Below are positions 1 through 64,000 of a stretch of 64,000 bases of DNA, one piece after another. The notes beneath the pieces are model-generated. The model worked only from the letters and a program-made list of their open reading frames with translations, was not told the DNA's origin and did no database searches. Both the position numbers and the translations under genes were made by a program. The stretch's first letter is position 1, and every line of letters begins with the position of its first letter. This stretch comes from an archaeon (GTDB lineage Archaea > Micrarchaeota > Micrarchaeia > Anstonellales > Anstonellaceae): assembly GCA_020056635.1 (NCBI GenBank), contig JAGVHI010000024.1, positions 2,317 to 66,316 on the forward strand, read 5' to 3'.

Positions 1-125
1 GCACTATGCTGCACAGAGGCATGGGGATGGGAAGTACAAGCCCAGGGCCGTCCTTTTCGAGCCCAGAGGGTAGCAATTATAAAGATTGGCGGAGCCTAGT
101 TACTCTCTAATTACTAGGGATATTT

Positions 126-683
126 ATGAGCAAGAAAGACGTTATTCCAGGCTCCGCAGTCGGCACCGAGGAGGAGTACGTGTCCGGAAGCGGAACGTAC
201 GTGGAGGATGCGAACATATACTCCACTGTTTCGGGAATGCTGCACGAGGACCAGAGGACGCTTTCGGTGAACCAGCGCGTGCTGCTCCAGCCCATACATG
301 CGGGCGTGACAGTGCTTGGCAGGGTTGAAAATATAGTCGAGCCGATTGCGCTTGTGAGCATAATGGCGCTCCCGACCGATAAAGTAAGATATACGGAGAT
401 GCCGGATTATTGCGTGCTGCACGCATCAAGGGTGAAGGAAGGGTTCGTGAAGAACATACGCGGCGAGTTTAGGATTGGGGACATCATAAAGGCGAAAGTG
501 ATTGGCATCAAGAGCGGTGAGATCAGCCTTTCAACAGAGGGGCCGGAGCTCGGGGTTGTGAAGGGGTTCTGCGCAAAGTGCCGCAGCGTGCTCGAGCTTG
601 CTGGCGGAACGCTTAAATGCAATGCATGCGGGAACAGCGAGAACAGGAAAGTGTCGCGCGATTATCGGAAATTGGAGTTATAA
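126..683 (+). CDS. csl4: Exosome complex RNA-binding subunit Csl4
   Basis: ATG ORF of 185 aa. S1-like core plus C-terminal 4-Cys zinc ribbon (CAKC...CNAC). Lies directly upstream of rpoL, as in many archaea. TATA-like ATTATAAAGA at ~76-85. Confidence 0.75.
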   Translation: MSKKDVIPGSAVGTEEEYVSGSGTYVEDANIYSTVSGMLHEDQRTLSVNQRVLLQPIHAGVTVLGRVENIVEPIALVSIMALPTDKVRYTEMPDYCVLHASRVKEGFVKNIRGEFRIGDIIKAKVIGIKSGEISLSTEGPELGVVKGFCAKCRSVLELAGGTLKCNACGNSENRKVSRDYRKLEL

Positions 684-695
684 GGGGGGAGAGCA

Positions 696-983
696 ATGAA
701 AGTCGAAATCAAGTCCGAAGGGAGCAATTATGTCGAGATTACCATGAGGGGCGAGGATATCAGCCTGCCTAATGCGATTAGGGAAATCCTGCTAAACGAG
801 CCGGGAATAGAGTTCGTATCGTGCACGCAGGACCACCCGCAAATCGGCGCGCCAAAGCTCGTAGTGAGGACCAAGGGAAAGCCCGCGCTCGGGATGGTAA
901 AGGACGCGGTAAAAAAACTCAAGAAAGAAGTGGCTGAATTCAAGTCCGAGCTTAAGGAGCACAAGGCGAAGAAAAAGGGTTGA
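696..983 (+). CDS. rpoL: DNA-directed RNA polymerase subunit L (Rpo11)
   Basis: 95 aa. The pattern GEDISLPNAIREILLNEPGIEFVSC..HP....PKLVVRTKG matches the archaeal RpoL signature (GEDHTLGN...V.FA.Y...HP). Confidence 0.8.
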   Translation: MKVEIKSEGSNYVEITMRGEDISLPNAIREILLNEPGIEFVSCTQDHPQIGAPKLVVRTKGKPALGMVKDAVKKLKKEVAEFKSELKEHKAKKKG

Positions 984-994
984 GGGGCGGCGTG

Positions 995-2212
995 ATGGCC
1001 AGTTTTTTGAGGGAGGTCAGCACGGCCGGAGGCAAACGCGTGAAAGAGGCTTCTTTGAAAAAGATTGCCGGGTTTGCTGTTCCGCCCCAGGTGTGGCTCG
1101 CTGCCGAAATCCTGTTTTTGCTTTTCATCGCATGGCAGCTTTGGGACTTTGAGCTGTTCCTGCTTGTGATGGTCCCGGGCAAGCTTATCTTGGCGCTTAT
1201 TTTATTGCTTCGGGGCGTGGAGCATTTTGTGAAGGAGGGGAAAGCCGAACCGGGCCCGCAGCTTAAGAGAATTCTGGAGGTGCTCTCAAGCAGCAAGCTG
1301 CTCTATGCGATTTTGGTTCTGGCGTTTGCAGGCTATCTTCTGAGCAAGAGCGTGGTGTTTGGGTACCTGGTTGCGCTTGCAATCCTGCTCCTAGTGGCAG
1401 AAGAGATTGTGAGGGGGGTTGCGGAAGGAGGGCTGAAATCCGAATTGCGCGAAACGAGAATTGCGATTTATTTTGCGCTCGGGCTTTGGTTCGGAGCCGG
1501 CTTTTTGCTGCAGACAACTTCCCCGATAAACGCGATTGTTTCATGCTCAATGCTTCCAGCCATGGAAAGGGGGGATTTGGTGCTGCTGCATGGAGGGGAG
1601 GTGAACGCGCCTGCTGTGCTGATGTCGGATGCCGAGGCTATGATGATTGGCAAGAACGCAACAGTGCAGTTCGGGAACCGGAGCATTGAGGTAAAGGGCT
1701 CGATGTATGCGCATTGCGTATTGAACAGGAATGACAGGACGTGCGCTGAGTTCATTGCAACCCCGGAAGGGTTTGTTGAGAAAAACGGGCCGCTTGAGTT
1801 CAGGTATTCGAAATGCGAGAGGTATTTTCCAGGAAGCGGCGCAAGCAATTACGGGCCTTGCGTGACTTCCATTTATTACAATGGGGAGAAAGTGACAAGC
1901 GGGAAGGTGGGCGATACTGTGGTGTATGCACCCAAGAGCGGGGATTTGTTTGCAAGGAGCGGGGATATCATACACAGGGTGTTTTTGGAAATCGAGACCC
2001 CGAAAACGAAGTATTATGTGATTAAGGGGGACAACAACCCTGTTGCGGATTTGCAGGTTTACGATTCAAGGTTTGGCGGGAACTCAATTGCCGAGGGGAA
2101 ACAGCTCAAAGGGAGGGTGCTGTTTAGGATACCAATGCTTGGCTACTTCAAATTGTTCCTCTCCGGGTTTGTCGAAGAGGGTGAAAGCTGCAATTCCTAC
2201 CTCAAATATTAA
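995..2212 (+). CDS. Archaeal-type signal peptidase I (Sec11/S26B-like) with long N-terminal multi-TM extension
   Basis: Catalytic-box-like motifs SCSMLPAMERGDLVLL, GDIIHRV and IKGDNNPVAD. About 170 aa of hydrophobic helices precede the domain. First in-frame ATG is at 995; the ORF track starts at TTG 980. Confidence 0.6.
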   Translation: MASFLREVSTAGGKRVKEASLKKIAGFAVPPQVWLAAEILFLLFIAWQLWDFELFLLVMVPGKLILALILLLRGVEHFVKEGKAEPGPQLKRILEVLSSSKLLYAILVLAFAGYLLSKSVVFGYLVALAILLLVAEEIVRGVAEGGLKSELRETRIAIYFALGLWFGAGFLLQTTSPINAIVSCSMLPAMERGDLVLLHGGEVNAPAVLMSDAEAMMIGKNATVQFGNRSIEVKGSMYAHCVLNRNDRTCAEFIATPEGFVEKNGPLEFRYSKCERYFPGSGASNYGPCVTSIYYNGEKVTSGKVGDTVVYAPKSGDLFARSGDIIHRVFLEIETPKTKYYVIKGDNNPVADLQVYDSRFGGNSIAEGKQLKGRVLFRIPMLGYFKLFLSGFVEEGESCNSYLKY

Positions 2213-2295
2213 AAGCTTCATCCGAGAAGGCTGTCCAAGCTGGGAGGCTTGAACAGACCGCAACGTAGTTGCGGGATGAGTGGGGGGTTGTTGGT

Positions 2296-3045
2296 ATGAC
2301 GTTCAAATTCGCGGTAGATGATGCGAAGTCCTGGAAGAGTTCAATTGATGCGATTGTCAATCTTATCGATGAGGGGAACCTCGAGGTGGGAAAGGACGGG
2401 ATTACGCTGCGCGCCATGGACCCTTCGCAGATTGCGATGATTTCGTTTTCAATGCCAAAGGGCGCATTCATCGAGTATTCTGTCGCTGCGACAGCAAGGC
2501 TGGGGCTGAATTTTGACAGTTTGAGCAAAATTCTTGGAAGGACGAGGGGGAGCGAGACGCTCGAGGTGTCTGGCGAGGAGAACAAACTCGTGCTCAGGTT
2601 CGCATCAGGGAAAAGGAAGAGGAGCTTCAAGGTCCCGCTTCTTGATTTGCCCGCGGGAGCGCAAAAGGAGCCCAGCATACAGCATGATGCGACCGTGAAA
2701 ATCAACGGAGGCCAGTTCAAGGAAACGCTGCGGGATGCGGCGCTTGTGAGCTCGCATGTGTCGCTTGAGGCTGGGACTGAAGGGTTCATTGTAGAGGTGC
2801 ACGGGGATTCGGGGGATTTGAAGGTCGAGAGCGAGAAGGAGAGCGAGGAGATTGTGGAGATTAAGGCAAGCGGAAGCTCGAAAGCAACCTTCCCGTTGCA
2901 GTACCTTGAGGACATTGTGAAGGCGTGCCCGGATTCGTCCGTGCTCTCAATCCACCTGAAATCCAATGCCCCGGTGAAAATAGAGTACGAGGTCGGGAGC
3001 AGCAAGCTAAGCTACTATCTTGCGCCCAGGATTGACAGCGATTAA
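2296..3045 (+). CDS. pcn: DNA polymerase sliding clamp PCNA
   Basis: MTFKFAVDDAKSWKSSIDAIVNLIDEGNLEV..DGITLRAMDPSQIAM is a typical archaeal PCNA N-terminus. About 249 aa from the internal ATG. Confidence 0.9.
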   Translation: MTFKFAVDDAKSWKSSIDAIVNLIDEGNLEVGKDGITLRAMDPSQIAMISFSMPKGAFIEYSVAATARLGLNFDSLSKILGRTRGSETLEVSGEENKLVLRFASGKRKRSFKVPLLDLPAGAQKEPSIQHDATVKINGGQFKETLRDAALVSSHVSLEAGTEGFIVEVHGDSGDLKVESEKESEEIVEIKASGSSKATFPLQYLEDIVKACPDSSVLSIHLKSNAPVKIEYEVGSSKLSYYLAPRIDSD

Positions 3046-3055
3046 GCAAAGGGAG

Positions 3056-3793
3056 TTACTTCTTTTTTATTTCAATCGGGCTTGCGGGGAGCTCGAAATC
3101 CGAATCCGTGACCTGGTAGCTGTAGCTTGTGGCGAGGAGTTCGCGGTAAACAGGCTCATCGTCTTCTGCCATGCTGATTTTGTAATAGAGGGGTATTGCA
3201 TCGCGCGAGTAGCACGTGCGCGATTGCATATCTGTGATGCGGGAATTGGGGTTTGAATAAAGAAGGTAATAGAGCTCTTCGAGGTTTTCTTGCTTGAAGC
3301 AGGTGGCATTTGCGCCTGCAACCTGGAGAGCGCCATCAGGAACCGGAGTGTAGCGCTCTGAGATTGGCCCGATTTTTGCAAGAAGCTCTGAAATTATTTC
3401 GGTAAAGCCAGTCTGAGTCCCTGCGCACGTCCAGTTGCCAAGCTGCTTCATGCAGAAATAAATCCCGTTCCCAAGGTCATATGCACGGAATTCGACACCC
3501 TGCGCGAGCATCGAATCGTCGGAAACGTCAATTCGCATGAAGCGCGAGCCCCCGTATAATTGCTCATAAACCGTGTAATAGGAAGTTTCATTTGGGCGGG
3601 CGGATGAGGTTGCCCCATAAATCACTTTCCAGGCGTGCGATTCGTTCGCCTTGGCTTGGAGTTCCTGGTATGTGGGGGGCGTTTCCTGCACAGGGGGAGC
3701 TGGAGCGGGGTTCTGCTGTGTACAACCGGAAAGCTGGAGCAAAAGTGCAAGCATGAGAAGGAGGAACGCTGCGCCCAGGATCGGCTTTTGCAT
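3056..3793 (-). CDS. Putative secreted lipoprotein (unknown function)
   Basis: The internal ATG at 3793 gives MQKPILGAAFLLLMLALLLQLSGC, a signal peptide plus lipobox-like LSGC, followed by a Pro-rich linker. The longer 343-aa ORF overlaps ribA on the other strand. Confidence 0.5.
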   Translation of the reverse strand: MQKPILGAAFLLLMLALLLQLSGCTQQNPAPAPPVQETPPTYQELQAKANESHAWKVIYGATSSARPNETSYYTVYEQLYGGSRFMRIDVSDDSMLAQGVEFRAYDLGNGIYFCMKQLGNWTCAGTQTGFTEIISELLAKIGPISERYTPVPDGALQVAGANATCFKQENLEELYYLLYSNPNSRITDMQSRTCYSRDAIPLYYKISMAEDDEPVYRELLATSYSYQVTDSDFELPASPIEIKKK

Positions 3794-3845
3794 ACCTGGA
3801 AATGTCGCGTGCAGGTTTAAATTAGTTGTTTTGCAAGCGAATCTC

Positions 3846-4502
3846 ATGAAAAAAAGCGCAGGGCATATTCCGGGAACAAATGTGTTCCGCTGCAAGCATA
3901 CCGGAAAAAAGCATGTGGAGCTTGCGGCAGATGCAAGCCTGCCAACCAGGTTCGGAAATTTCAGGATATATGCATTCTGCAGCACGTATGACCATAAGGA
4001 GCACGTGGCGCTTGTGAAAGGGGATGTAAGAGGGAAATCAGGAGTGCCTGTGCGGGTGCACTCAGAATGCTTTACCGGGGATATCATGGCATCAAAACGG
4101 TGCGATTGCAGGGAGCAGCTTGAGAAAAGCCTGCACTATCTGGCAAAACAGAAATGCGGAGTGCTCGTTTATCTGCGCCAGGAGGGAAGGGGAATCGGGC
4201 TTATCAATAAGGTGAGGGCGTACAAGTTGCAGGAGCAGGGAGTGGACACGTATGAGGCGAACGAATTGCTCGGGTTCCCGTATGATGCGAGAGATTATAC
4301 TGTCGCAGCAAAAATTCTGGGGCTGCTAGGGGTTAAATCAATCAGGATACTCACCAACAATCCGCACAAGATTGAGGGTTTGAAAAGGCACGGAGTGAAA
4401 ATTGCAGGCAGGGTTGAGATAGAGACTAAGCCCAACAAGTACAATTCGAAATATTTAAGTGCGAAGCAGAGGAAAGGGAAGCACATGCTGCACGTGGCTT
4501 AG
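3846..4502 (+). CDS. ribA: GTP cyclohydrolase II
   Basis: VRVHSECFTGD...CDCREQL...YLRQEGRGIGL.NK..AY.LQ..G.DT..AN is the classic RibA zinc/active-site region. ATG at 3846. Confidence 0.85.
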   Translation: MKKSAGHIPGTNVFRCKHTGKKHVELAADASLPTRFGNFRIYAFCSTYDHKEHVALVKGDVRGKSGVPVRVHSECFTGDIMASKRCDCREQLEKSLHYLAKQKCGVLVYLRQEGRGIGLINKVRAYKLQEQGVDTYEANELLGFPYDARDYTVAAKILGLLGVKSIRILTNNPHKIEGLKRHGVKIAGRVEIETKPNKYNSKYLSAKQRKGKHMLHVA

Positions 4503-5587
4503 CACCGTGCGCATGCTTCAATCACAGCATCTGGACCTAATTTCCTCAGCGTTGTGCGCTTGAAAAACTTTCTTGCGCTAGGAGCGGCGAAAGGAGAATC
4601 AATTGCACCATTTTCTGGCAGCTTATTAGGTGAGATTGCGAGGATTATTTTGTCAGCTGCTTTTTCTCTTAGCGCGGAGGAGACGGTTTTTGCGCCCCCT
4701 TCAATCAGAACGGAGGTTATTCCGAATGTAGGGAGTTGTTGGAGTAGGGATTTGAATGAAACCGTTTCCCTTCCGCAAACGAGAATATGAACCCCGAGGG
4801 ATTTGAGCATTTGTTCTTTTTTTCTATTCCGCTTTCCGCTTGTGGCGATTATCACTGTTTCTTTTTTTGCGCGTGCGAGAACTTTTGCATTCAGCGGGAG
4901 TTTGAAAGTCTCATCGAGTATGATACGGACAGGATTCCTGCCCCCGCTCATGCGGCAGGTAAGGCGTGGATTATCCGAAATAACTGTATTTATGCCGACC
5001 AGTATTGAGTCGTAGCGGTTGCGCAGGCGCTGAACATAGGAATCGAATTGCTTTCCGCTAATCCGCACGTTGCGCTTTCCCTTAATGCCGATTTTACCAT
5101 TCCTGCTCTGCGCTAGTTTTATCGCAACAAATGGCTTTCCTGTGCGCATGAAATGGAAGAAAAATTCGTTTTGAAGTTCAGCCTCCTTTGAAAGCAACCC
5201 GCATTCCACTGCCAAACCTGCTTTTTTCAGTTGCGAAATGCCATCCACCTTAGGGTTTGCATCCTTCGCTGCAATGATGACGCGTTTTATTCCGGATTTT
5301 ATTATGAGGGGAACGCAGGGGGGCGTTTTCTTCCCTTTTCCAAAGTGGGAGCATGGTTCGAGAGTGACGTAGAGTGTTGAGCCTGCGGCAGCCTTGCCTG
5401 CTTTGCGGATTGTATTCACTTCAGCGTGCGGGGAGCCAAACCCCTCGTGATACCCTTCTCCAATAATTCGCCCGTTTTTTACAAGCACTGCACCTACTAG
5501 GGGGTTTGGGGAAACATGCCCTTCGCCGTTCTGAGCGAGAGAAAGAGCTCGGCGCATGAATTTGGTATCATTGTTGCTCCAGCCCAT
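4499..5587 (-). CDS. ribD: Bifunctional riboflavin biosynthesis deaminase/reductase RibD
   Basis: CMP/dCMP deaminase zinc motifs HAEV and PCSHFGKGKKTPPC, plus a C-terminal RibD_C-like reductase half. 362 aa. Confidence 0.85.
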   Translation of the reverse strand: MGWSNNDTKFMRRALSLAQNGEGHVSPNPLVGAVLVKNGRIIGEGYHEGFGSPHAEVNTIRKAGKAAAGSTLYVTLEPCSHFGKGKKTPPCVPLIIKSGIKRVIIAAKDANPKVDGISQLKKAGLAVECGLLSKEAELQNEFFFHFMRTGKPFVAIKLAQSRNGKIGIKGKRNVRISGKQFDSYVQRLRNRYDSILVGINTVISDNPRLTCRMSGGRNPVRIILDETFKLPLNAKVLARAKKETVIIATSGKRNRKKEQMLKSLGVHILVCGRETVSFKSLLQQLPTFGITSVLIEGGAKTVSSALREKAADKIILAISPNKLPENGAIDSPFAAPSARKFFKRTTLRKLGPDAVIEACARC

Positions 5588-5826
5588 GGGAAATTCTTTG
5601 CATTGGGGTATTAAATTGCCAGCCCCCGGCCTATTTTTTCATTACATTTTCATCTCTTTGATGCGACAAAAAATAAGGGGTTATTAGGCGTATTTTCAGC
5701 AAAAGAAAGCGCAGAATGCTTTATTTGAGGAAAAAAAGTGCGCGAGGGCTTATTTTAGCTGCAATGCCCTTTATTTTTGGGTTGAATTTTGCGGTTTTTT
5801 GGCCATACGAGTGAGAAAAGTAGGGG

Positions 5827-5834
5827 TTTAAAAA
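5827..5834 (+). promoter_or_regulatory. TATA-like box upstream of nrdJ
   Basis: TTTAAAAA lies in the AT-rich ribD/nrdJ intergenic region, about 108 nt upstream of ATG 5942. Confidence 0.35.
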
Positions 5835-5866
5835 GGTGCACATGTTGTTATCACAGGCTCCCGCAA

Positions 5867-5882
5867 CCACAATATATTGTGG
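5867..5882. promoter_or_regulatory. Perfect 16-bp palindrome resembling an NrdR box
   Basis: CCACAATATATTGTGG is its own reverse complement. It matches 14/16 positions of the published NrdR-box consensus acaCwAtATaTwGtgt and sits between the TATA-like box and the nrdJ start. Confidence 0.5.
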
Positions 5883-5941
5883 AAAAATGGCAGGCTTATA
5901 TTGCGGGAACGACATAATCATAGTGCAGATTGGGTGGTGGC

Positions 5942-8900
5942 ATGAAAGAAGGGCAGGGCAGGGGGGGGAGGCCGGAAAGCCAGGGGCTTTACGGGACTAT
6001 TGCGAAGCAATCAGGACTAAAATCCGTGCAGATAAGGCCGAAAAAGGGGCAGGGGCTTTCCATTCCAAGGAGATTTACCAAAGCGGGAGAGGACCCGTAT
6101 TCGCAGTTCAAGTGGGAGCAGAGAAGCTCGGTGATTCGGAACCCGGATGGGTCCACTGTTTTTGAGATGAATGACATCGAGGTGCCCAGTTTTTGGAGCC
6201 AGGTTGCAACGGACATACTTGCGCAGAAGTATTTCAGGAAAGCAGGGGTGCCGCAGGCTGATTCTTCTGGAAAGCCCGTATTGGGCTCGGATGAGAAGCC
6301 CGTGCTGGGGGCTGAGAGGACGCTTCGGCAGGTAGTGGACAGGCTATCTGGATGCTGGAGGGAATGGGGGGAGAAGAACGGCTATTTCAAGTCCAAGGAG
6401 GATGCGCAAGCGTATGAGGATGAAATGAAGTACATGCTTGCTGCGCAGATGGCTGCCCCAAACAGCCCGCAATGGTTCAATACAGGATTGGCTTGGGCGT
6501 ATGGGATTAGGGGGCACCCGCAAGGGCATTATTATGTTGACCCGGAAACCGAGGAGCTGAGAGCATCTGAGGATGCATATACCAGGCCCACCCCACATGC
6601 GTGCTTCATACAGTCGATTCGGGACGATTTGGTGAATGAGGGGGGGATATTTGATTTGGTGACGCGGGAGGCCAGGATATTCAAGTACGGGAGCGGCACC
6701 GGGACCAATTTCAGCGTGCTTCGGGGGGGCGGGGAAAGGCTCTCCGGAGGGGGCAAATCCTCGGGCATGATGTCGTTTTTGAAAATCAATGACAGGGCGG
6801 CAGGGGCCGTGAAATCAGGCGGGACTACACGGCGGGCTGCAAAAATGGTGATTGTGGATTTGGACCACCCGGATGTGGAACAGTTCATAGAGTGGAAAGT
6901 GCAGGAGGAGCAGAAAGTCGCTGCGATGGTGTGCGGAAGCAGGATACTCAATAGGGAATTGAACAATGTGATGAAAGTCGCGCTTGAGCAGAAGAGCTCG
7001 GATTACAAGCGGAACGTCGCGCTCATGAATGCGGTGAATTCCGCGGCTGAGAAAAGCGTGCCCATGAGCTACATTTTGCGCGCGCTTGCGCTGGTGGAGC
7101 AGGGGCATTCGAGCATGGAATTGCCCGAGTACACTACGCATTACGAGGGGGAAGCGTATCAGACAGTGTCAGGGCAGAATAGCAACAATTCGCTTAGGGT
7201 GCCAAACAGCTTTGTGAAAGCGCTAAAGGAGGACGGGCCCTGGTCGTTCCATTTCAGGACTACTGGAGAGGTTTCAAAAACCGTGCGTGCAAGGGAGCTT
7301 TGGGACAGGATTGCGTATTGCGCATGGGCGTGCGCTGACCCTGGAATACAGTTCGATGATACGATAAACGAGTGGAATACGTGCCCGAATGACGGTAGGA
7401 TAAATGCCACCAATCCGTGCTCTGAGTATGTATTCCTGGATGATACGGCGTGCAACCTTGCAAGCGTGAACCTCGGGAAGTTTTTGGATGAGAGGAGCGG
7501 GCAGTTCGATATCGAGGGGTTCAAGCACGCGTGCCGGCTCTGGACGATTACACTTGAGATTTCAGTGCTTATGGCGCAGTTTCCAAGCAAGGAGATTGCG
7601 CTTAGGTCTTATGAGTACAGAACACTGGGGCTGGGGTATGCAAACCTTGGGACAGTGCTTATGGTATTGGGAATCCCTTATGATTCTGATAAGGGGAGGG
7701 CGATTGCAGGCGCGCTTACCTCAATCATGTGCGGGGAGTCATATGCAACGAGCGCGGAGATGGCAGGCGTGCTTGGCGCGTTCCCTGGCTATGAGAGGAA
7801 CAAGGAGCACATGCTTAAGGTGATGAAGAACCATAGGCTTGCATCGTATAATGCAGAGAGCAGCGCATATGAGAAGCTCACAGTCACTCCGGTCGGGATA
7901 AATCCGCAATCGTGCCCGCCTGAATTGCTTTCTGTGGCAAGGGAGTGCTGGGACAGGGCGCTTGCAAACGGGGAGAAAAACGGGTATAGGAATGCGCAGG
8001 TGACCGTGATTGCGCCCACTGGAACAATAGGCTTGGTGATGGATTGCGATACTACAGGGGTTGAGCCTGATTTCGCGATTGTGAAATTCAAGAAATTGGC
8101 AGGGGGCGGGTATTTCAAAATCGTGAACCAGAGCGTGAGAAAAGCAATGGTCAGGCTTGGGTACGCTTCGCAGCAAATTGATGAGATGGAGAATTATTGC
8201 AGGGGGCATGGGACATTGGTAGGATGCCCGTATGTGAACCCTGAATCGCTTTCCTCAAAAGGGTTCACGAAAGAGGCCATTGCCGCGATTGAATCCCAGC
8301 TGCCGAACTCGTTTGACTTGAGGTTCTCGTTCAACAGGTACACGCTTGGCGAGGCGCTGTGCTCAAAGCTCGGGTTCACCCCCCAGCAGCTTGCGGACCA
8401 GAAGTTCAATGTGCTTCGCGCGCTCGGGTTCACAAAGGAGCAGATAAAGGAAGCGAATGAATACGTGTGCGGGACCATGACAATTGAGGGGGCGCCGCAC
8501 CTGCGTGTTGAGCACTATCCGATCTTCGATTGCGCGAACCGGTGCGGCAAGATTGGGGTGAGGTGCATAAATTACATGGCGCACGTGCGCATGATGGCCG
8601 CGGTGCAGCCGTTCATTTCCGGCGCGATTTCCAAAACCATAAACATGCCAAATGAGGCCGGGATTGAGGATGTGAAGAAAGCATACATGGAGAGCTGGAA
8701 TATGATGCTAAAGGCGCTTGCGCTCTACCGGGACGGGAGCAAGCTCTCGCAGCCCCTGAACACTTCTGTGGATGAGGAGGAAGAGGAGGAGAAGCCGAAA
8801 GCAGGGGTTACGCTTACGCTCACAGGGCAGCCTGCTTCCGTGCCTGCCGCGCCGGTTGCAGCCTATGCGTACAACAAAAAGCCGCTCCCGAAAAAAAGGA

Positions 8901-9541
8901 GGGGCTTTGTGCAGGAGGCGCGCGTTGGAGGGCACAAGGTGTACCTTAGGACCGGCGAATACCCAGATGGCGGGCTCGGGGAAATTTTCGTGGACATGTA
9001 CAAGGAAGGGGCTGGCTACCGTTCATTGCTCAACTGCTTTGCGATTGCTGTGAGCAAGGGGCTGCAGTACGGGGTGCCGCTTGAGGAGTATGTGGACACA
9101 TTCACTTTCACGCGGTTTGAGCCTTCCGGAATTGTGACCGGGCATGAGAACGTGAAGAACGCAACCTCGATTGTGGATTACGTGTTTAGGGTGCTTGGGT
9201 ACGAGTACTTGGGGAGGACTGATTTGGTGCACGTGCCTGGCGAGAACGGGAAGAATGGGAACGGGCACGGGCTGCAGGAAGCATCAGCGCATGAAGTGCA
9301 TGCGCATGCGGAAAAAGGGGCGCAGACCACGCTTGAGCCCGTGCGGCAGGCAGTATCGCACACTGCGCTTGCGGCTGCCGCAAGCGCGCTTGTGGGGGAG
9401 CTTGAGTCCAAAAGTTCGGAAGATGCGAAAATGCAGGGGTACACAGGAGAGCAGTGCTCGAACTGCGGGTCCATGAAAGTGAAAAGGAACGGTTCGTGCA
9501 CAGTTTGCACTGAATGCGGGGAAACGAGCGGGTGCTCGTGA
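5942..9541 (+). CDS. nrdJ: Class II (adenosylcobalamin-dependent) ribonucleotide reductase
   Basis: Motifs [25 protein letters not shown] and [21 protein letters not shown], with a C-terminal zinc ribbon CSNC...CTVCTEC. First ATG is at 5942; the ORF track starts at TTG 5930. Confidence 0.9.
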
Positions 9542-9595
9542 AAAGCGCCATATGCTTTTATTTATTCCACTTCATTCTTTTCTTTGGTAATCCTG

Positions 9596-9931
9596 ATGAT
9601 GCGCGAGCAAAATTACGAGCTTTTTTTCGAAACCCTGTCCAACAGGCTTAGGATACAGATAATACTCGCGCTTGAGAAGTCCCCCATGACCGTGGGGGAG
9701 CTTTCTGGGAAATTAGGCGAGGAGCAGAGCAAGGTGTCGCACTCGCTTGAGGCGCTGCGCGCATGCAGGGTGGTGCAGGTCAAGGAGAGCGGCAGGAAAA
9801 GGGTGTATTCCCTGAACAAGCACACCATACTGCCTATTTTGAGGCTTATTGACTCGCATGTGTGCGAGAACTGCAGGGCTTGCGAGAAAATCGGATTGAA
9901 GAGCGCCAGGGCAAAAAGCAGGAGAGGGTGA
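9596..9931 (+). CDS. ArsR-family winged-helix transcriptional regulator
   Basis: LSNRLRIQIILALEKSPMTVGELSGKLGEEQSKVSHSLEAL fits the ArsR/SmtB HTH pattern. Lies upstream of an iron permease. Confidence 0.7.
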   Translation: MMREQNYELFFETLSNRLRIQIILALEKSPMTVGELSGKLGEEQSKVSHSLEALRACRVVQVKESGRKRVYSLNKHTILPILRLIDSHVCENCRACEKIGLKSARAKSRRG

Positions 9932-9977
9932 GCTTGCTGGGGGATGATTACGCATTGCTTGGGCTTTATAAGATTAT

Positions 9978-10799
9978 ATGAAACCAATTTCATATATGTT
10001 TCCTGAGGCGCTAATCACTTTCCGCGAGACGCTTGAGGCCGCGCTTGTGGTTGGGGTGATGCTTGCGTACCTTGAGAGGAGTGGGAATGCGAAATTGAAC
10101 AGGCATATTTACCTCGGGGTTGGCATAGGGGTTTTTGCATCGGTTATTGTTGCGGTGCTTTTTTCAGCGCTTGTCGGGGAGTTCGAGGGGAGGAACGAGC
10201 AGCTTTTTGAGGGCAGCGTGATGCTTTTTGCGTCGTTTTTGATTTCATGGATGATATTATGGATGCTCAAGCAGGAGCATGTGAGGCAGGAAATAGAGGG
10301 AATCGTGAAGGTGAAAACAAACAAGGGGGAGCTATTGGGGCTGGTGCTTTTTACTGCGGTTGCGGTGTTTAGGGAAGGGACTGAAACAGTGATATTTTTG
10401 GGGGCTGCGGCTTTTTCGAATGGAAGGCTTGCGCTGCTTGGGGCGCTTCTTGGGGTTGCAGGCGCGCTTGCGCTTGCGTTCGTGCTGTTTGAGACTGCAA
10501 TGAGGGTGAACCTCAGGCTGTTTTTCCAGGGGACAAGCGTGCTCTTGATACTGTTTGCAGCAGGGCTGGTTGCGCATTCGGTGCATGAGTTCCAAGAGGC
10601 GGGAGTGCTGCCTGAGCAGGCGCCCCTCTGGAGCACCAAGCTGGCATTGGACCAGAAGAGCGGGATTGGGGCGGTTGCCCGCTCTCTGTTCGGATATGCG
10701 GACAGCCCGACCGCACTTGAAGCTATTGCATACCTTGCATACTTTGCGGCTATTTTTGCGGCTTACAAAAACATTAAACTCTTTTACCGCTATATTTGA
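9978..10799 (+). CDS. FTR1/EfeU-family high-affinity iron permease
   Basis: Two REXXE-type motifs (FRETLEA, FREGTETV) in a 7-TM-like hydrophobic protein. Confidence 0.8.
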   Translation: MKPISYMFPEALITFRETLEAALVVGVMLAYLERSGNAKLNRHIYLGVGIGVFASVIVAVLFSALVGEFEGRNEQLFEGSVMLFASFLISWMILWMLKQEHVRQEIEGIVKVKTNKGELLGLVLFTAVAVFREGTETVIFLGAAAFSNGRLALLGALLGVAGALALAFVLFETAMRVNLRLFFQGTSVLLILFAAGLVAHSVHEFQEAGVLPEQAPLWSTKLALDQKSGIGAVARSLFGYADSPTALEAIAYLAYFAAIFAAYKNIKLFYRYI

Positions 10800-10819
10800 G
10801 CGGTGGTTTCGTGGCTGAG

Positions 10820-11524
10820 ATGCTATACCTAACAGATTCCTACATGAAAGAATGCGATTCGAAAGTGGTTTCGGTGCTGGAAGGGAACAAAATTGTGCTG
10901 GATAGGACGGTGTTCTTTCCGCGTGGCGGCGGCGTCCCGTGCGATATGGGGAAACTGGTCGCAAATGGGAACGAGTACCCTGTGGCGAATGTGGTGAAGG
11001 AGAATGGGGAGATTGTGCACTGCGTGGCGGATGCGGCAGGGCTTGCAGCCGGGATGCAGGCAAAATGCGTGCTTGATTGGGAAAGGAGAAATAGGCTCAT
11101 GCGCTCGCATACTGCCGCGCATACGCTTGCATCAGTGCTGTACAGGCAGGAAGGGGTGCTCATTACTGGAAACCAGATTGAACTGGATAAGGTGAGGTTT
11201 GATTTCAACATGGCGCAGTTTGATGCTGAGAAGCTGAAAGCGCAAATTGGGAAAGCGAATGAACTTTTGAAGGAAGGGCATGAGGTGAAAATATACTCGA
11301 TGAAAAGGGAGGAGGCGTTCAAAATCCCCGAGGTCGTGAAACTGGCAGGTGCGCTTCCGCCTGCGATTGATGTGCTTAGGATTGTGGAAATTGTTGGGGT
11401 GGATGTGCAGGCCGATGGGGGTTGCCATGTGCGCAATACGAGCGAAGTGGGCGAGATTGAGTTTTTGAAGGCGGAGAATAAGGGAAAAGAGAATAGGAGG
11501 GTGTATTTCAAGCTGAGGGATTAG
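10820..11524 (+). CDS. alaX: Alanyl-tRNA editing protein AlaX (AlaX-M type)
   Basis: Editing-domain zinc motifs HTAAHTL and GGCHV. About 234 aa from ATG 10820. Confidence 0.75.
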   Translation: MLYLTDSYMKECDSKVVSVLEGNKIVLDRTVFFPRGGGVPCDMGKLVANGNEYPVANVVKENGEIVHCVADAAGLAAGMQAKCVLDWERRNRLMRSHTAAHTLASVLYRQEGVLITGNQIELDKVRFDFNMAQFDAEKLKAQIGKANELLKEGHEVKIYSMKREEAFKIPEVVKLAGALPPAIDVLRIVEIVGVDVQADGGCHVRNTSEVGEIEFLKAENKGKENRRVYFKLRD

Positions 11525-11838
11525 CCGAATATCGCACCAAACCCGGCTTCCGCGCTGTTCTCCTCATCCTCGATTTTCTTTATCACGCGCTCTTGCACTG
11601 CAGGCTCGGTTTTCTCGCACATTGAATCAAGCTTGGAGTGCGCGAATTTTGCGAATTCCTCTGTGCAGGAGAGGTAGAGGTAGGCTTTCTTTGCATCCTC
11701 GGAAACTGAAGCGCCGTCTTTTAGCTTGTACCCGTTGCGGGAAAAGGACACTTTCTCGTAGGGCTCGGCCTCAAGCAGTTTTGTGAGTTCCGCTTTCTTT
11801 TCAGCAGGGAGTTGGAATACCATTTTCACATCTATCAC
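11521..11838 (-). CDS. Small acidic protein with ribosomal-stalk-like C-terminal tail
   Basis: 105 aa. The C-terminus EDEENSAEAGFGAIFG resembles the conserved aP1/L12e tail (acidic run + GLGALFG). The N-terminal part does not resemble the P1 dimerisation domain. Confidence 0.5.
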   Translation of the reverse strand: MIDVKMVFQLPAEKKAELTKLLEAEPYEKVSFSRNGYKLKDGASVSEDAKKAYLYLSCTEEFAKFAHSKLDSMCEKTEPAVQERVIKKIEDEENSAEAGFGAIFG

Positions 11839-11894
11839 CTTACGTAGTGTTGATGAAATAGGTTATGGAAAGGGAGAATAAAGAAGGTTTGCCT

Positions 11895-12179
11895 TCAGCG
11901 CATCGTCTTGCCGGTCTCGTCGCGCTTTATTTTCGCGTACACCACCAGCAGGCCCATGATGATTATGATAAGCGGGCCAATTGGCATGTTGGTGTCGAGC
12001 CAGCCGACCTCCTTTATGAACCATGTCACGCCCAGCACCGCAATCAGCATCCCGTATGCGAGCTGGTTCCTGCAGTCCTCCTCATAGCATTGCATCCATT
12101 GGGATGCGGTCGGCTCGCGCGGAACGTGGTGCGCGGCCGGGTGCGAAGCATGGTGTTTCGGCGCGGTTTTTATTGCCAT
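11895..12179 (-). CDS. Small membrane protein (unknown)
   Basis: 94 aa with a His-rich N-terminus and two hydrophobic helices. Confidence 0.4.
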   Translation of the reverse strand: MAIKTAPKHHASHPAAHHVPREPTASQWMQCYEEDCRNQLAYGMLIAVLGVTWFIKEVGWLDTNMPIGPLIIIIMGLLVVYAKIKRDETGKTMR

Positions 12180-12289
12180 GAGTCGCTTACCGAAACTATA
12201 TTTAAAAGCTTAACTAGGGGCGCAATCGGGGGAAAGTGTAAGGGGCGCCAAGAAGTTATTTAATCCCATCCAACCAAGCTTTTGCAAAG

Positions 12290-12571
12290 GTGGTTGCGTT
12301 GGCAAAGGTAGAGTTCAAGAAGGACGGCATATCGGTCGACGTTCCTGCAGGCACAGCGCTCATGAACATATGCGACGAGCACGGGGCGTCCGTTGCGTTC
12401 TCGTGTCGGGTCGGTGCTTGCACCTCGTGCCTTGTGACTGTGCTCTCCGGGCTTGAGAACCTCTCGCCCATGACCGAACAGGAGAAAATCACGCTTGAGG
12501 GGTTCGGGGCAAAGCCGAACCAGAGGCTTGCGTGCCAGGTAGTGGTGAACGGGGATTGCGTGATAGAGTAG
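12290..12571 (+). CDS. [2Fe-2S] ferredoxin (plant/adrenodoxin-like)
   Basis: Cys pattern CRVGACTSC ... LACQ (C-x4-C-x2-C...C). GTG start. 93 aa. Confidence 0.7.
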   Translation: MVALAKVEFKKDGISVDVPAGTALMNICDEHGASVAFSCRVGACTSCLVTVLSGLENLSPMTEQEKITLEGFGAKPNQRLACQVVVNGDCVIE

Positions 12572-12584
12572 GCTGGTGCGAACC

Positions 12585-13148
12585 ATGGCAGAAGAGCAGG
12601 GGCAGATTCCGCAGATAAGCTTTGTCGAGATAAGGGACATATCGATTGCGATAGACTCGTATGATGACATTTTTTCGGATTTCGACCCGCGCGAATTCTC
12701 CAAGCGCGAAGTGTCGGACGATTTGCTAAAGGAACTGAGAAGGAGGCACATCGAAGCCAGGAGCGGGAAGTTCGAAGTCAGGTTCATACTCACCGCGGAC
12801 ATGCGGGACCCGAAGCTTGAGGCAACCATAAAAAAGAGGCTGCGCGAGCACTTCGAGCGAAGGCTAAAGGAGCTCGAAGAGGAGCTGCACTCGCGCAGGT
12901 GGAGGGGCAAAATGTACATCGCGTTCGGCGCCCTTTTCTTGCTCCTTCAGGCATATTACACTGCGTTTATAGCCGATGTGCTGTCCAGCGAGCTCCTTGC
13001 GATAATACTCGTGCCTGCCGGCTGGTTCGGCATGTTCACCGGGATTGAGAAATTGCTTGAGGATCCCGACAGGTTCGGCGAGCAGAAAAGGCTCAATGAG
13101 AAGCTCATGCACGCAAACTACATATTCCTTTCAGAGGACAGGGAATAG
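12585..13148 (+). CDS. Hypothetical membrane protein
   Basis: Charged N-terminal half followed by two TM helices. No recognised motif. Confidence 0.45.
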   Translation: MAEEQGQIPQISFVEIRDISIAIDSYDDIFSDFDPREFSKREVSDDLLKELRRRHIEARSGKFEVRFILTADMRDPKLEATIKKRLREHFERRLKELEEELHSRRWRGKMYIAFGALFLLLQAYYTAFIADVLSSELLAIILVPAGWFGMFTGIEKLLEDPDRFGEQKRLNEKLMHANYIFLSEDRE

Positions 13149-13153
13149 CCTGT

Positions 13154-14350
13154 TTAGATAGGCTGGTTGAACTTGCCAGGGAAAATAATGGAAGGGAGCC
13201 ATTTTACCGCGGCATCCCTAAATTCGCGGAAGTGCGAGTCCGTCATTATGTACTCGTTTGTTATAGGCACTATTACATGATAGCATTGAAGCGAAACTGG
13301 AAAATGGCTTGGGGCCCTTGCCCATTGCACCCCAAGGTTCAAGAGGGAAAAGAGGGAGTTGATAGCAGCGATTGCCTGCTTTTCTGACAGGCCGGACGAG
13401 TATGGAACCAGTATTGCCCCGTCATCCGTGACTGCGATAGTGTTGCTGCCTGCTATCGGCATTTTATCTATAAGCTCGCGGGTAATTCCAGCTTTTCTTG
13501 AGGGGACCTTGTCCTTCAAACCCAATTTTTCCTCATCTGCACGCCTGGCGCCCACCTTTGCAACAAGATCAACGACGTTCTGCTGCAAATCAGGGTGGCC
13601 GTACGTTCGCAAGGCCCAGATGTATTCTGCATACAGGTCCGGGTGGATTGCGCTTGCTATTTCAGCAGCCAGGATTCCCTTTTGTGTGGTGCGCAATACC
13701 TTGTCCTGAGGGCAACCATCAAGGTCGCACAGGTTTTCAAGCACGTCCGCTGCGATTTTCATCACTATAGCCCGCACCTTTGTCGAGGAAAGAAGCTCGT
13801 TCATGAAACTTTTGAAATAATCAGCATCTCCGGACTCGTGCGTAACTGGGTTGGACATGTGGTCCAATAGGTCTCCTGCGCCCGGGCAGATTGCCGCACT
13901 CACCTGCTGTGCAGTCATGCCGCCATCCTCTTTCAAATCATGCACCCCAGCCTGTATTGCGTAAAGGGTTTTTCGAGTGATGATTGCAATGCGCAGCGCT
14001 ACACGGAGCGAATGGCATTTGGCCTCCATTTTTCCGTTGGCTCTCATGGAATTGCCGAATTTTTCATCAAGAAGGGCAGCCATCCGCTCTATCGCTTTGG
14101 GGTCGTAGTCCTTTGAGCGGCGCAATACCCTGTGAATCTCAGCAACAATCGCATCCCGCTCGGCCGGGAGGTTGCGGAATTGCTTCCAATCCAGCAGCTC
14201 CGGCTTGCGCGGGGAGAGAATGCGCCCTATTCCACTGTGGTCCCATAGAAAACCGGCAAAGCCAGAGCGAGGCAGCCTGCCCCCTAATAGAAAAACTTCT
14301 TTTGGGACCCCGTTTGCAGCACTATCACTCTTGCCGTTAAAGACTCGCAT
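13154..14350 (-). CDS. HD-domain protein (RelA/SpoT-hydrolase-like motif)
   Basis: CHSLRVALRIA...(~20 aa)...GVHDLKEDGG fits the H..RV....HD..ED pattern of HD_4 (ppGpp hydrolase-type) domains. The rest of the protein is unrecognised. Confidence 0.45.
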   Translation of the reverse strand: MRVFNGKSDSAANGVPKEVFLLGGRLPRSGFAGFLWDHSGIGRILSPRKPELLDWKQFRNLPAERDAIVAEIHRVLRRSKDYDPKAIERMAALLDEKFGNSMRANGKMEAKCHSLRVALRIAIITRKTLYAIQAGVHDLKEDGGMTAQQVSAAICPGAGDLLDHMSNPVTHESGDADYFKSFMNELLSSTKVRAIVMKIAADVLENLCDLDGCPQDKVLRTTQKGILAAEIASAIHPDLYAEYIWALRTYGHPDLQQNVVDLVAKVGARRADEEKLGLKDKVPSRKAGITRELIDKMPIAGSNTIAVTDDGAILVPYSSGLSEKQAIAAINSLFSLLNLGVQWARAPSHFPVSLQCYHVIVPITNEYIMTDSHFREFRDAAVKWLPSIIFPGKFNQPI

Positions 14351-14544
14351 GTTGCCCCCCTCTAACGCTAATTTTGTGGTTTTTTGGATTTTAATACGTA
14401 TGCCTAGAGAGGAATTGGAAAAACAGGATGTTTATATTTTACATGTTTAACCAGATATATAAATAATATTATAAAGGCTGAAAGCAAATAACTTTGGCAA
14501 GAATAATCAGATAACTCATGGTTTTCAGAAAAGATGATGGTTAG

Positions 14545-15111
14545 ATGGTGCCAAAACTAGAAAACGCCCAGTTTAGAATGCTCAGGCGCCCTTCTCATTC
14601 AGTTAGGGATACGTGCCGCCATGCATTAAGGCATCCGTGGCAGACGCTCAAGGACCTTGTATTGCTAGACAGGCAGTTTAGGCATGTTGAGAGGATTAGC
14701 GATACTGAAAAGGGGGTTTTCACCAATCTAGTGATAGCAAACATTGAAGCTGCATCAATTATGGGTGGCGATCCCAAGCTTAGGGCAGCGCTTGATTCCA
14801 AATTAGAGGAAATATGCGCAAACGAATCGCAATTGAGGAGCGAGTACGCGAAAATGAATAAGCACTACAAGGCAAGCGTTTGGACTGTTGCAATCACTTG
14901 CGCGATTGGGTTGGCGAATCTCGCGCTAAGCTACTTCGAAGTTGCATTGCCGCCCGTAGTTCGGGCCATAGCCTCGTACCTTAGCCTCCCGCCCATAGCG
15001 GCGGTTGCATTGCTCCTGCGCACGCACATAAAGCGCAAGCACGTGAAGGAAACCCTCTTTGAAATCGAGGTGACAAAAGAATTCGCAAGGGAGATGCAGA
15101 GTGGGGAATAG
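14545..15111 (+). CDS. Hypothetical membrane protein
   Basis: 188 aa with C-terminal TM helices. Flanked by an AT-rich divergent intergenic region. Confidence 0.4.
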   Translation: MVPKLENAQFRMLRRPSHSVRDTCRHALRHPWQTLKDLVLLDRQFRHVERISDTEKGVFTNLVIANIEAASIMGGDPKLRAALDSKLEEICANESQLRSEYAKMNKHYKASVWTVAITCAIGLANLALSYFEVALPPVVRAIASYLSLPPIAAVALLLRTHIKRKHVKETLFEIEVTKEFAREMQSGE

Positions 15112-15130
15112 AACTTTTCCGTCGGCATGT

Positions 15131-15256
15131 TTCTTTTTGGGGGTGAGCCCTCAGCCCCTTTGGAGAGGGAGTTACGGAAGAGCGAGAAGTTTTCCGTCAA
15201 ATTCTTTTCTTTTGGGGTGAAACCCTCAGCCCTTTTCTTTTCCCAAAAGAAAAGGG
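15131..15256 (-). repeat. tRNA-associated structured element, copy E5 (3' trailer of tRNA-Pro)
   Basis: On the minus strand, hairpin CCCTTTTCTTTT-GGG-AAAAGAAAAGGG is followed by purine tract AAAAGAAAAGAA. Two related hairpins follow, GGGCTGAGGGTTTCACCCC and GGGGCTGAGGGCTCACCCCC. The element begins 8 nt after the tRNA-Pro discriminator. Confidence 0.6.
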
Positions 15257-15264
15257 ATATGGGA

Positions 15265-15337
15265 TGGGGGATCAGAGATTTGAACTCTGACAACCAGCTC
15301 CCAAAGCTGGCAGCATACCAGGTTAGCTCAATCCCCC
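15265..15337 (-). tRNA. tRNA-Pro (anticodon UGG), uninterrupted
   Basis: Hand-folded cloverleaf: acceptor GGGGGAT/ATCCCCC, anticodon arm CCAGC-TTTGGGA-GCTGG, T arm CAGAG-TTCAAAT-CTCTG, discriminator A. 73 nt. Confidence 0.9.
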
Positions 15338-15410
15338 GAAAGAGAACTTAATATTATGCGGGATGCGATTTTAAAAAGCAGGACTTGGAATCTGGTGAAA
15401 GGTGGTATTG

Positions 15411-15680
15411 ATGCATGAGAAGGATGCTCTTACAATAATACTGGCTCTCGGGATTGCCGGGATGCTTTTCTCGGGCTATCTCACTTGGGGCGAAGTATTT
15501 GCACCCCAGCTAAAGTGCCTGCCCGATGCAGCTGCGCCCTCGTGCGGCGCGAATGTAGGGCTTACTGAACTATTCGGGCTGCCAGTCTGCATTTACGGGT
15601 TTGCGATGTATACAGCAATAACGCTTGTTTCAGGCTGCGCGCTTTTCGGGAAGAAAAAAGATGGCAAGAAGAGAAAGTGA
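15411..15680 (+). CDS. VKOR-like small membrane protein (N-terminal half only)
   Basis: GYLTW....C.......SC......LFGLP..IYGF.MY matches TM1, the Cys loop and TM2 of vitamin K epoxide reductase family proteins. The TM4 CxxC is absent. Confidence 0.4.
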   Translation: MHEKDALTIILALGIAGMLFSGYLTWGEVFAPQLKCLPDAAAPSCGANVGLTELFGLPVCIYGFAMYTAITLVSGCALFGKKKDGKKRK

Positions 15681-15681
15681 G

Positions 15682-16356
15682 CTAGCGGAATTTGTGCGCC
15701 ACTTTTGCAAATGTGCTCCCTAAATGCACCAAAGGCGAGCTTAGCTTCCCGATTGCTTTTGTTTTTCCCTTTGTGATTGCTTTCCGCAAATCTTCCGCTG
15801 TTTCTCCTTCAAATTCGGTGAGCGCTGTCCCTATTTCGAAAGCCATGTGCGCATCGCTTCCCCCGACCTTGGCTTTCTTGTGATTGCTGGCAAATTCCAT
15901 TGCCTTGAGATTATCATCTATGAAAGTAACCCTTGCGTTCAGCACTTCTATTGCATGGATTTTGGAGAGCTGCGATTTTGCAAGCGAATCCATTGGGAGG
16001 TGGTGGCGCAGCGAATCGAAGGGGTGAGGGGCGGAGATTATTGCATCCTGCGAGCGGAGCAGGTCCAGAGTTTCATCCAGCGAAAGTTTCTTTGGAATCA
16101 GTTCGTTCATGAAAAGCCCTATCACTTCGCCTTCCTTGGTTCTGATTTCTTCGCCCAGAATTATGCGGACCTGAGATTTGAGCTCCTTTGCAAGCTTTTT
16201 TGCCTCAAGCGCCCCTTCGAAATTGTTATGGTCCGTGATTGCGATCATATTGATGCCTTTGCGTTCAGCCACGCGCAAAATTGAGCGCAGCTCGGAAAGC
16301 GAATCTGGGGAGTATTTAGTGTGCAAGTGAAGCTCTGCGAATCCCAAGGGAAGCAC
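15682..16356 (-). CDS. PHP-domain metal-dependent phosphoesterase
   Basis: LHLHTKYSPDS and ITDHNNFEGA are PHP His motifs. GTG start directly abuts the ribB stop. Confidence 0.7.
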   Translation of the reverse strand: MLPLGFAELHLHTKYSPDSLSELRSILRVAERKGINMIAITDHNNFEGALEAKKLAKELKSQVRIILGEEIRTKEGEVIGLFMNELIPKKLSLDETLDLLRSQDAIISAPHPFDSLRHHLPMDSLAKSQLSKIHAIEVLNARVTFIDDNLKAMEFASNHKKAKVGGSDAHMAFEIGTALTEFEGETAEDLRKAITKGKTKAIGKLSSPLVHLGSTFAKVAHKFR

Positions 16357-17001
16357 CTAATCCACTATTTCGCTTCCGCCTATAAAAACAAGCCCGTTCT
16401 TCTGCGCGTATTTTTTCGCATCCGCAAGCGAGAGCGCTTTCCCGCTCCCCAGCATCTCGCATACTAGAACCGCGGGAGGGAGGGTTGCAAGCCTGCAGAG
16501 CTCAAGCGCAAGCTCTGTGTGCCCATTTCGCTCCTTTATTCCCCTGCCTATGAGAAGCTGGAGGTGACCCGGGGTGCGGAAGTTGGCTTCGAAAAAAGAG
16601 CGCGGATTTGGAGCAATGGTGCAATTTGCAAATTCACGCGAAGTGAGCGCGCGCTCCTCATCAGGTATTCCGGTATAGGTTTTCACATGGTTTATTGAAA
16701 CTGAGAATGCGGACTTGTCCCCGTAGCCCGCGCGCTTGGAAGAGGTTTTTGCAAGTGTCGGGCTGCCTGAGCGTATCAGAATATCTTCGAGGTGCTCAAG
16801 CCCGATTTTTTGTGCGGAAAGGGAATCTGTTGCAAGGCAGAGGAGACCGCCTGCGTCTTTGCGCATTAGGGTGATTTTTTCCGAGGTTGCAAATGATGCG
16901 TGCAGCACTAAGTCGCACTCGCCCTCACGTTCAGCTGAATCGAAAAGAACGATTGGCTTGCCTGCTTTCAATGAGGAGACTGCGTCCACTAGATTACCCA
17001 T
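16357..17001 (-). CDS. ribB: 3,4-dihydroxy-2-butanone-4-phosphate synthase
   Basis: GKPIVLFDSAEREGECDLVLHA...MRKDAGGLLCLA is a typical RibB core. Confidence 0.85.
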   Translation of the reverse strand: MGNLVDAVSSLKAGKPIVLFDSAEREGECDLVLHASFATSEKITLMRKDAGGLLCLATDSLSAQKIGLEHLEDILIRSGSPTLAKTSSKRAGYGDKSAFSVSINHVKTYTGIPDEERALTSREFANCTIAPNPRSFFEANFRTPGHLQLLIGRGIKERNGHTELALELCRLATLPPAVLVCEMLGSGKALSLADAKKYAQKNGLVFIGGSEIVD

Positions 17002-17055
17002 GGATGGTTAATTACCCGGAATTGTTTAAAACCGGGATTACCTGAAATCGCGTGC

Positions 17056-18000
17056 TTATGAGGGGATTGCGCCTTTCTGGGATTTTAGGTGCTCGTGCGA
17101 TTTCCAGAAAAAGAAGCCTATGAGCAGGAATGTGATTACTGGGGATACAAAGCTTGGGATGCTGATTCCGAATGCGTCCGCAAGCATCACAAGCCCGAGG
17201 AAGAATACTGAGTACATTGCCCCGTTTTTCAGGTAAACATATTTTTTCACGTTTTCTATGTTGTGTATTGTGAATTCCCGCACAATGAAAGCGCCAAGCC
17301 CGCTCCCAAGCATTATGAGAGGGACAGACATTGTGAATGCGAATGCCCCCACCACCCCGTCAATTGAAAATGTGCCGTCTATCACTTCAAGGTAGAGGAT
17401 TTTGCTCCAGTCGCTCATGCCGCTTGAGCCTGCGCCTGAGAGGAGCTTTTGCTCGGCTGCTTCCGCATTCTGCTTGAACCCGTGCGTTATGAAAAATGCG
17501 GTTGAGCCCACAACTGCACCAAATGCCATCAATGGACTTTGCTGCAATGCGAACCAGACTATTATCGTGAGCAGGATGGAGACTACTGCGAAGAACCATA
17601 CTCCCTGCTCCATGAGGAACTGCTCCCCGTGCAATCCAAACGTTTTGGGCTCAAGGAAAAGCCAGTGAAGGAAAAGGAATATCAGGAAAATGCCCCCTGC
17701 GGAGAGCAGGATTGGGGCGCTTGCCTCTAACGCCTCTATCACATGCGGGTCGTCGGAGAAGGTTGCGGTGAATGCGCCCATTATGCCTATTTGGGGCGCG
17801 GATGCAAACACTATGAGAAGAGGGAGGCCGAGCCGGAGCGCGAATACTGCAACCAGCATGCCCCAGGTGAGGAACCAGCGCTTTGCGCGCTCGCTCATCT
17901 TCGTGAGGATTGATGCGTTTATTACAGCATTGTCTATACTAGAGATTGACTCGAATAGCGCTAGGCCGATGATTGTGAGGAACGCGGAGAGGAGGTCCAT
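17056..18000 (-). CDS. Integral membrane protein, DUF475/TerC-like
   Basis: SIDNAVINA motif near the N-terminus. About 8 TM helices. Confidence 0.55.
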   Translation of the reverse strand: MDLLSAFLTIIGLALFESISSIDNAVINASILTKMSERAKRWFLTWGMLVAVFALRLGLPLLIVFASAPQIGIMGAFTATFSDDPHVIEALEASAPILLSAGGIFLIFLFLHWLFLEPKTFGLHGEQFLMEQGVWFFAVVSILLTIIVWFALQQSPLMAFGAVVGSTAFFITHGFKQNAEAAEQKLLSGAGSSGMSDWSKILYLEVIDGTFSIDGVVGAFAFTMSVPLIMLGSGLGAFIVREFTIHNIENVKKYVYLKNGAMYSVFFLGLVMLADAFGISIPSFVSPVITFLLIGFFFWKSHEHLKSQKGAIPS

Positions 18001-18057
18001 TGGCCTAGATTAGGAATGAAGGGAATAAAAGCGATATCGAAGACCGTCTATAGAATC

Positions 18058-18065
18058 TTTAAATA
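18058..18065 (+). promoter_or_regulatory. TATA-like box for the tRNA-Tyr/tRNA-Asp unit
   Basis: TTTAAATA ends 27 nt upstream of the tRNA-Tyr 5' end. Confidence 0.5.
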
Positions 18066-18091
18066 GTTTGAGCACCCCTAACTTTTCTTAT

Positions 18092-18320
18092 CCCGCCATA
18101 GCTCAACCTGGCTAGAGCGCCTGGCTGTAGTCTGCCAAATCGGCCTTATGCGATTGCGCATGTGGTCATCAGGAAGTTGTGTGTTCAATAGCCCTTTTCT
18201 CTCTCCGAGAGAAAAGCCCTCGTGGAAAAGAGAAACCATTTGGCGAAAAATATCCGCTTCGCGCGGTTTTTTCGCGCTGATAAAAGTCTCTTTTCGGCTG
18301 AACCAATCACACTGGCGGGA
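18092..18320 (+). tRNA. tRNA-Tyr (anticodon GUA) with two introns (229-nt gene)
   Basis: Acceptor CCCGCCA/TGGCGGG with the archaeal C1:G72 pair and discriminator A. D arm GCTC-AACCTGGCTA-GAGC. Anticodon stem CCTGG/TCAGG, loop CTGTAG|intron 18131-18167|A. T stem GTGTG/CACAC, with the T loop TTCA|~18188-18304|AAT interrupted. Confidence 0.8.
18188..18304 (+). repeat. tRNA-associated structured element, copy E1 (T-loop intron of tRNA-Tyr)
   Basis: Modules: CCCTTTTCTCTCTCCGAGAGAAAAG hairpin, GGAAAAGAGAAACC purine tract, GCGAAAAATATCCGCTTCGCGCGGTTTTTTCGC hairpin. The junction is ambiguous by 1-2 nt because of flanking A residues. Confidence 0.7.
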
Positions 18321-18357
18321 TTTTTTAAACCTACAACAGCATATGGAAGAGCCACTT

Positions 18358-18511
18358 GCCTCGGTAATGTAGTGGTCTAGCATTCCGGCCTGTCGCAAGG
18401 CCCCTTTTCTTTCTTAAAAAGAAAGAAAATGCCCCTGGGTTCAAAAGAAAGAAACGGATCCAGCAACCTTGCAGAAAGTCGGCAACCCGGGTTCGAATCC
18501 CGGCCGAGGCG
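18358..18511 (+). tRNA. tRNA-Asp (anticodon GUC) with 81-nt canonical-position intron
   Basis: Acceptor GCCTCGG/CCGAGGC, discriminator G. Anticodon stem CCGGC/GTCGG, loop CTGTCG|intron 18396-18476|A. T arm CCGGG-TTCGAAT-CCCGG. Intron ends pair as GCAAGG/CCTTGC. Confidence 0.85.
18396..18476 (+). repeat. tRNA-associated structured element, copy E4 (short form, tRNA-Asp intron)
   Basis: CCCCTTTTCTTTCTT-AAAAAGAAAGAAAATG hairpin plus AAAAGAAAGAAAC purine tract. The third hairpin module is absent. Confidence 0.6.
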
Positions 18512-18524
18512 CTCCTTTTTCGTT

Positions 18525-19265
18525 TCACTTGTAAGCAGCCACTTTCAAACTCTCAAGCGGGAAGCCCTCGTATTGGCGCTTGCTGATTCCAGCGTCTTCG
18601 GACAGGGTTTTGATTGTGAAACCCGCACCGGTTATGAGCTTGAGATATTCGTCCTTCAATACCGCCCCGCCGACACAGCCTGCAATGAGCTCTTCGTTTT
18701 TCCTATCAGAAACAGAGAGCTCCTTTAGGAGGACGATGTCGGAAACGAAGAGCCGCCCGCCCTTTTTGAGCACCCTGTACGCCTCGGAGAATACCTTCCC
18801 CTTGTTGGGGGAGAGGTTGATGACACAGTTGCTTATGATTACATCTACTGAATTGTGCTCAACCGGAAGCTCCTCTATTTCCCCGAGCCTGAATTCCACG
18901 TTGGGGTAGCCGTATTTGGCTGCGTTGGCCCGCGCCTTCTCCACCATCGCATCAGTCATGTCAACCCCGATTACCTTGCCTGTTTTGCCGGTTTTTTTAG
19001 CGGCAAGGAAGCAGTCAAAGCCCGCGCCGGAGCCTAGGTCAAGCACGGTTTCCCCTTCCCTTATCTCGCCAAGCGCTGTCGGGTTGCCGCAGCCAAGCCC
19101 GAGGTTTGCGTCGGGCGCTGCGCTTATTTCCGCATCGGAATATCCGATGCTTTTGGCAATTTGCCCTGCGGCCTTGTTCCTGCAAGAGCACGAGCAGCCG
19201 CACCCTGATTGCGCTATTTTCCCGTAGCTTTCCTTCACTATTTTCTTGAGTTTACTAATCTCCAT
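18525..19265 (-). CDS. SAM-dependent methyltransferase, arsenite methyltransferase (ArsM)-like
   Basis: ATG at 19265 (MEISKL). Cys cluster [11 protein letters not shown] motif [11 protein letters not shown], and ISNCVINL. The upstream 139 codons of the tracked ORF overlap the HIT gene and look non-coding. Confidence 0.7.
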
Positions 19266-19374
19266 GCCATCCCCTTTGGCATCCTTTGCCCGCCCAAAAT
19301 TAATTAACGCAGCCCCTGTTTCCTGCAAGCTTGTTTGGGAAGCGATTTTAAACATTGTACCCCTGTTATCCAGC

Positions 19375-19803
19375 ATGGAAGGCTGCATATTCTGCAAAAT
19401 AGCCACAAACGAGATAGCTTCGCTCAAAATAGCCGAGGACGAGGTGCACCTTGCTTTCCTGGATATCAATCCGCTTTCCCCGGGGCACACGCTTGTGATG
19501 ACCAAGGAGCATTTTGAGAAGTTCGAGGAAATTCCCGAGGAGAGGATTGTGGGGTTCATGAGCTTTCTGCAGAGGTGCGTGAGAGCGGTTGGGAAGGGGA
19601 CTGGGGCGGATGGGTTGAATGTCCTGGTGAATTCGGGCAAAGCGGCTGGGCAATTGATTCCGCATGCGCATTTCCATATCATCCCTAGGTTCTCAGGGGA
19701 CCCGCTTCAAAAAGCATTCAATCATAACAGGGGAAAATACCCTGCGGGGAAAGATAAGGAATATGCTGAGAAGATTAGGGGCGAGTATGAAAAAGCGAAG
19801 TGA
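19375..19803 (+). CDS. HIT-family nucleotide hydrolase/transferase
   Basis: CIFCKI N-terminal motif and histidine triad HAHFHIIPR. Confidence 0.8.
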
Positions 19804-19853
19804 AGCTGGGAAAGATGGTGAGCAAGGAATCAGAAAAGCGGGCGTGATGTGTT

Positions 19854-21113
19854 ATGGTGAAAATAACCAAAGTGTTTGCAAGGGAAGTACTTGATTCGAG
19901 GGGGAACCCAACTGTGGAAGCAACAGTTGAGGCGCAGGAGTATTCTGGCGTTGCGTGCGCGCCATCTGGGGCGTCCAAAGGGAGCCATGAGGCGCTTGAA
20001 GTGAGGGATGGGGGGAAGCGGTTTGGCGGGAAAGGGGTGCAAAAGGCTATTGCGAATGTGAATGGGATTATTGCGCAAAAATTGGCTGGGATGGATGCGG
20101 AGGATAATGAGGCAGTGGACAGGGCAATGTGCGAGCTGGATGGAACTGCGAACAAAACAAGGCTTGGGGGGAATGCTACAACTGCGGTTTCGCTTGCTGC
20201 TGCAAAATGCGCCGCAGCTGCAAAGGGGGTGGAATTCTATGAAAGCATGGGAGGGGAGGTGCTTCCAGTCCCGATGATGAATGTGCTAAATGGCGGGAGG
20301 CATGCGGGCAACGGGCTTGCGATACAGGAGTTCATGGTAATGCCGTATGGAGTGAAATCGTTTGCAGAAGCGGTGAGGGCGGGAAGCGAAATTTATCACG
20401 CGCTTTCTGAAATACTTGTGAAGAAATACGGGAAAACTGCCAGGAATGTGGGGGATGAAGGGGGGTTTGCCCCGCCTATTTCAAACAGCACAGAGGCGCT
20501 AAACGCGCTGGAAAAGGCGATTGAGGAAACCGGGTACAAAAATTCTGTCGGGATGGCGCTTGATGCCGCTGCAAGCGAGTTCTATGACGGGAAGAAATAT
20601 TCCATAGACGGGCAGAAAATGAATGCAGGTGGCTTGTCGGATTATTACTCGTCGCTCTGCAAGGCATATGACATACAGAGCCTGGAAGATCCGTTTTTCG
20701 AGGAATCGTTTTCCGAGTTTGCAATGCTTCAGAAGAAAATCGGGAAAAGGGTGCAGGTGGTGGGGGACGATTTGATTGTGACCAATGAGGAGAGGCTGGC
20801 GCTTGCAATCGAGAAAAAGGCGATTGGTGCGCTGCTTGTGAAAGTGAACCAGATTGGGACGCTCTCTGAGGCGATGCGGGCGGTCGGGATGTGCAAGGAA
20901 GCGAATCTTGGGGCGGTCGTGAGCCACAGGTCAGGGGAAACCGAGGATACGAGCATTGCGGATATTGCAGTCGGATGCGGGTGCGGGCAGATAAAAACCG
21001 GCTCGCTTGCAAGGGGCGAGAGGACTGCGAAGTACAACAGGCTTATGTGGATTGAGCGGACGCTTGGCGGGAAAGGGTTATATGCTGGGAAGCGGTTTAG
21101 GAAGCCGTGGTGA
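19854..21113 (+). CDS. eno: Enolase
   Basis: ITKVFAREVLDSRGNPTVEA and SHRSGETEDT are canonical enolase signatures. Confidence 0.95.
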   Translation: MVKITKVFAREVLDSRGNPTVEATVEAQEYSGVACAPSGASKGSHEALEVRDGGKRFGGKGVQKAIANVNGIIAQKLAGMDAEDNEAVDRAMCELDGTANKTRLGGNATTAVSLAAAKCAAAAKGVEFYESMGGEVLPVPMMNVLNGGRHAGNGLAIQEFMVMPYGVKSFAEAVRAGSEIYHALSEILVKKYGKTARNVGDEGGFAPPISNSTEALNALEKAIEETGYKNSVGMALDAAASEFYDGKKYSIDGQKMNAGGLSDYYSSLCKAYDIQSLEDPFFEESFSEFAMLQKKIGKRVQVVGDDLIVTNEERLALAIEKKAIGALLVKVNQIGTLSEAMRAVGMCKEANLGAVVSHRSGETEDTSIADIAVGCGCGQIKTGSLARGERTAKYNRLMWIERTLGGKGLYAGKRFRKPW

Positions 21114-21119
21114 GAATAA

Positions 21120-21566
21120 ATGCTATATAAGCTGGATGGGACTGCGCTCACCCCGTGCGTTTCTGGCGGGGGGAACATAAAGAAAGTCGCGGAGGCGAAC
21201 CTGCAGCTCCTGCTTGATGCAAAGCAGATTGCATCCGGGCTTGAGTTCACTGGCGGGGGGGCGGTTGATACTGTTGCAGTCGATTCCGAGGGGAGGGTGC
21301 TCCTCATTGAATATGAGGGGAAGGACGTGGCAAACGCGCTTTTCAGACTGAATTTCTATTCCGAGAAAATACCCGAGCATGAGGAGAAGCTTGAGAAATT
21401 GGCGCGGGATAAGGCGGGAAAGAAGGTGAGCTGGGACTTGGGGGTGCGGCTCGTGCTGTTCGTTGAGATGGGGGCCGCGGGGGAGGAGATGCTTGCGAAA
21501 TCCGGCTCAGGGGTTGAAGTGAAAAGGTACATGTTCCTGGATAAGGGGTATCTGCTGGTGGATTAG
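21120..21566 (+). CDS. Hypothetical protein, possible PD-(D/E)xK nuclease fold
   Basis: VDSEGRVLLIEYEGK gives a D...E.K spacing reminiscent of restriction-endonuclease-like/NucS C-terminal domains. Weak evidence. Confidence 0.35.
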   Translation: MLYKLDGTALTPCVSGGGNIKKVAEANLQLLLDAKQIASGLEFTGGGAVDTVAVDSEGRVLLIEYEGKDVANALFRLNFYSEKIPEHEEKLEKLARDKAGKKVSWDLGVRLVLFVEMGAAGEEMLAKSGSGVEVKRYMFLDKGYLLVD

Positions 21567-21977
21567 ATGAGGGATGCTGCTGAAAAAATAGTAACGATAG
21601 GGCTTGCAGCAGTCTCTTGGCTGCTGGTGACCGCAGGGATTATCCTTTTCTTCTGGGAAAAAACCCCAATGTATTCGTTTGTCGCGTATGCAATCGGCAT
21701 TGTGCTATTGTTCTTCAATGAGTACCTTTCGTACGATACATGGAAAAGGAAACTGATGAGCGGCGAGGATGCAGGGCAGGGGGCGATTTCTGGGCTGCTC
21801 CAGATGGTCATGACCGGGTTTGTGCTCCCGCTTGCGCTTGCGGGCGTGTTTTACATGTATGTTGCAAAGGATGGGAGAGTAATTATTGTGCTGTTCATGG
21901 GATACCTTGCAGCGCTGATTAAATTGGGGTTCAAGGCAATGAAAATTTTTAGGGCAAAGGACAGGCCAGCTGAGTAA
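21567..21977 (+). CDS. Hypothetical membrane protein
   Basis: 136 aa with 4 hydrophobic helices. ATG directly follows the preceding stop. Confidence 0.4.
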   Translation: MRDAAEKIVTIGLAAVSWLLVTAGIILFFWEKTPMYSFVAYAIGIVLLFFNEYLSYDTWKRKLMSGEDAGQGAISGLLQMVMTGFVLPLALAGVFYMYVAKDGRVIIVLFMGYLAALIKLGFKAMKIFRAKDRPAE

Positions 21978-21979
21978 GC

Positions 21980-22762
21980 TTAGGGCAGCGTTTTGAATGC
22001 GGAGGGGCCGAGGCTTCGCGGGGCATCGGAAGGTCTTCGACCTTTCGAGCTTGCACTGAGAGGTGCATGATTTTTTCCGCCGGAAAGCCGCAAGGCTTTT
22101 CGAACTTGCAACGAAGTTGCATGGTCCCACGCTGCCGAGGGGCAGAGCCCATTTAGCGGGCAGAGCTGGCATTTGGGGCGGTTTGCAATGCAGATTGCGC
22201 GCCCGTGGTAAACGAACAGGTTGGAAACCTGCAGCCAATCCTTGCGCGGTACGAGCGCCATTAGGTCTTTTTCTATTTTCTTTGGGTCCGAATGCTGGGT
22301 GAGCCCAAGAAGCCTGCTCAACCTTATTGCGTGCGTGTCAACAGGGATCCCTTCGAGAATGCCGTAAGCGTTTCCGAGCACTATGTTTGCGGTTTTGCGT
22401 GCAACTCCCGGGAGGGCGAGCATTTCATCCATTGTGGAGGGGAGCTTGCCAGCATATTGCCCATCGATTAGTTTGCATGCGCCGATTATGTTTTTTGCCT
22501 TTGTGCGGAAAAAGCCGCAGGAGCGGATGAGGGATTGAAGTTCGCAGGGGTTTGCGCGCACGAAATCCCTTGCGGTTTTGTATTTTGCAAAAAGCGCTGG
22601 GGTGGTAAGATTCACGCGTGCGTCCGTGCATTGGGCTGAGAGCATTACTGCTACGAGCAGATGTAGTGGGGAATCGTAATCAAGCGAGCATTTCGCACCA
22701 GGATAGGCGCGCTTGAGCATTGAGAGCATTTTTAGGAACTTGGGCCTGCTTGTGCGGGGCAT
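21980..22762 (-). CDS. nth: Endonuclease III (DNA glycosylase/AP lyase)
   Basis: HhH-GPD motif LPGVARKTANIV and [4Fe-4S] cluster loop C-x6-C-x2-C-x5-C (CIANRPKCQLCPLNGLC). Start chosen at MPRTSRP; an upstream ATG at 22816 is possible. Confidence 0.85.
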   Translation of the reverse strand: MPRTSRPKFLKMLSMLKRAYPGAKCSLDYDSPLHLLVAVMLSAQCTDARVNLTTPALFAKYKTARDFVRANPCELQSLIRSCGFFRTKAKNIIGACKLIDGQYAGKLPSTMDEMLALPGVARKTANIVLGNAYGILEGIPVDTHAIRLSRLLGLTQHSDPKKIEKDLMALVPRKDWLQVSNLFVYHGRAICIANRPKCQLCPLNGLCPSAAWDHATSLQVRKALRLSGGKNHAPLSASSKGRRPSDAPRSLGPSAFKTLP

Positions 22763-22814
22763 GGCAGGATTGGCTGCGGCACGGTTTTTATTCGTGCGTG
22801 GGGAAAGCTTGGGC

Positions 22815-23327
22815 ATGGCAGGAAAAAAAAGTGCCCCGAAGCTTGCCGGGCAGTACCACGGCAATTTCTCATGGCTTGTGCAGGGGAAAATCGCAGGCTC
22901 GGATATGCCTGGCAGGTTCAACCCGGTTGAGAAGGATTTGGAGTGGTTTGCAAAGCAGGGAGTCAGGGCGATTGTGACGCTTACGGAAAAGCCGCTCCCT
23001 GCTAAAAGCGTCAGGGGATTTGAGTATTTGCACATTCCGGTAAAGGAGATGGGAACCCCGAGCTTTGAGGAGATAATGAAGTTCGTTGAGTTTGCCGGGA
23101 AAATGGAGCTGGAGGGAAAGCCCCTGCTTGTTCACTGCAATGCGGGAATTGGAAGGACAGGGACGATGCTTGCGTGCTACCTGGTGGGGAATGGTTTAAA
23201 AGCGGAAAAAGCACTTGATATTTTGGAGAGTAGGAGGGGGTACGGGCTGTTCACGCAGGGCCAGTATTCCGCAGTCTACCAGTTCGAATCCATATTGAGG
23301 ATGCACGAGGGGGAAAAGCAGGATTGA
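22815..23327 (+). CDS. Dual-specificity/tyrosine protein phosphatase
   Basis: P-loop HCNAGIGRTG (HCxxGxxR[ST]). Start at MAGKKS. Confidence 0.7.
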   Translation: MAGKKSAPKLAGQYHGNFSWLVQGKIAGSDMPGRFNPVEKDLEWFAKQGVRAIVTLTEKPLPAKSVRGFEYLHIPVKEMGTPSFEEIMKFVEFAGKMELEGKPLLVHCNAGIGRTGTMLACYLVGNGLKAEKALDILESRRGYGLFTQGQYSAVYQFESILRMHEGEKQD

Positions 23328-23375
23328 GCCTATAGGGGCTGATGAGAAAGAAGTGGGGGGAAGGGAGTGAGTGGG

Positions 23376-24548
23376 ATGGATGGAGCGTATGATGTTGCAG
23401 TGATTGGGGCTGGGCCTGCTGGCAATTTCGCCGCGATAGCCGCTGCAAGGAACAAGGCGCGCACTGTCGTGTTTGAGGAGCACAAGGAGATTGGGGAGCC
23501 TGTGCACTGCGGGGAGTGCCTGTCGCAGATTGCGCTGGACAGGATGGGGCTGTCGCCTCCGAAAGATGCGCTTTCGTTCGAGGCAAAGGGGATACGGGTC
23601 ATTTTCCCGGATGGGAAAAGCTGCTATGCGAAGGAGAAGGGGTACGTGCTTGAAAAGCATAGGTTCGAACAGTATCTTGCATCACTTGCGCAAAAGGAGG
23701 GGGCAGAGTATGTGATGGAAACAAGGGTGCAGGAGATCAAACGGGAAGGGGAGACATGGCGCCTGTCAGCCAAGGGAAAGCAGGAGAGCGCTAGAATAGT
23801 GATTGATGCAAGCGGGCCGTTTGCATTCGCATCAGAGAAAACCGGCCTGAACAGGAAGCCGGAAGTGGTGATAGGGCTGCAGGTTGAGATGCAGGAAATA
23901 CCTAACGAGGGGTGGATTGATTTTTATATCTGGCCGAGGCTTGCGCCGCACGGTTACCTTTGGATGATCCCTAAATCCGGCGGGAGGGCGAATGTCGGGC
24001 TTGTGACAAGCGAAACTGCAAAAGCAAGGCCGTGTCTTGACCAGTTCGTAAAGGAAATGGGCTGGCAGGAAAAGAAGGTGAACAAGACTTTCGGCGGGAT
24101 AATCCCATCATCCGGGCCTCTTCCAAAAACATATTCGGACGGGCTGATGCTGGTTGGCGATGCGGCAGGGATGACAAGCCCGCTTTTTGAGGGAGGGACA
24201 GGCTTGGCGATGAAATCCGGCGAGTTTGCAGGGGGGGTTGCTGCAGAAGCAGTGCGGGCTGGCAATACCGGAGCAGGGTCGCTCTCAAAATACGAAAAGC
24301 TATGGAAGGCTGAGTTCCCGGATTATTTGAAGCTGGTGGACGGGAAGCATAAGCTTTACTCGTTCAATGATGAGGAGATAAACGCCATTGCTGGCGCGCT
24401 GCCAGAGGACCTAAGCAAGCTTGACGTGCTGGACAAGGCGGGAGTCGGGTTCAAGCTATTGATGTCAAATGGGGCGCTGGTTGCGAAGGGCGCGGTATCC
24501 GCGCTTCTGGCGCTCGGCTATTCGCGCGCAAAGCATTACGGATGGTAA
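23376..24548 (+). CDS. Geranylgeranyl reductase family FAD-dependent oxidoreductase
   Basis: YDVAVIGAGPAGN dinucleotide-binding motif. Length and GDAAG motif fit digeranylgeranylglycerophospholipid reductases. Confidence 0.75.
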   Translation: MDGAYDVAVIGAGPAGNFAAIAAARNKARTVVFEEHKEIGEPVHCGECLSQIALDRMGLSPPKDALSFEAKGIRVIFPDGKSCYAKEKGYVLEKHRFEQYLASLAQKEGAEYVMETRVQEIKREGETWRLSAKGKQESARIVIDASGPFAFASEKTGLNRKPEVVIGLQVEMQEIPNEGWIDFYIWPRLAPHGYLWMIPKSGGRANVGLVTSETAKARPCLDQFVKEMGWQEKKVNKTFGGIIPSSGPLPKTYSDGLMLVGDAAGMTSPLFEGGTGLAMKSGEFAGGVAAEAVRAGNTGAGSLSKYEKLWKAEFPDYLKLVDGKHKLYSFNDEEINAIAGALPEDLSKLDVLDKAGVGFKLLMSNGALVAKGAVSALLALGYSRAKHYGW

Positions 24549-24672
24549 CTAGATGGAAGGGGGGTTGCATGCGAAGCCCGCTTGTGCCGTTCATCCCAGT
24601 TGAGAACCTCGCGTTTGGGAGTGCTCTTTTTGTTCTTTGCGCTGCATCCTATGAGCCCAGAGTGGTTGGATT

Positions 24673-25719
24673 ATGGAGAAAAAGGTAGTGATTGCTGGGG
24701 CAGGGCCTGCAGGGCTTGCGGCTGCGATAGTGCTTGCGAAAGCAGGCAAGGAAGTTGAGGTGTACGAGAAGGCGCCCGTGCTTGGCTCAAGGTTCGGGAG
24801 CAGCTACCAGGCAATTGAGAATTATACCGAACAGTGGGACTGCCTTGGGGAGATTTCGGAGTTCGGGATACAGATAAACTTCTTTGCAAAACCCTGCACA
24901 GAGATGGTGCTGTTCGACCACAGGGGAAGCAGGCACGAGGTAAGGAGCAATGTGCCCTACTGGTACCTTGTGAGAAGGGGGACCGAGCACACTGCGCTTG
25001 ACGCGTCGCTTGCAAGGCAGGCGCGCGAGCACGGAGCGAGGGTGCATTACGGGAAAGCGATCGGGATTAAGGATGCGGACATCATTGCGACCGGGCCTAG
25101 GAGGGGAGACGGGATTGCGATGGAGTGTGACGCGCACTGCCATGAGGAAGGGGTGTTCGTGCTCATAGACGAGAAAATAGCGCCCGGGGGGTATGCTTAC
25201 CTGCACTCCTATGGCGGGAAGGGAACGTGCGGTGTTGCAATAACCAAGAGCTTCGGGAACCTGAACCGGCATTTTGAGGATACGTGCAGGTTCTTCAGGG
25301 AGAACATTGGGGCGAATTACCAGGTTGGCACAAGGGTTGCGGGAGTGAATTTCTTTGTTCCGAAAACAGCAGTCAAGGACGGGAAAATCTATTGCGGGGA
25401 GGCGGCAGGGTTCCAGGATTACTTTTTCGGACTGGGGATACGGTATGCGATTGTTTCAGGCGCGCTTGCTGCGGAGAGCATAATACATGAGAGGGACTAC
25501 GATTCAATGTGGAAGGCGCGTTTTGGGGAGAAGATGAGGCAGAATATTGCAAACAGGATATTTTATGAGAGGGCAGGCTCAATGGGCAGGAAGGCGCTGC
25601 TTGCGCTTGCATCGCAAATTGGGATCAGGGAATTTCTGCTTGAGTGGCACAAGCCCCGCATGTTTAAAAGAATAGTCACCGATATTTTTGGCAGGCACAA
25701 GCACATTGACCAGGTGTAG
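24673..25719 (+). CDS. FAD-dependent oxidoreductase (geranylgeranyl reductase-like paralog)
   Basis: KVVIAGAGPAGLAAA motif and GEAAG. Adjacent to a GGR and a phytoene/squalene synthase. Confidence 0.65.
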   Translation: MEKKVVIAGAGPAGLAAAIVLAKAGKEVEVYEKAPVLGSRFGSSYQAIENYTEQWDCLGEISEFGIQINFFAKPCTEMVLFDHRGSRHEVRSNVPYWYLVRRGTEHTALDASLARQAREHGARVHYGKAIGIKDADIIATGPRRGDGIAMECDAHCHEEGVFVLIDEKIAPGGYAYLHSYGGKGTCGVAITKSFGNLNRHFEDTCRFFRENIGANYQVGTRVAGVNFFVPKTAVKDGKIYCGEAAGFQDYFFGLGIRYAIVSGALAAESIIHERDYDSMWKARFGEKMRQNIANRIFYERAGSMGRKALLALASQIGIREFLLEWHKPRMFKRIVTDIFGRHKHIDQV

Positions 25720-25722
25720 CCC

Positions 25723-26571
25723 ATGGACCTTTCAAAAGCATATGAATACTGCCACCAGGTTACGAGGAAGGCAGATACCAATTTTTACTTAGGGTTCACT
25801 TTCCTGCCTAAGGATAAGCGGAATGCAGTATATGCATCTTATGCGTTCTGCAGGTATGCAGACGATATTGTGGATGAGATGAAGGGGAAAGGGGTAGAGG
25901 CGCTTATTTTGCGCTGGGAGCGGGATTTGGATAATGCTTACGTGGGAAAGGCAACACACCCGATAATGGTTGCGATGGCGGATGCGGTGAAGAGGTACCG
26001 GATACCAAAAGAGCCGTACAAGGGGCTGATTGCAGGGTGCAAAATGGATTTGACCATTAAGAGGTACCGAAACTTCCAGGAATTGCTGCAGTATTGCGAT
26101 TTGGTTGCGACCACCATTGGGAAAATTTCGCTGCATATTTTTGGGTACAAGAACCCGAATGCCAAGAAATATGCGAGGTATTTGAGCATCGCATTGCAGC
26201 TTACAAATATACTTCGGGATGTCGGGGAGGATGCGAGGAAAGGGAGAATTTACATCCCGGTTGATGAGCTTGAGCGGTTCGGGTATTCGGAATCCGAGCT
26301 TATGAGAGGGGTGATGAACACCCAATACTACAGGCTTATGAAGTTCCAGGTGGGCCGCGCAAGGGAATATTACAGGAAAGCGTATGAAGTGACAAAATTG
26401 ATGAGCGCGGATTCGAGGTTCGCTGCAGTTATGATGGGAGCGGTGTACGCAAGGATACTTGATAAGATTGAGAGGCAGGGGTACACTGTTTTCGAAGGGG
26501 AAACTAAGCTGTCTGAGTTTGAGAAGAAAATGCTCACTTTGCAGATGATGGTCGCGCCGAAGTATTGCTAG
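25723..26571 (+). CDS. Phytoene/squalene synthase family protein
   Basis: Motifs YCHQVTRKADTNFYLGF, YADDIVDE (DxxxD) and RDVGEDARKGRIYIP. Confidence 0.8.
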   Translation: MDLSKAYEYCHQVTRKADTNFYLGFTFLPKDKRNAVYASYAFCRYADDIVDEMKGKGVEALILRWERDLDNAYVGKATHPIMVAMADAVKRYRIPKEPYKGLIAGCKMDLTIKRYRNFQELLQYCDLVATTIGKISLHIFGYKNPNAKKYARYLSIALQLTNILRDVGEDARKGRIYIPVDELERFGYSESELMRGVMNTQYYRLMKFQVGRAREYYRKAYEVTKLMSADSRFAAVMMGAVYARILDKIERQGYTVFEGETKLSEFEKKMLTLQMMVAPKYC

Positions 26572-27634
26572 TTTTAAGCTCTGACAATGCAGCGATTGCC
26601 GCATCGTTCTGCCCTTCCATTCCGATTGCGATTCTTAGGAAGCCTTCTTTTGAGCCTGTGAAATTTGTCGAATCCACAACACTTATCTCGTGTTCTTCAA
26701 GAAGCCATTCCCTTGTTTCTTGGGGATTTTCGGTTTTGAACAGGAAAAAAGGCACATTGGAACCTCGCACCAAGCCTTCTCCAAGCGCGCTCTGTATCCT
26801 GTCAAACTCATGTTCCAAAAAAGAGAGAGTGTCCGGCAGATGCCCCTTGTCGCGCAAAGCGAATAGGGCGGCCATTTGGGAGATTCCGGCAACGCGGAAA
26901 GGGGAGATGCCTTTTGAGAATGCGGCAATATTATGCTCTTGCGATTCAATCCATCCGACGCGGAAATCCGCAAGCCCGAACGATTTTGAGAGGCTTTTTA
27001 GCACTGCAACGTTAGGGAATTTGTTCACCATGGTTGAAGTGTCCTGTGTGCCAAATGATGAGAGCACTGAATCAATGAGGAAGAAAGTTTTTGGCTGGGA
27101 GCGGATTAGGTGCTCTATGCTTGCAATTGGGATTTCATTTCCAGTTGGGTTGTTTGGCGTACAAAGCACTATTGCCTTGCAATCAGATGGTGCATCAGCA
27201 AGGCTTTCAAACAGCTGTATGTTTGCGCAGCAAAGCTCCCTGCCGACTATTTCAAAGCGCGAGAAAGTTGGGGTGAGTATCCCTAGGGAATGGCCTTTTG
27301 CAAGTATATGTGTCAAGGCTAGTTCTATCGCTTGGTCCGCGCCTGCAGTGAGCATTATGCTCTCTTTTGGAACTCCGCTGTGCAATGCAAGCATATCCAT
27401 CAGCCCTGGAAGCTCGGCTGGGTGCGAGTAATGGTGCATCTGGCTGAAATCAAGCGAGCGCAACCCCGCTGAAACTGAGGGAGGGAGCCCCAAGGGGTTT
27501 GTTACCATGTCAAGCCGGATTTTGGCATGCGCTGGAAGGGTTTCAGCGTATGAGCGCACAGAAGCAGGTGCTTGCAGCCCTGGCCTGAAAAATGGCGTTC
27601 GCTGATTACCTGGCCCGGGGGTAAAGTGGGCCAC
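26534..27634 (-). CDS. Class I/II (HisC-like) pyridoxal-phosphate aminotransferase
   Basis: PNNPTGN and SLSKSFGLADFRVGW (PLP-lysine region). GTG start. The 3' end overlaps the convergent synthase gene by 38 nt. Confidence 0.7.
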   Translation of the reverse strand: MAHFTPGPGNQRTPFFRPGLQAPASVRSYAETLPAHAKIRLDMVTNPLGLPPSVSAGLRSLDFSQMHHYSHPAELPGLMDMLALHSGVPKESIMLTAGADQAIELALTHILAKGHSLGILTPTFSRFEIVGRELCCANIQLFESLADAPSDCKAIVLCTPNNPTGNEIPIASIEHLIRSQPKTFFLIDSVLSSFGTQDTSTMVNKFPNVAVLKSLSKSFGLADFRVGWIESQEHNIAAFSKGISPFRVAGISQMAALFALRDKGHLPDTLSFLEHEFDRIQSALGEGLVRGSNVPFFLFKTENPQETREWLLEEHEISVVDSTNFTGSKEGFLRIAIGMEGQNDAAIAALSELKTSNTSARPSSAK

Positions 27635-27687
27635 CAGCTGTTATTTCCTTTCGTGTCACACTATCACCGTAGCGCTTTGTGTATTGA

Positions 27688-28359
27688 ATGCTTTTTATGC
27701 TGTGTAACGAAAATATGCGCATGAATGGGAATTCCAAGATGGTTTCGTACCTTGTTTCTGCCGGCTTTTCGGATGGGAGGGTGGCTAGGGCGATGAAAGA
27801 GATTGACAGGGCGCCGTTCGTTCCGGAAGATGAGCGGGAATTTGCTTATGAGGACAGGCCGCTTCCGATTGGCTTTGGGCAGACAATATCCGCACCGAGC
27901 GTCGTTGCAATCATGAGCAGGGAATTGCAAGTGGATGAGGGAATGGGAATACTTGAGATTGGGGCTGGGAGCGGATACCAGACTGCAGTCCTTGCATACC
28001 TTGCGGGAAAGGAGGGAGTGGTTTTTACTGTCGAGCGAATGGCCGAATTAAGCGGTCTTGCGAAGGGGAATGTTGCAAAATTGCCGCATTCGGTGCACGA
28101 GAGGCTTGCAAAAATAGAATTTTTCGTATCGGATGGGCATTTGGGGCTGCCTGCGTTTGCGCCTTTTGACAGGATAATAGTGACCGCTGCCGCGACTGAA
28201 ATCCCTTTTGCTCTAAAGAAGCAGCTTTCAAAAAACGGAAGAATGGTTATACCAGTGGGAACCGGGTGGGGGCAGGAATTGGTTGTTTATGAGAAGGGGC
28301 AGGAAAAGAGTATATTGCCCGTGATTTTCGTGCCACTTGTGAAGGATGAAGAAGGATGA
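27688..28359 (+). CDS. pcm: Protein-L-isoaspartate O-methyltransferase
   Basis: Motifs ISAPSVVA and LEIGAGSGYQTAVLA. Confidence 0.8.
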   Translation: MLFMLCNENMRMNGNSKMVSYLVSAGFSDGRVARAMKEIDRAPFVPEDEREFAYEDRPLPIGFGQTISAPSVVAIMSRELQVDEGMGILEIGAGSGYQTAVLAYLAGKEGVVFTVERMAELSGLAKGNVAKLPHSVHERLAKIEFFVSDGHLGLPAFAPFDRIIVTAAATEIPFALKKQLSKNGRMVIPVGTGWGQELVVYEKGQEKSILPVIFVPLVKDEEG

Positions 28360-28443
28360 TGACAGTTTGTGAATCGTCAAACGCCGAGGCAGCGGGCGGC
28401 TATTTAGTTATCTTTTTAAGCCAACCCAGAGCCTAATTTACTC

Positions 28444-29859
28444 ATGGCAAACAAGATGCTTTGGGGGGGCAGGTTCTCCCAGGAACCGGATGTCGCAGTG
28501 CTTGCTTTCAATAGCGAAGAGAGCGTCAAACTGGATGGGAGATTGGCGCGCTACGATGTGCTGGGCAGCATGGCGCATACCTTAATGCTGCAAAAGCAGG
28601 GGATTCTAAAGGGGGAGGAAGCGGGAGCTGTGCTTGTTGGGTTGCTTGAAATATTCGCGCAGGTGGAGCAGGGGAAATTCAAACTGAAGCCCGAGCTGGA
28701 AGACGTGCACATGAATGTCGAGGCGGAGTTGAGCAGAAAATACCCTGCAGCAAAAAAAATGCATACCGCAAGGTCTAGGAATGACCAGGTGACGCTGGAT
28801 ACAAGAATGTACATGAGGGATGCGATGATTGAGTGCGCAAGGGGGATTATAGGGGTTAGGAAAGCATTGGCAACGCTCTCTTCGGATAAAACCCCGTTCC
28901 CGACCTATACGCACACAAGGGTAGCGCAGCCTGCGACCGTTTCATTCTGGGCCAATGCGTGGTTTGAATCTTTCGGCAGGGATTTGGAGAGGTTGCTTGC
29001 GATGAAAAAGAGGCTGTGGGAAAACCCGCTTGGGGCAGGGGCAGTTGCGGGAACCACCTGGAATATCGACAGGAAATACACCACGAAACTGCTGGGTTTC
29101 GATTCAGTGCAGGAGAATGCGCTGGATGTGGTGAGCTCGAGAGGGGAACACGAGGCGGAGCTAGTATCCGTGCTTGCGATTGCCATGGTGAAAGCTAGCA
29201 GGATTGCAGAAGAGCTCATTTGGCTTTCGGAAAAAGGGATTGTTGAGATTCCGGACAGGTACTGCAGCGGAAGCTCAATCATGCCGCAGAAGAAGAATGC
29301 GGATTGCCTGGAATTGGTGAGAGGGAGGGCTGCAAGGGTGCAGGGGCATCTTGTGCACCTGCTTGCGCTATCTAAGGGGCTTCCTTCTGGCTATAATTCG
29401 GATTCGCAGGAGAGCAAGTTTGCACTGATGGGGGCGATTGATGTGAGCCTGCCAAGCATGAAATTGCTTGCGGGAGTGCTTGCAGGGATTTCAGTTGATA
29501 GGGAGAAGGCAGTGCTGGAAATTGAGGAGGGATATGCTTGCGCGACCGAGCTTGCGGATTTGCTTGCAAGGAAGGGGGTTCCGTTCAGGGATGCGCATTC
29601 GATTTCTGGGCAAACGGTTGCAAAATTGATTAAGGAAAAGAGGTTCCTCTCATCGCTTAAAGTGTTTGAGCTTCCGGCAAAGGGAATTTTGCAGCACGAG
29701 CTTGCGCAAGCGGTGAACCCGGATAAGGGCAAGAGGATGGTGAAAGCGATTTCTGCAGCCGAGGCCGGGGAGTACGAGAGCGAAGTGGATTCTCTGGAAA
29801 GGGCGCTTGCAAAATCGGAAGGGGAATTGCTTGCGCTTGCGAAGAAAAATTCAAAGTAG
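28444..29859 (+). CDS. argH: Argininosuccinate lyase
   Basis: LWGGRF N-terminus, TARSRNDQV, and fumarate-lyase signature GSSIMPQKKN. Confidence 0.9.
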   Translation: MANKMLWGGRFSQEPDVAVLAFNSEESVKLDGRLARYDVLGSMAHTLMLQKQGILKGEEAGAVLVGLLEIFAQVEQGKFKLKPELEDVHMNVEAELSRKYPAAKKMHTARSRNDQVTLDTRMYMRDAMIECARGIIGVRKALATLSSDKTPFPTYTHTRVAQPATVSFWANAWFESFGRDLERLLAMKKRLWENPLGAGAVAGTTWNIDRKYTTKLLGFDSVQENALDVVSSRGEHEAELVSVLAIAMVKASRIAEELIWLSEKGIVEIPDRYCSGSSIMPQKKNADCLELVRGRAARVQGHLVHLLALSKGLPSGYNSDSQESKFALMGAIDVSLPSMKLLAGVLAGISVDREKAVLEIEEGYACATELADLLARKGVPFRDAHSISGQTVAKLIKEKRFLSSLKVFELPAKGILQHELAQAVNPDKGKRMVKAISAAEAGEYESEVDSLERALAKSEGELLALAKKNSK

Positions 29860-29872
29860 AGTGCGTGTTCAA

Positions 29873-31135
29873 ATGGGAAAAACATCCGCTGTTTCAGGAT
29901 TTTATAAGCTATCGGCAGCGGAACGGCTGGGGATAGTTGCGGAGTTTGCAAACCTGAATGAGGTGGAGAGGAAAGCGGTTGAGGGGGCTGCTGGCTTGAG
30001 CTTGGCTGCCGCGGACAGGATGAGCGAGAATGTGGTTGGGGTGTTCGGGCTCCCGCTTGCGTTTGCAAGCAATTTCCTGATTGATGGGAAGGAATATTTT
30101 GTGCCTATGGCTATTGAGGAGCCTTCCGTAGTTGCTGCGGCTTCGAATGGCGCGAGGTTGGCAAGGCCCGGGGGGTTTGCCACCAGTGCGAGCGAGCCTG
30201 TGATGAGGGGGCAGGTGCAGCTCGTGTGCAATGATGCAAGCGGGGCGGTGCGGGAGCTGGAGAAAAAAAGGAAGGAGATTGAAAAGGTTGCAAAAGAGAA
30301 TGCTAAAGGGATTGAGCAGTTTGGCGGGGGAGTGAGGGGAATAGAGTTCGGGAAGCTCAAAACAAGCAGGGGAACAGTTGCAACTGCAATCATATTTGTC
30401 GATTGCAGGGATGCGATGGGAGCAAACACGGTGAATACCATTTGCGAAGCGGTCGGGGCGGAGATGGAACAGGTTGCGGGAGGAAAGGCGCGGCTGCGGA
30501 TAATTTCAAACCTTGCAACCGAGAGAACTGTGCGCGCAAAATGCGCATGGAAAAAGGAAGCGGTAGGGGAAGAAGAGATTGAGGGGATTTTGGATGCATA
30601 TGCGTTTGCGGCTGCGGATGTGTATAGGGCTTGCACGCACAATAAAGGGATAATGAACGGGATTGACGCTGTTGCGGTGGCTACCGGGAACGATTGGAGG
30701 GCTGTGGAAGCCGGGGCGCATGCTTATGCGTCCCTTTCTGGGAAGTATATGCCGCTTACGAAATATGAGAAAATGAAAAATGGGGATTTGCTTGGGAGCA
30801 TTGAATTGCCCATTGCAGTAGGGTTGGTTGGAGGCGCAACTAAAACGCATCCTGCAGCGAGGGCTTGTGTGAAGGTGCTTGGGGTGAAAACTGCCAGCGA
30901 GCTTGCAAGAGTGATGGCTGCAGTCGGGCTTGCGCAGAACTTTGCTGCATTGCGCGCGCTTTCAGGCGAGGGGATACAGAAGGGGCATATGAGGCTGCAT
31001 GCAAAGAACCTTGCAGTGATGGCAGGCGCGAATGAAGGGGAGATTGGGAAGGTTGCAAATAGAATGGAAGGGAGTGGAGAGGCAACGCTTGAGGGCGCAA
31101 AAAAAGCGCTTTTGGAAATAAGGGGAGAAAAATGA
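29873..31135 (+). CDS. hmgA: HMG-CoA reductase, class II type
   Basis: MAIEEPSVVAAAS and DAMGANTVN resemble class II enzymes. ATG at 29873. Confidence 0.8.
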   Translation: MGKTSAVSGFYKLSAAERLGIVAEFANLNEVERKAVEGAAGLSLAAADRMSENVVGVFGLPLAFASNFLIDGKEYFVPMAIEEPSVVAAASNGARLARPGGFATSASEPVMRGQVQLVCNDASGAVRELEKKRKEIEKVAKENAKGIEQFGGGVRGIEFGKLKTSRGTVATAIIFVDCRDAMGANTVNTICEAVGAEMEQVAGGKARLRIISNLATERTVRAKCAWKKEAVGEEEIEGILDAYAFAAADVYRACTHNKGIMNGIDAVAVATGNDWRAVEAGAHAYASLSGKYMPLTKYEKMKNGDLLGSIELPIAVGLVGGATKTHPAARACVKVLGVKTASELARVMAAVGLAQNFAALRALSGEGIQKGHMRLHAKNLAVMAGANEGEIGKVANRMEGSGEATLEGAKKALLEIRGEK

Positions 31136-32157
31136 TTCTTGAGATGGCAGTCGTATTGGCAACAGGCTTCCTGATCACGCTAGTATCGGTGAAAAAAATA
31201 ATCCCTAAAATGGTCGCTGCGGGGATTGTCGGGCGCGATGTCAACAAGCCGGAGAGGCCGCATGTTGCGGAAATGGGAGGGGTTGCGATAGTGATGGGGT
31301 TTGTTGGGGCAGTGCTGCTTGCGATTGCGATGCATGAGACGCTTGGGATTGGCGCGGTTGTTGCAAACGAGATTGGGGTCAAGGCAGTGGCGCTCCGGTT
31401 TGATTTGGTTTCGGTGCTTGCTGCGATGGTCACGGTGCTCATTGTCGCGCTCGTTGGGGTATTTGATGATTTGTTCAATATGGCGCAAAGGACAAAGGCG
31501 CTGCTGCCGATTGTGGCTGCGATTCCGCTTATTGCGGTGCAGTTCACAAGCTCAAGCGCAATCAGCTTCCCGTTCGTAGGGATGGTTGATTTTGGGATAG
31601 TGTATTTCGTCATTCTCATTCCGCTTGCGATTACAGTGTGCTCGAACCTCACGAACATGCTTGCGGGATTCAACGGGCTGGAGGCAGGGATGGGAAGCGT
31701 GATGTTTGTTGCAATCCTGGCGTTGGCCATTGCCTCAGGCTCGGTTGCGATGGGAGTGCTTTCCGCCGCAATGCTGGGGGCGCTGCTTGCATTCCTGCTC
31801 TTCAACTGGTTCCCTGCAAAAGTGTTCATGGGGGACATTGGGACGCTGTCAATTGGCACTGTGGCTGCCACGGCGGTGATTATCGGGAATTACAAGGTTG
31901 CAGGGGTGATAATGTTCGCCCCGTATGTGGTGGATTTCGCGATAAAAGCAATCAATCGGTTCCCGAGCGCCAATTGGTGGGGGGAGCCTAAGGGCGGGAA
32001 GCTCTTTGCCCCTGAGGGGCGGGCGAGGGGGCTGTGCCAGCTTATAATGAAAAAAATGAATGGCATAAGCGAGAGGAACCTTGTGCTGCTCCTAATAGCG
32101 GTTGAGATGGTGTTTGCAGCGGTTGCGCTTGCATTGTACCTTCCGAGAGTGGTTTGA
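31132..32157 (+). CDS. Glycosyltransferase family 4 (dolichyl/undecaprenyl-phosphate GlcNAc-1-P transferase-like)
   Basis: DDLFNM and NMLAGFNGLEAG motifs of the MraY/WecA/AglH family. ATGA overlap with hmgA. Confidence 0.75.
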   Translation: MILEMAVVLATGFLITLVSVKKIIPKMVAAGIVGRDVNKPERPHVAEMGGVAIVMGFVGAVLLAIAMHETLGIGAVVANEIGVKAVALRFDLVSVLAAMVTVLIVALVGVFDDLFNMAQRTKALLPIVAAIPLIAVQFTSSSAISFPFVGMVDFGIVYFVILIPLAITVCSNLTNMLAGFNGLEAGMGSVMFVAILALAIASGSVAMGVLSAAMLGALLAFLLFNWFPAKVFMGDIGTLSIGTVAATAVIIGNYKVAGVIMFAPYVVDFAIKAINRFPSANWWGEPKGGKLFAPEGRARGLCQLIMKKMNGISERNLVLLLIAVEMVFAAVALALYLPRVV

Positions 32158-33042
32158 ATGATTCTTGTGACTGGCGGGTCCGGGTTCATTGGCACGCACC
32201 TTGTGCGCGAGCTTTGCAGGAAGGGGGAAGCGGTGCGGAACATGGATATCAGGAAGCCAAAAGAGCAGAATGGGGAGTATTTCAAAGGGGATGTGAGAAA
32301 AGGGAAAGATTGTGAGCTGGCTTGCGAGGGGTGCGGAACTGTGATGCACCTTGCGGCGATTGCGGATGTGGCGGCATCGATTGCAGACCCGGCCGGGAAT
32401 TTCCAAACCAATGCGGTTGGGACTGTGAGGATGGTTGAGGCTGCAAAAAATGCTGGAGTGAAAAGGTTTGTGTATGCGTCTTCGGCAGCGGTTTACGGCC
32501 CGCCTCATTCGCTTCCAATATCAGAGAGCCACCCGGCCAACCCGATTTCGCCCTACGGGCTCTCAAAACTGGCTGCGGAAAAATTCGTGCTCATGCATCC
32601 TGCTGCGGGTCCGGAGCCAGTTGCGCTGAGGTATTTTAACGTGTACGGCCCGGGGCAGGACCCACAGAGCCCTTATTCAGGAGTGATGACCAAGTTTGCA
32701 GATGCGATAAGGAAGGGGGAGGGGATCACTGTTTTTGGGGATGGGCTGCAGACTAGGGATTTTGTGCATGTGGCCGATGTGGTGCAGGCAACCATGCTTG
32801 CGGCATCCGCAAAGGGGTGCGTGGGGAAAGCGGTGAATATTGGCTCGGGAAAGGAGGTTTCAATCGGCGGGATGGCAAGAATGATGATTGGGGCGTCAGG
32901 GAAGAAAATTGGAATAAATTATGAGCCGAAAAGGAGCGGGGACATTGAAAAGAGCGTAGCGGATGTTTCGCTTGCGAAAAACTGCCTCGGGTTCGAGCCT
33001 AAAATGGCATTTGAGAAGGGTGTTTCGCAGCTCCTGCAATAG
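32158..33042 (+). CDS. NAD-dependent nucleotide-sugar epimerase/dehydratase
   Basis: VTGGSGFIGTHL Rossmann motif and YGLSKLAAE (YxxxK). Confidence 0.8.
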   Translation: MILVTGGSGFIGTHLVRELCRKGEAVRNMDIRKPKEQNGEYFKGDVRKGKDCELACEGCGTVMHLAAIADVAASIADPAGNFQTNAVGTVRMVEAAKNAGVKRFVYASSAAVYGPPHSLPISESHPANPISPYGLSKLAAEKFVLMHPAAGPEPVALRYFNVYGPGQDPQSPYSGVMTKFADAIRKGEGITVFGDGLQTRDFVHVADVVQATMLAASAKGCVGKAVNIGSGKEVSIGGMARMMIGASGKKIGINYEPKRSGDIEKSVADVSLAKNCLGFEPKMAFEKGVSQLLQ

Positions 33043-33049
33043 CGCGCGG

Positions 33050-33769
33050 CTATTTCTTTGAGTGGTGGTGCAGCGCAATATCCAGGATGCTGATTGTCTT
33101 GTGGATGCTCTCGTAATCCTCCATGCGCCCTATGTCCACCCAGTAGCTGTCAAACACGTAGGAGTTTATGTCCTTCTTGGCTGAGAGGAGGGAGGGGAAG
33201 ACGTTTTTTGCAAAATCATCCTTTGGCTTTATGTAGTCTAATATTTCCGGCTCGAATGCGTAAACCCCGGCATTCACAAGGTTCTCAACTATCGGCTTTT
33301 CTGAAAAGTCGCTTATTTTCCCGTCAGGGCGCAGGTGCGCTATCCCGTAATCAAGCGGGACGCCGGTTTTCTTGAGCCCTATTGTCGCAATGCACCCGGA
33401 TTTCTTGTGGCAGGATAAAAGCTCACTTATGCTCACGTTTGTCAGGTGGTCGCCCATAACCACCACGAAGGTGCCCGTTGCCATGCCCTTTTTTGCAAGT
33501 ATCGCACCTGCGGTGTTCTGCTCCTCATTTTCCTTCGAGTATGTTATTTTCACCCCGAATTTCGAGCCGTCGCCAAAGTGCGAAATTATCTGTTCTGAGA
33601 GGTAGCCCACCGCGAGCACTAGGTCAGTGACTCCGCTGTTTGCGAGGTTCCCGATTACGAATTCAAGAATCGGCCTTTTCCCAAGCGGAAGCATGGGTTT
33701 GGGTATCGAATAGGTGTAAGGCCTAAGGCGCGTACCCTTCCCGCCGCACAGCACGAATGCAATTGTCAT
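33050..33769 (-). CDS. Sugar-phosphate nucleotidyltransferase
   Basis: LCGGKGTRLRPYTYSIPKPMLP (GGxGTRLxPxT). Confidence 0.8.
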   Translation of the reverse strand: MTIAFVLCGGKGTRLRPYTYSIPKPMLPLGKRPILEFVIGNLANSGVTDLVLAVGYLSEQIISHFGDGSKFGVKITYSKENEEQNTAGAILAKKGMATGTFVVVMGDHLTNVSISELLSCHKKSGCIATIGLKKTGVPLDYGIAHLRPDGKISDFSEKPIVENLVNAGVYAFEPEILDYIKPKDDFAKNVFPSLLSAKKDINSYVFDSYWVDIGRMEDYESIHKTISILDIALHHHSKK

Positions 33770-33834
33770 TTTCTCACCACGCTATGTGTTTGGTTGGGAG
33801 TATTTTTTATTTAATACTCCTAGGTATGGCTCCC

Positions 33835-35190
33835 TTAAGAAGAGCGAAGCATTGATTCTACTTTTTTCTTGTAAAAGAGCATGAGCTTTTCAGCCTCGCG
33901 CGGGGTTTTTGCCTCTGCAAAAACACGGATATAGTTTTCTGTGCCAGAGGCGCGGATTATCGCCCATGAATCTTCGAAATTGATGCGCACCCCGTCAGTC
34001 AGGTCAAGCTTCCCGGCTTTTACCATTTTTGGTAGATTGGAGATTATTTTCCCTTTCTGCTCGGGCTTGGCAGGGAGCTTGCATTTTGAATTGTAGTAGA
34101 GTGGGATTTGCGATAGGAGATGGGAGAGGGGCTTGTCGCAAACAGCCTGCGCAGCCATTGCAGCCGAGTAAATCCCATCCTTTGCAAGCGAGAAGTCCGA
34201 CCAGATGACTCCGCCCACTTCCTCGCCGCCCATCACGGCATTCTCGCGCAGCACTGCCTCGGAAATGTATGGGGCGCCCACGCCCACGTAAATTGTTTGA
34301 ACGCCGGATTCTTTTGCCACATCCTCCACCGCGCGGCTCGTGGAAACTGTGTTCACTATTTTTCCTTTCCGTTTTTGGAGCATGAGCATTGCGGAGAGCG
34401 CAAATACCCGGTCGCCAACAACCCACTCGCCCTTTTCATCCACGTACACCACGCGGTCCGCATCCCCGTCCCATGCTACGCCCATGTCAAACCCGCCCTC
34501 GCGCATGAGCGCAATAAGGTCCGATACGTTGTCGCGGATTGGCTCTGAGTTCCTGCCCGGGAAAGTGCCATCGAGCTGGGAATTGAGCACCGTGAGCTGG
34601 CACCCGAGCGCGGCGAAAAGCTTTGGGGCGACGAGAGTGGACGTCCCGTTGCCCGGGTCAAGCGCAAGCCTAAGCTTGCGTTTTTTGAATTTTGGGACAT
34701 TGAGCCTGGAGAGTATTGCCGCAATGTAGGAATCGATTGTATCAGTGCGCACAGTATGCTTCCCTATTTCATTCCAGTTCACTGGCGGATGCTCAAGGTA
34801 TTTTTCTATCTCGTGCCCGGTTTCGCGCGAAACGGATACGCCGTTTCCAGCCACGAACTTGAGTGCGTTCCACTCAGGGGGGTTGTGCGATGCGGTTACG
34901 ATGATTAGCCCGTCCGCCTGCGTGTGCTTGAGCATCCACTCCGCAGTTGGGGAGGGGCAGATGCCGATTTCTATCGCATTTGCGCCGCCTGAGAGAACGC
35001 CTGCGATTGATGCCTGGGTGAGCGCGGTTCCTGTTAGCCGCATGTCACGGGCAATAAGTAGGGAGGGGTTTGTTTTCTGCACCTTTAGCGCGGTCCAGAA
35101 GGCAAAAGCCTTGCAGAGCTTTGCTGCAAGCTCGACTGTGAGCTCGTCGAACTTCCCGCGCACGCCGTTGGTTCCGAAGTAGTTTGGCAT
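33835..35190 (-). CDS. glmM: Phosphoglucosamine/phosphomannomutase
   Basis: FGTNGVRG start region, active-site TASHNPPEWNALKF and metal loop WDGDADR. ATG at 35190. Confidence 0.85.
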   Translation of the reverse strand: MPNYFGTNGVRGKFDELTVELAAKLCKAFAFWTALKVQKTNPSLLIARDMRLTGTALTQASIAGVLSGGANAIEIGICPSPTAEWMLKHTQADGLIIVTASHNPPEWNALKFVAGNGVSVSRETGHEIEKYLEHPPVNWNEIGKHTVRTDTIDSYIAAILSRLNVPKFKKRKLRLALDPGNGTSTLVAPKLFAALGCQLTVLNSQLDGTFPGRNSEPIRDNVSDLIALMREGGFDMGVAWDGDADRVVYVDEKGEWVVGDRVFALSAMLMLQKRKGKIVNTVSTSRAVEDVAKESGVQTIYVGVGAPYISEAVLRENAVMGGEEVGGVIWSDFSLAKDGIYSAAMAAQAVCDKPLSHLLSQIPLYYNSKCKLPAKPEQKGKIISNLPKMVKAGKLDLTDGVRINFEDSWAIIRASGTENYIRVFAEAKTPREAEKLMLFYKKKVESMLRSS

Positions 35191-35253
35191 AGGACCAGCA
35201 GTAGGTTCGTTCGAGGGGGAAATTAAAAAAGGTTGGCAAGCAGGAAAGAGTAC

Positions 35254-35538
35254 ATGGCATTTGAGGATGGTTGGTGGCTGAAAAGGCATTCCAAAGAGAC
35301 ATTTAGCATCCTATCAACTCTATACCTGGGGATTATTCTATTCAGCGTTATGAGCAACATCGTGCCAGAGCCTGGAGACAGGGATTTTTACAACGGCCTG
35401 TTTGGGGATGGGATCAGGCTGGTTGCAGGCGACCCGTTTATCAGAGCGCCTTTGGCAATTCTCGTTTGGGGGGCTTGTATGTATCTCCTCTGGTTCCGCA
35501 AAAAAGAGAATCGCATTGTGGAGTGGAAACCAAGCTGA
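35254..35538 (+). CDS. Small membrane protein (unknown)
   Basis: 94 aa with two to three hydrophobic helices. AT-box AATTAAAAAA lies 24-33 nt upstream of the ATG. Confidence 0.35.
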   Translation: MAFEDGWWLKRHSKETFSILSTLYLGIILFSVMSNIVPEPGDRDFYNGLFGDGIRLVAGDPFIRAPLAILVWGACMYLLWFRKKENRIVEWKPS

Positions 35539-35566
35539 AGGAAGCCCAGCGCATTGCCAGGGAATT

Positions 35567-36028
35567 TTACTTTGAGCCGCTGGGCCCGTCCGCCAGAACC
35601 TTAGCATTCGCGGCCCAGCCGAAATCTTCCCTAGCAAGCGCCTCATTCAACGCCCAGAGGACATTATATGGGCTTGCCCTTGCATCCTCAACAGGCACAG
35701 GCTTCCACCCATTTTTCTTGCCGTCTTCCTCAAGCGCAAATTCCCATTTCCCTTCCTGGGTGCGCATCAGGATTTCGTGCGTTTCGTACATCTGCTCTTC
35801 AACAACGCTCAATCCAGGCCAGCCCCCGGCCGCAGTAACTTCACCGACTTGCACTCGCCTGATTACTGCAGGCTTTCCGTCCCCGCTGGCGCCTATTGCG
35901 GCGCTAGTTGGGCGTATGATTAGGCTCCTGCGAAGCGGCCCAAGGTCAGGTTTCGTTATCCTTGTTCCGGCCCCAGTAAGGGCTTTTGCAGTTGTAACCA
36001 TCACATCAGTAGGACTTGGGCCTCCCAT
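35567..36028 (-). CDS. Hypothetical protein
   Basis: 153-aa ATG ORF with ordinary composition. No motif recognised. Confidence 0.4.
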   Translation of the reverse strand: MGGPSPTDVMVTTAKALTGAGTRITKPDLGPLRRSLIIRPTSAAIGASGDGKPAVIRRVQVGEVTAAGGWPGLSVVEEQMYETHEILMRTQEGKWEFALEEDGKKNGWKPVPVEDARASPYNVLWALNEALAREDFGWAANAKVLADGPSGSK

Positions 36029-36158
36029 AAAATCACTTCGTTGTTCTGGGAATTGGTGCTAATAAAGAGTTGTCACGAAAATAAGCCCTAAGCCCCGGAG
36101 CGATATCGACATCCTTTTTATCCCCGCGCCCGCAAACTAAACTGCCTGCCCCTGTAGC

Positions 36159-36307
36159 AGGGCCTTTCTTTTCCTCCGGAAAAGAAACCCCCGAGAAAGA
36201 AAAGAACCATGACCGCGAAAAATATCCGCTTTTCGAGCAGGTTTTTTCGCCCAAGAAAATCGCCATGTCATTAGCTTTTTTATCTCTCGTCTCGAAATCA
36301 GAGTTAT
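36159..36307 (+). repeat. tRNA-associated structured element, copy E2 (flanked by duplicated tRNA-Thr 5' end)
   Basis: GGCCTTTCTTTTCCTCCGGAAAAGAAAC hairpin, GAGAAAGAAAAGAACC tract, GCGAAAAATATCCG...GGTTTTTTCGC hairpin. Its 3' part TTATCTC..CAGAGTT is shared with copy E3. Bounded by TGCCCCTGTAGC on both sides. Confidence 0.65.
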
Positions 36308-36403
36308 GCCCCTGTAGCTCAGCAGCAGAGCGCCTGTCTTGTAAGAGCATAACGCCCAATTCAGGAAAACAGGAGGTCGCGAGTGCAATCCTCGCCGGGG
36401 GCT
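36308..36403 (+). tRNA. tRNA-Thr (anticodon UGU) with 24-nt canonical intron
   Basis: Acceptor GCCCCTG/CGGGGGC. D arm GCTC-AGCAGCA-GAGC. Anticodon stem CCTGT/ACAGG, loop CTTGTA|intron 36344-36367|A. T arm GCGAG-TGCAATC-CTCGC. The D and T loops are atypical. Confidence 0.8.
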
Positions 36404-36466
36404 TGCTATTTATTAAAAAGGTTGATGGATAAAGGGGATTAAGATAACGTCTAGAGTTGGTTTTGG

Positions 36467-36619
36467 ATGGGAAAATTTGCGGAAGCTGACGCGGAAATCG
36501 CAAAAATCTTCATTTGCAAGAAGTGCAAGGGGCGGAACAAGGCAGGCGTGGCGCACTGCAGAAGGTGCGGCTACAAGGCGCTGCGGCCCAAGAGAAGGGA
36601 AATCCGCGCAAAGAAGTGA
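36467..36619 (+). CDS. rpl40e: Ribosomal protein L40e (eL40)
   Basis: 50-aa ORF MGKFAEADAEIAKIFICKKCKGRNKAGVAHCRRCGYKALRPKRREIRAKK. 4-Cys ribbon and basic tail are typical of archaeal L40e. Too short for the supplied ORF track. Confidence 0.8.
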   Translation: MGKFAEADAEIAKIFICKKCKGRNKAGVAHCRRCGYKALRPKRREIRAKK

Positions 36620-36634
36620 GCAGGAAGCGTTTGT

Positions 36635-37387
36635 ATGGCAGGCGCAAGCGGGAGCAAGAGGGAAGGGCTGCCTACTTCCATTGCAGGGGTCGGTAGCACT
36701 GAGGGGCAGGAGCAGCCTTTTGCAATCCCCAACTTTGCGGATTACCTTTCACCCGAGGCCAGGAAATGGGCCAGGATTTTTTTCTCTAGCGTAGGGATTG
36801 TGCTCTCATTGCTCGGCTTTGTAGGCACAGTGGTTGCATACCTTTTTCTTTCATCTGCTGCCTCGAGCACTGAAAAGATAGTGCTTGGGCAGTTGGACGG
36901 GGCGGTTGCGTCGCTCTCTGATTTGGAGATATCCCTTGCGAACCTAGAGGGCGTGAAAGGCGATGCGACCAACATGACCGGCTCGATTGCGGCCTCTTTC
37001 CGAGGCTATTCCACTGCAACTTCGGGCATAGCAGACTCGCTTTCCGGGGTTGCAGACTCGCTTTCCGGAATTCCGCTTGCAGGGGCGGCGCTTGATTCAC
37101 AGGTAAGCGATATTCAGGAAAAGGCGCAGACGCTAAAGGACTCGGCACAAAGCATGTCTGATGCGGCAAATTCCGCGGAAAGCGCAGGTGGCAAGATAGG
37201 TGCAACATTCGACGGAGTATCGAACGCCCGCTCGGATATTGGGGCGATGATTGACAATTTGGAGAGGGCGAGGGGGGAAATCCGCTCTACGTTCGGGCTG
37301 CTCTCGGCTGCAATGCTTGCCGGGATGGTCGTGCTCATGCTGCTTTTCGCGTCAGTTGGGAGCGCGTGCCTTGCGGCACTTTTATGA
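36635..37387 (+). CDS. Hypothetical membrane-anchored protein with short tandem repeats
   Basis: TM helices near both ends. Ser/Ala-rich helical middle with GIADSLSGVADSLSG repeat. Confidence 0.45.
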   Translation: MAGASGSKREGLPTSIAGVGSTEGQEQPFAIPNFADYLSPEARKWARIFFSSVGIVLSLLGFVGTVVAYLFLSSAASSTEKIVLGQLDGAVASLSDLEISLANLEGVKGDATNMTGSIAASFRGYSTATSGIADSLSGVADSLSGIPLAGAALDSQVSDIQEKAQTLKDSAQSMSDAANSAESAGGKIGATFDGVSNARSDIGAMIDNLERARGEIRSTFGLLSAAMLAGMVVLMLLFASVGSACLAALL

Positions 37388-37419
37388 AAGCTTTTTATAG
37401 CCAGCTAGTGTAAATTTTG

Positions 37420-37983
37420 ATGATGCGAATGGCATACGCGAAGGCTGTTGCACTGTGTCTTCTTGCGATTGGGATTCTTTTTGCTGCAATTGATGTCACC
37501 CCAGCGTCGCTTTCGGTCGACCCTCCCCCGCTCACAGGGATGAGAAGCGTGATCAAAACAGTCATTCAGAATACCGGAGCGGATGCGGCAGGCCAATTCA
37601 TGGTGTGCTTGAATATTGATGGGAGGCAGTATGCCGCGCTCCCTGTCGAGAAGCTTGCGGCGGGCGCAAAGACAGAGGTTTCGGCGTTCTGGTGGCCGCA
37701 GCAGCACAATTTGGGGAAAAGGAGCGTTCAAGTGGTTTTGGACTGCACAAGGAAACTATCAGAGTCGAACAAGGGGAACAATGAGAAAAGCATCCCAATA
37801 ACCGTGAATGAGGGGACTAGCGAGGGGAAGGAAAGCTCGATCAACTATGACAGGAGGAGCCAGAGCATAAGCAACAATCTTCTCATGGCGATCACTACCA
37901 CGCCCCAGGGGCTGCTTGCATTCATAGGGGTCTGCGCAACTGCAGTGCTGATTTTCGTGTTCCTTTCAAGAAGGCAGGAATAG
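37420..37983 (+). CDS. Secreted/anchored protein with CARDB-like beta-sandwich region
   Basis: N-terminal signal-like helix and C-terminal TM. The middle (VIQNTGADAAGQF.V.L.IDG......V..LAAG....V) resembles CARDB domains. Confidence 0.45.
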   Translation: MMRMAYAKAVALCLLAIGILFAAIDVTPASLSVDPPPLTGMRSVIKTVIQNTGADAAGQFMVCLNIDGRQYAALPVEKLAAGAKTEVSAFWWPQQHNLGKRSVQVVLDCTRKLSESNKGNNEKSIPITVNEGTSEGKESSINYDRRSQSISNNLLMAITTTPQGLLAFIGVCATAVLIFVFLSRRQE

Positions 37984-38052
37984 GAGCATTGCTCATTATT
38001 ATAAGATTTGTTCCCGATAGCAGTGCATCTAGTTTAGCATGAGGTGGATAGC

Positions 38053-39051
38053 ATGCCAGTTAGAATTGGAATAAATGGGTTTGGCAGGATTGGAAGGTGC
38101 GCGCTCAAGATTGCGCTTGCGAAGGGTGCGCAGGTAGTTGCGATAAACGATTTGGGGGATAATAAGACTCTCGCGCACCTGCTGTCGCATGATACCAATT
38201 ACGGGGCGTATGGAAAAAAAGTCACCTATGATGAAAACAATTTGATTGTGGACGGGAAGAAAATCAGGAAATTTGCCGAGAAAGAGCCGGCGAACATCCC
38301 TTGGAAAGAGGTTGGCGCGGATGTGGTGCTTGAGTGCACGGGCAAATACACAGATGCAGCGGGAGCTGGGTTGCATTTGAAAGGGGGAGCGAAGAGGGTG
38401 CTAATTTCAGCTCCTCCGAAAGGGAGCGATGTCGGAACGTATGTGCTCTCAGTGAACGGGGATAAGCTCAAGGGGGACAAGAAAGGCGTGGTTTCGTGCG
38501 CTTCGTGCACCACGAACTGCATAGCCCCTGTGATGCAGGTGCTGCACAATAAGTTTGGGGTGAAAAAGGCAATGATGACCACCGTGCATGCGTATACCGG
38601 GGACCAGAGGCTGCTTGACGGGACACACAAAGACTTGAGAAGGGCGAGGGCGGCTGCGGAGAACATCGTGCCGACCAGCACCGGGGCTGCAATTTCAACC
38701 ACTGAAGTGATACCTGATTTGAAGGGGAAGTTTGACGGGCTTGCGCTGCGCGTGCCGGTGAGCGTGGTATCGCTCTCGGATATTACTGCGCTTATGGACA
38801 GGAAAGTGACAGTCGAGGAAATCAACAAGGCGTTTGAGGAAGCGGCGGCGTCGCCCCAATTCAAGGGAATACTAGGGGTGACCAAAGAGCCTCTTGTGAG
38901 CTCGGATTTCAAGGGAAGTGAGTTTTCAACTGTCGTGGATTTGCCCCTGACAAAAGTTGTGGATGGGGATTTGGTGAAAGTGATTGCGTGGTATGATAAT
39001 GAGTGGGGCTACACCTGCAGGCTGATTGAGGAAGCGATGATGCTTGGGTAG
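38053..39051 (+). CDS. gap: Glyceraldehyde-3-phosphate dehydrogenase, type I (bacterial/eukaryotic type)
   Basis: Motifs INGFGRIGR and active-site SCTTNC. Confidence 0.9.
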   Translation: MPVRIGINGFGRIGRCALKIALAKGAQVVAINDLGDNKTLAHLLSHDTNYGAYGKKVTYDENNLIVDGKKIRKFAEKEPANIPWKEVGADVVLECTGKYTDAAGAGLHLKGGAKRVLISAPPKGSDVGTYVLSVNGDKLKGDKKGVVSCASCTTNCIAPVMQVLHNKFGVKKAMMTTVHAYTGDQRLLDGTHKDLRRARAAAENIVPTSTGAAISTTEVIPDLKGKFDGLALRVPVSVVSLSDITALMDRKVTVEEINKAFEEAAASPQFKGILGVTKEPLVSSDFKGSEFSTVVDLPLTKVVDGDLVKVIAWYDNEWGYTCRLIEEAMMLG

Positions 39052-39088
39052 CTGCAATTGCAAGGGCAATAAGGGGGCTGCGAACAAT

Positions 39089-40027
39089 ATGTGCGCCATG
39101 GAAAAACTGTATGACACTGTGATCATCGGCGGAGGGGTAGCGGGCTTTGGGGCTGCGATGTATGCTGCAAGGCTAGGGCTCAAAAGCCTCGTGATTTCAG
39201 AAATACGCGGGGGCACCATCATACTGACAGACATAGTGGAGAATTACCCGGGATTTAAGAAACTGACTGGATTGGAGCTTGCGGAGAAAATCGAGGAGCA
39301 TGCAAAGGAATATGGTATTGAAGTGATAGACGAGCGCGCAAGCAAGGTTGAAAAATCAGGGAATTGCTATTCGGTTACTGCAGCTGGAAAGGACTACAAA
39401 ACCAAGACAGTGATATTTGCAACCGGGACAAAATGGAAAAAATTGGGAGTGCCTGGGGAAGAGGAGTTCGCGAACAAGGGAGTGCATTACTGCGCATTGT
39501 GCGATGGCGCGTTTTACAAGGGGAAAGTGATCGGGGTAGTGGGAAGCGGGGATTCAGCAGTGAAGGAAGCATTGCTCCTATCCACGTTTGGGGCAAAGGT
39601 GTATATTTTCGCAAGGGGCGAGCGGCTCAAGCCCGAGCCAGTGAACCTTGAGCGGGCGAAAGCAAACCCAAAAATCGAAGTGGTGACCAAAATCAATGTA
39701 AAAGAGATAAGGGGGGAAAAGAAAGTCACGCATGTTGTGTTTGACCGGGAGTTAAACGGGAGCAAGGAATTGGCGCTTGATGCGCTTTTCATTGAGATTG
39801 GGCACATACCGCTCTCCGAGCTTGCAAAAGAGCTCGGGGTGGCATGCGACGAGCATGGAGAAATCAAGATTGACAGGCTTTCGAGAACAAATATGCCTGG
39901 AGTGTATGCTGCGGGGGATGTTGCGGATTCGGCTTTCAAGCAAGCGATTACGGGGGTTGCGGAAGGGGTGAATGCGGCTTATTCTGCTTACGAGTATGTG
40001 AACAAGAATACTGGAATCACTTGCTAA
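39089..40027 (+). CDS. trxB: Thioredoxin-disulfide reductase
   Basis: YDTVIIGGGVAG, redox-active CALCDG, and a second GSGDSA nucleotide motif. An alternative ATG lies at 39098. Confidence 0.85.
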   Translation: MCAMEKLYDTVIIGGGVAGFGAAMYAARLGLKSLVISEIRGGTIILTDIVENYPGFKKLTGLELAEKIEEHAKEYGIEVIDERASKVEKSGNCYSVTAAGKDYKTKTVIFATGTKWKKLGVPGEEEFANKGVHYCALCDGAFYKGKVIGVVGSGDSAVKEALLLSTFGAKVYIFARGERLKPEPVNLERAKANPKIEVVTKINVKEIRGEKKVTHVVFDRELNGSKELALDALFIEIGHIPLSELAKELGVACDEHGEIKIDRLSRTNMPGVYAAGDVADSAFKQAITGVAEGVNAAYSAYEYVNKNTGITC

Positions 40028-40830
40028 TTGCTGTTGCTTAGTCTTTGCAGCGCAGCTTCCATGTGGGAAACCAGCTGGACTTCCACATGCAGGTTGTGGA
40101 GCGATGCGTATTTTAGGACATTTTCTACAGCGAGCCCTGGAGTCACGCGTTTCCTGAAATTGGCATATCTCTCCGGGGCAGAGCCCGTCATATTTTCGTC
40201 CCCGTCTGCCTGTATCCTGATGCGGATTGTTATCTCGATCACAGGCTCGGAATCCCTGAGCATAAGGGTGAGCTTGATATATGAATGGTCAGGCGTTAGG
40301 CTCATGTATTCACGTTCCATGCGGTCTGGAGTGTAATGGTCGCGGATTGGGTAGTAATCCAGTTTGTCAGGGGTTATCAGGTTTTCTGCATTCATTCCGC
40401 GTGAGCCTATTGCAAGCGGGATTATGGTCAGCCTGACCTTGGTTTCACCGGTTTCCAGCATTTTTTTCACAAGGGCGTCAAGAGCCCTTGATTGCGGATT
40501 GTCAGATTTGATTTGGGATCCCCCATCACGTGTCCAAGAAGGTTCCGTTGCCCCGGACAGGCGGCCCCCAGCGAGGGGTATTGTAAATTCAATTGGGGGC
40601 GAATTTGGTTTTTCAAAAATTTTGCTCCCCGCCCAGTTGCCATTCCCGCCAGGCGCATCCTCAGATAGAGGCGGCAGTTCAAACTGCTTAGTTGGAGAAT
40701 TGCCTTGCCTATTCCCTTCTGAAAGGGATTGGTTTGGGGAAAAAGGAGTTTTGGGATTTGGAAGAGTGCCAGGTTGGTCTGGCCTGTTTGTTGGGGGAGT
40801 CACGGGTTTTCTTAGAAACGGGAATGTCAT
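40024..40830 (-). CDS. Hypothetical protein with Pro/Asn-rich N-terminal region
   Basis: 268-aa ATG ORF. About 100 aa of low-complexity N-terminus, then a globular part. No motif recognised. Confidence 0.4.
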   Translation of the reverse strand: MTFPFLRKPVTPPTNRPDQPGTLPNPKTPFSPNQSLSEGNRQGNSPTKQFELPPLSEDAPGGNGNWAGSKIFEKPNSPPIEFTIPLAGGRLSGATEPSWTRDGGSQIKSDNPQSRALDALVKKMLETGETKVRLTIIPLAIGSRGMNAENLITPDKLDYYPIRDHYTPDRMEREYMSLTPDHSYIKLTLMLRDSEPVIEITIRIRIQADGDENMTGSAPERYANFRKRVTPGLAVENVLKYASLHNLHVEVQLVSHMEAALQRLSNSN

Positions 40831-40947
40831 AGTATTTCGCTTCCAAACACTTTACGCAATTGAAGTTTATAATTGATTCTGAATTTTGGCGCAATTTGGG
40901 AAAAGATTGGGAAAGTATTAATTAAGGGAGTTTTTCGAACGGATTGC

Positions 40948-41646
40948 ATGGAGCTTATCAATTGCACTCTAGAGCAGGTGCTCGAGGAAAGCCCGACAGT
41001 GCGCACTTATCGGCTAAAGCCGCAGGGCGGGAGGAAAATTGAGTTTAGGCCGGGCCAGTTTGCACAATTGCACCAGCTAAGGGAGGATGGGAGCTCTGCA
41101 GGGTTCCGTGTATATTCCATATCTTCTGCTCCGGGCGAGGAGGAACTATGCTTTACAGTAAGGATCAATGGCAGGTTCTCAAGCGAACTTGCGAAGCTTG
41201 GTATAGGCGCACAGCTTGCGGTTTCGCCACCTCTTGGGAATTTTGTGCTGCAGGAGGGGCTGGGAGACGTGGTGCTGATAGCCGGCGGGGTGGGGTGCAC
41301 CCCTTTTCGGTCCATGATAAGGCATGCAATGCGAAGCGGGTATGCAGGGAAAATTACGCTGCTGCACATGAACAAGTCAAAGAAGGAAATTATTTACAGG
41401 GAGGAGTTTAGGGCGCTTGCTTCCGAGTTCCAAAACTTCTGCGCAATCCACTTCCTTACGCAGGAGCCAGAGGGAGGGTATGAGAGCGGAAGGCTGGATG
41501 AGGGAAGGCTCAAGGAACACGTCCCAAATTATCTTGAGTGCACCTATTTCCTGTGCGGCCCGCCTGCAATGGTCATTGGAACGAAAGCAATGCTTGCGGG
41601 GCTTGGGGTGGGCAAGGATAGGATTAAATTGGAAGCATGGAGTTAG
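40948..41646 (+). CDS. Ferredoxin-NADP reductase-like FAD/NAD(P)-binding oxidoreductase
   Basis: RPGQFAQL, RVYSISS (RxYS FAD motif), GGVGCTPF (NAD motif), and C-terminal LCGPPAM. Confidence 0.7.
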   Translation: MELINCTLEQVLEESPTVRTYRLKPQGGRKIEFRPGQFAQLHQLREDGSSAGFRVYSISSAPGEEELCFTVRINGRFSSELAKLGIGAQLAVSPPLGNFVLQEGLGDVVLIAGGVGCTPFRSMIRHAMRSGYAGKITLLHMNKSKKEIIYREEFRALASEFQNFCAIHFLTQEPEGGYESGRLDEGRLKEHVPNYLECTYFLCGPPAMVIGTKAMLAGLGVGKDRIKLEAWS

Positions 41647-41652
41647 TGTTGC

Positions 41653-42486
41653 ATGGAAAAGCTGCTTTTCGGGACTGCGGGAATTCCCCTTTCCACCGAG
41701 CCTAGGGACACGCTTAATGGAATTGCGCAGGTAAGGAAATTAGGATTGGATGCGATGGAACTGGAGTTTGTGCAGAACGTGAATGTGAGTGCGGAGAAAG
41801 CGCCATCAGTAAGGAAGGCAGCCGAATCAAACAGCGTCATTCTCACTGCGCATGGCTCATATTATATCAACCTGAATTCACCTGAAAAAGAAAAATGGCA
41901 TGCGAGCGTAACTAGAATTGTGCAAGCAGGGGAGAGGCTGGACTCGTGCGGCGGGTATTCATTGGTGTTCCACCCTGCGTTCTACCTGAAAGCGAGTAAG
42001 GAAGAGGCATATAAGAATGTGAAGAAAGGGGTTGAGCTTGCAATTGAAGAGCTTGAGAAAAAGGGCGCTAGGAAAATTTGGGTTCGGCCTGAAACCATGG
42101 GGCGGGAGAGCCAGTTTGGAACGCTTGAAGAGAATTTGAAATTATCGCAGGAAGTGGCGAGGGTATTGCCTTGCATAGATTTCTCCCATCTTCACGCACG
42201 CTACAAAGGCAAGTATAATACATACCCTGAATTCCGCTCGCAGCTTGAGCTTGTGGAGAAGATGAAAGGGAAGGAAGGGCTGAAGAACATGCACATTCAC
42301 CTTTCAGGAATAAATTATGGGGAGAAGGGGGAGAAAAACCACCTTATCCTGAAGGAATCGGACATGAATTACAAGGATTTGCTGCGTGCGCTAAAGGAGT
42401 TTGAGTGCGCAGGGATTGTGATTTGCGAGAGCCCGAATATAGAGGAGGACGCACTGCTTTTGCAGAAAACGTATAGAGAATTGTAA
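41653..42486 (+). CDS. Endonuclease IV / xylose-isomerase-like TIM-barrel protein
   Basis: Length and His/Glu-containing strands (ELEF, FHPAFY, FSHLHAR, HIHLSG) resemble AP endonuclease family 2. Confidence 0.6.
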   Translation: MEKLLFGTAGIPLSTEPRDTLNGIAQVRKLGLDAMELEFVQNVNVSAEKAPSVRKAAESNSVILTAHGSYYINLNSPEKEKWHASVTRIVQAGERLDSCGGYSLVFHPAFYLKASKEEAYKNVKKGVELAIEELEKKGARKIWVRPETMGRESQFGTLEENLKLSQEVARVLPCIDFSHLHARYKGKYNTYPEFRSQLELVEKMKGKEGLKNMHIHLSGINYGEKGEKNHLILKESDMNYKDLLRALKEFECAGIVICESPNIEEDALLLQKTYREL

Positions 42487-42504
42487 AAAGAAAAAAGACG
42501 GGCT

Positions 42505-42942
42505 TCAAACAGTTTCTGGCGGGAGCTGCATCCCGAAATGAAGCCCTATATCCTTGAGATTCTCAGTTGTTTCGATTAGCGCCTTTCTGCCGAAGTTCCT
42601 GAAACGCAGCATATCAGGCTCTGTTTTCCGCACGAGATCGCCAATCGTCCTAATTCGGGCTTCCTTGAGGCAGTTGGCTGTCCGCACAGTCCACTCGAGC
42701 GCCTCAATTGGAGCCCTGAGCTTTTCCTCCAGCGAAGTGTCTGCCCCAATGGCATGTGGTTTGGCGAACTGAGGCACCAGAATTGTGCCTTTAGCAATTC
42801 CATTATCCAAATCACGCAACCCTTCCGGACCTATTTTCCTTGCCATCCAGAGCATAATAGCCCTAGCCCGTCCATCCGGCACGGTATCGATCGCAGTTCT
42901 TAGATTGGCCAGCGGCCTTGCATTCCCGTTCATTTTTTTCAT
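42505..42942 (-). CDS. Protein with C-terminal bacterial RNA polymerase alpha-CTD-like helix-hairpin-helix domain
   Basis: LEWTVRTANCLKEARIRTIGDLVRKTEPDMLRFRNFGRKALIETTENLKDIGLHFGMQL aligns by eye with E. coli alpha-CTD ([12 protein letters not shown]...[9 protein letters not shown]..LL...[10 protein letters not shown]). GAGGTG lies 6 nt upstream of the ATG. Confidence 0.6.
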   Translation of the reverse strand: MKKMNGNARPLANLRTAIDTVPDGRARAIMLWMARKIGPEGLRDLDNGIAKGTILVPQFAKPHAIGADTSLEEKLRAPIEALEWTVRTANCLKEARIRTIGDLVRKTEPDMLRFRNFGRKALIETTENLKDIGLHFGMQLPPETV

Positions 42943-42956
42943 ATTTTTCACCTCGT

Positions 42957-44009
42957 TTAGTACAATCCCAATTCCACCTTCGGAATTCCCCGCTTGCGCA
43001 TGAGCTTTAATAGCAAATCCGGCTCCTTGCAAAGCTCGCGCAGAACACCAAGCGCATTCTCCTGCACTGCCTCATCCCCCTCCCGGACTGCATCGTGGTA
43101 GAGGTAAGCTGCAAGCGCAGCCAAGTCATTCGCGCCTGTAAAAATGCAGGAGGTGTTTTCCGCAAGCCATGATAGCGGGTTTGGGGCGGCCTCAAGCCCC
43201 TCGCGCATCCGCCCTAATTCTATTGCCGCTTGCTTCCTTGCGGCATCGAAATAGGCATCGTTCCTTGGAAGGTTTTTTTCCCCTGCCGTAAATTCGTAGA
43301 GGAAATTCCAGAATATTGGAATCCCCCGCCCGCCATCGCGCCCCAGCTCTTCCGCGAACTCTCGTGCGCACTCAAGGTTCCCTTCGCGCCCGATTTCCCA
43401 TTCAAGCGGAAACGTGATAGTGCCGGTTGCGGCAAACTCCAGATCGTTGCCAACGAAAATGCGCATGATTTTCGCATGGAAAGTGGAGCACGCTATGATT
43501 GCGTCCATGTCAATCGCCCGGAAAGCCTCTGGCCAGAGTGCCGGGTAAACCGGGTCCTTCTCAAGATGCATAGTAACATGGTCCGGCTCCCATCCAAGAT
43601 TCCGCAGGTCCGCGATGTTGCAGTGCTCCAAATGCCTCCGCCCGGATACCAGTTCGACCAGGAGGCGCTCGCCTGCGAAGCGGAGGTAAGGATTTTCCTC
43701 AAGCGCCATTTCTTTGATTGCATTGAGCGCCCCCTCATATTGGGTGCCCCCGAGCTTGCGCGTAAGCCGTTCAACGAATTCCCGAATCCCGGCAGGCACT
43801 TTTCGCTCTCCGGTAATGACCCCGCACATGCGCTCGTGCTCCGTGCAAAGGATGCGCGCCCGCTCTGCAGCATCCACCATCGCAAGTGAGTGGTTGCGCC
43901 GCATAATTTCGGCAGTTTTGGGCTCCACGCCAAGCCATTGCACGTCCCTCCATGGGGTATTGCGCGCGGTTTTCTGCGTTTCCCCGTTGCCATTGATGTT
44001 TTGCTGCAT
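42957..44009 (-). CDS. Hypothetical protein (middle gene of radical-SAM operon)
   Basis: 350 aa from ATG 44009, 4 nt after the radical-SAM stop. No recognisable motif. Helical C-terminal part. Confidence 0.5.
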   Translation of the reverse strand: MQQNINGNGETQKTARNTPWRDVQWLGVEPKTAEIMRRNHSLAMVDAAERARILCTEHERMCGVITGERKVPAGIREFVERLTRKLGGTQYEGALNAIKEMALEENPYLRFAGERLLVELVSGRRHLEHCNIADLRNLGWEPDHVTMHLEKDPVYPALWPEAFRAIDMDAIIACSTFHAKIMRIFVGNDLEFAATGTITFPLEWEIGREGNLECAREFAEELGRDGGRGIPIFWNFLYEFTAGEKNLPRNDAYFDAARKQAAIELGRMREGLEAAPNPLSWLAENTSCIFTGANDLAALAAYLYHDAVREGDEAVQENALGVLRELCKEPDLLLKLMRKRGIPKVELGLY

Positions 44010-44013
44010 GCCC

Positions 44014-45090
44014 TCACCCCCCAACTGCAATCTTAATCTCGTCTATTCCAGCTTCCCTGGCCAGCGGCACGTAATACTGCCCCCATTTCCTGCCGTTCTC
44101 CAGTATTTCCACAATCCCGCCCGGAGCAAGCCTGACATTGCCCATTATGCGGCCGCTCTCCAGCCCGGGCTGCACGTTCCCGAAAACATCAAGATGGAAT
44201 GCGGCCATGCGCTTGTCCGTTTCTGCGTAAGCAAGCGCGGGCATTCCCTGCGCAAATCCCCAAGTGAGCCCGAATTCCTGCTCGTCAATTCCGCGGAGGG
44301 TTGCAAATATCTCGTCTACGCGCCCTTCTTGAATTACAAAATTCCCGTTGAGCTTCGCCCCCCTGCCTATGGGCGCAAGCCTCTCGAAATACGGGACAAT
44401 GCCAAGCATCCTTGCGAACCGGAGCAGGGTTGGAAGCTCTGTTTCGTTCGGCTTTGCAATTATCACATCAATCCCAAGGTTCGGCCCGCGCATCCCGGCA
44501 TCGAGCAAATTCATCAGCCCCTCGCGCGCGTTTTTCCATGCGCCCCTCACCCCCACGAGCGTATCGTGCGCCTGCGGCTCAAGCGCGTAGAGTTTTGTGA
44601 TTACAGTTGTGCACACGCCTGCAAGCCATTTTGCTATTTCCTTATTCACCAGAGTTCCGTTCGTGAAAAGCACGAACTGCAGCCCTTCGCCCCTCACGAA
44701 TTGGGCAAGCTCCCAGAGGTTCGCATCCAGCAATGGCTCGCCCCGTCCCGCCACTGCAACGGTTTCAATTCCAGCTTCCTTTCCTGCCAGAATCGCGCCC
44801 TTCCACTCTGCAATCCTGTTCATTGCGCATGCGCAATCTTTTTTCTCAACAAATGTTGCATCCGGATAGCAGGGAGGGCAGCGCAAGTTGCACGCGTCCT
44901 TTGTTTCAAGGAATAGCATTTTGAATTGCGGAGGCGTGCCATTCGCAGTTTTCTTGGCATTTTGGCGCAGGTTCTCCACGCACACTTCGCGCGTGAAGAA
45001 ATACCCTGCAAGGGTTGGCGCCTGCCGAAGCCCAGTGGCTGCAGCGCGCTGCGCGTTAGTCTCAACAATCCGTATTGCCTTGTGTTCCAT
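44014..45090 (-). CDS. Radical SAM enzyme (unassigned subfamily)
   Basis: CNLRCPPC (CxxxCxxC) about 65 aa from the N-terminus, followed by a GRGEPLL glycine-rich SAM motif. No C-terminal SPASM Cys cluster seen. Confidence 0.75.
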   Translation of the reverse strand: MEHKAIRIVETNAQRAAATGLRQAPTLAGYFFTREVCVENLRQNAKKTANGTPPQFKMLFLETKDACNLRCPPCYPDATFVEKKDCACAMNRIAEWKGAILAGKEAGIETVAVAGRGEPLLDANLWELAQFVRGEGLQFVLFTNGTLVNKEIAKWLAGVCTTVITKLYALEPQAHDTLVGVRGAWKNAREGLMNLLDAGMRGPNLGIDVIIAKPNETELPTLLRFARMLGIVPYFERLAPIGRGAKLNGNFVIQEGRVDEIFATLRGIDEQEFGLTWGFAQGMPALAYAETDKRMAAFHLDVFGNVQPGLESGRIMGNVRLAPGGIVEILENGRKWGQYYVPLAREAGIDEIKIAVGG

Positions 45091-45238
45091 TTTCGCTCAC
45101 CATTCAACCTAAACCATGCAGGCAAACCTTCCGCAAGAGTTTTATTTAAAATTTAATCCGAAAAAAGCGAATAGATGCTCAAAAATAGATTAGATTTATA
45201 TAGATTTTGGAATATATATTCCATTATTGGTGATTCCT

Positions 45239-45682
45239 ATGGATGAACTGCCCGATGAGAAGGATTTTGCGGTAATTGAGGAGCTGAAGAAGAACTCACA
45301 CCTCTCTGAGCAGAAGCTTGCTAAAAAAACCGGAATCCCCATGACAACTGTGCATAACAGGGTGAGGAAGCTGCGGGAAGCTGGAATAATCGAGGCATAT
45401 ACCATAAGGCTCAATTACGCGAAAATCGGAAGGCCAGTGGTTGCATATGTGCAGCTCAAGTGCGTACAGGGGGCTGACCAGAGGGACCTGCTGCTCCAGA
45501 TTGCTAAAATACCGCACGTGCAGGAGGCGGCGATGGTCACGGGGGAGTTTGACTTGATATTCAAGGCAAGGGTCGAGTCCATGGAAGAGTTGAATAAAAT
45601 AGTGGTGCAAGGGTTGAGGAAGCAGAAGAACGTGGGTGAGACGAGGACGATGATAAGCTACGAAACAATTGAGAAACTGTGA
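45239..45682 (+). CDS. Lrp/AsnC-family transcriptional regulator
   Basis: HTH region (SEQKLAKKTGIPMTTVHNRVRKLREAGII) plus a RAM/ligand domain. Divergent from the radical-SAM operon. Confidence 0.85.
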   Translation: MDELPDEKDFAVIEELKKNSHLSEQKLAKKTGIPMTTVHNRVRKLREAGIIEAYTIRLNYAKIGRPVVAYVQLKCVQGADQRDLLLQIAKIPHVQEAAMVTGEFDLIFKARVESMEELNKIVVQGLRKQKNVGETRTMISYETIEKL

Positions 45683-45720
45683 GAGGAAGGCTGCCGCCCC
45701 GTTGCACCGAGAAAGAAAGC

Positions 45721-45730
45721 TTTATAAAAT
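45721..45730 (+). promoter_or_regulatory. TATA box upstream of tuf
   Basis: TTTATAAAAT preceded by purine-rich GAAAGAAAGC (BRE-like). GGGGGGTG Shine-Dalgarno-like motif lies just before ATG 45807. Confidence 0.5.
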
Positions 45731-45806
45731 AAATCAGCCAAAGTATGGTGCTGCTTAACGCTTTAGTTAAGTGTTGCTTAGCTTGTATATTGGGGGGTGT
45801 GTTGCA

Positions 45807-47078
45807 ATGGCAGAAAAAGAGCATTTGAACCTTATCTTCATCGGTCACGTAGACCATGGCAAATCAACTACCGTAGGGCGCATCCTTTACGAGACTGGGG
45901 CGCTCACTGAGCAGCAGCTTCGGAAACTGAAAGAGGAAGCTGAGAAGGTCGGGAAGGCAACTTTTGAGTTCGCTTTCACAATGGATACCCTCAAAGAGGA
46001 GAGGGAGCGCGGAGTTACCATTGACCTGTCGCACAAGGAGTTCCAAACCCAGAAGTACTACTTTACCATCATTGATGCGCCTGGGCACAGGGACTTCGTG
46101 AAGAACATGATTACAGGCGCATCGCAGGCAGACGCGGCGGTGCTCGTGTGCTCTGCAAAGGAAGGGGTGCAGCCGCAGACAAAGGAGCATGCGTTCCTTG
46201 CAAAGGTGCTTGGAATTTCCCAGCTAATTGTTGCAGTGAACAAGATGGATGCAGTGAACTATGACCATTTGAAGTTTGATGAGACAAAGATGCAATTGAC
46301 CACGCTGCTCAAGAACATTGGGTACAAGGTGGAGAACATCCCGTTCATCCCGATTTCAGGTTGGGCTGGCACGAACCTTGCAAAGAAACCGACTGAGATG
46401 AGCTGGTATTCGGGTCCGACGCTGCTTGAGGCGTTTGACAAGCTGACAGTGCCGGCGAAACCGACAGACAAGGCACTCCGGCTGCCTATCCAGGATGTGT
46501 TCACCATTACTGGGCACGGCACAGTGCCAGTGGGCAGGGTTGAGACTGGGATTATGAAAATCAACCAGAGCGTGGTTTTCATGCCCTCGGGTGCGAAGGG
46601 AGAGGTAAAGAGGATTGAGATGCACCACCAGGAGCTGCAGCAGGCTGTTCCGGGAGACAATGTAGGGTTCAACGTGAAGAACGTGGATAAGAAGGATGTG
46701 AAGAGGGGAGAAGTGGTCGGGCCTGTGGACAAGCCGCCAACAGTGGCTGCAGAGTTCACTGCGCAGATTGTGGTGCTCGAGCACCCGACTGCAATCGGAA
46801 AGGGCTACACCCCAGTGTTCCATATACACACTGCACAGGTTGCGTGCACAATCACAGAAATAGTAGAAAAGAAGGACCCGAAGACTGGCGCAACGCAGCA
46901 GAAGAACCCGGACTTCATCAAGACGGGCGATGTTGCGATTGTGAAAGTGAAGCCATTGAAAGCTGTGGTGATTGAGAAGTTCTCGGAGTTCCCGCCATTG
47001 GGCAGGTTCGCAATCCGGGACATGGGGCAGACCGTCGCAGCGGGCGTAGTGCTCGAGGTCGTGCCCAAGACGGCGTAA
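45807..47078 (+). CDS. tuf: Translation elongation factor aEF-1 alpha
   Basis: Motifs [17 protein letters not shown] and NKMD. 423 aa from MAEKEH. Confidence 0.95.
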
Positions 47079-47151
47079 ATTGCTTGGATTTGTTTATGGA
47101 TTTGAAAACTGAAGGATTTGCATCGCGGATGCAAACCGAGTGGTTGGTTGG

Positions 47152-47457
47152 ATGGGAAAAGCGAGAATAAGACTAATCGGGAAAGACGCTGCGGAGCTCG
47201 ATGGCATCTGCAAGCAGATTGTGGAGATCGCCAAGAGCACCGGAGTGGAAGTGAAAGGCCCGATTCCCCTTCCAACAAGGAGGTTGAAAATTGCAACCCG
47301 GAGGACCCCGTGCGGGGACGGGTCGGACACCTATGAGCACTGGGAAATGAGAATACATAAGAGATTGATTGATGTTGCGGGAGATGCCCGAACCCTGCGC
47401 CAAATCATGCGCGTGAAAGTGCCTGATACGGTGCAAGTGAAGATTTCGCTTGAGTGA
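47152..47457 (+). CDS. rps10: Ribosomal protein uS10
   Basis: ARIRL.G.D...LD..C..IV.......V.V.GPIPLPT pattern. Conserved tuf-rps10 order. Confidence 0.9.
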   Translation: MGKARIRLIGKDAAELDGICKQIVEIAKSTGVEVKGPIPLPTRRLKIATRRTPCGDGSDTYEHWEMRIHKRLIDVAGDARTLRQIMRVKVPDTVQVKISLE

Positions 47458-47508
47458 AGAGCTTCTTTTGAAAGGCTGTTTTTAAGAATTGGCTGCCTAG
47501 CTTAGTCT

Positions 47509-49095
47509 ATGGGCTCGCCTATCTACGACATTTTGAACAAGGCATGGAAATCGACTGCGCGAGTTTTATTTGGGGACGAGCTTGGGGAACTGGAAGATTA
47601 TGAGGACTGGCTGCTTTCCGGAATGCGCAAGCTCCGGTTTGAGAAATCTGCTTTATCGGGCAAGGAGGTAAGCCTTGCAATGCCTGAATATACCCCTAAT
47701 GCCCGCTTTTTGAGCTTTGATGAGATGGATTTCGGCAAGAAATTCGAGCCGCTTGGAATAAACGAAGTGAAGGATATTGATTCTGTTCTCGAGGCAATTT
47801 CAGAGCGCGTTTATTATACCGGCAACATAGTGCTGGGAGAATCGAAATATGTGGAGCGGAGCAGCAACATAGTGGACAGCCATTTCGTTTACTGTTCGAA
47901 CGTTGTTTCGGATTCGAAGTATATCGCATATTCAAGGGAAGCAAGGCTTTGTGAATACTGCTTTGGGTTCTTTGTTGGGGGGGAGTGCAGCTACACCGTG
48001 AAGTGCTGGGGGGGCAAAATGAAAAGGTGCTTTGAGTGCTACCATTCTGAGAGCAATTCTGATTCCTACTATTGCTTGGGGATACAAAACTGCCGCGACT
48101 GCATGTTCTGCTTCGGGCTGCAGAATGGCTCTTATGCAATAGGGAATCTGGCGCTGCCAGCGGAGAGATACAAGGGCATAAAACAGAAGCTGCTGTCGGA
48201 ACTTGTAGAAAAATTGAAGAAGGAGAAGAGCATATTCTCCCTATTGGATATCGTTGAGCAGGCAAAGGAGCACGAGGAGAGCAGCCTGCACCTGCCCCTT
48301 CCGCCCCAAAAACAGTTCAAAAAAGAAGTAGTGGAGGGGGCTTTTTCCCGCACAAGCGGCATTTTGCTTGGGAAAAGCCTGAGTGGGATTGACAGTTATG
48401 CCGGTTTCCTGCAAAAGCACGTGCCAAAGAACGTGATACTGAAATCCCCTCTGAGCGGGAAGAGGGTTTTGGTGGCAGGCTTCCGCTCATATGTGTTGGA
48501 CATGTTTGGGGTTGAGGGGCGGACAGTGGATATGGAAGAGCTTTGGGAAATCGGAAAGACGCATGTCGGGGAAAAAGAAGCATTATCCCTGAAAATGGAT
48601 GAGGGATATTTGGCAAAAGCATTGTCTCCGGTTGCTTACATCGCATTTGATGTGGGATATGGGAACATATCAAACATTGCAGATGCGGCTGTTGCAATAA
48701 ACTGCCAGGATTGCTATAATGGGTCTGCATTCGTAAATGCCAAAAAATGCGCCTATTGCTACTGGCCCCGCGAGTCTGAGCATATCTTCGGCTCTTCTGT
48801 AACCTGGATGTCTGCATTTTGCATGAAATGCTATTATTCGAAGAGGCTTACGCGCGCTTTCGAGTGCGATGCATGCGACAGCTGCTCTGACATTTACTTT
48901 TCGCACAACTGCGAGAATGTGAGGGATTCGATGTTCTGCTTCAATGTGAAGAACCTGAACTATGCTATAGGGAATGCGGCGCTTGCACCAGACAAGTACA
49001 AGCAGGTAAAGGCTAAACTGCTTGAGCAGGTTGCAGGCGAGCTTGAGAAGAAGAAGGACCTGAAATGGGATATATTTAAACTCTCGGAGAAATAA
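47509..49095 (+). CDS. CxxC-rich, internally duplicated protein of unknown function (paralog 1)
   Basis: 528 aa. Each half starts with an AW+..+VLFG....G.L.DY..WL helix. A run of CxxC-bearing short repeats follows, ending in C.DCMFCF.(V/L).N..YAIGN. Confidence 0.6.
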   Translation: MGSPIYDILNKAWKSTARVLFGDELGELEDYEDWLLSGMRKLRFEKSALSGKEVSLAMPEYTPNARFLSFDEMDFGKKFEPLGINEVKDIDSVLEAISERVYYTGNIVLGESKYVERSSNIVDSHFVYCSNVVSDSKYIAYSREARLCEYCFGFFVGGECSYTVKCWGGKMKRCFECYHSESNSDSYYCLGIQNCRDCMFCFGLQNGSYAIGNLALPAERYKGIKQKLLSELVEKLKKEKSIFSLLDIVEQAKEHEESSLHLPLPPQKQFKKEVVEGAFSRTSGILLGKSLSGIDSYAGFLQKHVPKNVILKSPLSGKRVLVAGFRSYVLDMFGVEGRTVDMEELWEIGKTHVGEKEALSLKMDEGYLAKALSPVAYIAFDVGYGNISNIADAAVAINCQDCYNGSAFVNAKKCAYCYWPRESEHIFGSSVTWMSAFCMKCYYSKRLTRAFECDACDSCSDIYFSHNCENVRDSMFCFNVKNLNYAIGNAALAPDKYKQVKAKLLEQVAGELEKKKDLKWDIFKLSEK

Positions 49096-49109
49096 TTTAC
49101 TTGCACATT

Positions 49110-49193
49110 GCCGAGGTGGCAGAATCTGGTATCGCGCTAGACTTGAGATCTAGTGCCCTTCGGGGCTTAGGAGTTCAAATCTCCTCCTCGGCG
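49110..49193 (+). tRNA. tRNA-Ser (anticodon UGA), uninterrupted
   Basis: Acceptor GCCGAGG/CCTCGGC. Anticodon arm CTAGA-CTTGAGA-TCTAG. Long variable arm TGCCCTTCGGGGCTT. T arm AGGAG-TTCAAAT-CTCCT. TATATTTAAA lies 30 nt upstream. Confidence 0.9.
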
Positions 49194-49198
49194 TTCGC

Positions 49199-50191
49199 TT
49201 ATACGAAATCTATTTCAAAACTGAAATCGGCTTTGCTGCCCGTGCTTTGCGGATTGGATTTCCAGAGCTTGAAATTGATATGCGATGGATACTCGCTTAC
49301 AACAAATCCGGTGTCAGGCTCAAATGGGCTTCCGTTGTTGCATCCGCCTTCATACCTGCAGCTTCCGCCAAGGTGGATGAACGTGAGCAATTGCACCGGG
49401 CCGTCAGCTATCCTCCCGCCATCAACGCGGTCAGGTGCTATTCCGGCTGATTTGTTCAAGTCCGCATATGCGAATTCGTAACCGAAATCCCTTGCGTTGA
49501 AGCTATACAGGAAGAGCGTGAAATTGGTTGAGAATCTTGACCAATGATTTGATTTCTGCTCCTCCGCCAGTCTGGTGAGGTTGTAAACCGCAACTGCACT
49601 GGATTCGTTTGGGTAATACACAAGGCTTATCGGGCGAGGGTAGGCAGGGGTGCAATTGCCATAATCATAGGTGACAAAATCCTGGTCAAGGACTAAGAGA
49701 AGATAGGGGTTTATGACGCTGCGGGATTCTTCAGAAGGCCCCTCTATGTTAGGATATTCCTCGCTATTGCAGAACTGGCCCGTCACGCCCCACCATGGCT
49801 TCTTGTCGTCTATTTGCCCGAACACCGGGGAATATGGGGAATAGTTCCCTTCCACCAAATCGTATTGGGAAACGTACATGTTGCGCATGGAGAGCACTTC
49901 GCGCTTTGTGAGCCAGTCAAACTCTACAGGTTCATTCAGCCGTATTTCCACCCTCTCGCTTGCATTTGGGCCGGTTTTGAGCCTGTTTGGAGCCGGAGAA
50001 GTGCAAAAGTCAGTGCCGTTTGCAAGAAGGCAGGAGGAGCCGCCATTTGGCGTGATTGATGGGGAGGGGGGAGAATGCTGAGTGAAAGGGATTTCAAGCA
50101 TGCCATTGAGAAAAAGGGCCAAAACAACAAGGAAAAGAAGGAAAACATTGGCTGCAATCAGCAAGGCAAGTTTCAGCCTACGGCCATCCAT
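49199..50191 (-). CDS. Hypothetical extracellular protein with N-terminal membrane anchor
   Basis: MDGRRLKLALLIAANVFLLFLVVLALFL anchor followed by an Asn/Tyr/Pro-rich domain. Confidence 0.5.
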   Translation of the reverse strand: MDGRRLKLALLIAANVFLLFLVVLALFLNGMLEIPFTQHSPPSPSITPNGGSSCLLANGTDFCTSPAPNRLKTGPNASERVEIRLNEPVEFDWLTKREVLSMRNMYVSQYDLVEGNYSPYSPVFGQIDDKKPWWGVTGQFCNSEEYPNIEGPSEESRSVINPYLLLVLDQDFVTYDYGNCTPAYPRPISLVYYPNESSAVAVYNLTRLAEEQKSNHWSRFSTNFTLFLYSFNARDFGYEFAYADLNKSAGIAPDRVDGGRIADGPVQLLTFIHLGGSCRYEGGCNNGSPFEPDTGFVVSEYPSHINFKLWKSNPQSTGSKADFSFEIDFV

Positions 50192-50331
50192 AATATTTGA
50201 AGGGATGCTTCGTTTATAAGTATGGAGGATAGCCGCACAACGGCGTTCTCCTCATGATTAAAAAGCAATAGCCGAGAAATGCATCTGAAACAGGGAACGA
50301 GCCTATATTATAACCAGCGACCAGGGAAACG

Positions 50332-51720
50332 ATGGACAATCTCCTAGAAGCCCCGATATTAAAGAAGGAATTGGGATTGCTCGGAAGCTTCTCTATGGGA
50401 TTTGCCGATGTGGGGGCTGACATTTTCCTTGCGCTGGGCCTTATTGCGGCATATGCGCACGGGCTTATGCCATTTGCGATATTGGTTGCATCGGTGGTGT
50501 ATGTTTGCTCTGGGTTTGCGTATGCTGAGCTTGCTGCCGCCATTCCTGTGAGCGGCGGCTCTTCCGCATTCGGGAAAAGGGCGTTTGGGAAATGGGCAGG
50601 CTTTCTCGCAGGCTGGGGCCTGATATTGGATTACACCATTGATGTCGCGCTGTTTGCAGTTGCATCAGCAGGCTATCTTTCGTTTTTCATCCCGCAAATA
50701 GGAGTTCTCCTGCCGCTGGTTGCGGCGTTCCTCATATTCGTGCTTTTGCTTGTGAATTTGCTTGGGATTAGGGAATCGTCAGCAATAAATTCGTTCCTTA
50801 CCCTTGTGGTGATCGGGATTCTTGCTGCGCTCATTTTTTTCGGGTTCCAGTATGCATTCAAATTGGACACGTTACTTGGGGCAATAAAATCCATAGAGAT
50901 TGACCCGGGAATGGACAGTTTCCTGTATTCGATTACGCTTGCGATGGTTGCATTTGTAGGGATTGAGAGCATATCGCAGGGGGCTGAGGAAACAAAGAAC
51001 CCTGGAAAAGTGATTCCCAGGGCAACGCTGCTTGCGGTTGTTTGTGTTGTGCTGTTTGCAGTTGTGCTCTCCACCATGGCACTGGGGATTGTATCTTACA
51101 AAACATTGGCAGATAATATGAACAGCCCGCTTGTGCCGATTGCAAAAGCATTGCCTTTCACTGATATTATAGTGCCAGTGATTGCTGCATGCGGGTTTTT
51201 GATCTGCTTCGTGTCTGCGAATACCGGCATAATAGGGGTGTCAAGAGTGGCGTTTTCGATGAGCGGGGCTGGGTTTATCACAAGGAAAGTGCAGTGGGTG
51301 CACCCGAATTACCGCACCCCGTGGCTTACGATAATTATTTTCTCATTGATTGCCATGGGCCTTGCGTTCACAGGGGATATGGTGTTCTTGGGGGAGCTGT
51401 ATGCGTTCGGTGCGCTGACCGCGTATACTGTGACCAATGCCTCGCTCATTGCGCTGCGGTTCAAGGAGCCGGATTTGCACAGGCCGTTCAAAATGCCATT
51501 GAATATCAGAGTAGGGAAAGGGGAGATTTCGCTGATTTCAATCGTCGGGCTTGTAAGCTGCATAGCAGTGTTTTTCCTGGTAGCCACGCTGCACACTGAA
51601 GGCAGGAATTTTGCGTTTGTGTGGTTTGCTGCGGGGATATTGTATTTCGTCTGGTATGGGGGTTACCGGGAAAAAGCGGATAGGAATACTGCCCTCAAAG
51701 GGATAGAAACCGTATCATGA
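50332..51720 (+). CDS. APC-superfamily amino acid/polyamine permease
   Basis: 462 aa with about 12 TM helices. The N-terminal G-rich helix (GFADVGADIF) is typical of APC transporters. Confidence 0.75.
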   Translation: MDNLLEAPILKKELGLLGSFSMGFADVGADIFLALGLIAAYAHGLMPFAILVASVVYVCSGFAYAELAAAIPVSGGSSAFGKRAFGKWAGFLAGWGLILDYTIDVALFAVASAGYLSFFIPQIGVLLPLVAAFLIFVLLLVNLLGIRESSAINSFLTLVVIGILAALIFFGFQYAFKLDTLLGAIKSIEIDPGMDSFLYSITLAMVAFVGIESISQGAEETKNPGKVIPRATLLAVVCVVLFAVVLSTMALGIVSYKTLADNMNSPLVPIAKALPFTDIIVPVIAACGFLICFVSANTGIIGVSRVAFSMSGAGFITRKVQWVHPNYRTPWLTIIIFSLIAMGLAFTGDMVFLGELYAFGALTAYTVTNASLIALRFKEPDLHRPFKMPLNIRVGKGEISLISIVGLVSCIAVFFLVATLHTEGRNFAFVWFAAGILYFVWYGGYREKADRNTALKGIETVS

Positions 51721-51766
51721 GATTCGTAAAAGAGTGCTGGAAGGCGAAAAGCTTTTCCTATTTCTG

Positions 51767-52519
51767 CTATGCTGCTCGTTCCAGAAAAGTGACTGCGGCT
51801 GCAATTATCGCAATCCCAAGCAACATGAGCGCAAGCTGTTTTACGGATTCCTTGGGCCGCACGTCCTTGTGCAGCTCAGGGACGACGTCTGCACTTGCAA
51901 TGTAGATGAACATGCCTGCAGTGAACGCAAGGCCGTAGAACGAGAGGTGCGCAACAAACGGGGCTATGTAGTAGAAAGAAACAGCCCCTACGACAGCAGT
52001 GAGCGCGGAGAGGAAGTTGAATGCAAGCGCCCGGGTTTTTTCCATCCCGCTGTAAAGCAGCAGGCTGAAATCCCCTATCTCCTGGGGGATTTCGTGCAAA
52101 ATGACTGCGATGGTAGTAGTCATGCCCAGTGCAGGGCTTGAGATGAACGCAGCCGAGATTGCGATGCCGTCAAAGAAGTTGTGCAGCCCGTCTCCAATCA
52201 GGTTCAGGTAGCCCAATGGCTTTACCTTGCTTGAGTGCTTTGAGGAGTGGTGGTGGTGCCACATTATCATCTTCTCAAGTATGAAGAAAGCTATGAAGCC
52301 AACAAGTGCTGCAAGCATTGCAGACTGAATTTCAATCCCTTCGAGCGATTCAGGTATGAGGTCAAGGAATGCAGCTCCAAGTAATGTGCCGCCAGAGAGG
52401 CTTACAAGCAGCGGGAGAAGCTCGTTTAGCCTCTTTTGGTTCATTGATAGGAAGAGGATGCCTGCAAGCGAGGCTGCGCTCACTATGAGCGTTGCTGCGA
52501 TTATCAGCTCCAGCACCAT
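51767..52519 (-). CDS. zupT: ZIP-family divalent metal transporter
   Basis: HNFFDGIAI and HEIPQEIGDF signature helices. His-rich loop HHHHSSKH. Confidence 0.85.
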   Translation of the reverse strand: MVLELIIAATLIVSAASLAGILFLSMNQKRLNELLPLLVSLSGGTLLGAAFLDLIPESLEGIEIQSAMLAALVGFIAFFILEKMIMWHHHHSSKHSSKVKPLGYLNLIGDGLHNFFDGIAISAAFISSPALGMTTTIAVILHEIPQEIGDFSLLLYSGMEKTRALAFNFLSALTAVVGAVSFYYIAPFVAHLSFYGLAFTAGMFIYIASADVVPELHKDVRPKESVKQLALMLLGIAIIAAAVTFLERAA

Positions 52520-52533
52520 AACTGTTCTTTTGG

Positions 52534-52564
52534 GTTATTAACTTTTAAATATATTGTTAATAAC
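52534..52564. promoter_or_regulatory. Inverted repeat GTTATTAAC-N13-GTTAATAAC flanking a TATA-like box (candidate metalloregulator operator)
   Basis: Perfect 9-bp arms. The spacer TTTTAAATATATT is TATA-like and lies 24-36 nt upstream of the zupT ATG. Located in the zupT/nikR divergent intergenic region. Confidence 0.5.
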
Positions 52565-52608
52565 ATATCCGGTGCGGCTTATAAGGCTGATAATAAGCGA
52601 GGGATTGG

Positions 52609-52992
52609 ATGCCCATAGTGAGCATGTCGCTTGATGAGAAGACACTGCGGGAGCTGGACGGGCTGTCTGGGCAGCTGGGCTTTGCGGGGCGGTCCGAAGC
52701 GCTTAGGGCAGGTGTGAAGAAGCTTGTTTCGGAGAACCGCGAGCTCTCAAGGCTTTCTGGGAAAATGAAGGCTGTGCTGCTTTTGGTGCATGGAAAGGAA
52801 GCAGAGGAGAGGGCAACTTCGTTCAAGCATTCGTACGACGATATTGTCTCAACACAAGTGCACACTGATTTGAAAGAAGGGAAGTGCTTGGAAATATTTG
52901 TGCTGGAAGGGGAGGCAGGCAGGATTAAAGAGATGGTGGGGCAGGCGCAAACAAACAGGAAAATTGATTATTGCAGGCTGGTCGTGCCCTAG
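52609..52992 (+). CDS. nikR: NikR-family ribbon-helix-helix metal-responsive regulator
   Basis: N-terminal RHH (VSMSLDEKTLRELD..GFAGRSEALR) plus a C-terminal ACT-like domain with His/Cys residues (VHG, KHS, VHTD, GKC). Confidence 0.7.
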   Translation: MPIVSMSLDEKTLRELDGLSGQLGFAGRSEALRAGVKKLVSENRELSRLSGKMKAVLLLVHGKEAEERATSFKHSYDDIVSTQVHTDLKEGKCLEIFVLEGEAGRIKEMVGQAQTNRKIDYCRLVVP

Positions 52993-52995
52993 CGC

Positions 52996-53463
52996 CTATT
53001 CCCCAAGGCCGGAAACGAATATTTCTTTTGAGTTGTTTGCATCTAGCGCGAGCGGGATGTCAAGCTTCACTGAAAGGGTCCAGATGTGTATCTTGTTGTC
53101 GTGCCCGAATTCGCGGCTTGTAGGAGGCGCGTCTTCCGGAAGCTGGAACTGAACTTGATACTCCCCTGATTGGAACGTGCCTTCGCCTGCGACCTGCTTT
53201 TCCTGCCTGTAGCGCTCGCGAGAGCGCTCCTGAACCTCGGTTCGGAGTTCGGTTGTGCGCGGCACCCCAAGCTCGTGCTCTCGAGCAAAATCGTACTGGT
53301 CTATTACTTTTGTGACCTTTTCGCGCGAGCGCTCGCTGCAAACTAGGGTTGCGAATATTCCCCGAGCCTTGGTTGGTTTGGGAAGCGAGAGGGAGATTTT
53401 TGCGATTATTGTGCTCCCTGGGGAGTAGGAATCGCAATCGGGGGTTAGTTCTATCATAAGCAT
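52996..53463 (-). CDS. Arrestin-N/Spo0M-like beta-sandwich protein
   Basis: From ATG 53463: YSPGSTIIAKISLSL..PTKARGIFATLVCSE... fits the arrestin/Spo0M strand pattern. The longer tracked ORF overlaps the neighbouring gene's start. Confidence 0.4.
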   Translation of the reverse strand: MLMIELTPDCDSYSPGSTIIAKISLSLPKPTKARGIFATLVCSERSREKVTKVIDQYDFAREHELGVPRTTELRTEVQERSRERYRQEKQVAGEGTFQSGEYQVQFQLPEDAPPTSREFGHDNKIHIWTLSVKLDIPLALDANNSKEIFVSGLGE

Positions 53464-53533
53464 CAGTTGAGAGAAGATAGAAAAAGGGGAATATTTAAAT
53501 ATAAAGTGGGAGAAAATATATTCAGGTGTCTTA

Positions 53534-55234
53534 TTGGAATTGAAACATGCCAGCCCTAATGCACGGCCTCCAAAAATTGCGAGGTGGGCGAGGAATACTG
53601 CAATTGTGATTGCAACTGTAGCGGTGCTTGCGTTTGGGGGAAGGGCGCTTGCGAACGAGCCAAATATGGCGAGCCAGCAGGGCGATGGGAAAGCTAATTC
53701 CGGGGAAGTGCACAAGGCGCAGGATAAGAAAGCGACTGTCTCTGAATGGCGCACGAAGGGCGTGGTTGACAATTCAACAGTATCTGGCATCTGCATACAG
53801 GCAGTTGCGCAAAGGCTTGGGATGGGCGCACAGGAGGCGCTAGGGGCGCTTTATGGGAGCCCGCAGACAAGGAAAGCGATGGAGCGGATGGTTGCGGGAG
53901 TGATGGGGGATAATGGAGTAAAGAATGCAAAAAAGCTTCGGGTCGGGGCTGAAATAACTGTTTCTGGGGAAAGGGTAGATACTGCTGTTTCACAAATTAG
54001 GGCTGCGCTTGGAACGCAGGGAAGCGGGGCTGGAACGAGCGTTACATTCACAATGCCCGCAGGAGCTGATTCGTGCCTTGATGGAGGGCAGTTGGTTGTA
54101 CCGATTACTCCTAAACAAGCTCCAGACACTTCTAATGCTGCACATGCCAAGCCAGAGGTGGCAAAGCGTGATACACAGCCTGCACAAGCAAGCCAGCCGG
54201 AAATTGTGCAGCCTTCAGGCAATTCTGTCCGCGGATGGGGCTTTAGGCTTGATGGGAATATGAAAATGCTTCTTGGGATTATTGGGCTGGGAGCGCTTTG
54301 GGGCTGGCTTGAGCTTAGGGCAAAGCATTATGGGGAGCTGGGAGATGCCATGAGCATCGGGCCTTACATCCTAAGCTCTGACAGAAGGTCGGCTGAATCT
54401 GAATTCGAGCGAAACCATCAGACAGATGAGGGAAGGCTTAGGCAAATGGGCATTAATTTTATAAGGAGCAATTTTGTGGAGAGGAACTGGCCTGAATTCA
54501 CGCTTGGTGGAAATGGAAAGGACAGCAACAGCGTGATACTTGAGCATGTGAGCAATGTGGGTGATAAGGAACTGTATTTCCTCATGTCAAAGCTGGCCAG
54601 GAACATGTTTGAGGGCGGGAAGGTCACGTATTATGATTTAGCTTATGCACTTCAGGAAAAGGCAAAAGGGCTTGCAGGCACAAGCGAAATGGGAAAGAAG
54701 ATTGACAAACTTGTTGAAGAGAAGCTAGTGAGCATGAATGGGAAAGTTGAGAAGATAGAGGAAGCAGTGCTTGCTGCTGAGAGGGAAGTGCTAAAGGGGC
54801 TGATTGAGGAGAGGCTTAGGAATATTGAGCGGAACGGGCCTGATCCTGATGGGAGCGGCGGCCGCAGTACAAGTGCAGTTGAGCTTGGAGTGGAGAATAG
54901 AACGGGCATTTTGACAGAGGCAGTTGTTGGCGATGGGAGCGGAGCGAGCGGGCTTTTGCTTGACAGGTTCAGCATAGGAGGAATACCCAAAGCCAGGATG
55001 CAGGAGTTCAAGGACCTGATTGGAGCTGCATCAGAGCTTCGAACCGAGGCGAAAAGAGGGGACAAGAAAGTCGTTTATGAAATGGTCCGCGAGGAAGTGC
55101 TTGCGAAGTTTGGAATGAGGATTTCAGATGCGACTATTTTGAAATATGCGAGAAAGTTCGGGCAGAAGCCGGTTGAGAGCAAGGTGCAGATAGTGGAGTT
55201 TGCACCAGAGAATGAGCTTCCGCTTGCAGCTTGA
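53534..55234 (+). CDS. Large hypothetical membrane-anchored protein
   Basis: 566 aa with an N-terminal TM helix, a second TM near residue 245 and a helical C-terminal half. Only a TTG start lies upstream of the first TM. Confidence 0.45.
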   Translation: MELKHASPNARPPKIARWARNTAIVIATVAVLAFGGRALANEPNMASQQGDGKANSGEVHKAQDKKATVSEWRTKGVVDNSTVSGICIQAVAQRLGMGAQEALGALYGSPQTRKAMERMVAGVMGDNGVKNAKKLRVGAEITVSGERVDTAVSQIRAALGTQGSGAGTSVTFTMPAGADSCLDGGQLVVPITPKQAPDTSNAAHAKPEVAKRDTQPAQASQPEIVQPSGNSVRGWGFRLDGNMKMLLGIIGLGALWGWLELRAKHYGELGDAMSIGPYILSSDRRSAESEFERNHQTDEGRLRQMGINFIRSNFVERNWPEFTLGGNGKDSNSVILEHVSNVGDKELYFLMSKLARNMFEGGKVTYYDLAYALQEKAKGLAGTSEMGKKIDKLVEEKLVSMNGKVEKIEEAVLAAEREVLKGLIEERLRNIERNGPDPDGSGGRSTSAVELGVENRTGILTEAVVGDGSGASGLLLDRFSIGGIPKARMQEFKDLIGAASELRTEAKRGDKKVVYEMVREEVLAKFGMRISDATILKYARKFGQKPVESKVQIVEFAPENELPLAA

Positions 55235-55237
55235 GCA

Positions 55238-55555
55238 CTATTTTTTTTCCGGAGCAGGAGAAACCGATTCCTGAGCTTGGATTGTTGGCGAGAGCGCAAG
55301 CATCCCGAACCAGACTGCATAAATCACCACAGTGATAACAAGCCCGAGCAATATATCGTGCGCAATGTTTGGGCCGATTAGGGTGAGCTGCCCGTTCCAC
55401 CAGTGGTCAACGATGCCGAATATGGCACCGCCGCCAAGCAGGAGGGAAAGCTGGTGCCCGGGAATGTCCTTTTTCTTCCCGAAGAAGCGGTGCGCGAGGA
55501 TCATTGCAGCTGCGCTGGTTGGAATGACATAGCATACCATTCTGATCACCTGCAA
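55238..55555 (-). CDS. Small membrane protein (unknown)
   Basis: 105 aa with 3 hydrophobic helices. TTG start, or ATG at 55540. Confidence 0.4.
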   Translation of the reverse strand: MQVIRMVCYVIPTSAAAMILAHRFFGKKKDIPGHQLSLLLGGGAIFGIVDHWWNGQLTLIGPNIAHDILLGLVITVVIYAVWFGMLALSPTIQAQESVSPAPEKK

Positions 55556-55570
55556 GTAGCAGCCTGTTGG

Positions 55571-56311
55571 CTATTTTAAGCGTTTGCCCAGTGTGTTTGC
55601 GGCTAAAAGATTGAGCTTGGTGTACTTTTCCAGGGATTTGGCTTGCATGCGTGTTAGCTTCATGGTTGCTATGCCCCAGTGGGTTGCAAGCAAATCGCCT
55701 TTTTTGGGGCTGGAAATGAGTTGTATGCCTGCGCAGGAGAGCTTTACTTTGCGGAGCGAGGGGATGAGAATGAGCGTTCCTGCCTTGCGAACTAGCGTTT
55801 GGCTTTTGAGGAGAGCAGATTGCCCGTTCGCGCTAACTACTTTGCCCCAGGAAGGGCGGCAGGAGTCTGCAACCGGAAGCGAGCGGCGGACCACCCCGGT
55901 GATCGAGCCTATGAAAAGAGGGTGGAATGAGTGGTGCGGGAGTGCACGCGCTGGAATGAGGGAGGCGATTGCACGCGCTTTTTTTGGAGCGAGGAGGGAA
56001 GGGCCGTTGAAATCCTGCGCGATTAGTTTTTGCAAATCCCTATTGCGCACCTTATCCAGCAATTTGTTCCCGAGCCAGAGTGCCTCGGAAACCCCAGGCG
56101 AGAAGGGGGAGAGATTATTTGCGCGTGCGATGAGCGAAAGGTAGGAGTAGTGAGCTTTGAATTTTTTCAATTCTGATTCAAGCAATTTGCGGGAAGAAGG
56201 GGAGCGGGCCCAGAGGAATGCGGAGAGGGCTTTTGCGAAAGTGCGCTTGCCGCAGTATCGCCTTGAATTGGGGGGAAGCGCAAACCGTGCAGAAAGCTCA
56301 AGCGGGTCCAT
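55571..56311 (-). CDS. Hypothetical protein
   Basis: 246-aa ATG ORF. No motif recognised. Lies between a DMT transporter and small membrane proteins, close to the hydrogenase genes. Confidence 0.45.
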   Translation of the reverse strand: MDPLELSARFALPPNSRRYCGKRTFAKALSAFLWARSPSSRKLLESELKKFKAHYSYLSLIARANNLSPFSPGVSEALWLGNKLLDKVRNRDLQKLIAQDFNGPSLLAPKKARAIASLIPARALPHHSFHPLFIGSITGVVRRSLPVADSCRPSWGKVVSANGQSALLKSQTLVRKAGTLILIPSLRKVKLSCAGIQLISSPKKGDLLATHWGIATMKLTRMQAKSLEKYTKLNLLAANTLGKRLK

Positions 56312-56314
56312 CTT

Positions 56315-57262
56315 TTAGCCACTCTGGAACCGGAGCCTAAGCCAGCGGAATGCAAGTAGGGATTGGGTGAAGCCTACTGTGAAAATCACCCCTGCTGCAA
56401 CCAGGAAAAAGCCTGCGGCCGTTTGCAGTGCGAGGGGCTTTCCTGCAAGCGCAAATGAGAGGAGCGCGCTTATCGGGCCCCCTAGTGTGAGAATTGCAGC
56501 GCATGAAATTAGGGGCGCGTTCTTGAGAGAGGAGTACCAAAGCGTCACGAATAGGGTGAGCAGCCCGACTGTTACTGCAACCCAGCCAAGGGAAGCGGGA
56601 GTGAGCGAGAGGAGAGCTCCGGCGTTCCCCTGCAATGCGAGTATGCAAAGTATTGTTATGGCGCCAATGCCCATGCGCGCGGAAGCGACCGTGGTTGGGG
56701 AAAGGGAGGCAAGTGCGAGCTTGGAGATTGCGTATTCAAGGGCCCAGAGCGCGGAAGCTGCAAGCACAAGCAGAACACCTTCGGAAAGGGAAAGCTGAAA
56801 GTTCCCGAGCAATAGGAAATTGCCTGCGAGCACTGCTAGTGCGCCTGCTGCGATTTTCCAATTGAGGCGCTCCTTGAGCAGCAGCATTGCTGTGCCTATT
56901 GAGAAAATGAATACAAATCGGTAGAGGAATGAGGAAACGGCGCCCGATAGGAGCAAGAGGCCCTGGAAATAGAGCACGAACGCTATGCCTCCGCCGATTA
57001 TTCCGGAAAGCAGGAGCAGGATTGCCTGCTTGCGGTTCAGCGAAAGGAACTCTTTGTGGCTTTTGAGCGCAAAACCAATTGATACGAGAATTGCGGCTAC
57101 AAGAACATTTTTTAGGAATGTATAGGCGGTTGGGTCCATTGCGAGGACGCCGAAGCTGTTTGCGAATACAGATATGCCGCTTACAAGTGCAGTGAGGTAG
57201 GCAAGAGCGATTCCTTTGTGGGATTCCATGAGCCAAGATTCATGGGCTATGAATATAAACAT
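56315..57262 (-). CDS. EamA/DMT-family transporter
   Basis: 10 TM helices arranged as two EamA-like repeats. Confidence 0.7.
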   Translation of the reverse strand: MFIFIAHESWLMESHKGIALAYLTALVSGISVFANSFGVLAMDPTAYTFLKNVLVAAILVSIGFALKSHKEFLSLNRKQAILLLLSGIIGGGIAFVLYFQGLLLLSGAVSSFLYRFVFIFSIGTAMLLLKERLNWKIAAGALAVLAGNFLLLGNFQLSLSEGVLLVLAASALWALEYAISKLALASLSPTTVASARMGIGAITILCILALQGNAGALLSLTPASLGWVAVTVGLLTLFVTLWYSSLKNAPLISCAAILTLGGPISALLSFALAGKPLALQTAAGFFLVAAGVIFTVGFTQSLLAFRWLRLRFQSG

Positions 57263-57282
57263 TTCAATCGCATGCTAATTCA

Positions 57283-57759
57283 ATGGGGAAGAAACTGAAA
57301 GTTGCATGGGTGACTTTTGCGTGCTGCGAGGACAGCTCGATACTTTTTGTGGAATTGCTAAATGACCATTTTTTTGAGTGGAACGAGAAAATCGAGTTTC
57401 GGGTCTGCCGGATGCTGAAAAAAGCGGCACTGTTTGAGGATATTGATGTGGCGTTCATTGAGGGGGCTATCGCGCTGAAGGAGGATGAGGAGAAGCTTAG
57501 GCACCTGCGGGAAGTGTCAAAAAAAGTGGTTGCGGTAGGCTCGTGCGCCTGCACCGGGATGCCGTCTGCCCAGAGGAATTATTTTGACGAGAAAACAAAG
57601 GGCGAAATCGAGATGGTCATTAACAGGTTCGGGCACATGGAAAAGGTGGTCCCGTTAAAGAGCCTGGTGAAGGTGGATTATGAGGTGCCGGGCTGCCCGA
57701 TGGATGAAAAGGTTTTCCTTGAAGTGCTGCAGAAGTGCTTTTCGGAGTTTGGGGTGTAG
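57283..57759 (+). CDS. [NiFe]-hydrogenase small subunit (minimal, proximal-cluster only)
   Basis: Cys ligand pattern FACCED, GSCACTGMP and PGCP, as in group 3/4 small subunits and NuoB-like proteins. Only 158 aa. Confidence 0.8.
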   Translation: MGKKLKVAWVTFACCEDSSILFVELLNDHFFEWNEKIEFRVCRMLKKAALFEDIDVAFIEGAIALKEDEEKLRHLREVSKKVVAVGSCACTGMPSAQRNYFDEKTKGEIEMVINRFGHMEKVVPLKSLVKVDYEVPGCPMDEKVFLEVLQKCFSEFGV

Positions 57760-57761
57760 CG

Positions 57762-59087
57762 ATGCATGACGTTCCGGACATTGATATCAACATAAACAAT
57801 TTGAGCAAAATTGAGGGGCATGCAAACCTCGAGGTGAACGTGAGGAGGGGAAAGGTCGATGCGGTCAAGCTCAAAATTTCGGAGGCAAAGAGGTTTTTTA
57901 CCCAGAGTGTCCGCGGGAAGCCGGCATTAAGCGTGCCGCAGCTCGTATCAAGAATTTGCGGAACGTGCAGCATCGCGCATTTAACCTGCTGCATAGAGGC
58001 GGTTGAGGATGCAATGGGCATTAAGCCAAGCGAGCAAACCGTTGAGCTGCGGCACCTTACAATGGATGCCCTGATGATTCGCGACCATGCGATGCACTTG
58101 TATATTTTCTGCCTGCCCGATATTTTCGGCGTGGACAGCGTGCTTGAGCTTGCGAAGAAGGAGAGGGGGCTGCTTGAGGATGCATTGCTTGTGAAGAAAG
58201 CCGGGAATGAGCTGGGGAAATTGGTTGCTGGAAGGTCGGTGCACGCACCTTTCCCCGCGGTAGGGGGGTTTACCAAAGTCCCGAGCAATGAAGGAGCAAA
58301 GGAGCTTTTGCACGAGCTTGAGCACGCGCGGGAGCATGCCATAGGATTTGTGGACTTGTTCCATGACAATATGCAGGAATTTGAGCGGGAAACGCATTTC
58401 ATCGCGCTCAAGAATGAGAAATATGATTTCCTTGGTGGCGAAATTTGCTCTTCGGAGGGGTACTGCATCACGAGAGGGAATTTCCGCAACCACCTGACAA
58501 GCGTGGTTATGCCCTATTCGCAGTCCACTGGGTTTGAGTTTGCTGGAAAGGAGTATATGGTGGGGGCGCTTGCAAGGATGAATTTGAATAAAGAAGCGCT
58601 GCACCCGAACACCAAGAGGGATTGCGCCGGGTGCATTGGGCTGTTCCCCTCGCACAATGTGATGATGAACAACCTGGCGCAGGCAATTGAGATCGTGCAC
58701 TGCATGGACAGGGCGATGGACAGGCTGGAGGGCGCGGAGTTCAAGCCTGAGAAATACACCGTGCCGCCAGTAAAAGCTGGGAAGGGGATTGGGGTGATTG
58801 AGGCGCCCAGGGGAACATTGTATTATGATTTGGAGACTGATGAAAAAGGTCTGATAAAATACATCAATTTGGTGATTCCGACAGCGCAGAACCATGTGAA
58901 CATTGAGCGGGATATTGCAGTGCTGGTGGAAAGAGAGCTTGAGCAGATGGACAAGGATGAGATTTCGATGGAAATTGAGAAGCTCATCCGCGCTTACGAC
59001 CCTTGCATGAGCTGCGCGACGCACTTTTTGAAGGTAAAATGGAAAGGAGAAGCGCCAGCGCGCCCTTCTCGCAAGAGGAAGCGGTAG
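57762..59087 (+). CDS. [NiFe]-hydrogenase large subunit
   Basis: N-terminal RICGTCSIAH and C-terminal DPCMSCATH Ni-binding motifs. A 20-aa extension after the His is consistent with proteolytic maturation. Confidence 0.9.
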   Translation: MHDVPDIDININNLSKIEGHANLEVNVRRGKVDAVKLKISEAKRFFTQSVRGKPALSVPQLVSRICGTCSIAHLTCCIEAVEDAMGIKPSEQTVELRHLTMDALMIRDHAMHLYIFCLPDIFGVDSVLELAKKERGLLEDALLVKKAGNELGKLVAGRSVHAPFPAVGGFTKVPSNEGAKELLHELEHAREHAIGFVDLFHDNMQEFERETHFIALKNEKYDFLGGEICSSEGYCITRGNFRNHLTSVVMPYSQSTGFEFAGKEYMVGALARMNLNKEALHPNTKRDCAGCIGLFPSHNVMMNNLAQAIEIVHCMDRAMDRLEGAEFKPEKYTVPPVKAGKGIGVIEAPRGTLYYDLETDEKGLIKYINLVIPTAQNHVNIERDIAVLVERELEQMDKDEISMEIEKLIRAYDPCMSCATHFLKVKWKGEAPARPSRKRKR

Positions 59088-59406
59088 AGCCATAGGGAAG
59101 CGCGATTATTTTCGCATCGCGTATTTTGCCAAGCTTCGCTAAGAGCGTGAGGTTCCAGGCAAGGTCGAAATCGTGCAAAGAGTATGATTTTTGGAGCTCA
59201 AGGTCCGAGAGGTGCAGCATTGCGGGTGCCTTGATTCCCTTTGCTGCATCAAGAATCACAAGCTCTTCCCCCTGCTCCTCCAAATCCTCCGCAGTGTCAA
59301 AAGGGACGAATTGGAATTCCGGAAGCTTCTTTGCGAGTTTTTTTGCAACTTTGAGCGCAAGCGAGTCGCCTGCATGCAACGGGTTGCCGAAAACTAGCAC
59401 GCGCAT
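58984..59406 (-). CDS. Hydrogenase maturation endopeptidase
   Basis: VFGNPLHAGDSLA, ILDA and SLHDFD fit the GN..xxD / D / H metal-ligand pattern of HycI/HoxW-type proteases. The 3' end overlaps the large-subunit gene by 104 nt. Confidence 0.65.
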   Translation of the reverse strand: MRVLVFGNPLHAGDSLALKVAKKLAKKLPEFQFVPFDTAEDLEEQGEELVILDAAKGIKAPAMLHLSDLELQKSYSLHDFDLAWNLTLLAKLGKIRDAKIIALPYGSTASSCEKGALALLLSILPSKSASRSSCKGRKRG

Positions 59407-59459
59407 GAGAGGATTTCTTTAGTGGAATCTATTTAAAGGTTGGATTGGGAGATAGGCGC

Positions 59460-60098
59460 ATGGCAGAAGAGCAGAAGAGGCCTGCAAACGTCCCGTCCAG
59501 CCTGTATGGGAAAGGGGGGGTTAAGGGCACCCCTGCGCGCGAGTATGTTGAAAAGAACGCGAGGCCGTTTTTCCCGATTGGTGGGGAGCTGATTGAAGCG
59601 CAGAAGAGCGAGAGCAAGCTGCCCCTGCTCATTTCAGTACTAGCGCTCCTTGTTGCGGTGATGGCATTGATGGTTTCAATGCAGGGGACGGGGGGAATTG
59701 GAAAAGCCCAATTGTCAGCCATTGCAACGGATTTGGAAAAGATGCAGGGCAAGCAGATGGAAGTGGGTGCGCCAGTCGCATCTACGGTATTCATAGATAA
59801 GGAAATTCCGCTATCGGAAGTGATACCGGATTTTACTGTGCCGGTGGATATTGTGGTGCCGATTCAGGGAACGTATAATGGAATAACGCCAACTGGGACA
59901 ATTAGGGTTACGCTGAATGAAAGCGTCCCGATGAGGCTTAATATACCTGTCAAAAGCAGCCTGTTTGCTACAAAAAATATCCGCATAAATAAGGAGATTC
60001 CGGTAAATGTGTATGCGAGCGCGAGATTCACTGTGCGCGAGCTGTATGGAAAGGAGTTCCAGGACATAATTGACAGGATTAGGAACGCCTCGAAATAG
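59460..60098 (+). CDS. Hypothetical membrane-anchored protein
   Basis: A single TM (LPLLISVLALLVAVMALMV) followed by a beta-rich domain. ATG at 59460. Confidence 0.45.
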   Translation: MAEEQKRPANVPSSLYGKGGVKGTPAREYVEKNARPFFPIGGELIEAQKSESKLPLLISVLALLVAVMALMVSMQGTGGIGKAQLSAIATDLEKMQGKQMEVGAPVASTVFIDKEIPLSEVIPDFTVPVDIVVPIQGTYNGITPTGTIRVTLNESVPMRLNIPVKSSLFATKNIRINKEIPVNVYASARFTVRELYGKEFQDIIDRIRNASK

Positions 60099-60720
60099 CG
60101 CCTGAGAGCTTTGCAATCCCCCTGCTCCCATCGAATTTCTTTTCCATTCCGGTTATTTCTATTTTAGATTTGAAGAATGGGGCGTTTGATACGAAAGTTT
60201 CGCCCTCGCCCCCTTCGAAAAATGGGTTTAGCCCAAGGGATTGCAGCTTCTGGACAAATTCCGAATCGAATTTTTTCCCTAAATGCTCCTCGCCCAATCC
60301 TTGCGCTGCAACCGTAGTGATATGGATTTCAAAAAATTCGGTCAGCTCCTGCAAAAGGGCATCGCCCTTGTGCCATAGAGGCGAGATGGTTGGAATTTTG
60401 AGGTTGTAGCCTATTTGGTCTATGCGCTGCTTTTGGTACTCGCTTGCGATTGCGCCGGTGATGATTGCATCGGGCTTGAGAGTTGCAAGCTCGCGCTCAA
60501 GCACTTTGAGCTCTGTTTCATTTGTGACGTTCACCTGCCTGTGCATCAATCCGAGCGCCTGCGCCTGTAAAGAGGTGAGTTCCACGTTCGGGCGGTGGAA
60601 CATCATCGAATCGTCCTGAGGGACAAGAGTGAGCAGCGATACATCCCAGCCCTGGAACAGGGAGAAAAATGTGGCAAAAACCGAATCCTTCCCGCCTGAA
60701 AAAAGTACAATGACGCGCAT
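60079..60720 (-). CDS. Diphthine-ammonia ligase (Dph6-like PP-loop ATPase)
   Basis: MRVIVLFSGGKDS PP-loop. Length and layout match the MJ0570-type ATP-binding domain. Confidence 0.7.
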   Translation of the reverse strand: MRVIVLFSGGKDSVFATFFSLFQGWDVSLLTLVPQDDSMMFHRPNVELTSLQAQALGLMHRQVNVTNETELKVLERELATLKPDAIITGAIASEYQKQRIDQIGYNLKIPTISPLWHKGDALLQELTEFFEIHITTVAAQGLGEEHLGKKFDSEFVQKLQSLGLNPFFEGGEGETFVSNAPFFKSKIEITGMEKKFDGSRGIAKLSGAISRRS

Positions 60721-60768
60721 GCTATCATTCCTTTGTAACCATGGTTACATCAGCATATTAAAATAAAA

Positions 60769-60975
60769 TGGACTGGATGGGATTTCTGGGTGGCTAAAAC
60801 TCTGAGATAAGAAATATTTCTGGGTGAAAAAACCTGAGCGCGTGGCGCTCGGATATTTTTCATGCTCCCGGTTCTTTTCTTTCCCAGGGCTTTCTTTTCG
60901 CGGAGCGAAAAGAAAGGCCTGAACCCATGGCCTCTTCGTTGCGAACGAAGCGATCTACCGCTGATCTACCAGCCC
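60769..60975 (-). tRNA. tRNA-Ala (anticodon CGC) with 135-nt T-loop intron
   Basis: Acceptor GGGCTGG/CCAGTCC with G3:U70, discriminator A. D arm GATC-AGCGGTA-GATC. Anticodon arm CTTCG-TTCGCAA-CGAAG. T stem ATGGG/CCCAT with T loop TTCA|60785-60919|AAT. Confidence 0.8.
60785..60919 (-). repeat. tRNA-associated structured element, copy E3 (T-loop intron of tRNA-Ala)
   Basis: GGCCTTTCTTTTCGCTCCGCGAAAAGAAAGCC hairpin, GGGAAAGAAAAGAACC tract, and TGAAAAATATCCGAGCGCCACGCGCTCAGGTTTTTTCA hairpin. Confidence 0.7.
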
Positions 60976-61002
60976 AATAGAGGTAATTCTGCCTCCGAAG
61001 AC

Positions 61003-61010
61003 TTTTAAAT
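61003..61010. promoter_or_regulatory. Shared AT-box between divergent tRNA-Ala and Cys-rich paralog 2
   Basis: TTTTAAAT lies 28-35 nt upstream of the tRNA-Ala 5' end (minus) and 21 nt upstream of ATG 61031 (plus). Confidence 0.4.
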
Positions 61011-61030
61011 CGGTGTGGAGTTGTTATACC

Positions 61031-62623
61031 ATGGGAGGAGGAGTGGAGGAAACCCTTTCTGTGCTCGATAAGAGATGGAGGGGCGCTTGCAGGGTGCTGT
61101 TTAAGGAGGAGGTTGGCGGGCTTGCGGAATTCTCTTCTTACCTCTCTGAACTTCCTGAAAAAGTAACGCACCATCAATCGAACATTTCTGGAAAAGATGT
61201 TTCGTGCGCACCAACCGCATATGCAGAAGGTTCAAAATTTATTAGTTTCAATGAGGTTGATTTCAACAGGAAGTTCGAGTCATTGAACATAAATGAAATT
61301 AAGGATATTGATTCGATAGTCGAAGCGTTGGGCGAAAGGGCGGTTTATTCAGGCAATATAGTTTTCGGGAATTCCGGGCACGTTGAGAAAAGCTCGAACA
61401 TAAATGACAGCTTTTACCTTTATGAAGTTGCAAGGTGCGGGAATTCCAAATACATTGCTTACGGCTCGATATTCAGGTATAATGAAGATTGTTTTGGAAG
61501 CAATGTTATAGGGGAATCGGCGTTCTGCATCCGCTGTAACAGGGGTCTTAGGCTCAAGCGCTGCTTCGAGCTCTGGATGGTGCAGAATAGCTCTGATTGC
61601 TATTACTCATCTGGTCTGGATGGATGCAGCGAATGCATGTTTTGCTTCAATGTGAAAAATAAGAGGCATGCCATCGGGAATCTGGCGCTTGAAGCGGCAG
61701 AATACGAAAAAATCAAGAAAAAACTCCTTTCAGAGATGGCAGAAGGCCTTAGGAAGGGGAAAAAACTGCCCTCGCTTCTTGACTTGGTAAAGATGAGTAG
61801 AAAGGAAGAAATACCTGCAATACGGACCAGTTCGAAAATCTTGGAGAAACAAGACAAGGACAGGATTGAAGATGCTTTCTCGCAAACCGCATCTATACTG
61901 TTCGGCAACAGACTTACCGGAGGGATAGATGCTTATTCTGATTGGCTGAGTGGGCATACGAGGCCCATTGGAGAAGGCATTTCTGCGGCAAGCGGCAAAA
62001 GGATACTGATAGCACCATTCGCAAACTTCTCCAAACTTCCAGCAGATAGGATAATGACTGAAGAGGCGTGGGAGCTTGGAGGGAGAACTTCTTTAACAGA
62101 ATCTGAAGTTGGGGAATTGAGCATGAAAAACGCCCACGAGACGATCGGAAAGCTAGCATATTTCAATGTGGATTTGTTTGAAGGAAAAAATTCGAATATG
62201 ATAGACTGCACATATGCTGTCGATTCAGCGGATTGCTACAAAAATTCTAACTCGCTGTATTCCAAATATTGCGGCTATTGCTTCTGGCCCAGGAACAGCC
62301 AATACTTGTTTGGGTGCGATTCCCCATTCGATTCTGCATTCTCAATGCATGCGTATTCCTGTACCCAGCTTACGAGATGCTTTGAGGCAGACTGCTGCGG
62401 CTACTGCTCGGACCTGTATTTCGGGCACAATTGCGAGAACGTGCACGAGAGCATGTTCTGCTTCAATGTGAAGAACAGGAGATACCATATAGGGAATGCC
62501 GAAGTGGAACAGGGGAAATACAAGGAGCTGAAGGCATCGCTTCTAGGGCAGATTCATCAGGAGTTGCAGAAGAAAAAAGGGCTGAAGTGGGACATTTACA
62601 ACATCTGGAGCGCGAAAAAATGA
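61031..62623 (+). CDS. CxxC-rich, internally duplicated protein of unknown function (paralog 2)
   Basis: 530 aa, colinear with 47509-49095. Shared blocks include ISFNEVDFNRKFE, INEIKDIDSIVEA, CSECMFCFNVKNKRHAIGNLAL and HNCENVHESMFCFNVKN. Confidence 0.6.
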   Translation: MGGGVEETLSVLDKRWRGACRVLFKEEVGGLAEFSSYLSELPEKVTHHQSNISGKDVSCAPTAYAEGSKFISFNEVDFNRKFESLNINEIKDIDSIVEALGERAVYSGNIVFGNSGHVEKSSNINDSFYLYEVARCGNSKYIAYGSIFRYNEDCFGSNVIGESAFCIRCNRGLRLKRCFELWMVQNSSDCYYSSGLDGCSECMFCFNVKNKRHAIGNLALEAAEYEKIKKKLLSEMAEGLRKGKKLPSLLDLVKMSRKEEIPAIRTSSKILEKQDKDRIEDAFSQTASILFGNRLTGGIDAYSDWLSGHTRPIGEGISAASGKRILIAPFANFSKLPADRIMTEEAWELGGRTSLTESEVGELSMKNAHETIGKLAYFNVDLFEGKNSNMIDCTYAVDSADCYKNSNSLYSKYCGYCFWPRNSQYLFGCDSPFDSAFSMHAYSCTQLTRCFEADCCGYCSDLYFGHNCENVHESMFCFNVKNRRYHIGNAEVEQGKYKELKASLLGQIHQELQKKKGLKWDIYNIWSAKK

Positions 62624-64000
62624 GCGAAGCGTATGAGTTGGTGAATAAAGCCTGGAAAAACACTTGCAGGGTTCTTCTGGGAGAGGAAGTTGGCGAGCTT
62701 AAAGATTACGAGAGTTACCTGAAGGAAAATGTCGACCAGATGCTGGTCGGGAAATCTGCGGTTTCAGGCAAGCCACTTTTTCTTTCGAGCACAGAATATG
62801 CAAAGGGATGCAAGTTCGTCTCAATGGAGGAGGTCGGGCAAGGCCAGAAGGCCGCTGCCATTGACATCAATTCAATTAAGGACATTGACAGCATCGTTTC
62901 CGCGCTCAGGGAGCAGTTCTACTACTGCGGGAACGGCATACTCGGCAATTCGAATTTTGTGGAAAACTCGGACAGCTGCGTGAATGTGCAGTATATTTAT
63001 GCCAGCCGCGACCTGCATGACATGAAATATGCGGCTTATTGCTCTGACACGAGCCTGAGCGAGCATATTTTCGGCTCGCAGGTGATACAGGGAAGCTTCC
63101 TGATAAAATGCCTGCGCGCGCTAAAAACAACAAGATGCTTTGAGGTATTCAGGACGCATTATAGCTCCGGGTGCTACTTCACCGGAAATTTGGAGGGCTG
63201 CACTGACTGCATGTTCTCCTTCAACCTTAGGAACAAGGTAAATGTGATTGGGAACCTGCAGCTGACAAAGGAGGAATACCAGAAAAGAAAGAGCGAACTG
63301 ATTTCGCAAATGAAGGAGGAGCTTAGGGAGAAAAGAAGGCTGGCTGGCATAATTGACATCATTGTAGATGTTCCGAAAGGCGCGGTAAAGGGTGCAGTGA
63401 AGAAAAAGCACGTATTTTCTTCGCAGGAGAAAAATGCATTAGATAAGCTTGAGACTGGATTTGGACGAACTTCGCAAGTGCTGTTTGAAAAAGAACTTTC
63501 AGGAATGCAAGAATATGGAGCATGGCTTGAGAGGCATGTGAGCAGCATACCTGTTGCATTTTCAACAATAAGCGGTGAAGAAGTGTTTGTCGGGGGGTGG
63601 GGGTTTCTCAAGAGGATAAAGGATAATACCTGCACGCTTGAGGAATCGCTTGCGCTTGGGAAGAAATCCCTTTCAGAGAAGGAGGCTGCTTCGTTATCGC
63701 TAAAGAATGCTTCAAGAACGCTGGATTCGATAAAATGCGTGAGCGGGGAGGCTGCGATTGGCAATAACATAGGGATAGTGATGTGCAATTCCTCAACAGA
63801 TGCAGAATACTGCTTTCGGGGAACAAATTGCACATACAGCCGGTACTGTGCTTATTGCCTATGGCCCAAGCAATCGCAGCACCTGTATGGGTGCTCACGG
63901 GCATTCGATTGCAGCTTCTGCATCCATTGCTACGATTCGGAAAAGCTCACGCGGTGCTTTGAGGTGAGCAACTCGAACTCATGTGCCGACTGCTACTTCT
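62620..64000 (+). CDS. CxxC-rich protein of unknown function (paralog 3, 3'-truncated by window end)
   Basis: My own translation from ATG 62620 (ATGA overlap with the paralog 2 stop) stays open to base 64000. MSEAYELVNKAWKNTCRVLLGEEVGELKDYESYL..., CTDCMFSFNLRNKVNVIGNLQL. Not in the supplied ORF track because no stop is reached. Confidence 0.6.
   Translation, partial: MSEAYELVNKAWKNTCRVLLGEEVGELKDYESYLKENVDQMLVGKSAVSGKPLFLSSTEYAKGCKFVSMEEVGQGQKAAAIDINSIKDIDSIVSALREQFYYCGNGILGNSNFVENSDSCVNVQYIYASRDLHDMKYAAYCSDTSLSEHIFGSQVIQGSFLIKCLRALKTTRCFEVFRTHYSSGCYFTGNLEGCTDCMFSFNLRNKVNVIGNLQLTKEEYQKRKSELISQMKEELREKRRLAGIIDIIVDVPKGAVKGAVKKKHVFSSQEKNALDKLETGFGRTSQVLFEKELSGMQEYGAWLERHVSSIPVAFSTISGEEVFVGGWGFLKRIKDNTCTLEESLALGKKSLSEKEAASLSLKNASRTLDSIKCVSGEAAIGNNIGIVMCNSSTDAEYCFRGTNCTYSRYCAYCLWPKQSQHLYGCSRAFDCSFCIHCYDSEKLTRCFEVSNSNSCADCYF

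What the first reader, a model, noticed from the sequence alone, without database searches (positions are those of the whole stretch)
36147..36318. 12-bp duplication of the tRNA-Thr 5' end brackets a 149-nt element copy
TGCCCCTGTAGC occurs at 36147-36158 and again at 36307-36318. The second copy is the true start of a complete tRNA-Thr (GCCCCTG-TA-GC...). The 149 nt in between are element copy E2. Its 5' modules and 3' end (TTATCTC...CAGAGTT) are homologous to the tRNA-Ala T-loop intron. Two readings are possible. The first is a target-site duplication left by insertion of a mobile element into the tRNA gene. The second is that the gene starts at 36148 and carries a D-arm intron whose excision would regenerate the same mature tRNA. 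Either reading is direct evidence that this element family moves, or has moved, into tRNA genes.
Basis: seen in the sequence. Interest (0 to 1): 0.75.

Follow-up and report, generated by a model that had tools for sequence, protein, structure and literature searches.

The report
Displaced tRNA-Thr start beside intron-type element
In this tiny archaeon (Micrarchaeota), a spare copy of the promoter and first 11 bases of a threonine tRNA gene sits upstream of the real gene, fused to a truncated copy of an element that normally lives inside tRNA genes as an intron; it is most likely a recombination scar, not a simple insertion footprint or a working intron.

Summary
The 12-mer TGCCCCTGTAGC is exact at 36147-36158 and 36307-36318. 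The second copy starts a valid tRNA-Thr(UGU), 36308-36403, with a 24-nt canonical intron.

Only 36159-~36261 of the interval belongs to the element family. A covariance model built without it scores 73 bits. The remaining ~45 nt (36262-36306) match the tRNA-Thr promoter and leader of a relative (L084, 21/25 identical). The sequence upstream of the first copy resembles that promoter too. The duplication is therefore about 58 nt (promoter, leader, tRNA nt 1-11), diverged except for the last 12 nt. It is not a 12-bp target-site duplication.

The first copy ends exactly where family members meet their 5' exon. A relaxed bulge-helix-bulge (BHB) splice motif can be drawn only at 11/12, but it is weak. 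It is also unnecessary, because a complete gene with its own promoter follows.

Best reading: a displaced 5' gene fragment carrying the 5' part of a former D-arm intron, left by recombination at a rearrangement-prone tRNA-Thr locus. The gene is inverted relative to relatives, synteny breaks at its 3' end, and similar exon-fragment repeats occur in seven related loci. The closest precedent is the Caldiarchaeum tRNA-Thr fragment.

The parts
36102..36146 (+). Promoter-like region A plus leader: GATATC 36102-07, TATA-like TTTTTAT 36115-21, then 26 nt to G36148.
   Evidence: Sequence. Similar to the L084 tRNA-Thr promoter (p=0.0045) and to region B (p=0.008). Its spacing to the tRNA start matches the other tRNA genes of the window, 26-31 nt.
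36147..36158 (+). Copy A of the 12-mer: leader T plus tRNA-Thr nt 1-11. This is the displaced 5' exon fragment.
   Evidence: Exact match. It ends where the covariance-model-defined element begins.
36159..36261 (+). Element copy E2, modules 1-3 only. Pyrimidine/purine hairpin 36165-74 with 36178-87, closed by GGG 36160-62 / CCC 36190-92. Second purine run 36193-36206. A-run/U-run hairpin 36215-36250. The family's 3' tail is missing.
   Evidence: Model R1, built without E2, scores 73.3 bits, E~1e-13. Alignments A2 and A3. Fold energy z=-2.9.
36262..36306 (+). Promoter-like region B plus leader of the intact gene: ATGTCATTAGC 36265-75, TATA-like TTTTTTAT 36276-83, then 24 nt to G36308.
   Evidence: 21/25 identity to the L084 tRNA-Thr promoter, local-alignment shuffle p~0.002. 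The blastn match to L084 starts at 36304.
36307..36318 (+). Copy B of the 12-mer: leader T plus nt 1-11 of the functional tRNA-Thr.
36308..36403 (+). tRNA-Thr(UGU) gene. Exon 1 is 36308-36343, the canonical 24-nt intron is 36344-36367, and exon 2 is 36368-36403.
   Evidence: Rfam RF00005 at 51.4 bits. ARAGORN calls tRNA-Thr(tgt) on the spliced sequence.
60786..60920 (-). Full-length family member: 135-nt T-loop intron (56/57) of tRNA-Ala(CGC). BHB central helix H is GGGU/ACCC and inner helix h' is GGC/GCC.
   Evidence: ARAGORN calls tRNA-Ala after removal. Model R1 scores 114 bits.
18189..18305 (+). Full-length family member: 117-nt T-loop intron (58/59) of tRNA-Tyr(GUA). BHB central helix H is GUUC/GAAC and inner helix h' is AGCC/GGCU.
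   Evidence: 107 bits.
18396..18476 (+). Short variant (module 1 only): 81-nt canonical intron of tRNA-Asp(GUC).
   Evidence: (strict hBHBh').

Best explanation
The upstream 12-mer is the end of a displaced, probably dead, 5' fragment of a tRNA-Thr(UGU) gene. The fragment consists of its own TATA-like box, a leader, and tRNA nt 1-11.

The fragment is fused to the first ~103 nt of a Micrarchaeota tRNA-intron element. The fusion point is in the register where this family normally meets its 5' exon. The fragment therefore looks like the front of a tRNA-Thr gene copy that carried this element as a D-arm (11/12) intron.

The element is cut off before its 3' tail by a second tRNA-Thr promoter, which is followed by the complete gene.

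Inferred history. A DNA-level recombination at the 5' end of tRNA-Thr put an intron-free promoter and 5' end in front of the gene body and pushed the old front upstream. Possible mechanisms are partial gene duplication or replacement, homology-anchored illegitimate recombination, or integrase-type exchange between an intron-bearing and an intron-free copy.

Inferred present function. The mature tRNA comes from the downstream copy. It is transcribed from promoter B and/or by read-through from promoter A, and RNase P cuts at 36307/36308. Copy A and E2 are a relic, or at most part of a long leader.
For: Shown by tool results:
- Exact repeat and a valid downstream tRNA.
- E2 is a family member only over 36160-~36261.
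- 36262-36306 is homologous to the L084 tRNA-Thr promoter, and the region upstream of copy A also resembles it. Only the Thr promoters (A, B, L084, L160) share the TTTTTATC box. Other tRNA promoters here use TTTAAA.
- The junction GC|A-GGGCC-pyrimidine run matches the 5' splice junctions of the Ala, Tyr, Glu and Ile intron copies (|N-(G/A)GCC-pyrimidine run), give or take one G.
- The locus is rearranged. The tRNA is inverted relative to L084, L085 and about 20 other Micrarchaeota loci. Window 35548-36303 has no counterpart in L084. Homology with the closest relative, L083, begins at 36396, inside the tRNA 3' end.
- The same kind of scar recurs in relatives. L160 has a 17-nt 5'-end repeat around a 38-nt insert, with the promoter only upstream of the fragment. 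L097, L098, L109, L115, L123 and L161 carry extra copies of 3' or anticodon-arm pieces.

From the literature: Sugahara et al. 2012 (PMC3293823) describe a tRNA-Thr 5' fragment upstream of an intact tRNA-Thr gene and explain intron gain by attP/attB recombination.

Inference: 12/12 identity next to ~45% diverged promoters is what two formerly functional exon copies would show.
Against: - No integrase or other recombinase lies in the neighbouring genes (Pfam and PHROGs).
- No relative with a clean pre-event or post-event allele was found. L084 is inverted and L083 has lost the gene.
- The promoter-A homology is only moderately significant. Unrelated tRNA promoters reach p 0.02-0.05 in the same test.
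- The present 3' end happens to satisfy a relaxed BHB. The chance of that at a repeat end is ~0.9%. A pure relic model must treat this as coincidence.
- The TATA-B region is also complementary to E2's second purine run, as the family tail is in full-length copies. The element/promoter boundary is therefore not sharp.
Confidence: 0.5

Rival explanations
1. Working D-arm intron. The gene starts at 36148, is transcribed from promoter A, and the splicing endonuclease removes 36159-36318 at a relaxed BHB. This regenerates the same tRNA and releases E2 as an intron RNA.
For: Of the 13 equivalent registers, only 11/12 gives a 4-bp central helix (UGUA 36153-56 with UGUA 36313-16) flanked by 3-nt bulges, plus a 3-bp inner helix (GGG 36160-62 with CCC 36310-12). 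This is the same grade as the proven Ala and Tyr T-loop introns. The chance for a repeat end is ~0.9%. Promoter-like box A sits at the right distance. Micrarchaeota carry the epsilon2 endonuclease, which cuts relaxed BHBs at non-canonical sites (PMC3239211).
Against: The central helix has two tandem G.U pairs and competes with acceptor pairs 6-67 and 7-66. The 'intron' holds a promoter homolog and a full 5' end, so RNase P processing of the normal cloverleaf suffices and splicing is not needed. BHB constraints explain at most 7-9 of the 12 identical bases. None of the relatives' tRNA-Thr genes in hand has an 11/12 intron. Most analogous exon repeats in relatives have no BHB register.
Confidence: 0.17
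2. Insertion footprint. A discrete ~148-nt mobile cassette (E2 plus an outward-facing promoter) inserted after tRNA nt 11. The 12-bp repeat is either a target-site duplication or an att-core duplication from integrase-type recombination of a miniature element.
For: The 12-bp direct repeats are exact and immediately flank the interval. L084 has a tRNA-Thr without the upstream element. In relatives, small hairpin inserts at tRNA-Thr are bracketed by 10-22-nt exon repeats that differ with the insertion site (L123, L160, L161). Integrative elements are known to carry tRNA-end copies with promoters (PMC3293823).
Against: Similarity continues upstream of both repeats. The four intron copies of the same family have no flanking repeats. 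E2 has no terminal inverted repeats and lacks the family's own 3' tail. No transposase or integrase is nearby. L084 is not a clean empty site, because the gene is inverted there.
Confidence: 0.2
3. Chance repeat with no biological meaning.
For: 12-mers repeated within 300 nt occur about twice per shuffled window.
Against: The repeat coincides to the base with the tRNA 5' end on one side and with the element's 5' end on the other. It includes the -1 T, which L084 also has. It is accompanied by upstream similarity.
Confidence: 0.03

Closest known systems
tRNA-Thr-F fragment and tRNA-end direct repeats at integration borders (Caldiarchaeum subterraneum, Sugahara et al. 2012, PMC3293823; SSV1/pNOB8-type att duplications)
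   Same: A 5' fragment of a tRNA-Thr gene lies upstream of the intact gene in direct orientation and brackets inserted DNA. An intron differs between the two copies. The locus varies between close relatives.
   Different: Here the interval is only 148 nt and has no recombinase gene. The exact repeat is 12 nt, next to a diverged promoter. The DNA attached to the fragment is itself a member of a tRNA-intron family.
Non-canonical BHB tRNA introns and intron transposition (Thermoproteales, as I recall Fujishima et al. 2010, which I did not read here; ARMAN-2 with the epsilon2 endonuclease, PMC3239211)
   Same: E2 belongs to a family whose other members are proven-by-sequence introns at 37/38, 56/57 and 58/59 in different tRNAs. 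That is the pattern interpreted as intron transposition. An HBh'-type motif can be drawn at 11/12.
   Different: E2 lies outside the functional gene, lacks the family 3' tail, and is followed by a promoter. Its excision is not required.
Target-site duplications of MITE-like or transposable elements
   Same: Short exact direct repeats flank a small non-coding element.
   Different: There are no inverted termini. Other copies have no duplications. The similarity extends beyond the repeat.
Split or permuted tRNA genes (Nanoarchaeum, Caldivirga; PMC3218864, abstract only)
   Same: A tRNA piece has its own promoter-like box.
   Different: The piece is only 11 nt. There is no complementary leader/trailer for trans-splicing, and an intact gene is present.

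Membership tests
   73.3 bits, E~1e-13, at 36160-36282. Confident to ~36261; the tail is not matched.
Archaeal BHB tRNA intron | Removal restores a canonical tRNA. | tested here: met
   Removing 36159-36318 gives the same tRNA-Thr. This is trivial because of the repeat.
Archaeal BHB tRNA intron | [quoted passage not shown] | tested here: inconclusive
   H is UGUA/UGUA (4 bp, two of them G.U), h' is 3 bp, and outer helix h is 0 bp. This works at register 11/12 only. It is the same grade as the Ala and Tyr introns but thermodynamically weak.
Archaeal BHB tRNA intron | The intron interrupts the only functional copy, so splicing is required. | tested here: not met
   A complete 5' end with a promoter homolog lies inside the putative intron.
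Archaeal BHB tRNA intron | Cleavage by the splicing endonuclease and ligation in vivo. | not testable with these tools
   Needs RNA-seq or an in vitro assay.
Transposon-type target-site duplication | Direct repeats immediately flank the element. | tested here: met
   12/12 exact.
Transposon-type target-site duplication | Other copies of the family carry their own flanking duplications. | tested here: not met
   The Ala, Tyr, L029 and L071 copies have none.
Transposon-type target-site duplication | Similarity stops at the repeat, and the insert is unrelated to the target's flank. | tested here: not met
   The upstream regions are similar (p=0.008). The 3' 45 nt of the insert are homologous to a tRNA-Thr promoter.
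Integration (att) scar at a tRNA gene | Direct repeat of a tRNA end, with a synteny break at the tRNA. | tested here: met
   (L083 homology starts at 36396; the gene is inverted versus L084).
Integration (att) scar at a tRNA gene | Integrase gene or remnant within or next to the repeats. | tested here: not met
   No Pfam or PHROGs hit in the flanking ORFs. The unique ORF 35567-36028 has no homologs.

The most novel reading that the evidence does not exclude
The locus may be a caught-in-the-act intermediate of a lineage-wide, DNA-level process in Micrarchaeota. In this process, small structured elements would enter tRNA genes together with a duplicated piece of exon. Young insertions, such as this one, L160 and L123, would still show the exon repeat. 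Old ones would keep only what a BHB needs and become ordinary introns. The conserved pyrimidine/purine hairpin plus mirror-image purine run would be the functional core of the element; that arrangement could in principle form a three-stranded helix (triplex).
Probability: 0.15. Interest if true: 0.85.

Novelty: new variant of a known kind. Interest (0 to 1): 0.5.

Why it matters
How archaeal tRNA genes gain, lose and move their protein-spliced introns is unresolved. The main proposal, recombination at tRNA genes between intron-bearing and intron-free copies, rests largely on one Caldiarchaeum locus.

This window offers a second, independent snapshot in a different phylum. An intron-family element is still attached to a displaced 5' exon fragment at a splice-junction register, next to the repaired gene. 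It adds a new insertion site (11/12) for a family that is otherwise seen at 37/38, 56/57 and 58/59.

It also points to tRNA-Thr(UGU) as a recombination hotspot across Micrarchaeota. The intron versus relic question can be tested directly with small-RNA or circular-RNA sequencing.

Tried and rejected
- Exact-protein look-ups of window proteins (L40e, the unique ORF, GAPDH) found nothing.
- The genome-collection scan with the element core motif returned 79 chance bacterial hits. Only one real relative, MAG DeMMO2_7, was found.
- A stricter motif scan of the metagenome collection found nothing.
- L40e-anchored loci gave no relative closer than L083 and L084. L173-L175 were uninformative.
- Rfam has no family for E2, at either the gathering or the E-value threshold.
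- The plasmid collection has no match to 35540-36320.
- Pfam and PHROGs show no recombinase nearby.
- GC content shows no foreign-DNA signal.
- A search for tRNA-Thr genes with a real 11/12 intron in 94 loci found only this window, plus L160 (a 5' fragment) and L136 (which looks like two adjacent tRNA genes).
- The MFE of the whole precursor is not informative. It pairs copy A with the 3' end but does not form a true cloverleaf.
- I first read the entire tail as promoter only. Folding then showed that the TATA-B region can also pair with E2's second purine run, as the family tail does. The element/promoter boundary is therefore given as approximate.

Full report
**Observation**

TGCCCCTGTAGC occurs exactly twice in the window, at 36147-36158 and 36307-36318 on the + strand. 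Rfam finds a tRNA at 36308-36403 (51 bits). After removal of a 24-nt canonical intron (36344-36367), ARAGORN calls tRNA-Thr(tgt). Copy B is therefore leader T plus nt 1-11 of a real gene.

A 12-mer repeated within 300 nt is not unusual in itself. I found 9 distinct cases in the window against about 2 expected. What makes this one non-random is where it sits. Copy B starts one base before the tRNA. Copy A ends at the base where an independently defined element begins. Similarity also continues upstream of both copies.

**Context**

The window is archaeal, from the Micrarchaeota (DPANN group). The L40e gene at 36467-36619 has its nearest homologs in Micrarchaeota assemblies.

Several tRNA genes here carry large introns that share one element. 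These are tRNA-Ala(CGC) with a T-loop intron at 60786-60920 (-), tRNA-Tyr(GUA) with a T-loop intron at 18189-18305, and tRNA-Asp(GUC) with a short variant in its canonical intron at 18396-18476. Removing them yields valid tRNAs.

The only other genome found with the long form is MAG DeMMO2_7. There it sits in the 37/38 introns of tRNA-Glu(CUC) and tRNA-Ile(GAU). The family therefore occupies 37/38, 56/57 and 58/59 in five different tRNAs. It has no Rfam family.

**Anatomy of the interval**

A covariance model built from the four other long copies, without E2, hits 36160-36282 at 73 bits (E~1e-13). Posterior confidence is high only to about 36261, and the family's 3' tail is not matched.

E2 therefore contains three modules:
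- the pyrimidine/purine hairpin (36165-74 with 36178-87);
- the second purine run (36193-36206);
- the A-run/U-run hairpin (36215-36250).

From 36262 on, the best match is the promoter of the tRNA-Thr gene of relative L084, whose L40e is 90% identical. The two read ATGTCATTAGCTTTTTTATCTCTCG and ATATCACTAGCTTTTTTTATCCTCG, both ending in TTAT|GCCCCTG (shuffle p~0.002).

The sequence upstream of copy A (GATATC...TTTTTATCC.CGC..CC, 36102-36133) also resembles the L084 promoter (p=0.0045) and region B (p=0.008). Both copies have a TTTTT(T)AT box 24-26 nt upstream, the same spacing as the other tRNA genes in the window. The TTTTTATC box type is seen only at Thr promoters: A, B, L084 and L160.

The duplicated unit is therefore about 58 nt (promoter, leader, nt 1-11). 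It has diverged everywhere except the last 12 nt.

**The junction**

In the four bona fide introns, the 5' splice site is followed by one base, then (G/A)GCC, then the pyrimidine run. Copy A is followed by A, G, GGCC and the pyrimidine run. E2 is thus attached to tRNA nt 11 in the register of a 5' splice junction.

**BHB test**

I derived the rule from the proven introns. Exon positions -6 to -3 pair with intron positions -6 to -3, and each splice site lies in a 3-nt bulge. The rule reproduces Ala (GGGU/ACCC, h' 3 bp), Tyr (GUUC/GAAC, h' 4 bp) and Asp (strict motif).

For E2, only the register at the repeat end (11/12) works. UGUA 36153-56 pairs with UGUA 36313-16, and GGG 36160-62 pairs with CCC 36310-12. 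The chance for a repeat end is about 0.9%.

The helix has two G.U pairs and competes with the acceptor stem. Analogous repeats in relatives mostly have no such register.

**Comparative evidence**

In L084, L085 and about 20 other Micrarchaeota loci, tRNA-Thr(UGU) lies divergent from L40e. In the window it is co-directional, so it has been inverted.

Window 35548-36303 has no counterpart in L084. This stretch holds an ORF with no homologs, promoter A, the fragment and E2. Homology with the closest relative, L083 (L40e 98% identical), starts at 36396, inside the tRNA 3' end, and L083 keeps only 3'-end remnants.

Exon-fragment direct repeats recur at this gene in relatives:
- L160 has a 17-nt 5'-end repeat around a 38-nt insert, with the promoter only upstream of the fragment.
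- L123 has a 16-nt anticodon-arm repeat around a two-hairpin insert.
- L097, L098, L109, L115, L123 and L161 have one or two extra copies of the 3' end or 3' half.

No relative has a true 11/12 intron.

**Explanation**

The data fit a displaced 5' fragment of a tRNA-Thr gene copy that carried the element as a D-arm intron. The fragment was truncated when an intron-free promoter and 5' end were recombined in front of the gene body.

Two things are shown: the anatomy and the homologies. Two things are inferred: the order of events, and that RNase P at 36307/08 makes the mature 5' end.

Identical 12-mers next to diverged promoters are expected if both copies were once exons under selection, or if they came from different lineages.

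The closest precedent is Sugahara et al. 2012. They found a tRNA-Thr 5' fragment upstream of an intact gene and proposed intron gain by recombination between intron-bearing and intron-free att sequences.

The rivals cannot be excluded without RNA data or closer relatives. They are a working relaxed-BHB intron (0.17), a 148-nt cassette inserted with a 12-bp target or att duplication (0.20), and chance (0.03).

**Novelty**

tRNA-end fragments at recombination borders and transposed tRNA introns are both known. New here is their combination in one 260-nt locus in a DPANN archaeon, a previously unseen junction at nt 11/12, and an undescribed element family.

**Side observation**

In 12 of 20 module-1 instances across species, the second purine run matches the mirror image of the hairpin's purine arm better than its direct copy. 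In 4 instances the direct copy matches better. All seven distinct asymmetric run patterns are mirrored. In full-length copies this run also pairs with a pyrimidine run in the tail. This is a triplex-compatible arrangement that deserves its own study.

Noticed in passing
window 36165-36206; 60917-60870 (-); 18192-18240; 18401-18455; 15257-15190 (-); also L029, L071, L099, L107, L115: Module 1 of the element is a pyrimidine/purine hairpin followed by a second purine run. That run is the mirror image (the reverse, not the reverse complement) of the hairpin's purine arm, and it co-varies between copies: (3,5)->(5,3), (3,6)->(6,3), (2,5)->(5,2), (1,1,4)->(4,1..). The mirror match beats the direct match in 12 instances and loses in 4. 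The arrangement is compatible with a triplex. I found no report of it.
   Followed up: partly
window 60786-60920 (-), 18189-18305: In full-length copies, the second purine run base-pairs with a pyrimidine run in the 3' tail and encloses the A-run/U-run hairpin (fold z-scores -5.6 and -4.2). In E2 the same run can pair with the TATA-like box B, at 36275-36286.
   Followed up: partly
L160 (- strand, ~9866-9780); L123, L161, L097, L098, L109, L115 (- strand, within ~600 nt upstream of L40e): At tRNA-Thr(UGU) in many Micrarchaeota, 10-22-nt pieces of the exon (5' end, anticodon arm, 3' end or 3' half) are directly repeated around 40-150-nt hairpin-rich inserts. Some form tandem arrays of up to three 3' ends.
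   Followed up: partly
L161 and L123 downstream of tRNA-Thr; L083 ~3830-3910: By eye, the spacers of these arrays start with a mimic of the acceptor 5' strand (AGCCCCGC...), carry two hairpins (TTTTGNNCC-TGCG-GGNNCAAAA plus a second one), and end in the tRNA 3' end. They look like tRNA-like mini-units. In L083 such a unit stands where the tRNA-Thr gene should be.
   Followed up: no
window 18092-18321 and 18358-18512: tRNA-Tyr(GUA, two introns) and tRNA-Asp(GUC, 81-nt intron) are missed by ARAGORN and by Rfam at the gathering threshold. They are valid after splicing.
   Followed up: yes
window 35548-36403 versus L083 and L084: tRNA-Thr is inverted relative to L40e compared with about 20 relatives. 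Synteny with L083 breaks at 36396, inside the tRNA 3' end. The 144/153-aa ORF at 35567-36028 (-) has no homolog in 5.8 billion proteins.
   Followed up: partly
window 36321-36327 and 36385-36391: tRNA-Thr has a D-loop without the usual GG (AGCAGCA) and a T-loop UGCAAUC, with G where position 55 is normally U/pseudouridine. UGCRAUY T-loops also occur in the tRNA-Thr genes of L084, L096 and L115.
   Followed up: no
window 15110-15260 (-): The 3' trailer of tRNA-Pro carries one complete and one partial tandem copy of a second element type: hairpin, then GGG-loop-CCC, then a purine run. Similar units occur in L099, L150 and L155.
   Followed up: no
window 48096-48975 and 61630-63255: Five diverged copies of a 52-nt coding-like repeat (...TGCTTCAATGTGAAGAA...GGGAAT). 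These are probably paralogous genes or repeated domains.
   Followed up: no

Follow-up and report, generated by a model that had tools for sequence, protein, structure and literature searches.

Families of introns that spread among tRNA genes, as well as introns in the T loop, are already known in archaea. In ARMAN-2 (Candidatus Micrarchaeum acidiphilum) the majority of tRNA genes are interrupted, and the T-loop introns are bounded by bulge-helix-bulge motifs (Fujishima et al. 2011, PMC3239211). The epsilon2 endonuclease of this archaeon (PDB 4FZ2) cleaves not only strict but also relaxed motifs, at positions that are non-canonical (PMC3239211; PMC3488258). In Thermoproteales, according to the summary in PMC4090602, tRNA introns are transposed (Fujishima et al. 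2010, Mol Biol Evol 27:2233), and their spread is presumed to occur at the DNA level, constrained by the need for a bulge-helix-bulge. A third described system is enterobacterial: BoxC, PIT and TMECO are intrastrand triplex DNA repeats whose folding has been demonstrated with DNA; the same paper states that RNA does not form purine-motif triplexes (Holder et al. 2015, PMC4666352).

We analysed a stretch of 64,000 nt (the window) from a Micrarchaeota genome of the family Anstonellaceae, assembled to 1.10 Mb in 27 contigs (79% complete). With a probability of roughly 0.8, we read one of its loci as a functional single-copy tRNA-Ala(CGC) gene, spliced at position 56/57, with an intron whose body is one copy of a ∼100-nt repeat made of two modules. 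The host belongs to the same phylum as ARMAN-2 and has the same three-unit endonuclease; ARMAN-2 introns are short (13-25 nt in assays) and reside at 53/54 and 59/60, whereas the intron considered here has 135 nt and is placed at 56/57. Unlike ARMAN-2 introns as described, its body is a repeat that is also present outside tRNA genes. As in Thermoproteales, similar intron sequences are shared by tRNAs that differ in identity, and occupy more than one position; compared with that system as the summary presents it, the phylum and the endonuclease type are others, the intron body is a ∼100-nt structured cassette of two modules, about a third of the copies are not introns, and combinations of modules are shuffled between genera. 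With BoxC, PIT and TMECO the repeat shares the strand plan of its module 1, as well as being an interspersed intergenic repeat with flanks variable between relatives; those repeats are bacterial and G-richer, whereas this one is archaeal, has A-rich tracts and is transcribed mostly within tRNA precursors.

The kind of gene is thus known from ARMAN-2, and related introns in many tRNAs are known from Thermoproteales; we regard the tRNA-Ala intron as a new variant of the ‘spreading tRNA intron’ phenomenon. In the literature that we searched we found no description of the repeat, whether of the long two-module cassette, of its placement at gene ends or of the mirror-repeat module.

The interrupted alanine tRNA gene and its predicted splicing

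After removal of 135 nt from the T loop, the minus strand of the locus is a complete tRNA-Ala(CGC) (Table 1). The joined exons form a flawless cloverleaf, kept by ARAGORN up to a threshold of 120%: acceptor stem of 7 bp (GGGCTGG/CCAGTCC), D stem GATC/GATC, anticodon stem CTTCG/CGAAG with loop TTCGCAA, T stem ATGGG/CCCAT and T loop TTCAAAT. Removal of the insert restores a tRNA with correct identity elements, namely the G3:U70 pair (G3:T70 in DNA), discriminator A73 and anticodon CGC. Both the T-loop interruption by 135 nt and the alanine identity pair had been proposed in an earlier sequence-only reading of this DNA, and both were borne out. The same reading had taken an ORF of this region for an artefact; this ORF does overlap the tRNA, runs antisense to a 536-aa gene and gave no Pfam match.

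In its interrupted form the gene is mis-called by ARAGORN and is barely above threshold in Rfam: the tRNA model covers positions 7-64 only, with 31.6 bits (51-58 bits for the other three tRNAs of the window). As standard tRNA finders mis-call or barely score such genes, the tRNA complements of Micrarchaeota MAGs will be undercounted.

The gene looks maintained. The 79%-complete assembly holds no other tRNA-Ala(CGC), though an uninterrupted tRNA-Ala(UGC) is also present; the exons are 100% identical to those of the ortholog in a sister genus (genome G004), and synteny with a diphthamide-synthase gene (PF01902) is conserved. The spacing of an upstream TTTAAAA would be compatible with an archaeal TATA box and a short leader.

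Table 1. Features of the tRNA-Ala(CGC) locus; positions are those of the window
Feature	Position	Strand	Remarks
tRNA-Ala(CGC), both exons and insert	60975-60769	-	
TATA-like box TTTAAAA	61003..61009	-	28 nt upstream of tRNA-Ala G1; candidate archaeal promoter
5′ part, GGGCTGG...ATGGGTTCA	60975-60920	-	direct reading; full sequence GGGCTGGTAGATCAGCGGTAGATCGCTTCGTTCGCAACGAAGAGGCCATGGGTTCA
3′ part, AATCCCATCCAGTCCA	60784-60769	-	direct reading; 135 nt separate 5′ and 3′ parts
5′ exon, G1 to C56	60921..60975	-	defined by bulge-helix-bulge; in the sequence-only reading it ends one base later, at 60920
Intron, 135 nt, 56/57	60786..60920	-	defined by bulge-helix-bulge
3′ exon AAATCCCATCCAGTCCA, A57 to discriminator A73	60769..60785	-	followed by TTTTATTTT
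Module 1	60874..60917	-	pyrimidine strand, loop, purine strand R1, C-rich/G-rich linker, mirror purine strand R2
Module 1, pyrimidine strand CCTTTCTTTTCGC	60917-60905	-	
Module 1, purine strand R1 GCGAAAAGAAAGCC	60901-60888	-	
Module 1, mirror purine strand R2 GGGAAAGAAAAG	60885-60874	-	
Module 2	60815..60865	-	GCATGAAAAA-TAT-CC[GAGCGC CAC GCGCTC]AGG-TTTTTT-CAC, then CCAGAAATA
Intron tail	60786..60814	-	3′ strands of the inner (GCC) and central (ACCC) helices and AG of the 3′ bulge
Uninterrupted 74-nt ARAGORN call	60902-60975		
ORF	60860-61177	-	artefact
536-aa gene	61013-62623	+	

To locate the junctions, every cut pair giving the mature tRNA-Ala sequence was enumerated and then tested for a bulge-helix-bulge. 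A strict 3-4-3 motif was found, with a central helix GGGU/ACCC (4/4 pairs) in which GGGU is the T stem and T54 of the exon and ACCC is located near the 3′-end of the intron, with bulges UC|A (5′) and AG|A (3′), an inner helix GGC/GCC of 3 bp and an outer helix of 1 bp. As the outer helix has only 1 bp, the motif is of the relaxed HBh′ form; this single pair, as well as the opening of the T stem required for formation of the motif, speaks against it. When the 207-nt precursor is folded without constraints, the minimum-free-energy structure also contains GGGU/ACCC, the UCA bulge and GGC/GCC (z = -4.8). In a motif-first scan of the region ∼15 of roughly 4,000 (p,q) cut pairs passed, the 56/57 motif being the one that gives the correct tRNA.

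Bulge-helix-bulge geometry would thus put the cuts at 56/57, where splicing would join ...CCAUGGGUUC to AAAUCCCAUCC (junction GGGUUC-AAAUCCC). As an A flanks both junctions, 56/57 and 57/58 are inseparable by the letters themselves. The position proposed earlier, 57/58 and the same as in tRNA-Tyr, is therefore permitted by the sequence; by geometry the Ala cut is at 56/57 and the Tyr cut, with a GUUC/GAAC central helix, at 58/59, so that the two introns share the loop and not the exact site. ARAGORN also accepted two weaker cut pairs, namely removal of 101 nt, ending at an internal CACCCAG|AAAT site, and of 118 nt (central helix GGGT/ATCT), both with an inner helix of 2 bp; the internal 3′ site counts somewhat against our reading. 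The 3′ parts left by these removals are tail sequence and not AAATCCCATCCAGTCCA, and so the correct cloverleaf is not restored. The 11-mer CACCCAGAAAT is present twice in the intron, once where the core ends (60826-60816) and again at the true junction (60792-60782).

A search of metagenome contigs with an exact pattern (gap of 0-30 nt) did not find a spliced or short-intron tRNA-Ala allele; Rfam at a relaxed threshold over the locus returned the tRNA and two meaningless miRNA matches only, and no C/D-box or H/ACA-like features were seen at the locus by eye. We consider the 135-nt insert to be a real T-loop intron, very probably spliced.

The host encodes the endonuclease type that acts on relaxed and non-canonical motifs, plus an RNA ligase. 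Its EndA (399 aa; contig C11:23001-24200) aligns with PDB 4FZ2 from end to end (E=5e-130), with an N-terminal domain and two matches to the catalytic domain, which makes it epsilon2-type; its closest relatives among named genomes come from Candidatus Micrarchaeota and Anstonellaceae MAGs, which settles the lineage of the host. RtcB is encoded as well (581 bits). We propose that a precursor of ∼207 nt is transcribed from the TATA-like box. G50-U53 of the gene (standard G51-U54) would pair with ACCC, and GGC at the 5′-end of the intron with GCC just upstream of ACCC, leaving two 3-nt bulges 4 bp apart; the endonuclease would cut in both bulges and RtcB would join the exons, restoring the T loop.

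A repeat family inside and outside tRNA genes

With the 135-nt insert as a query, nhmmer found 13 copies in the genome; three iterations raised the number to 20. The copy in tRNA-Tyr (window 18189-18309) was among them, in agreement with the homology of the two inserts claimed by the sequence-only reading. By splicing trials and inspection of flanks the copies were placed as follows: (i) T loops, seven copies (Ala-CGC, Ser-CGA, Arg-TCT, Ser-GGA, Phe-GAA, Leu-CAG and Tyr-GTA); (ii) anticodon loops, six copies, with a strict hBHBh′ motif at 37/38 for Glu-CTC, Gly-CCC and Asp-GTC; (iii) a tRNA trailer, one copy, 3 nt behind tRNA-Lys; (iv) upstream of tRNAs, three copies (Thr, Arg-CCG and one that reads as Gly-TCC or Trp-CCA); (v) three copies with no adjoining tRNA gene (contigs C6, C7 and C25). 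Thirteen tRNA genes hence carry the element, at 56/57 and 58/59 in the T loop and at 37/38. The family is not confined to introns: 7 of the 20 copies are outside them, either next to tRNAs (in the trailer or upstream) or immediately after protein genes. Non-intronic copies follow the stop codons of same-strand ORFs of 494 aa and 255 aa by 1 nt, and another one is situated 18 nt after an ORF of 86 aa.

Six of the seven T-loop copies can be written as TTCA|...|AAT, and the bulge geometry is the same in five. The intron strand of the four that share the geometry of Ala is other than ACCC (GUCC, GCCC or GCCU opposite GGGU, and GCCA opposite UGGU); the partner of the exon strand thus varies in a compensatory way. 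All seven introns were recovered in a genome-wide motif-first scan for T-loop-like sites. The same scan gave one element-free intron, of 66 nt, in tRNA-Val(CAC).

Pairwise identities among 16 full cores are 55-87%. Nearest to the Ala core is the copy in the tRNA-Lys trailer, with 83% identity, followed by the one upstream of tRNA-Thr (77%) and a free copy (76%); identity is only 66-70% to the other T-loop copies compared and 63% to the Tyr core. The anticodon-loop copy of Glu-TTC shares 86% identity with the T-loop core of Ser-CGA and 82% with that of Arg-TCT. That the Ala core is most like non-intronic copies at gene ends points to a modular DNA repeat moving between gene ends and spliceable sites. 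Full cores all begin after A and end in CGCCC-NR-AAAT-A, which resembles the 3′ splice site of the T loop (RCCC-AR|AAAT).

Module 2 of the repeat is a predicted long hairpin (written as RNA, GCGAAAAA-UAU-CC...GG-UUUUUUCGC, then CC-NR-AAAUA), with compensatory changes in 6 of the 10 pairs of the helix. A terminator-like scan of the Ala intron gave a match at 60850-60836 with a T run, and the T6 behind the hairpin (60832-60827) is conserved. Oligo-T tracts are termination signals in archaea; some Ala transcripts may therefore end before the 3′ exon. The T6 suits copies at gene ends and within introns should cost read-through.

Module 1 has the strand plan of an intrastrand triplex: a pyrimidine run, a complementary purine run and a mirror purine run, all in one strand. 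The opposite strand has a pyrimidine-type plan. Since MAFFT/RNAalifold on the 16 cores aligned the low-complexity module 1 out of register and recovered only the module 2 helix, the mirror symmetry was analysed with a dedicated script in 32 copies from this genome and relatives (27 distinct purine cores). Agreement of R2 with the reverse of R1 was 0.967 on average (10/10 positions in the Ala copy), versus 0.811 for R2 and R1 compared directly. The mirror match exceeded the direct one in 30 of the 32 copies, never the reverse, and none of 5000 permutations, in which R2 was paired with R1 of other copies, reached the observed value; these figures come from copies related by descent, with A-rich tracts. 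We also considered the mirror run as a phase-shifted direct repeat pairing with the pyrimidine strand: worked out by hand, it would give 8 bp in Ala and 6 bp in Tyr versus 10-15 bp for the true partner, and with the direct match so regularly below the mirror match the direct-repeat reading was set aside.

The gene and the repeat in related genomes

A search with the 5′ exon found tRNA-Ala(CGC) in at least 40 related genomes. At 12 of the 19 inspected loci it stands in front of a frame opening like the diphthamide-synthase gene of the window (MK[VA]AVLFSGGKDS in relatives versus MRVIVLFSGGKDS in the window, with Pfam PF01902 run on the window copy only). The same gene in the same neighbourhood allows a clean comparison of its states. 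In the ortholog from the sister genus an intron of 32 nt is present at 56/57, with GGGU/GCCC and bulges UC|G and AA|A, and lacks the core; in another family of the order (G054) the 56/57 intron has 45 nt and consists of the pyrimidine/purine hairpin only. Four genomes of genus g2 (G019, G022, G034 and G027) have an unrelated intron of 67-130 nt at 59/60 (UUCA/UGAA), and at least eleven other orthologs have none. The two short introns, with the same splice-motif frame and no core, indicate that 56/57 served as an intron site whether or not the 100-nt core was present. It is an old or recurrent intron site of tRNA-Ala(CGC), the core being a variable passenger.

Co-conversion of the T arm along with the intron was considered, as ATGGG/CCCAT is common to four element-bearing tRNAs; this idea was abandoned since an intronless Ala ortholog (G033) already has ATGGG.

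With a covariance model built from 16 cores, copies with both modules complete were found in two genomes only, this one (16) and that of the sister genus (5); three of the latter five are at orthologous positions (the T loops of Ser-CGA and Tyr and the anticodon loop of Glu-CTC). Genera g3 and g4 have short module 1 forms, many of which follow tRNA genes directly, and 25 genomes of genus g2 yielded one weak match. Over 47 nt, module 1 of the Ala intron shares 98% identity with a copy situated at a gene end in another genus (G023). The latter has a different module 2 beside the near-identical module 1, which indicates that modules were reshuffled between genera.

Competing explanations and the spread of the repeat

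The sequence-only reading had argued for site-specific insertion into the conserved TTCAAAT rather than independent gain of introns; Ala and Tyr would then be two events produced by one targeting mechanism of a mobile unit. Common origin of the inserts stands, and the T loop is indeed the place of 7 of the 13 intronic copies, most of them alike in junction and bulge geometry; furthermore, the core ends (after A; CGCCC-NR-AAAT-A) amount to microhomology with TTCA^AAAT. Targeting as such we consider unlikely, though conceivable. Thirteen of the 20 copies lie outside T loops (in anticodon loops, leader or trailer, or at gene ends), and relatedness does not follow position, the Ala core being nearest to non-intronic copies and the Ser and Arg T-loop cores being close to a copy in an anticodon loop. 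Also, the short 56/57 introns of the two relatives carry no core, and the Tyr cut site differs from that of Ala. Neither a Y1 transposase (PF01797) nor a reverse transcriptase was found in the 79%-complete assembly. Nor does the repeat look like a hairpin element derived from IS200/IS605 (PATE/MITE), with no Y1 (HUH) transposase found and no fixed 5′ target of 4-5 nt; the upstream contexts share only an A.

The remaining alternatives concern the gene itself. If the 5′ part ended at the hairpin and T6, and a 3′ part of 16-17 nt were expressed from the A/T-rich AGAAATATTT ∼26 nt upstream, the two pieces could be joined via the same bulge-helix-bulge, as in a split tRNA. The conserved T6, the terminator-like position of non-intronic copies exactly at gene ends and the likeness of the Ala intron tail to the promoter-proximal stretch upstream of tRNA-Thr (TTATCTC...CAGAGTT) fit such a scheme. 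We find it improbable nonetheless: the pieces are adjacent and co-oriented, so that read-through would be a simpler way to the same product, AGAAATATTT makes a poor TATA box, and all 13 tRNA genes would depend on this route; we know of no split tRNA that is divided within its T loop. It is still harder to believe that the repeat inactivated the T loop and left a pseudogene. The uninterrupted tRNA-Ala(UGC) could read GCG codons by wobble, but both exons are intact and match the sister-genus ortholog in full, all stems are perfect, the splice motif is exactly at the junction, and 12 other tRNA genes, sole isoacceptors included, carry the element as an intron. As for a better-scoring rival cloverleaf, which was sought, the uninterrupted 74-nt gene that ARAGORN reports at default settings is poorer, and we see practically no chance of its being the real tRNA. 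Its T loop has 9 nt, the acceptor stem has one mismatch and three G-U pairs, and the T stem has G-U and mismatched pairs; the call is lost at a threshold of 110%, which the spliced form survives, and the Rfam match stops short of a whole tRNA.

For the spliced single-copy gene with a repeat as its intron body, the history of the repeat may be pictured as follows. The repeat would survive only where it is harmless, i.e. in endonuclease-spliced introns and just behind genes, and would spread most likely by recombination or conversion between copies at the DNA level. The T loop may be favoured since the near-universal GGGUUC supplies half of the splice motif; an intron end RCCC-AR would then work in any tRNA with no adaptation.

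As a long shot, module 1 (∼45 nt) may be a naturally maintained three-stranded fold, formed in single-stranded DNA and possibly in RNA. Such a fold could make the cassette prone to recombination; as ‘safe havens’ the cassette would have gene ends as well as introns spliced by the endonuclease, with its 3′-end CGCCC-NR-AAAT serving as a portable T-loop splice site by which it could colonise any tRNA. If this were true, it would explain how tRNA introns spread in archaea, for which a mechanism has long been sought.

In metagenome contigs the 19-mer of the junction between T loop and element occurred at 80 loci; by the covariance model only one of them (L193) holds the element, the rest being chance matches. 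This locus has a minimal T-loop intron of 57 nt (GGCC, module 1, GGCC, GCCC, AA). Its third strand abuts the closing helix, so that in this intron a full antiparallel triplex would exclude the splice motif, and vice versa.

Core terminus and minimal introns

All 16 full copies of the core (modules 1 and 2) terminate in CGCCC-NR-AAAT-A, which is a look-alike of a T-loop 3′ splice site. In the tRNA-Ala intron region an 11-nt direct repeat, CACCCAGAAAT, is present once at the end of the core and once at the true 3′ splice junction; the copy in the tRNA-Arg(TCT) gene has such a pair too, CGCCCTGAAATA ... CGCCCAA|AAATC.

A whole T-loop intron can consist of module 1 alone, because the minimal 57-nt intron at 56/57 of a metagenomic tRNA (L193; anticodon loop CTTTTAA, Lys-UUU) contains GGCC, module 1, GGCC, GCCC and AA, and nothing else.

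Copies at gene ends

In the host genome, G000, stop codons of a 494-aa and a 255-aa ORF are followed, after 1 nt, by the start of a non-intronic element copy; the distance is 18 nt for an 86-aa ORF and 3 nt for tRNA-Lys. All four copies are on the strand of the preceding ORF or tRNA-Lys. Taken with the A5/U6 hairpin that module 2 contains, this placement gives the cassette the look of a gene-end (terminator-like) element.

Duplicated start of tRNA-Thr

A tRNA-Thr of this window has an odd order: the element is preceded by the tRNA's first 11 nt and followed by the whole tRNA. The same arrangement was seen in a genome of another genus, g3 (L040, G017:C23), where the 11-mer has a different sequence, GCCCTCGTAGC, at both places. 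The arrangement is therefore not a one-off scar: either it has been conserved and has undergone concerted change, or it is recurrent.

Other long introns in the host and relatives

ARAGORN identified further G000 tRNA genes with anticodon-loop introns of 84–137 nt. The element HMM does not match these five genes, although one is a weak hit, so G000 contains other families of long tRNA introns besides the element. A motif-first scan of G000 found a single element-free T-loop intron, 66 nt in tRNA-Val(CAC) (TTCGAT|...|T, about 59/60; central helix TTCG/CGAG).

In genus g2, orthologs of tRNA-Ala(CGC) are interrupted at 59/60 by an unrelated intron that is G/C-rich and 67–130 nt long. In G027, where it measures 130 nt, it includes ∼55 extra nt close to the apical-loop position of the first hairpin, which look like a nested insertion. 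In the tRNA-Glu(CTC) ortholog of another relative (L054, G004:C48), the anticodon loop holds the element, and the T loop is interrupted by a second intron (∼50 nt) that is absent from G000.

Locations of the tRNA genes, introns and element copies
Feature	Location	Strand
CACCCAGAAAT, core end	window 60826-60816	−
CACCCAGAAAT, splice junction	window 60792-60782	−
tRNA-Thr	window 36149-36318	
L193 tRNA	Ga0315274_10363799, L193:1180-1440	
Gene-end copy	G000 C25:27917-28031	−
Gene-end copy	G000 C20:20284-20403	+
Gene-end copy	G000 C7:42964-43081	−
Gene-end copy	G000 C8:28606-28731	−
ARAGORN tRNA	G000 C4:3637-3805	
ARAGORN tRNA	G000 C5:26781-26981	
ARAGORN tRNA	G000 C8:31601-31798	
ARAGORN tRNA	G000 C9:6023-6221	
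ARAGORN tRNA	G000 C11:53543-53753	
tRNA-Val(CAC)	G000 C8:∼19253	+
g2 tRNA-Ala(CGC)	L018 (G022)	
g2 tRNA-Ala(CGC)	L019 (G019)	
g2 tRNA-Ala(CGC)	L021 (G034)	
g2 tRNA-Ala(CGC)	L023 (G027)
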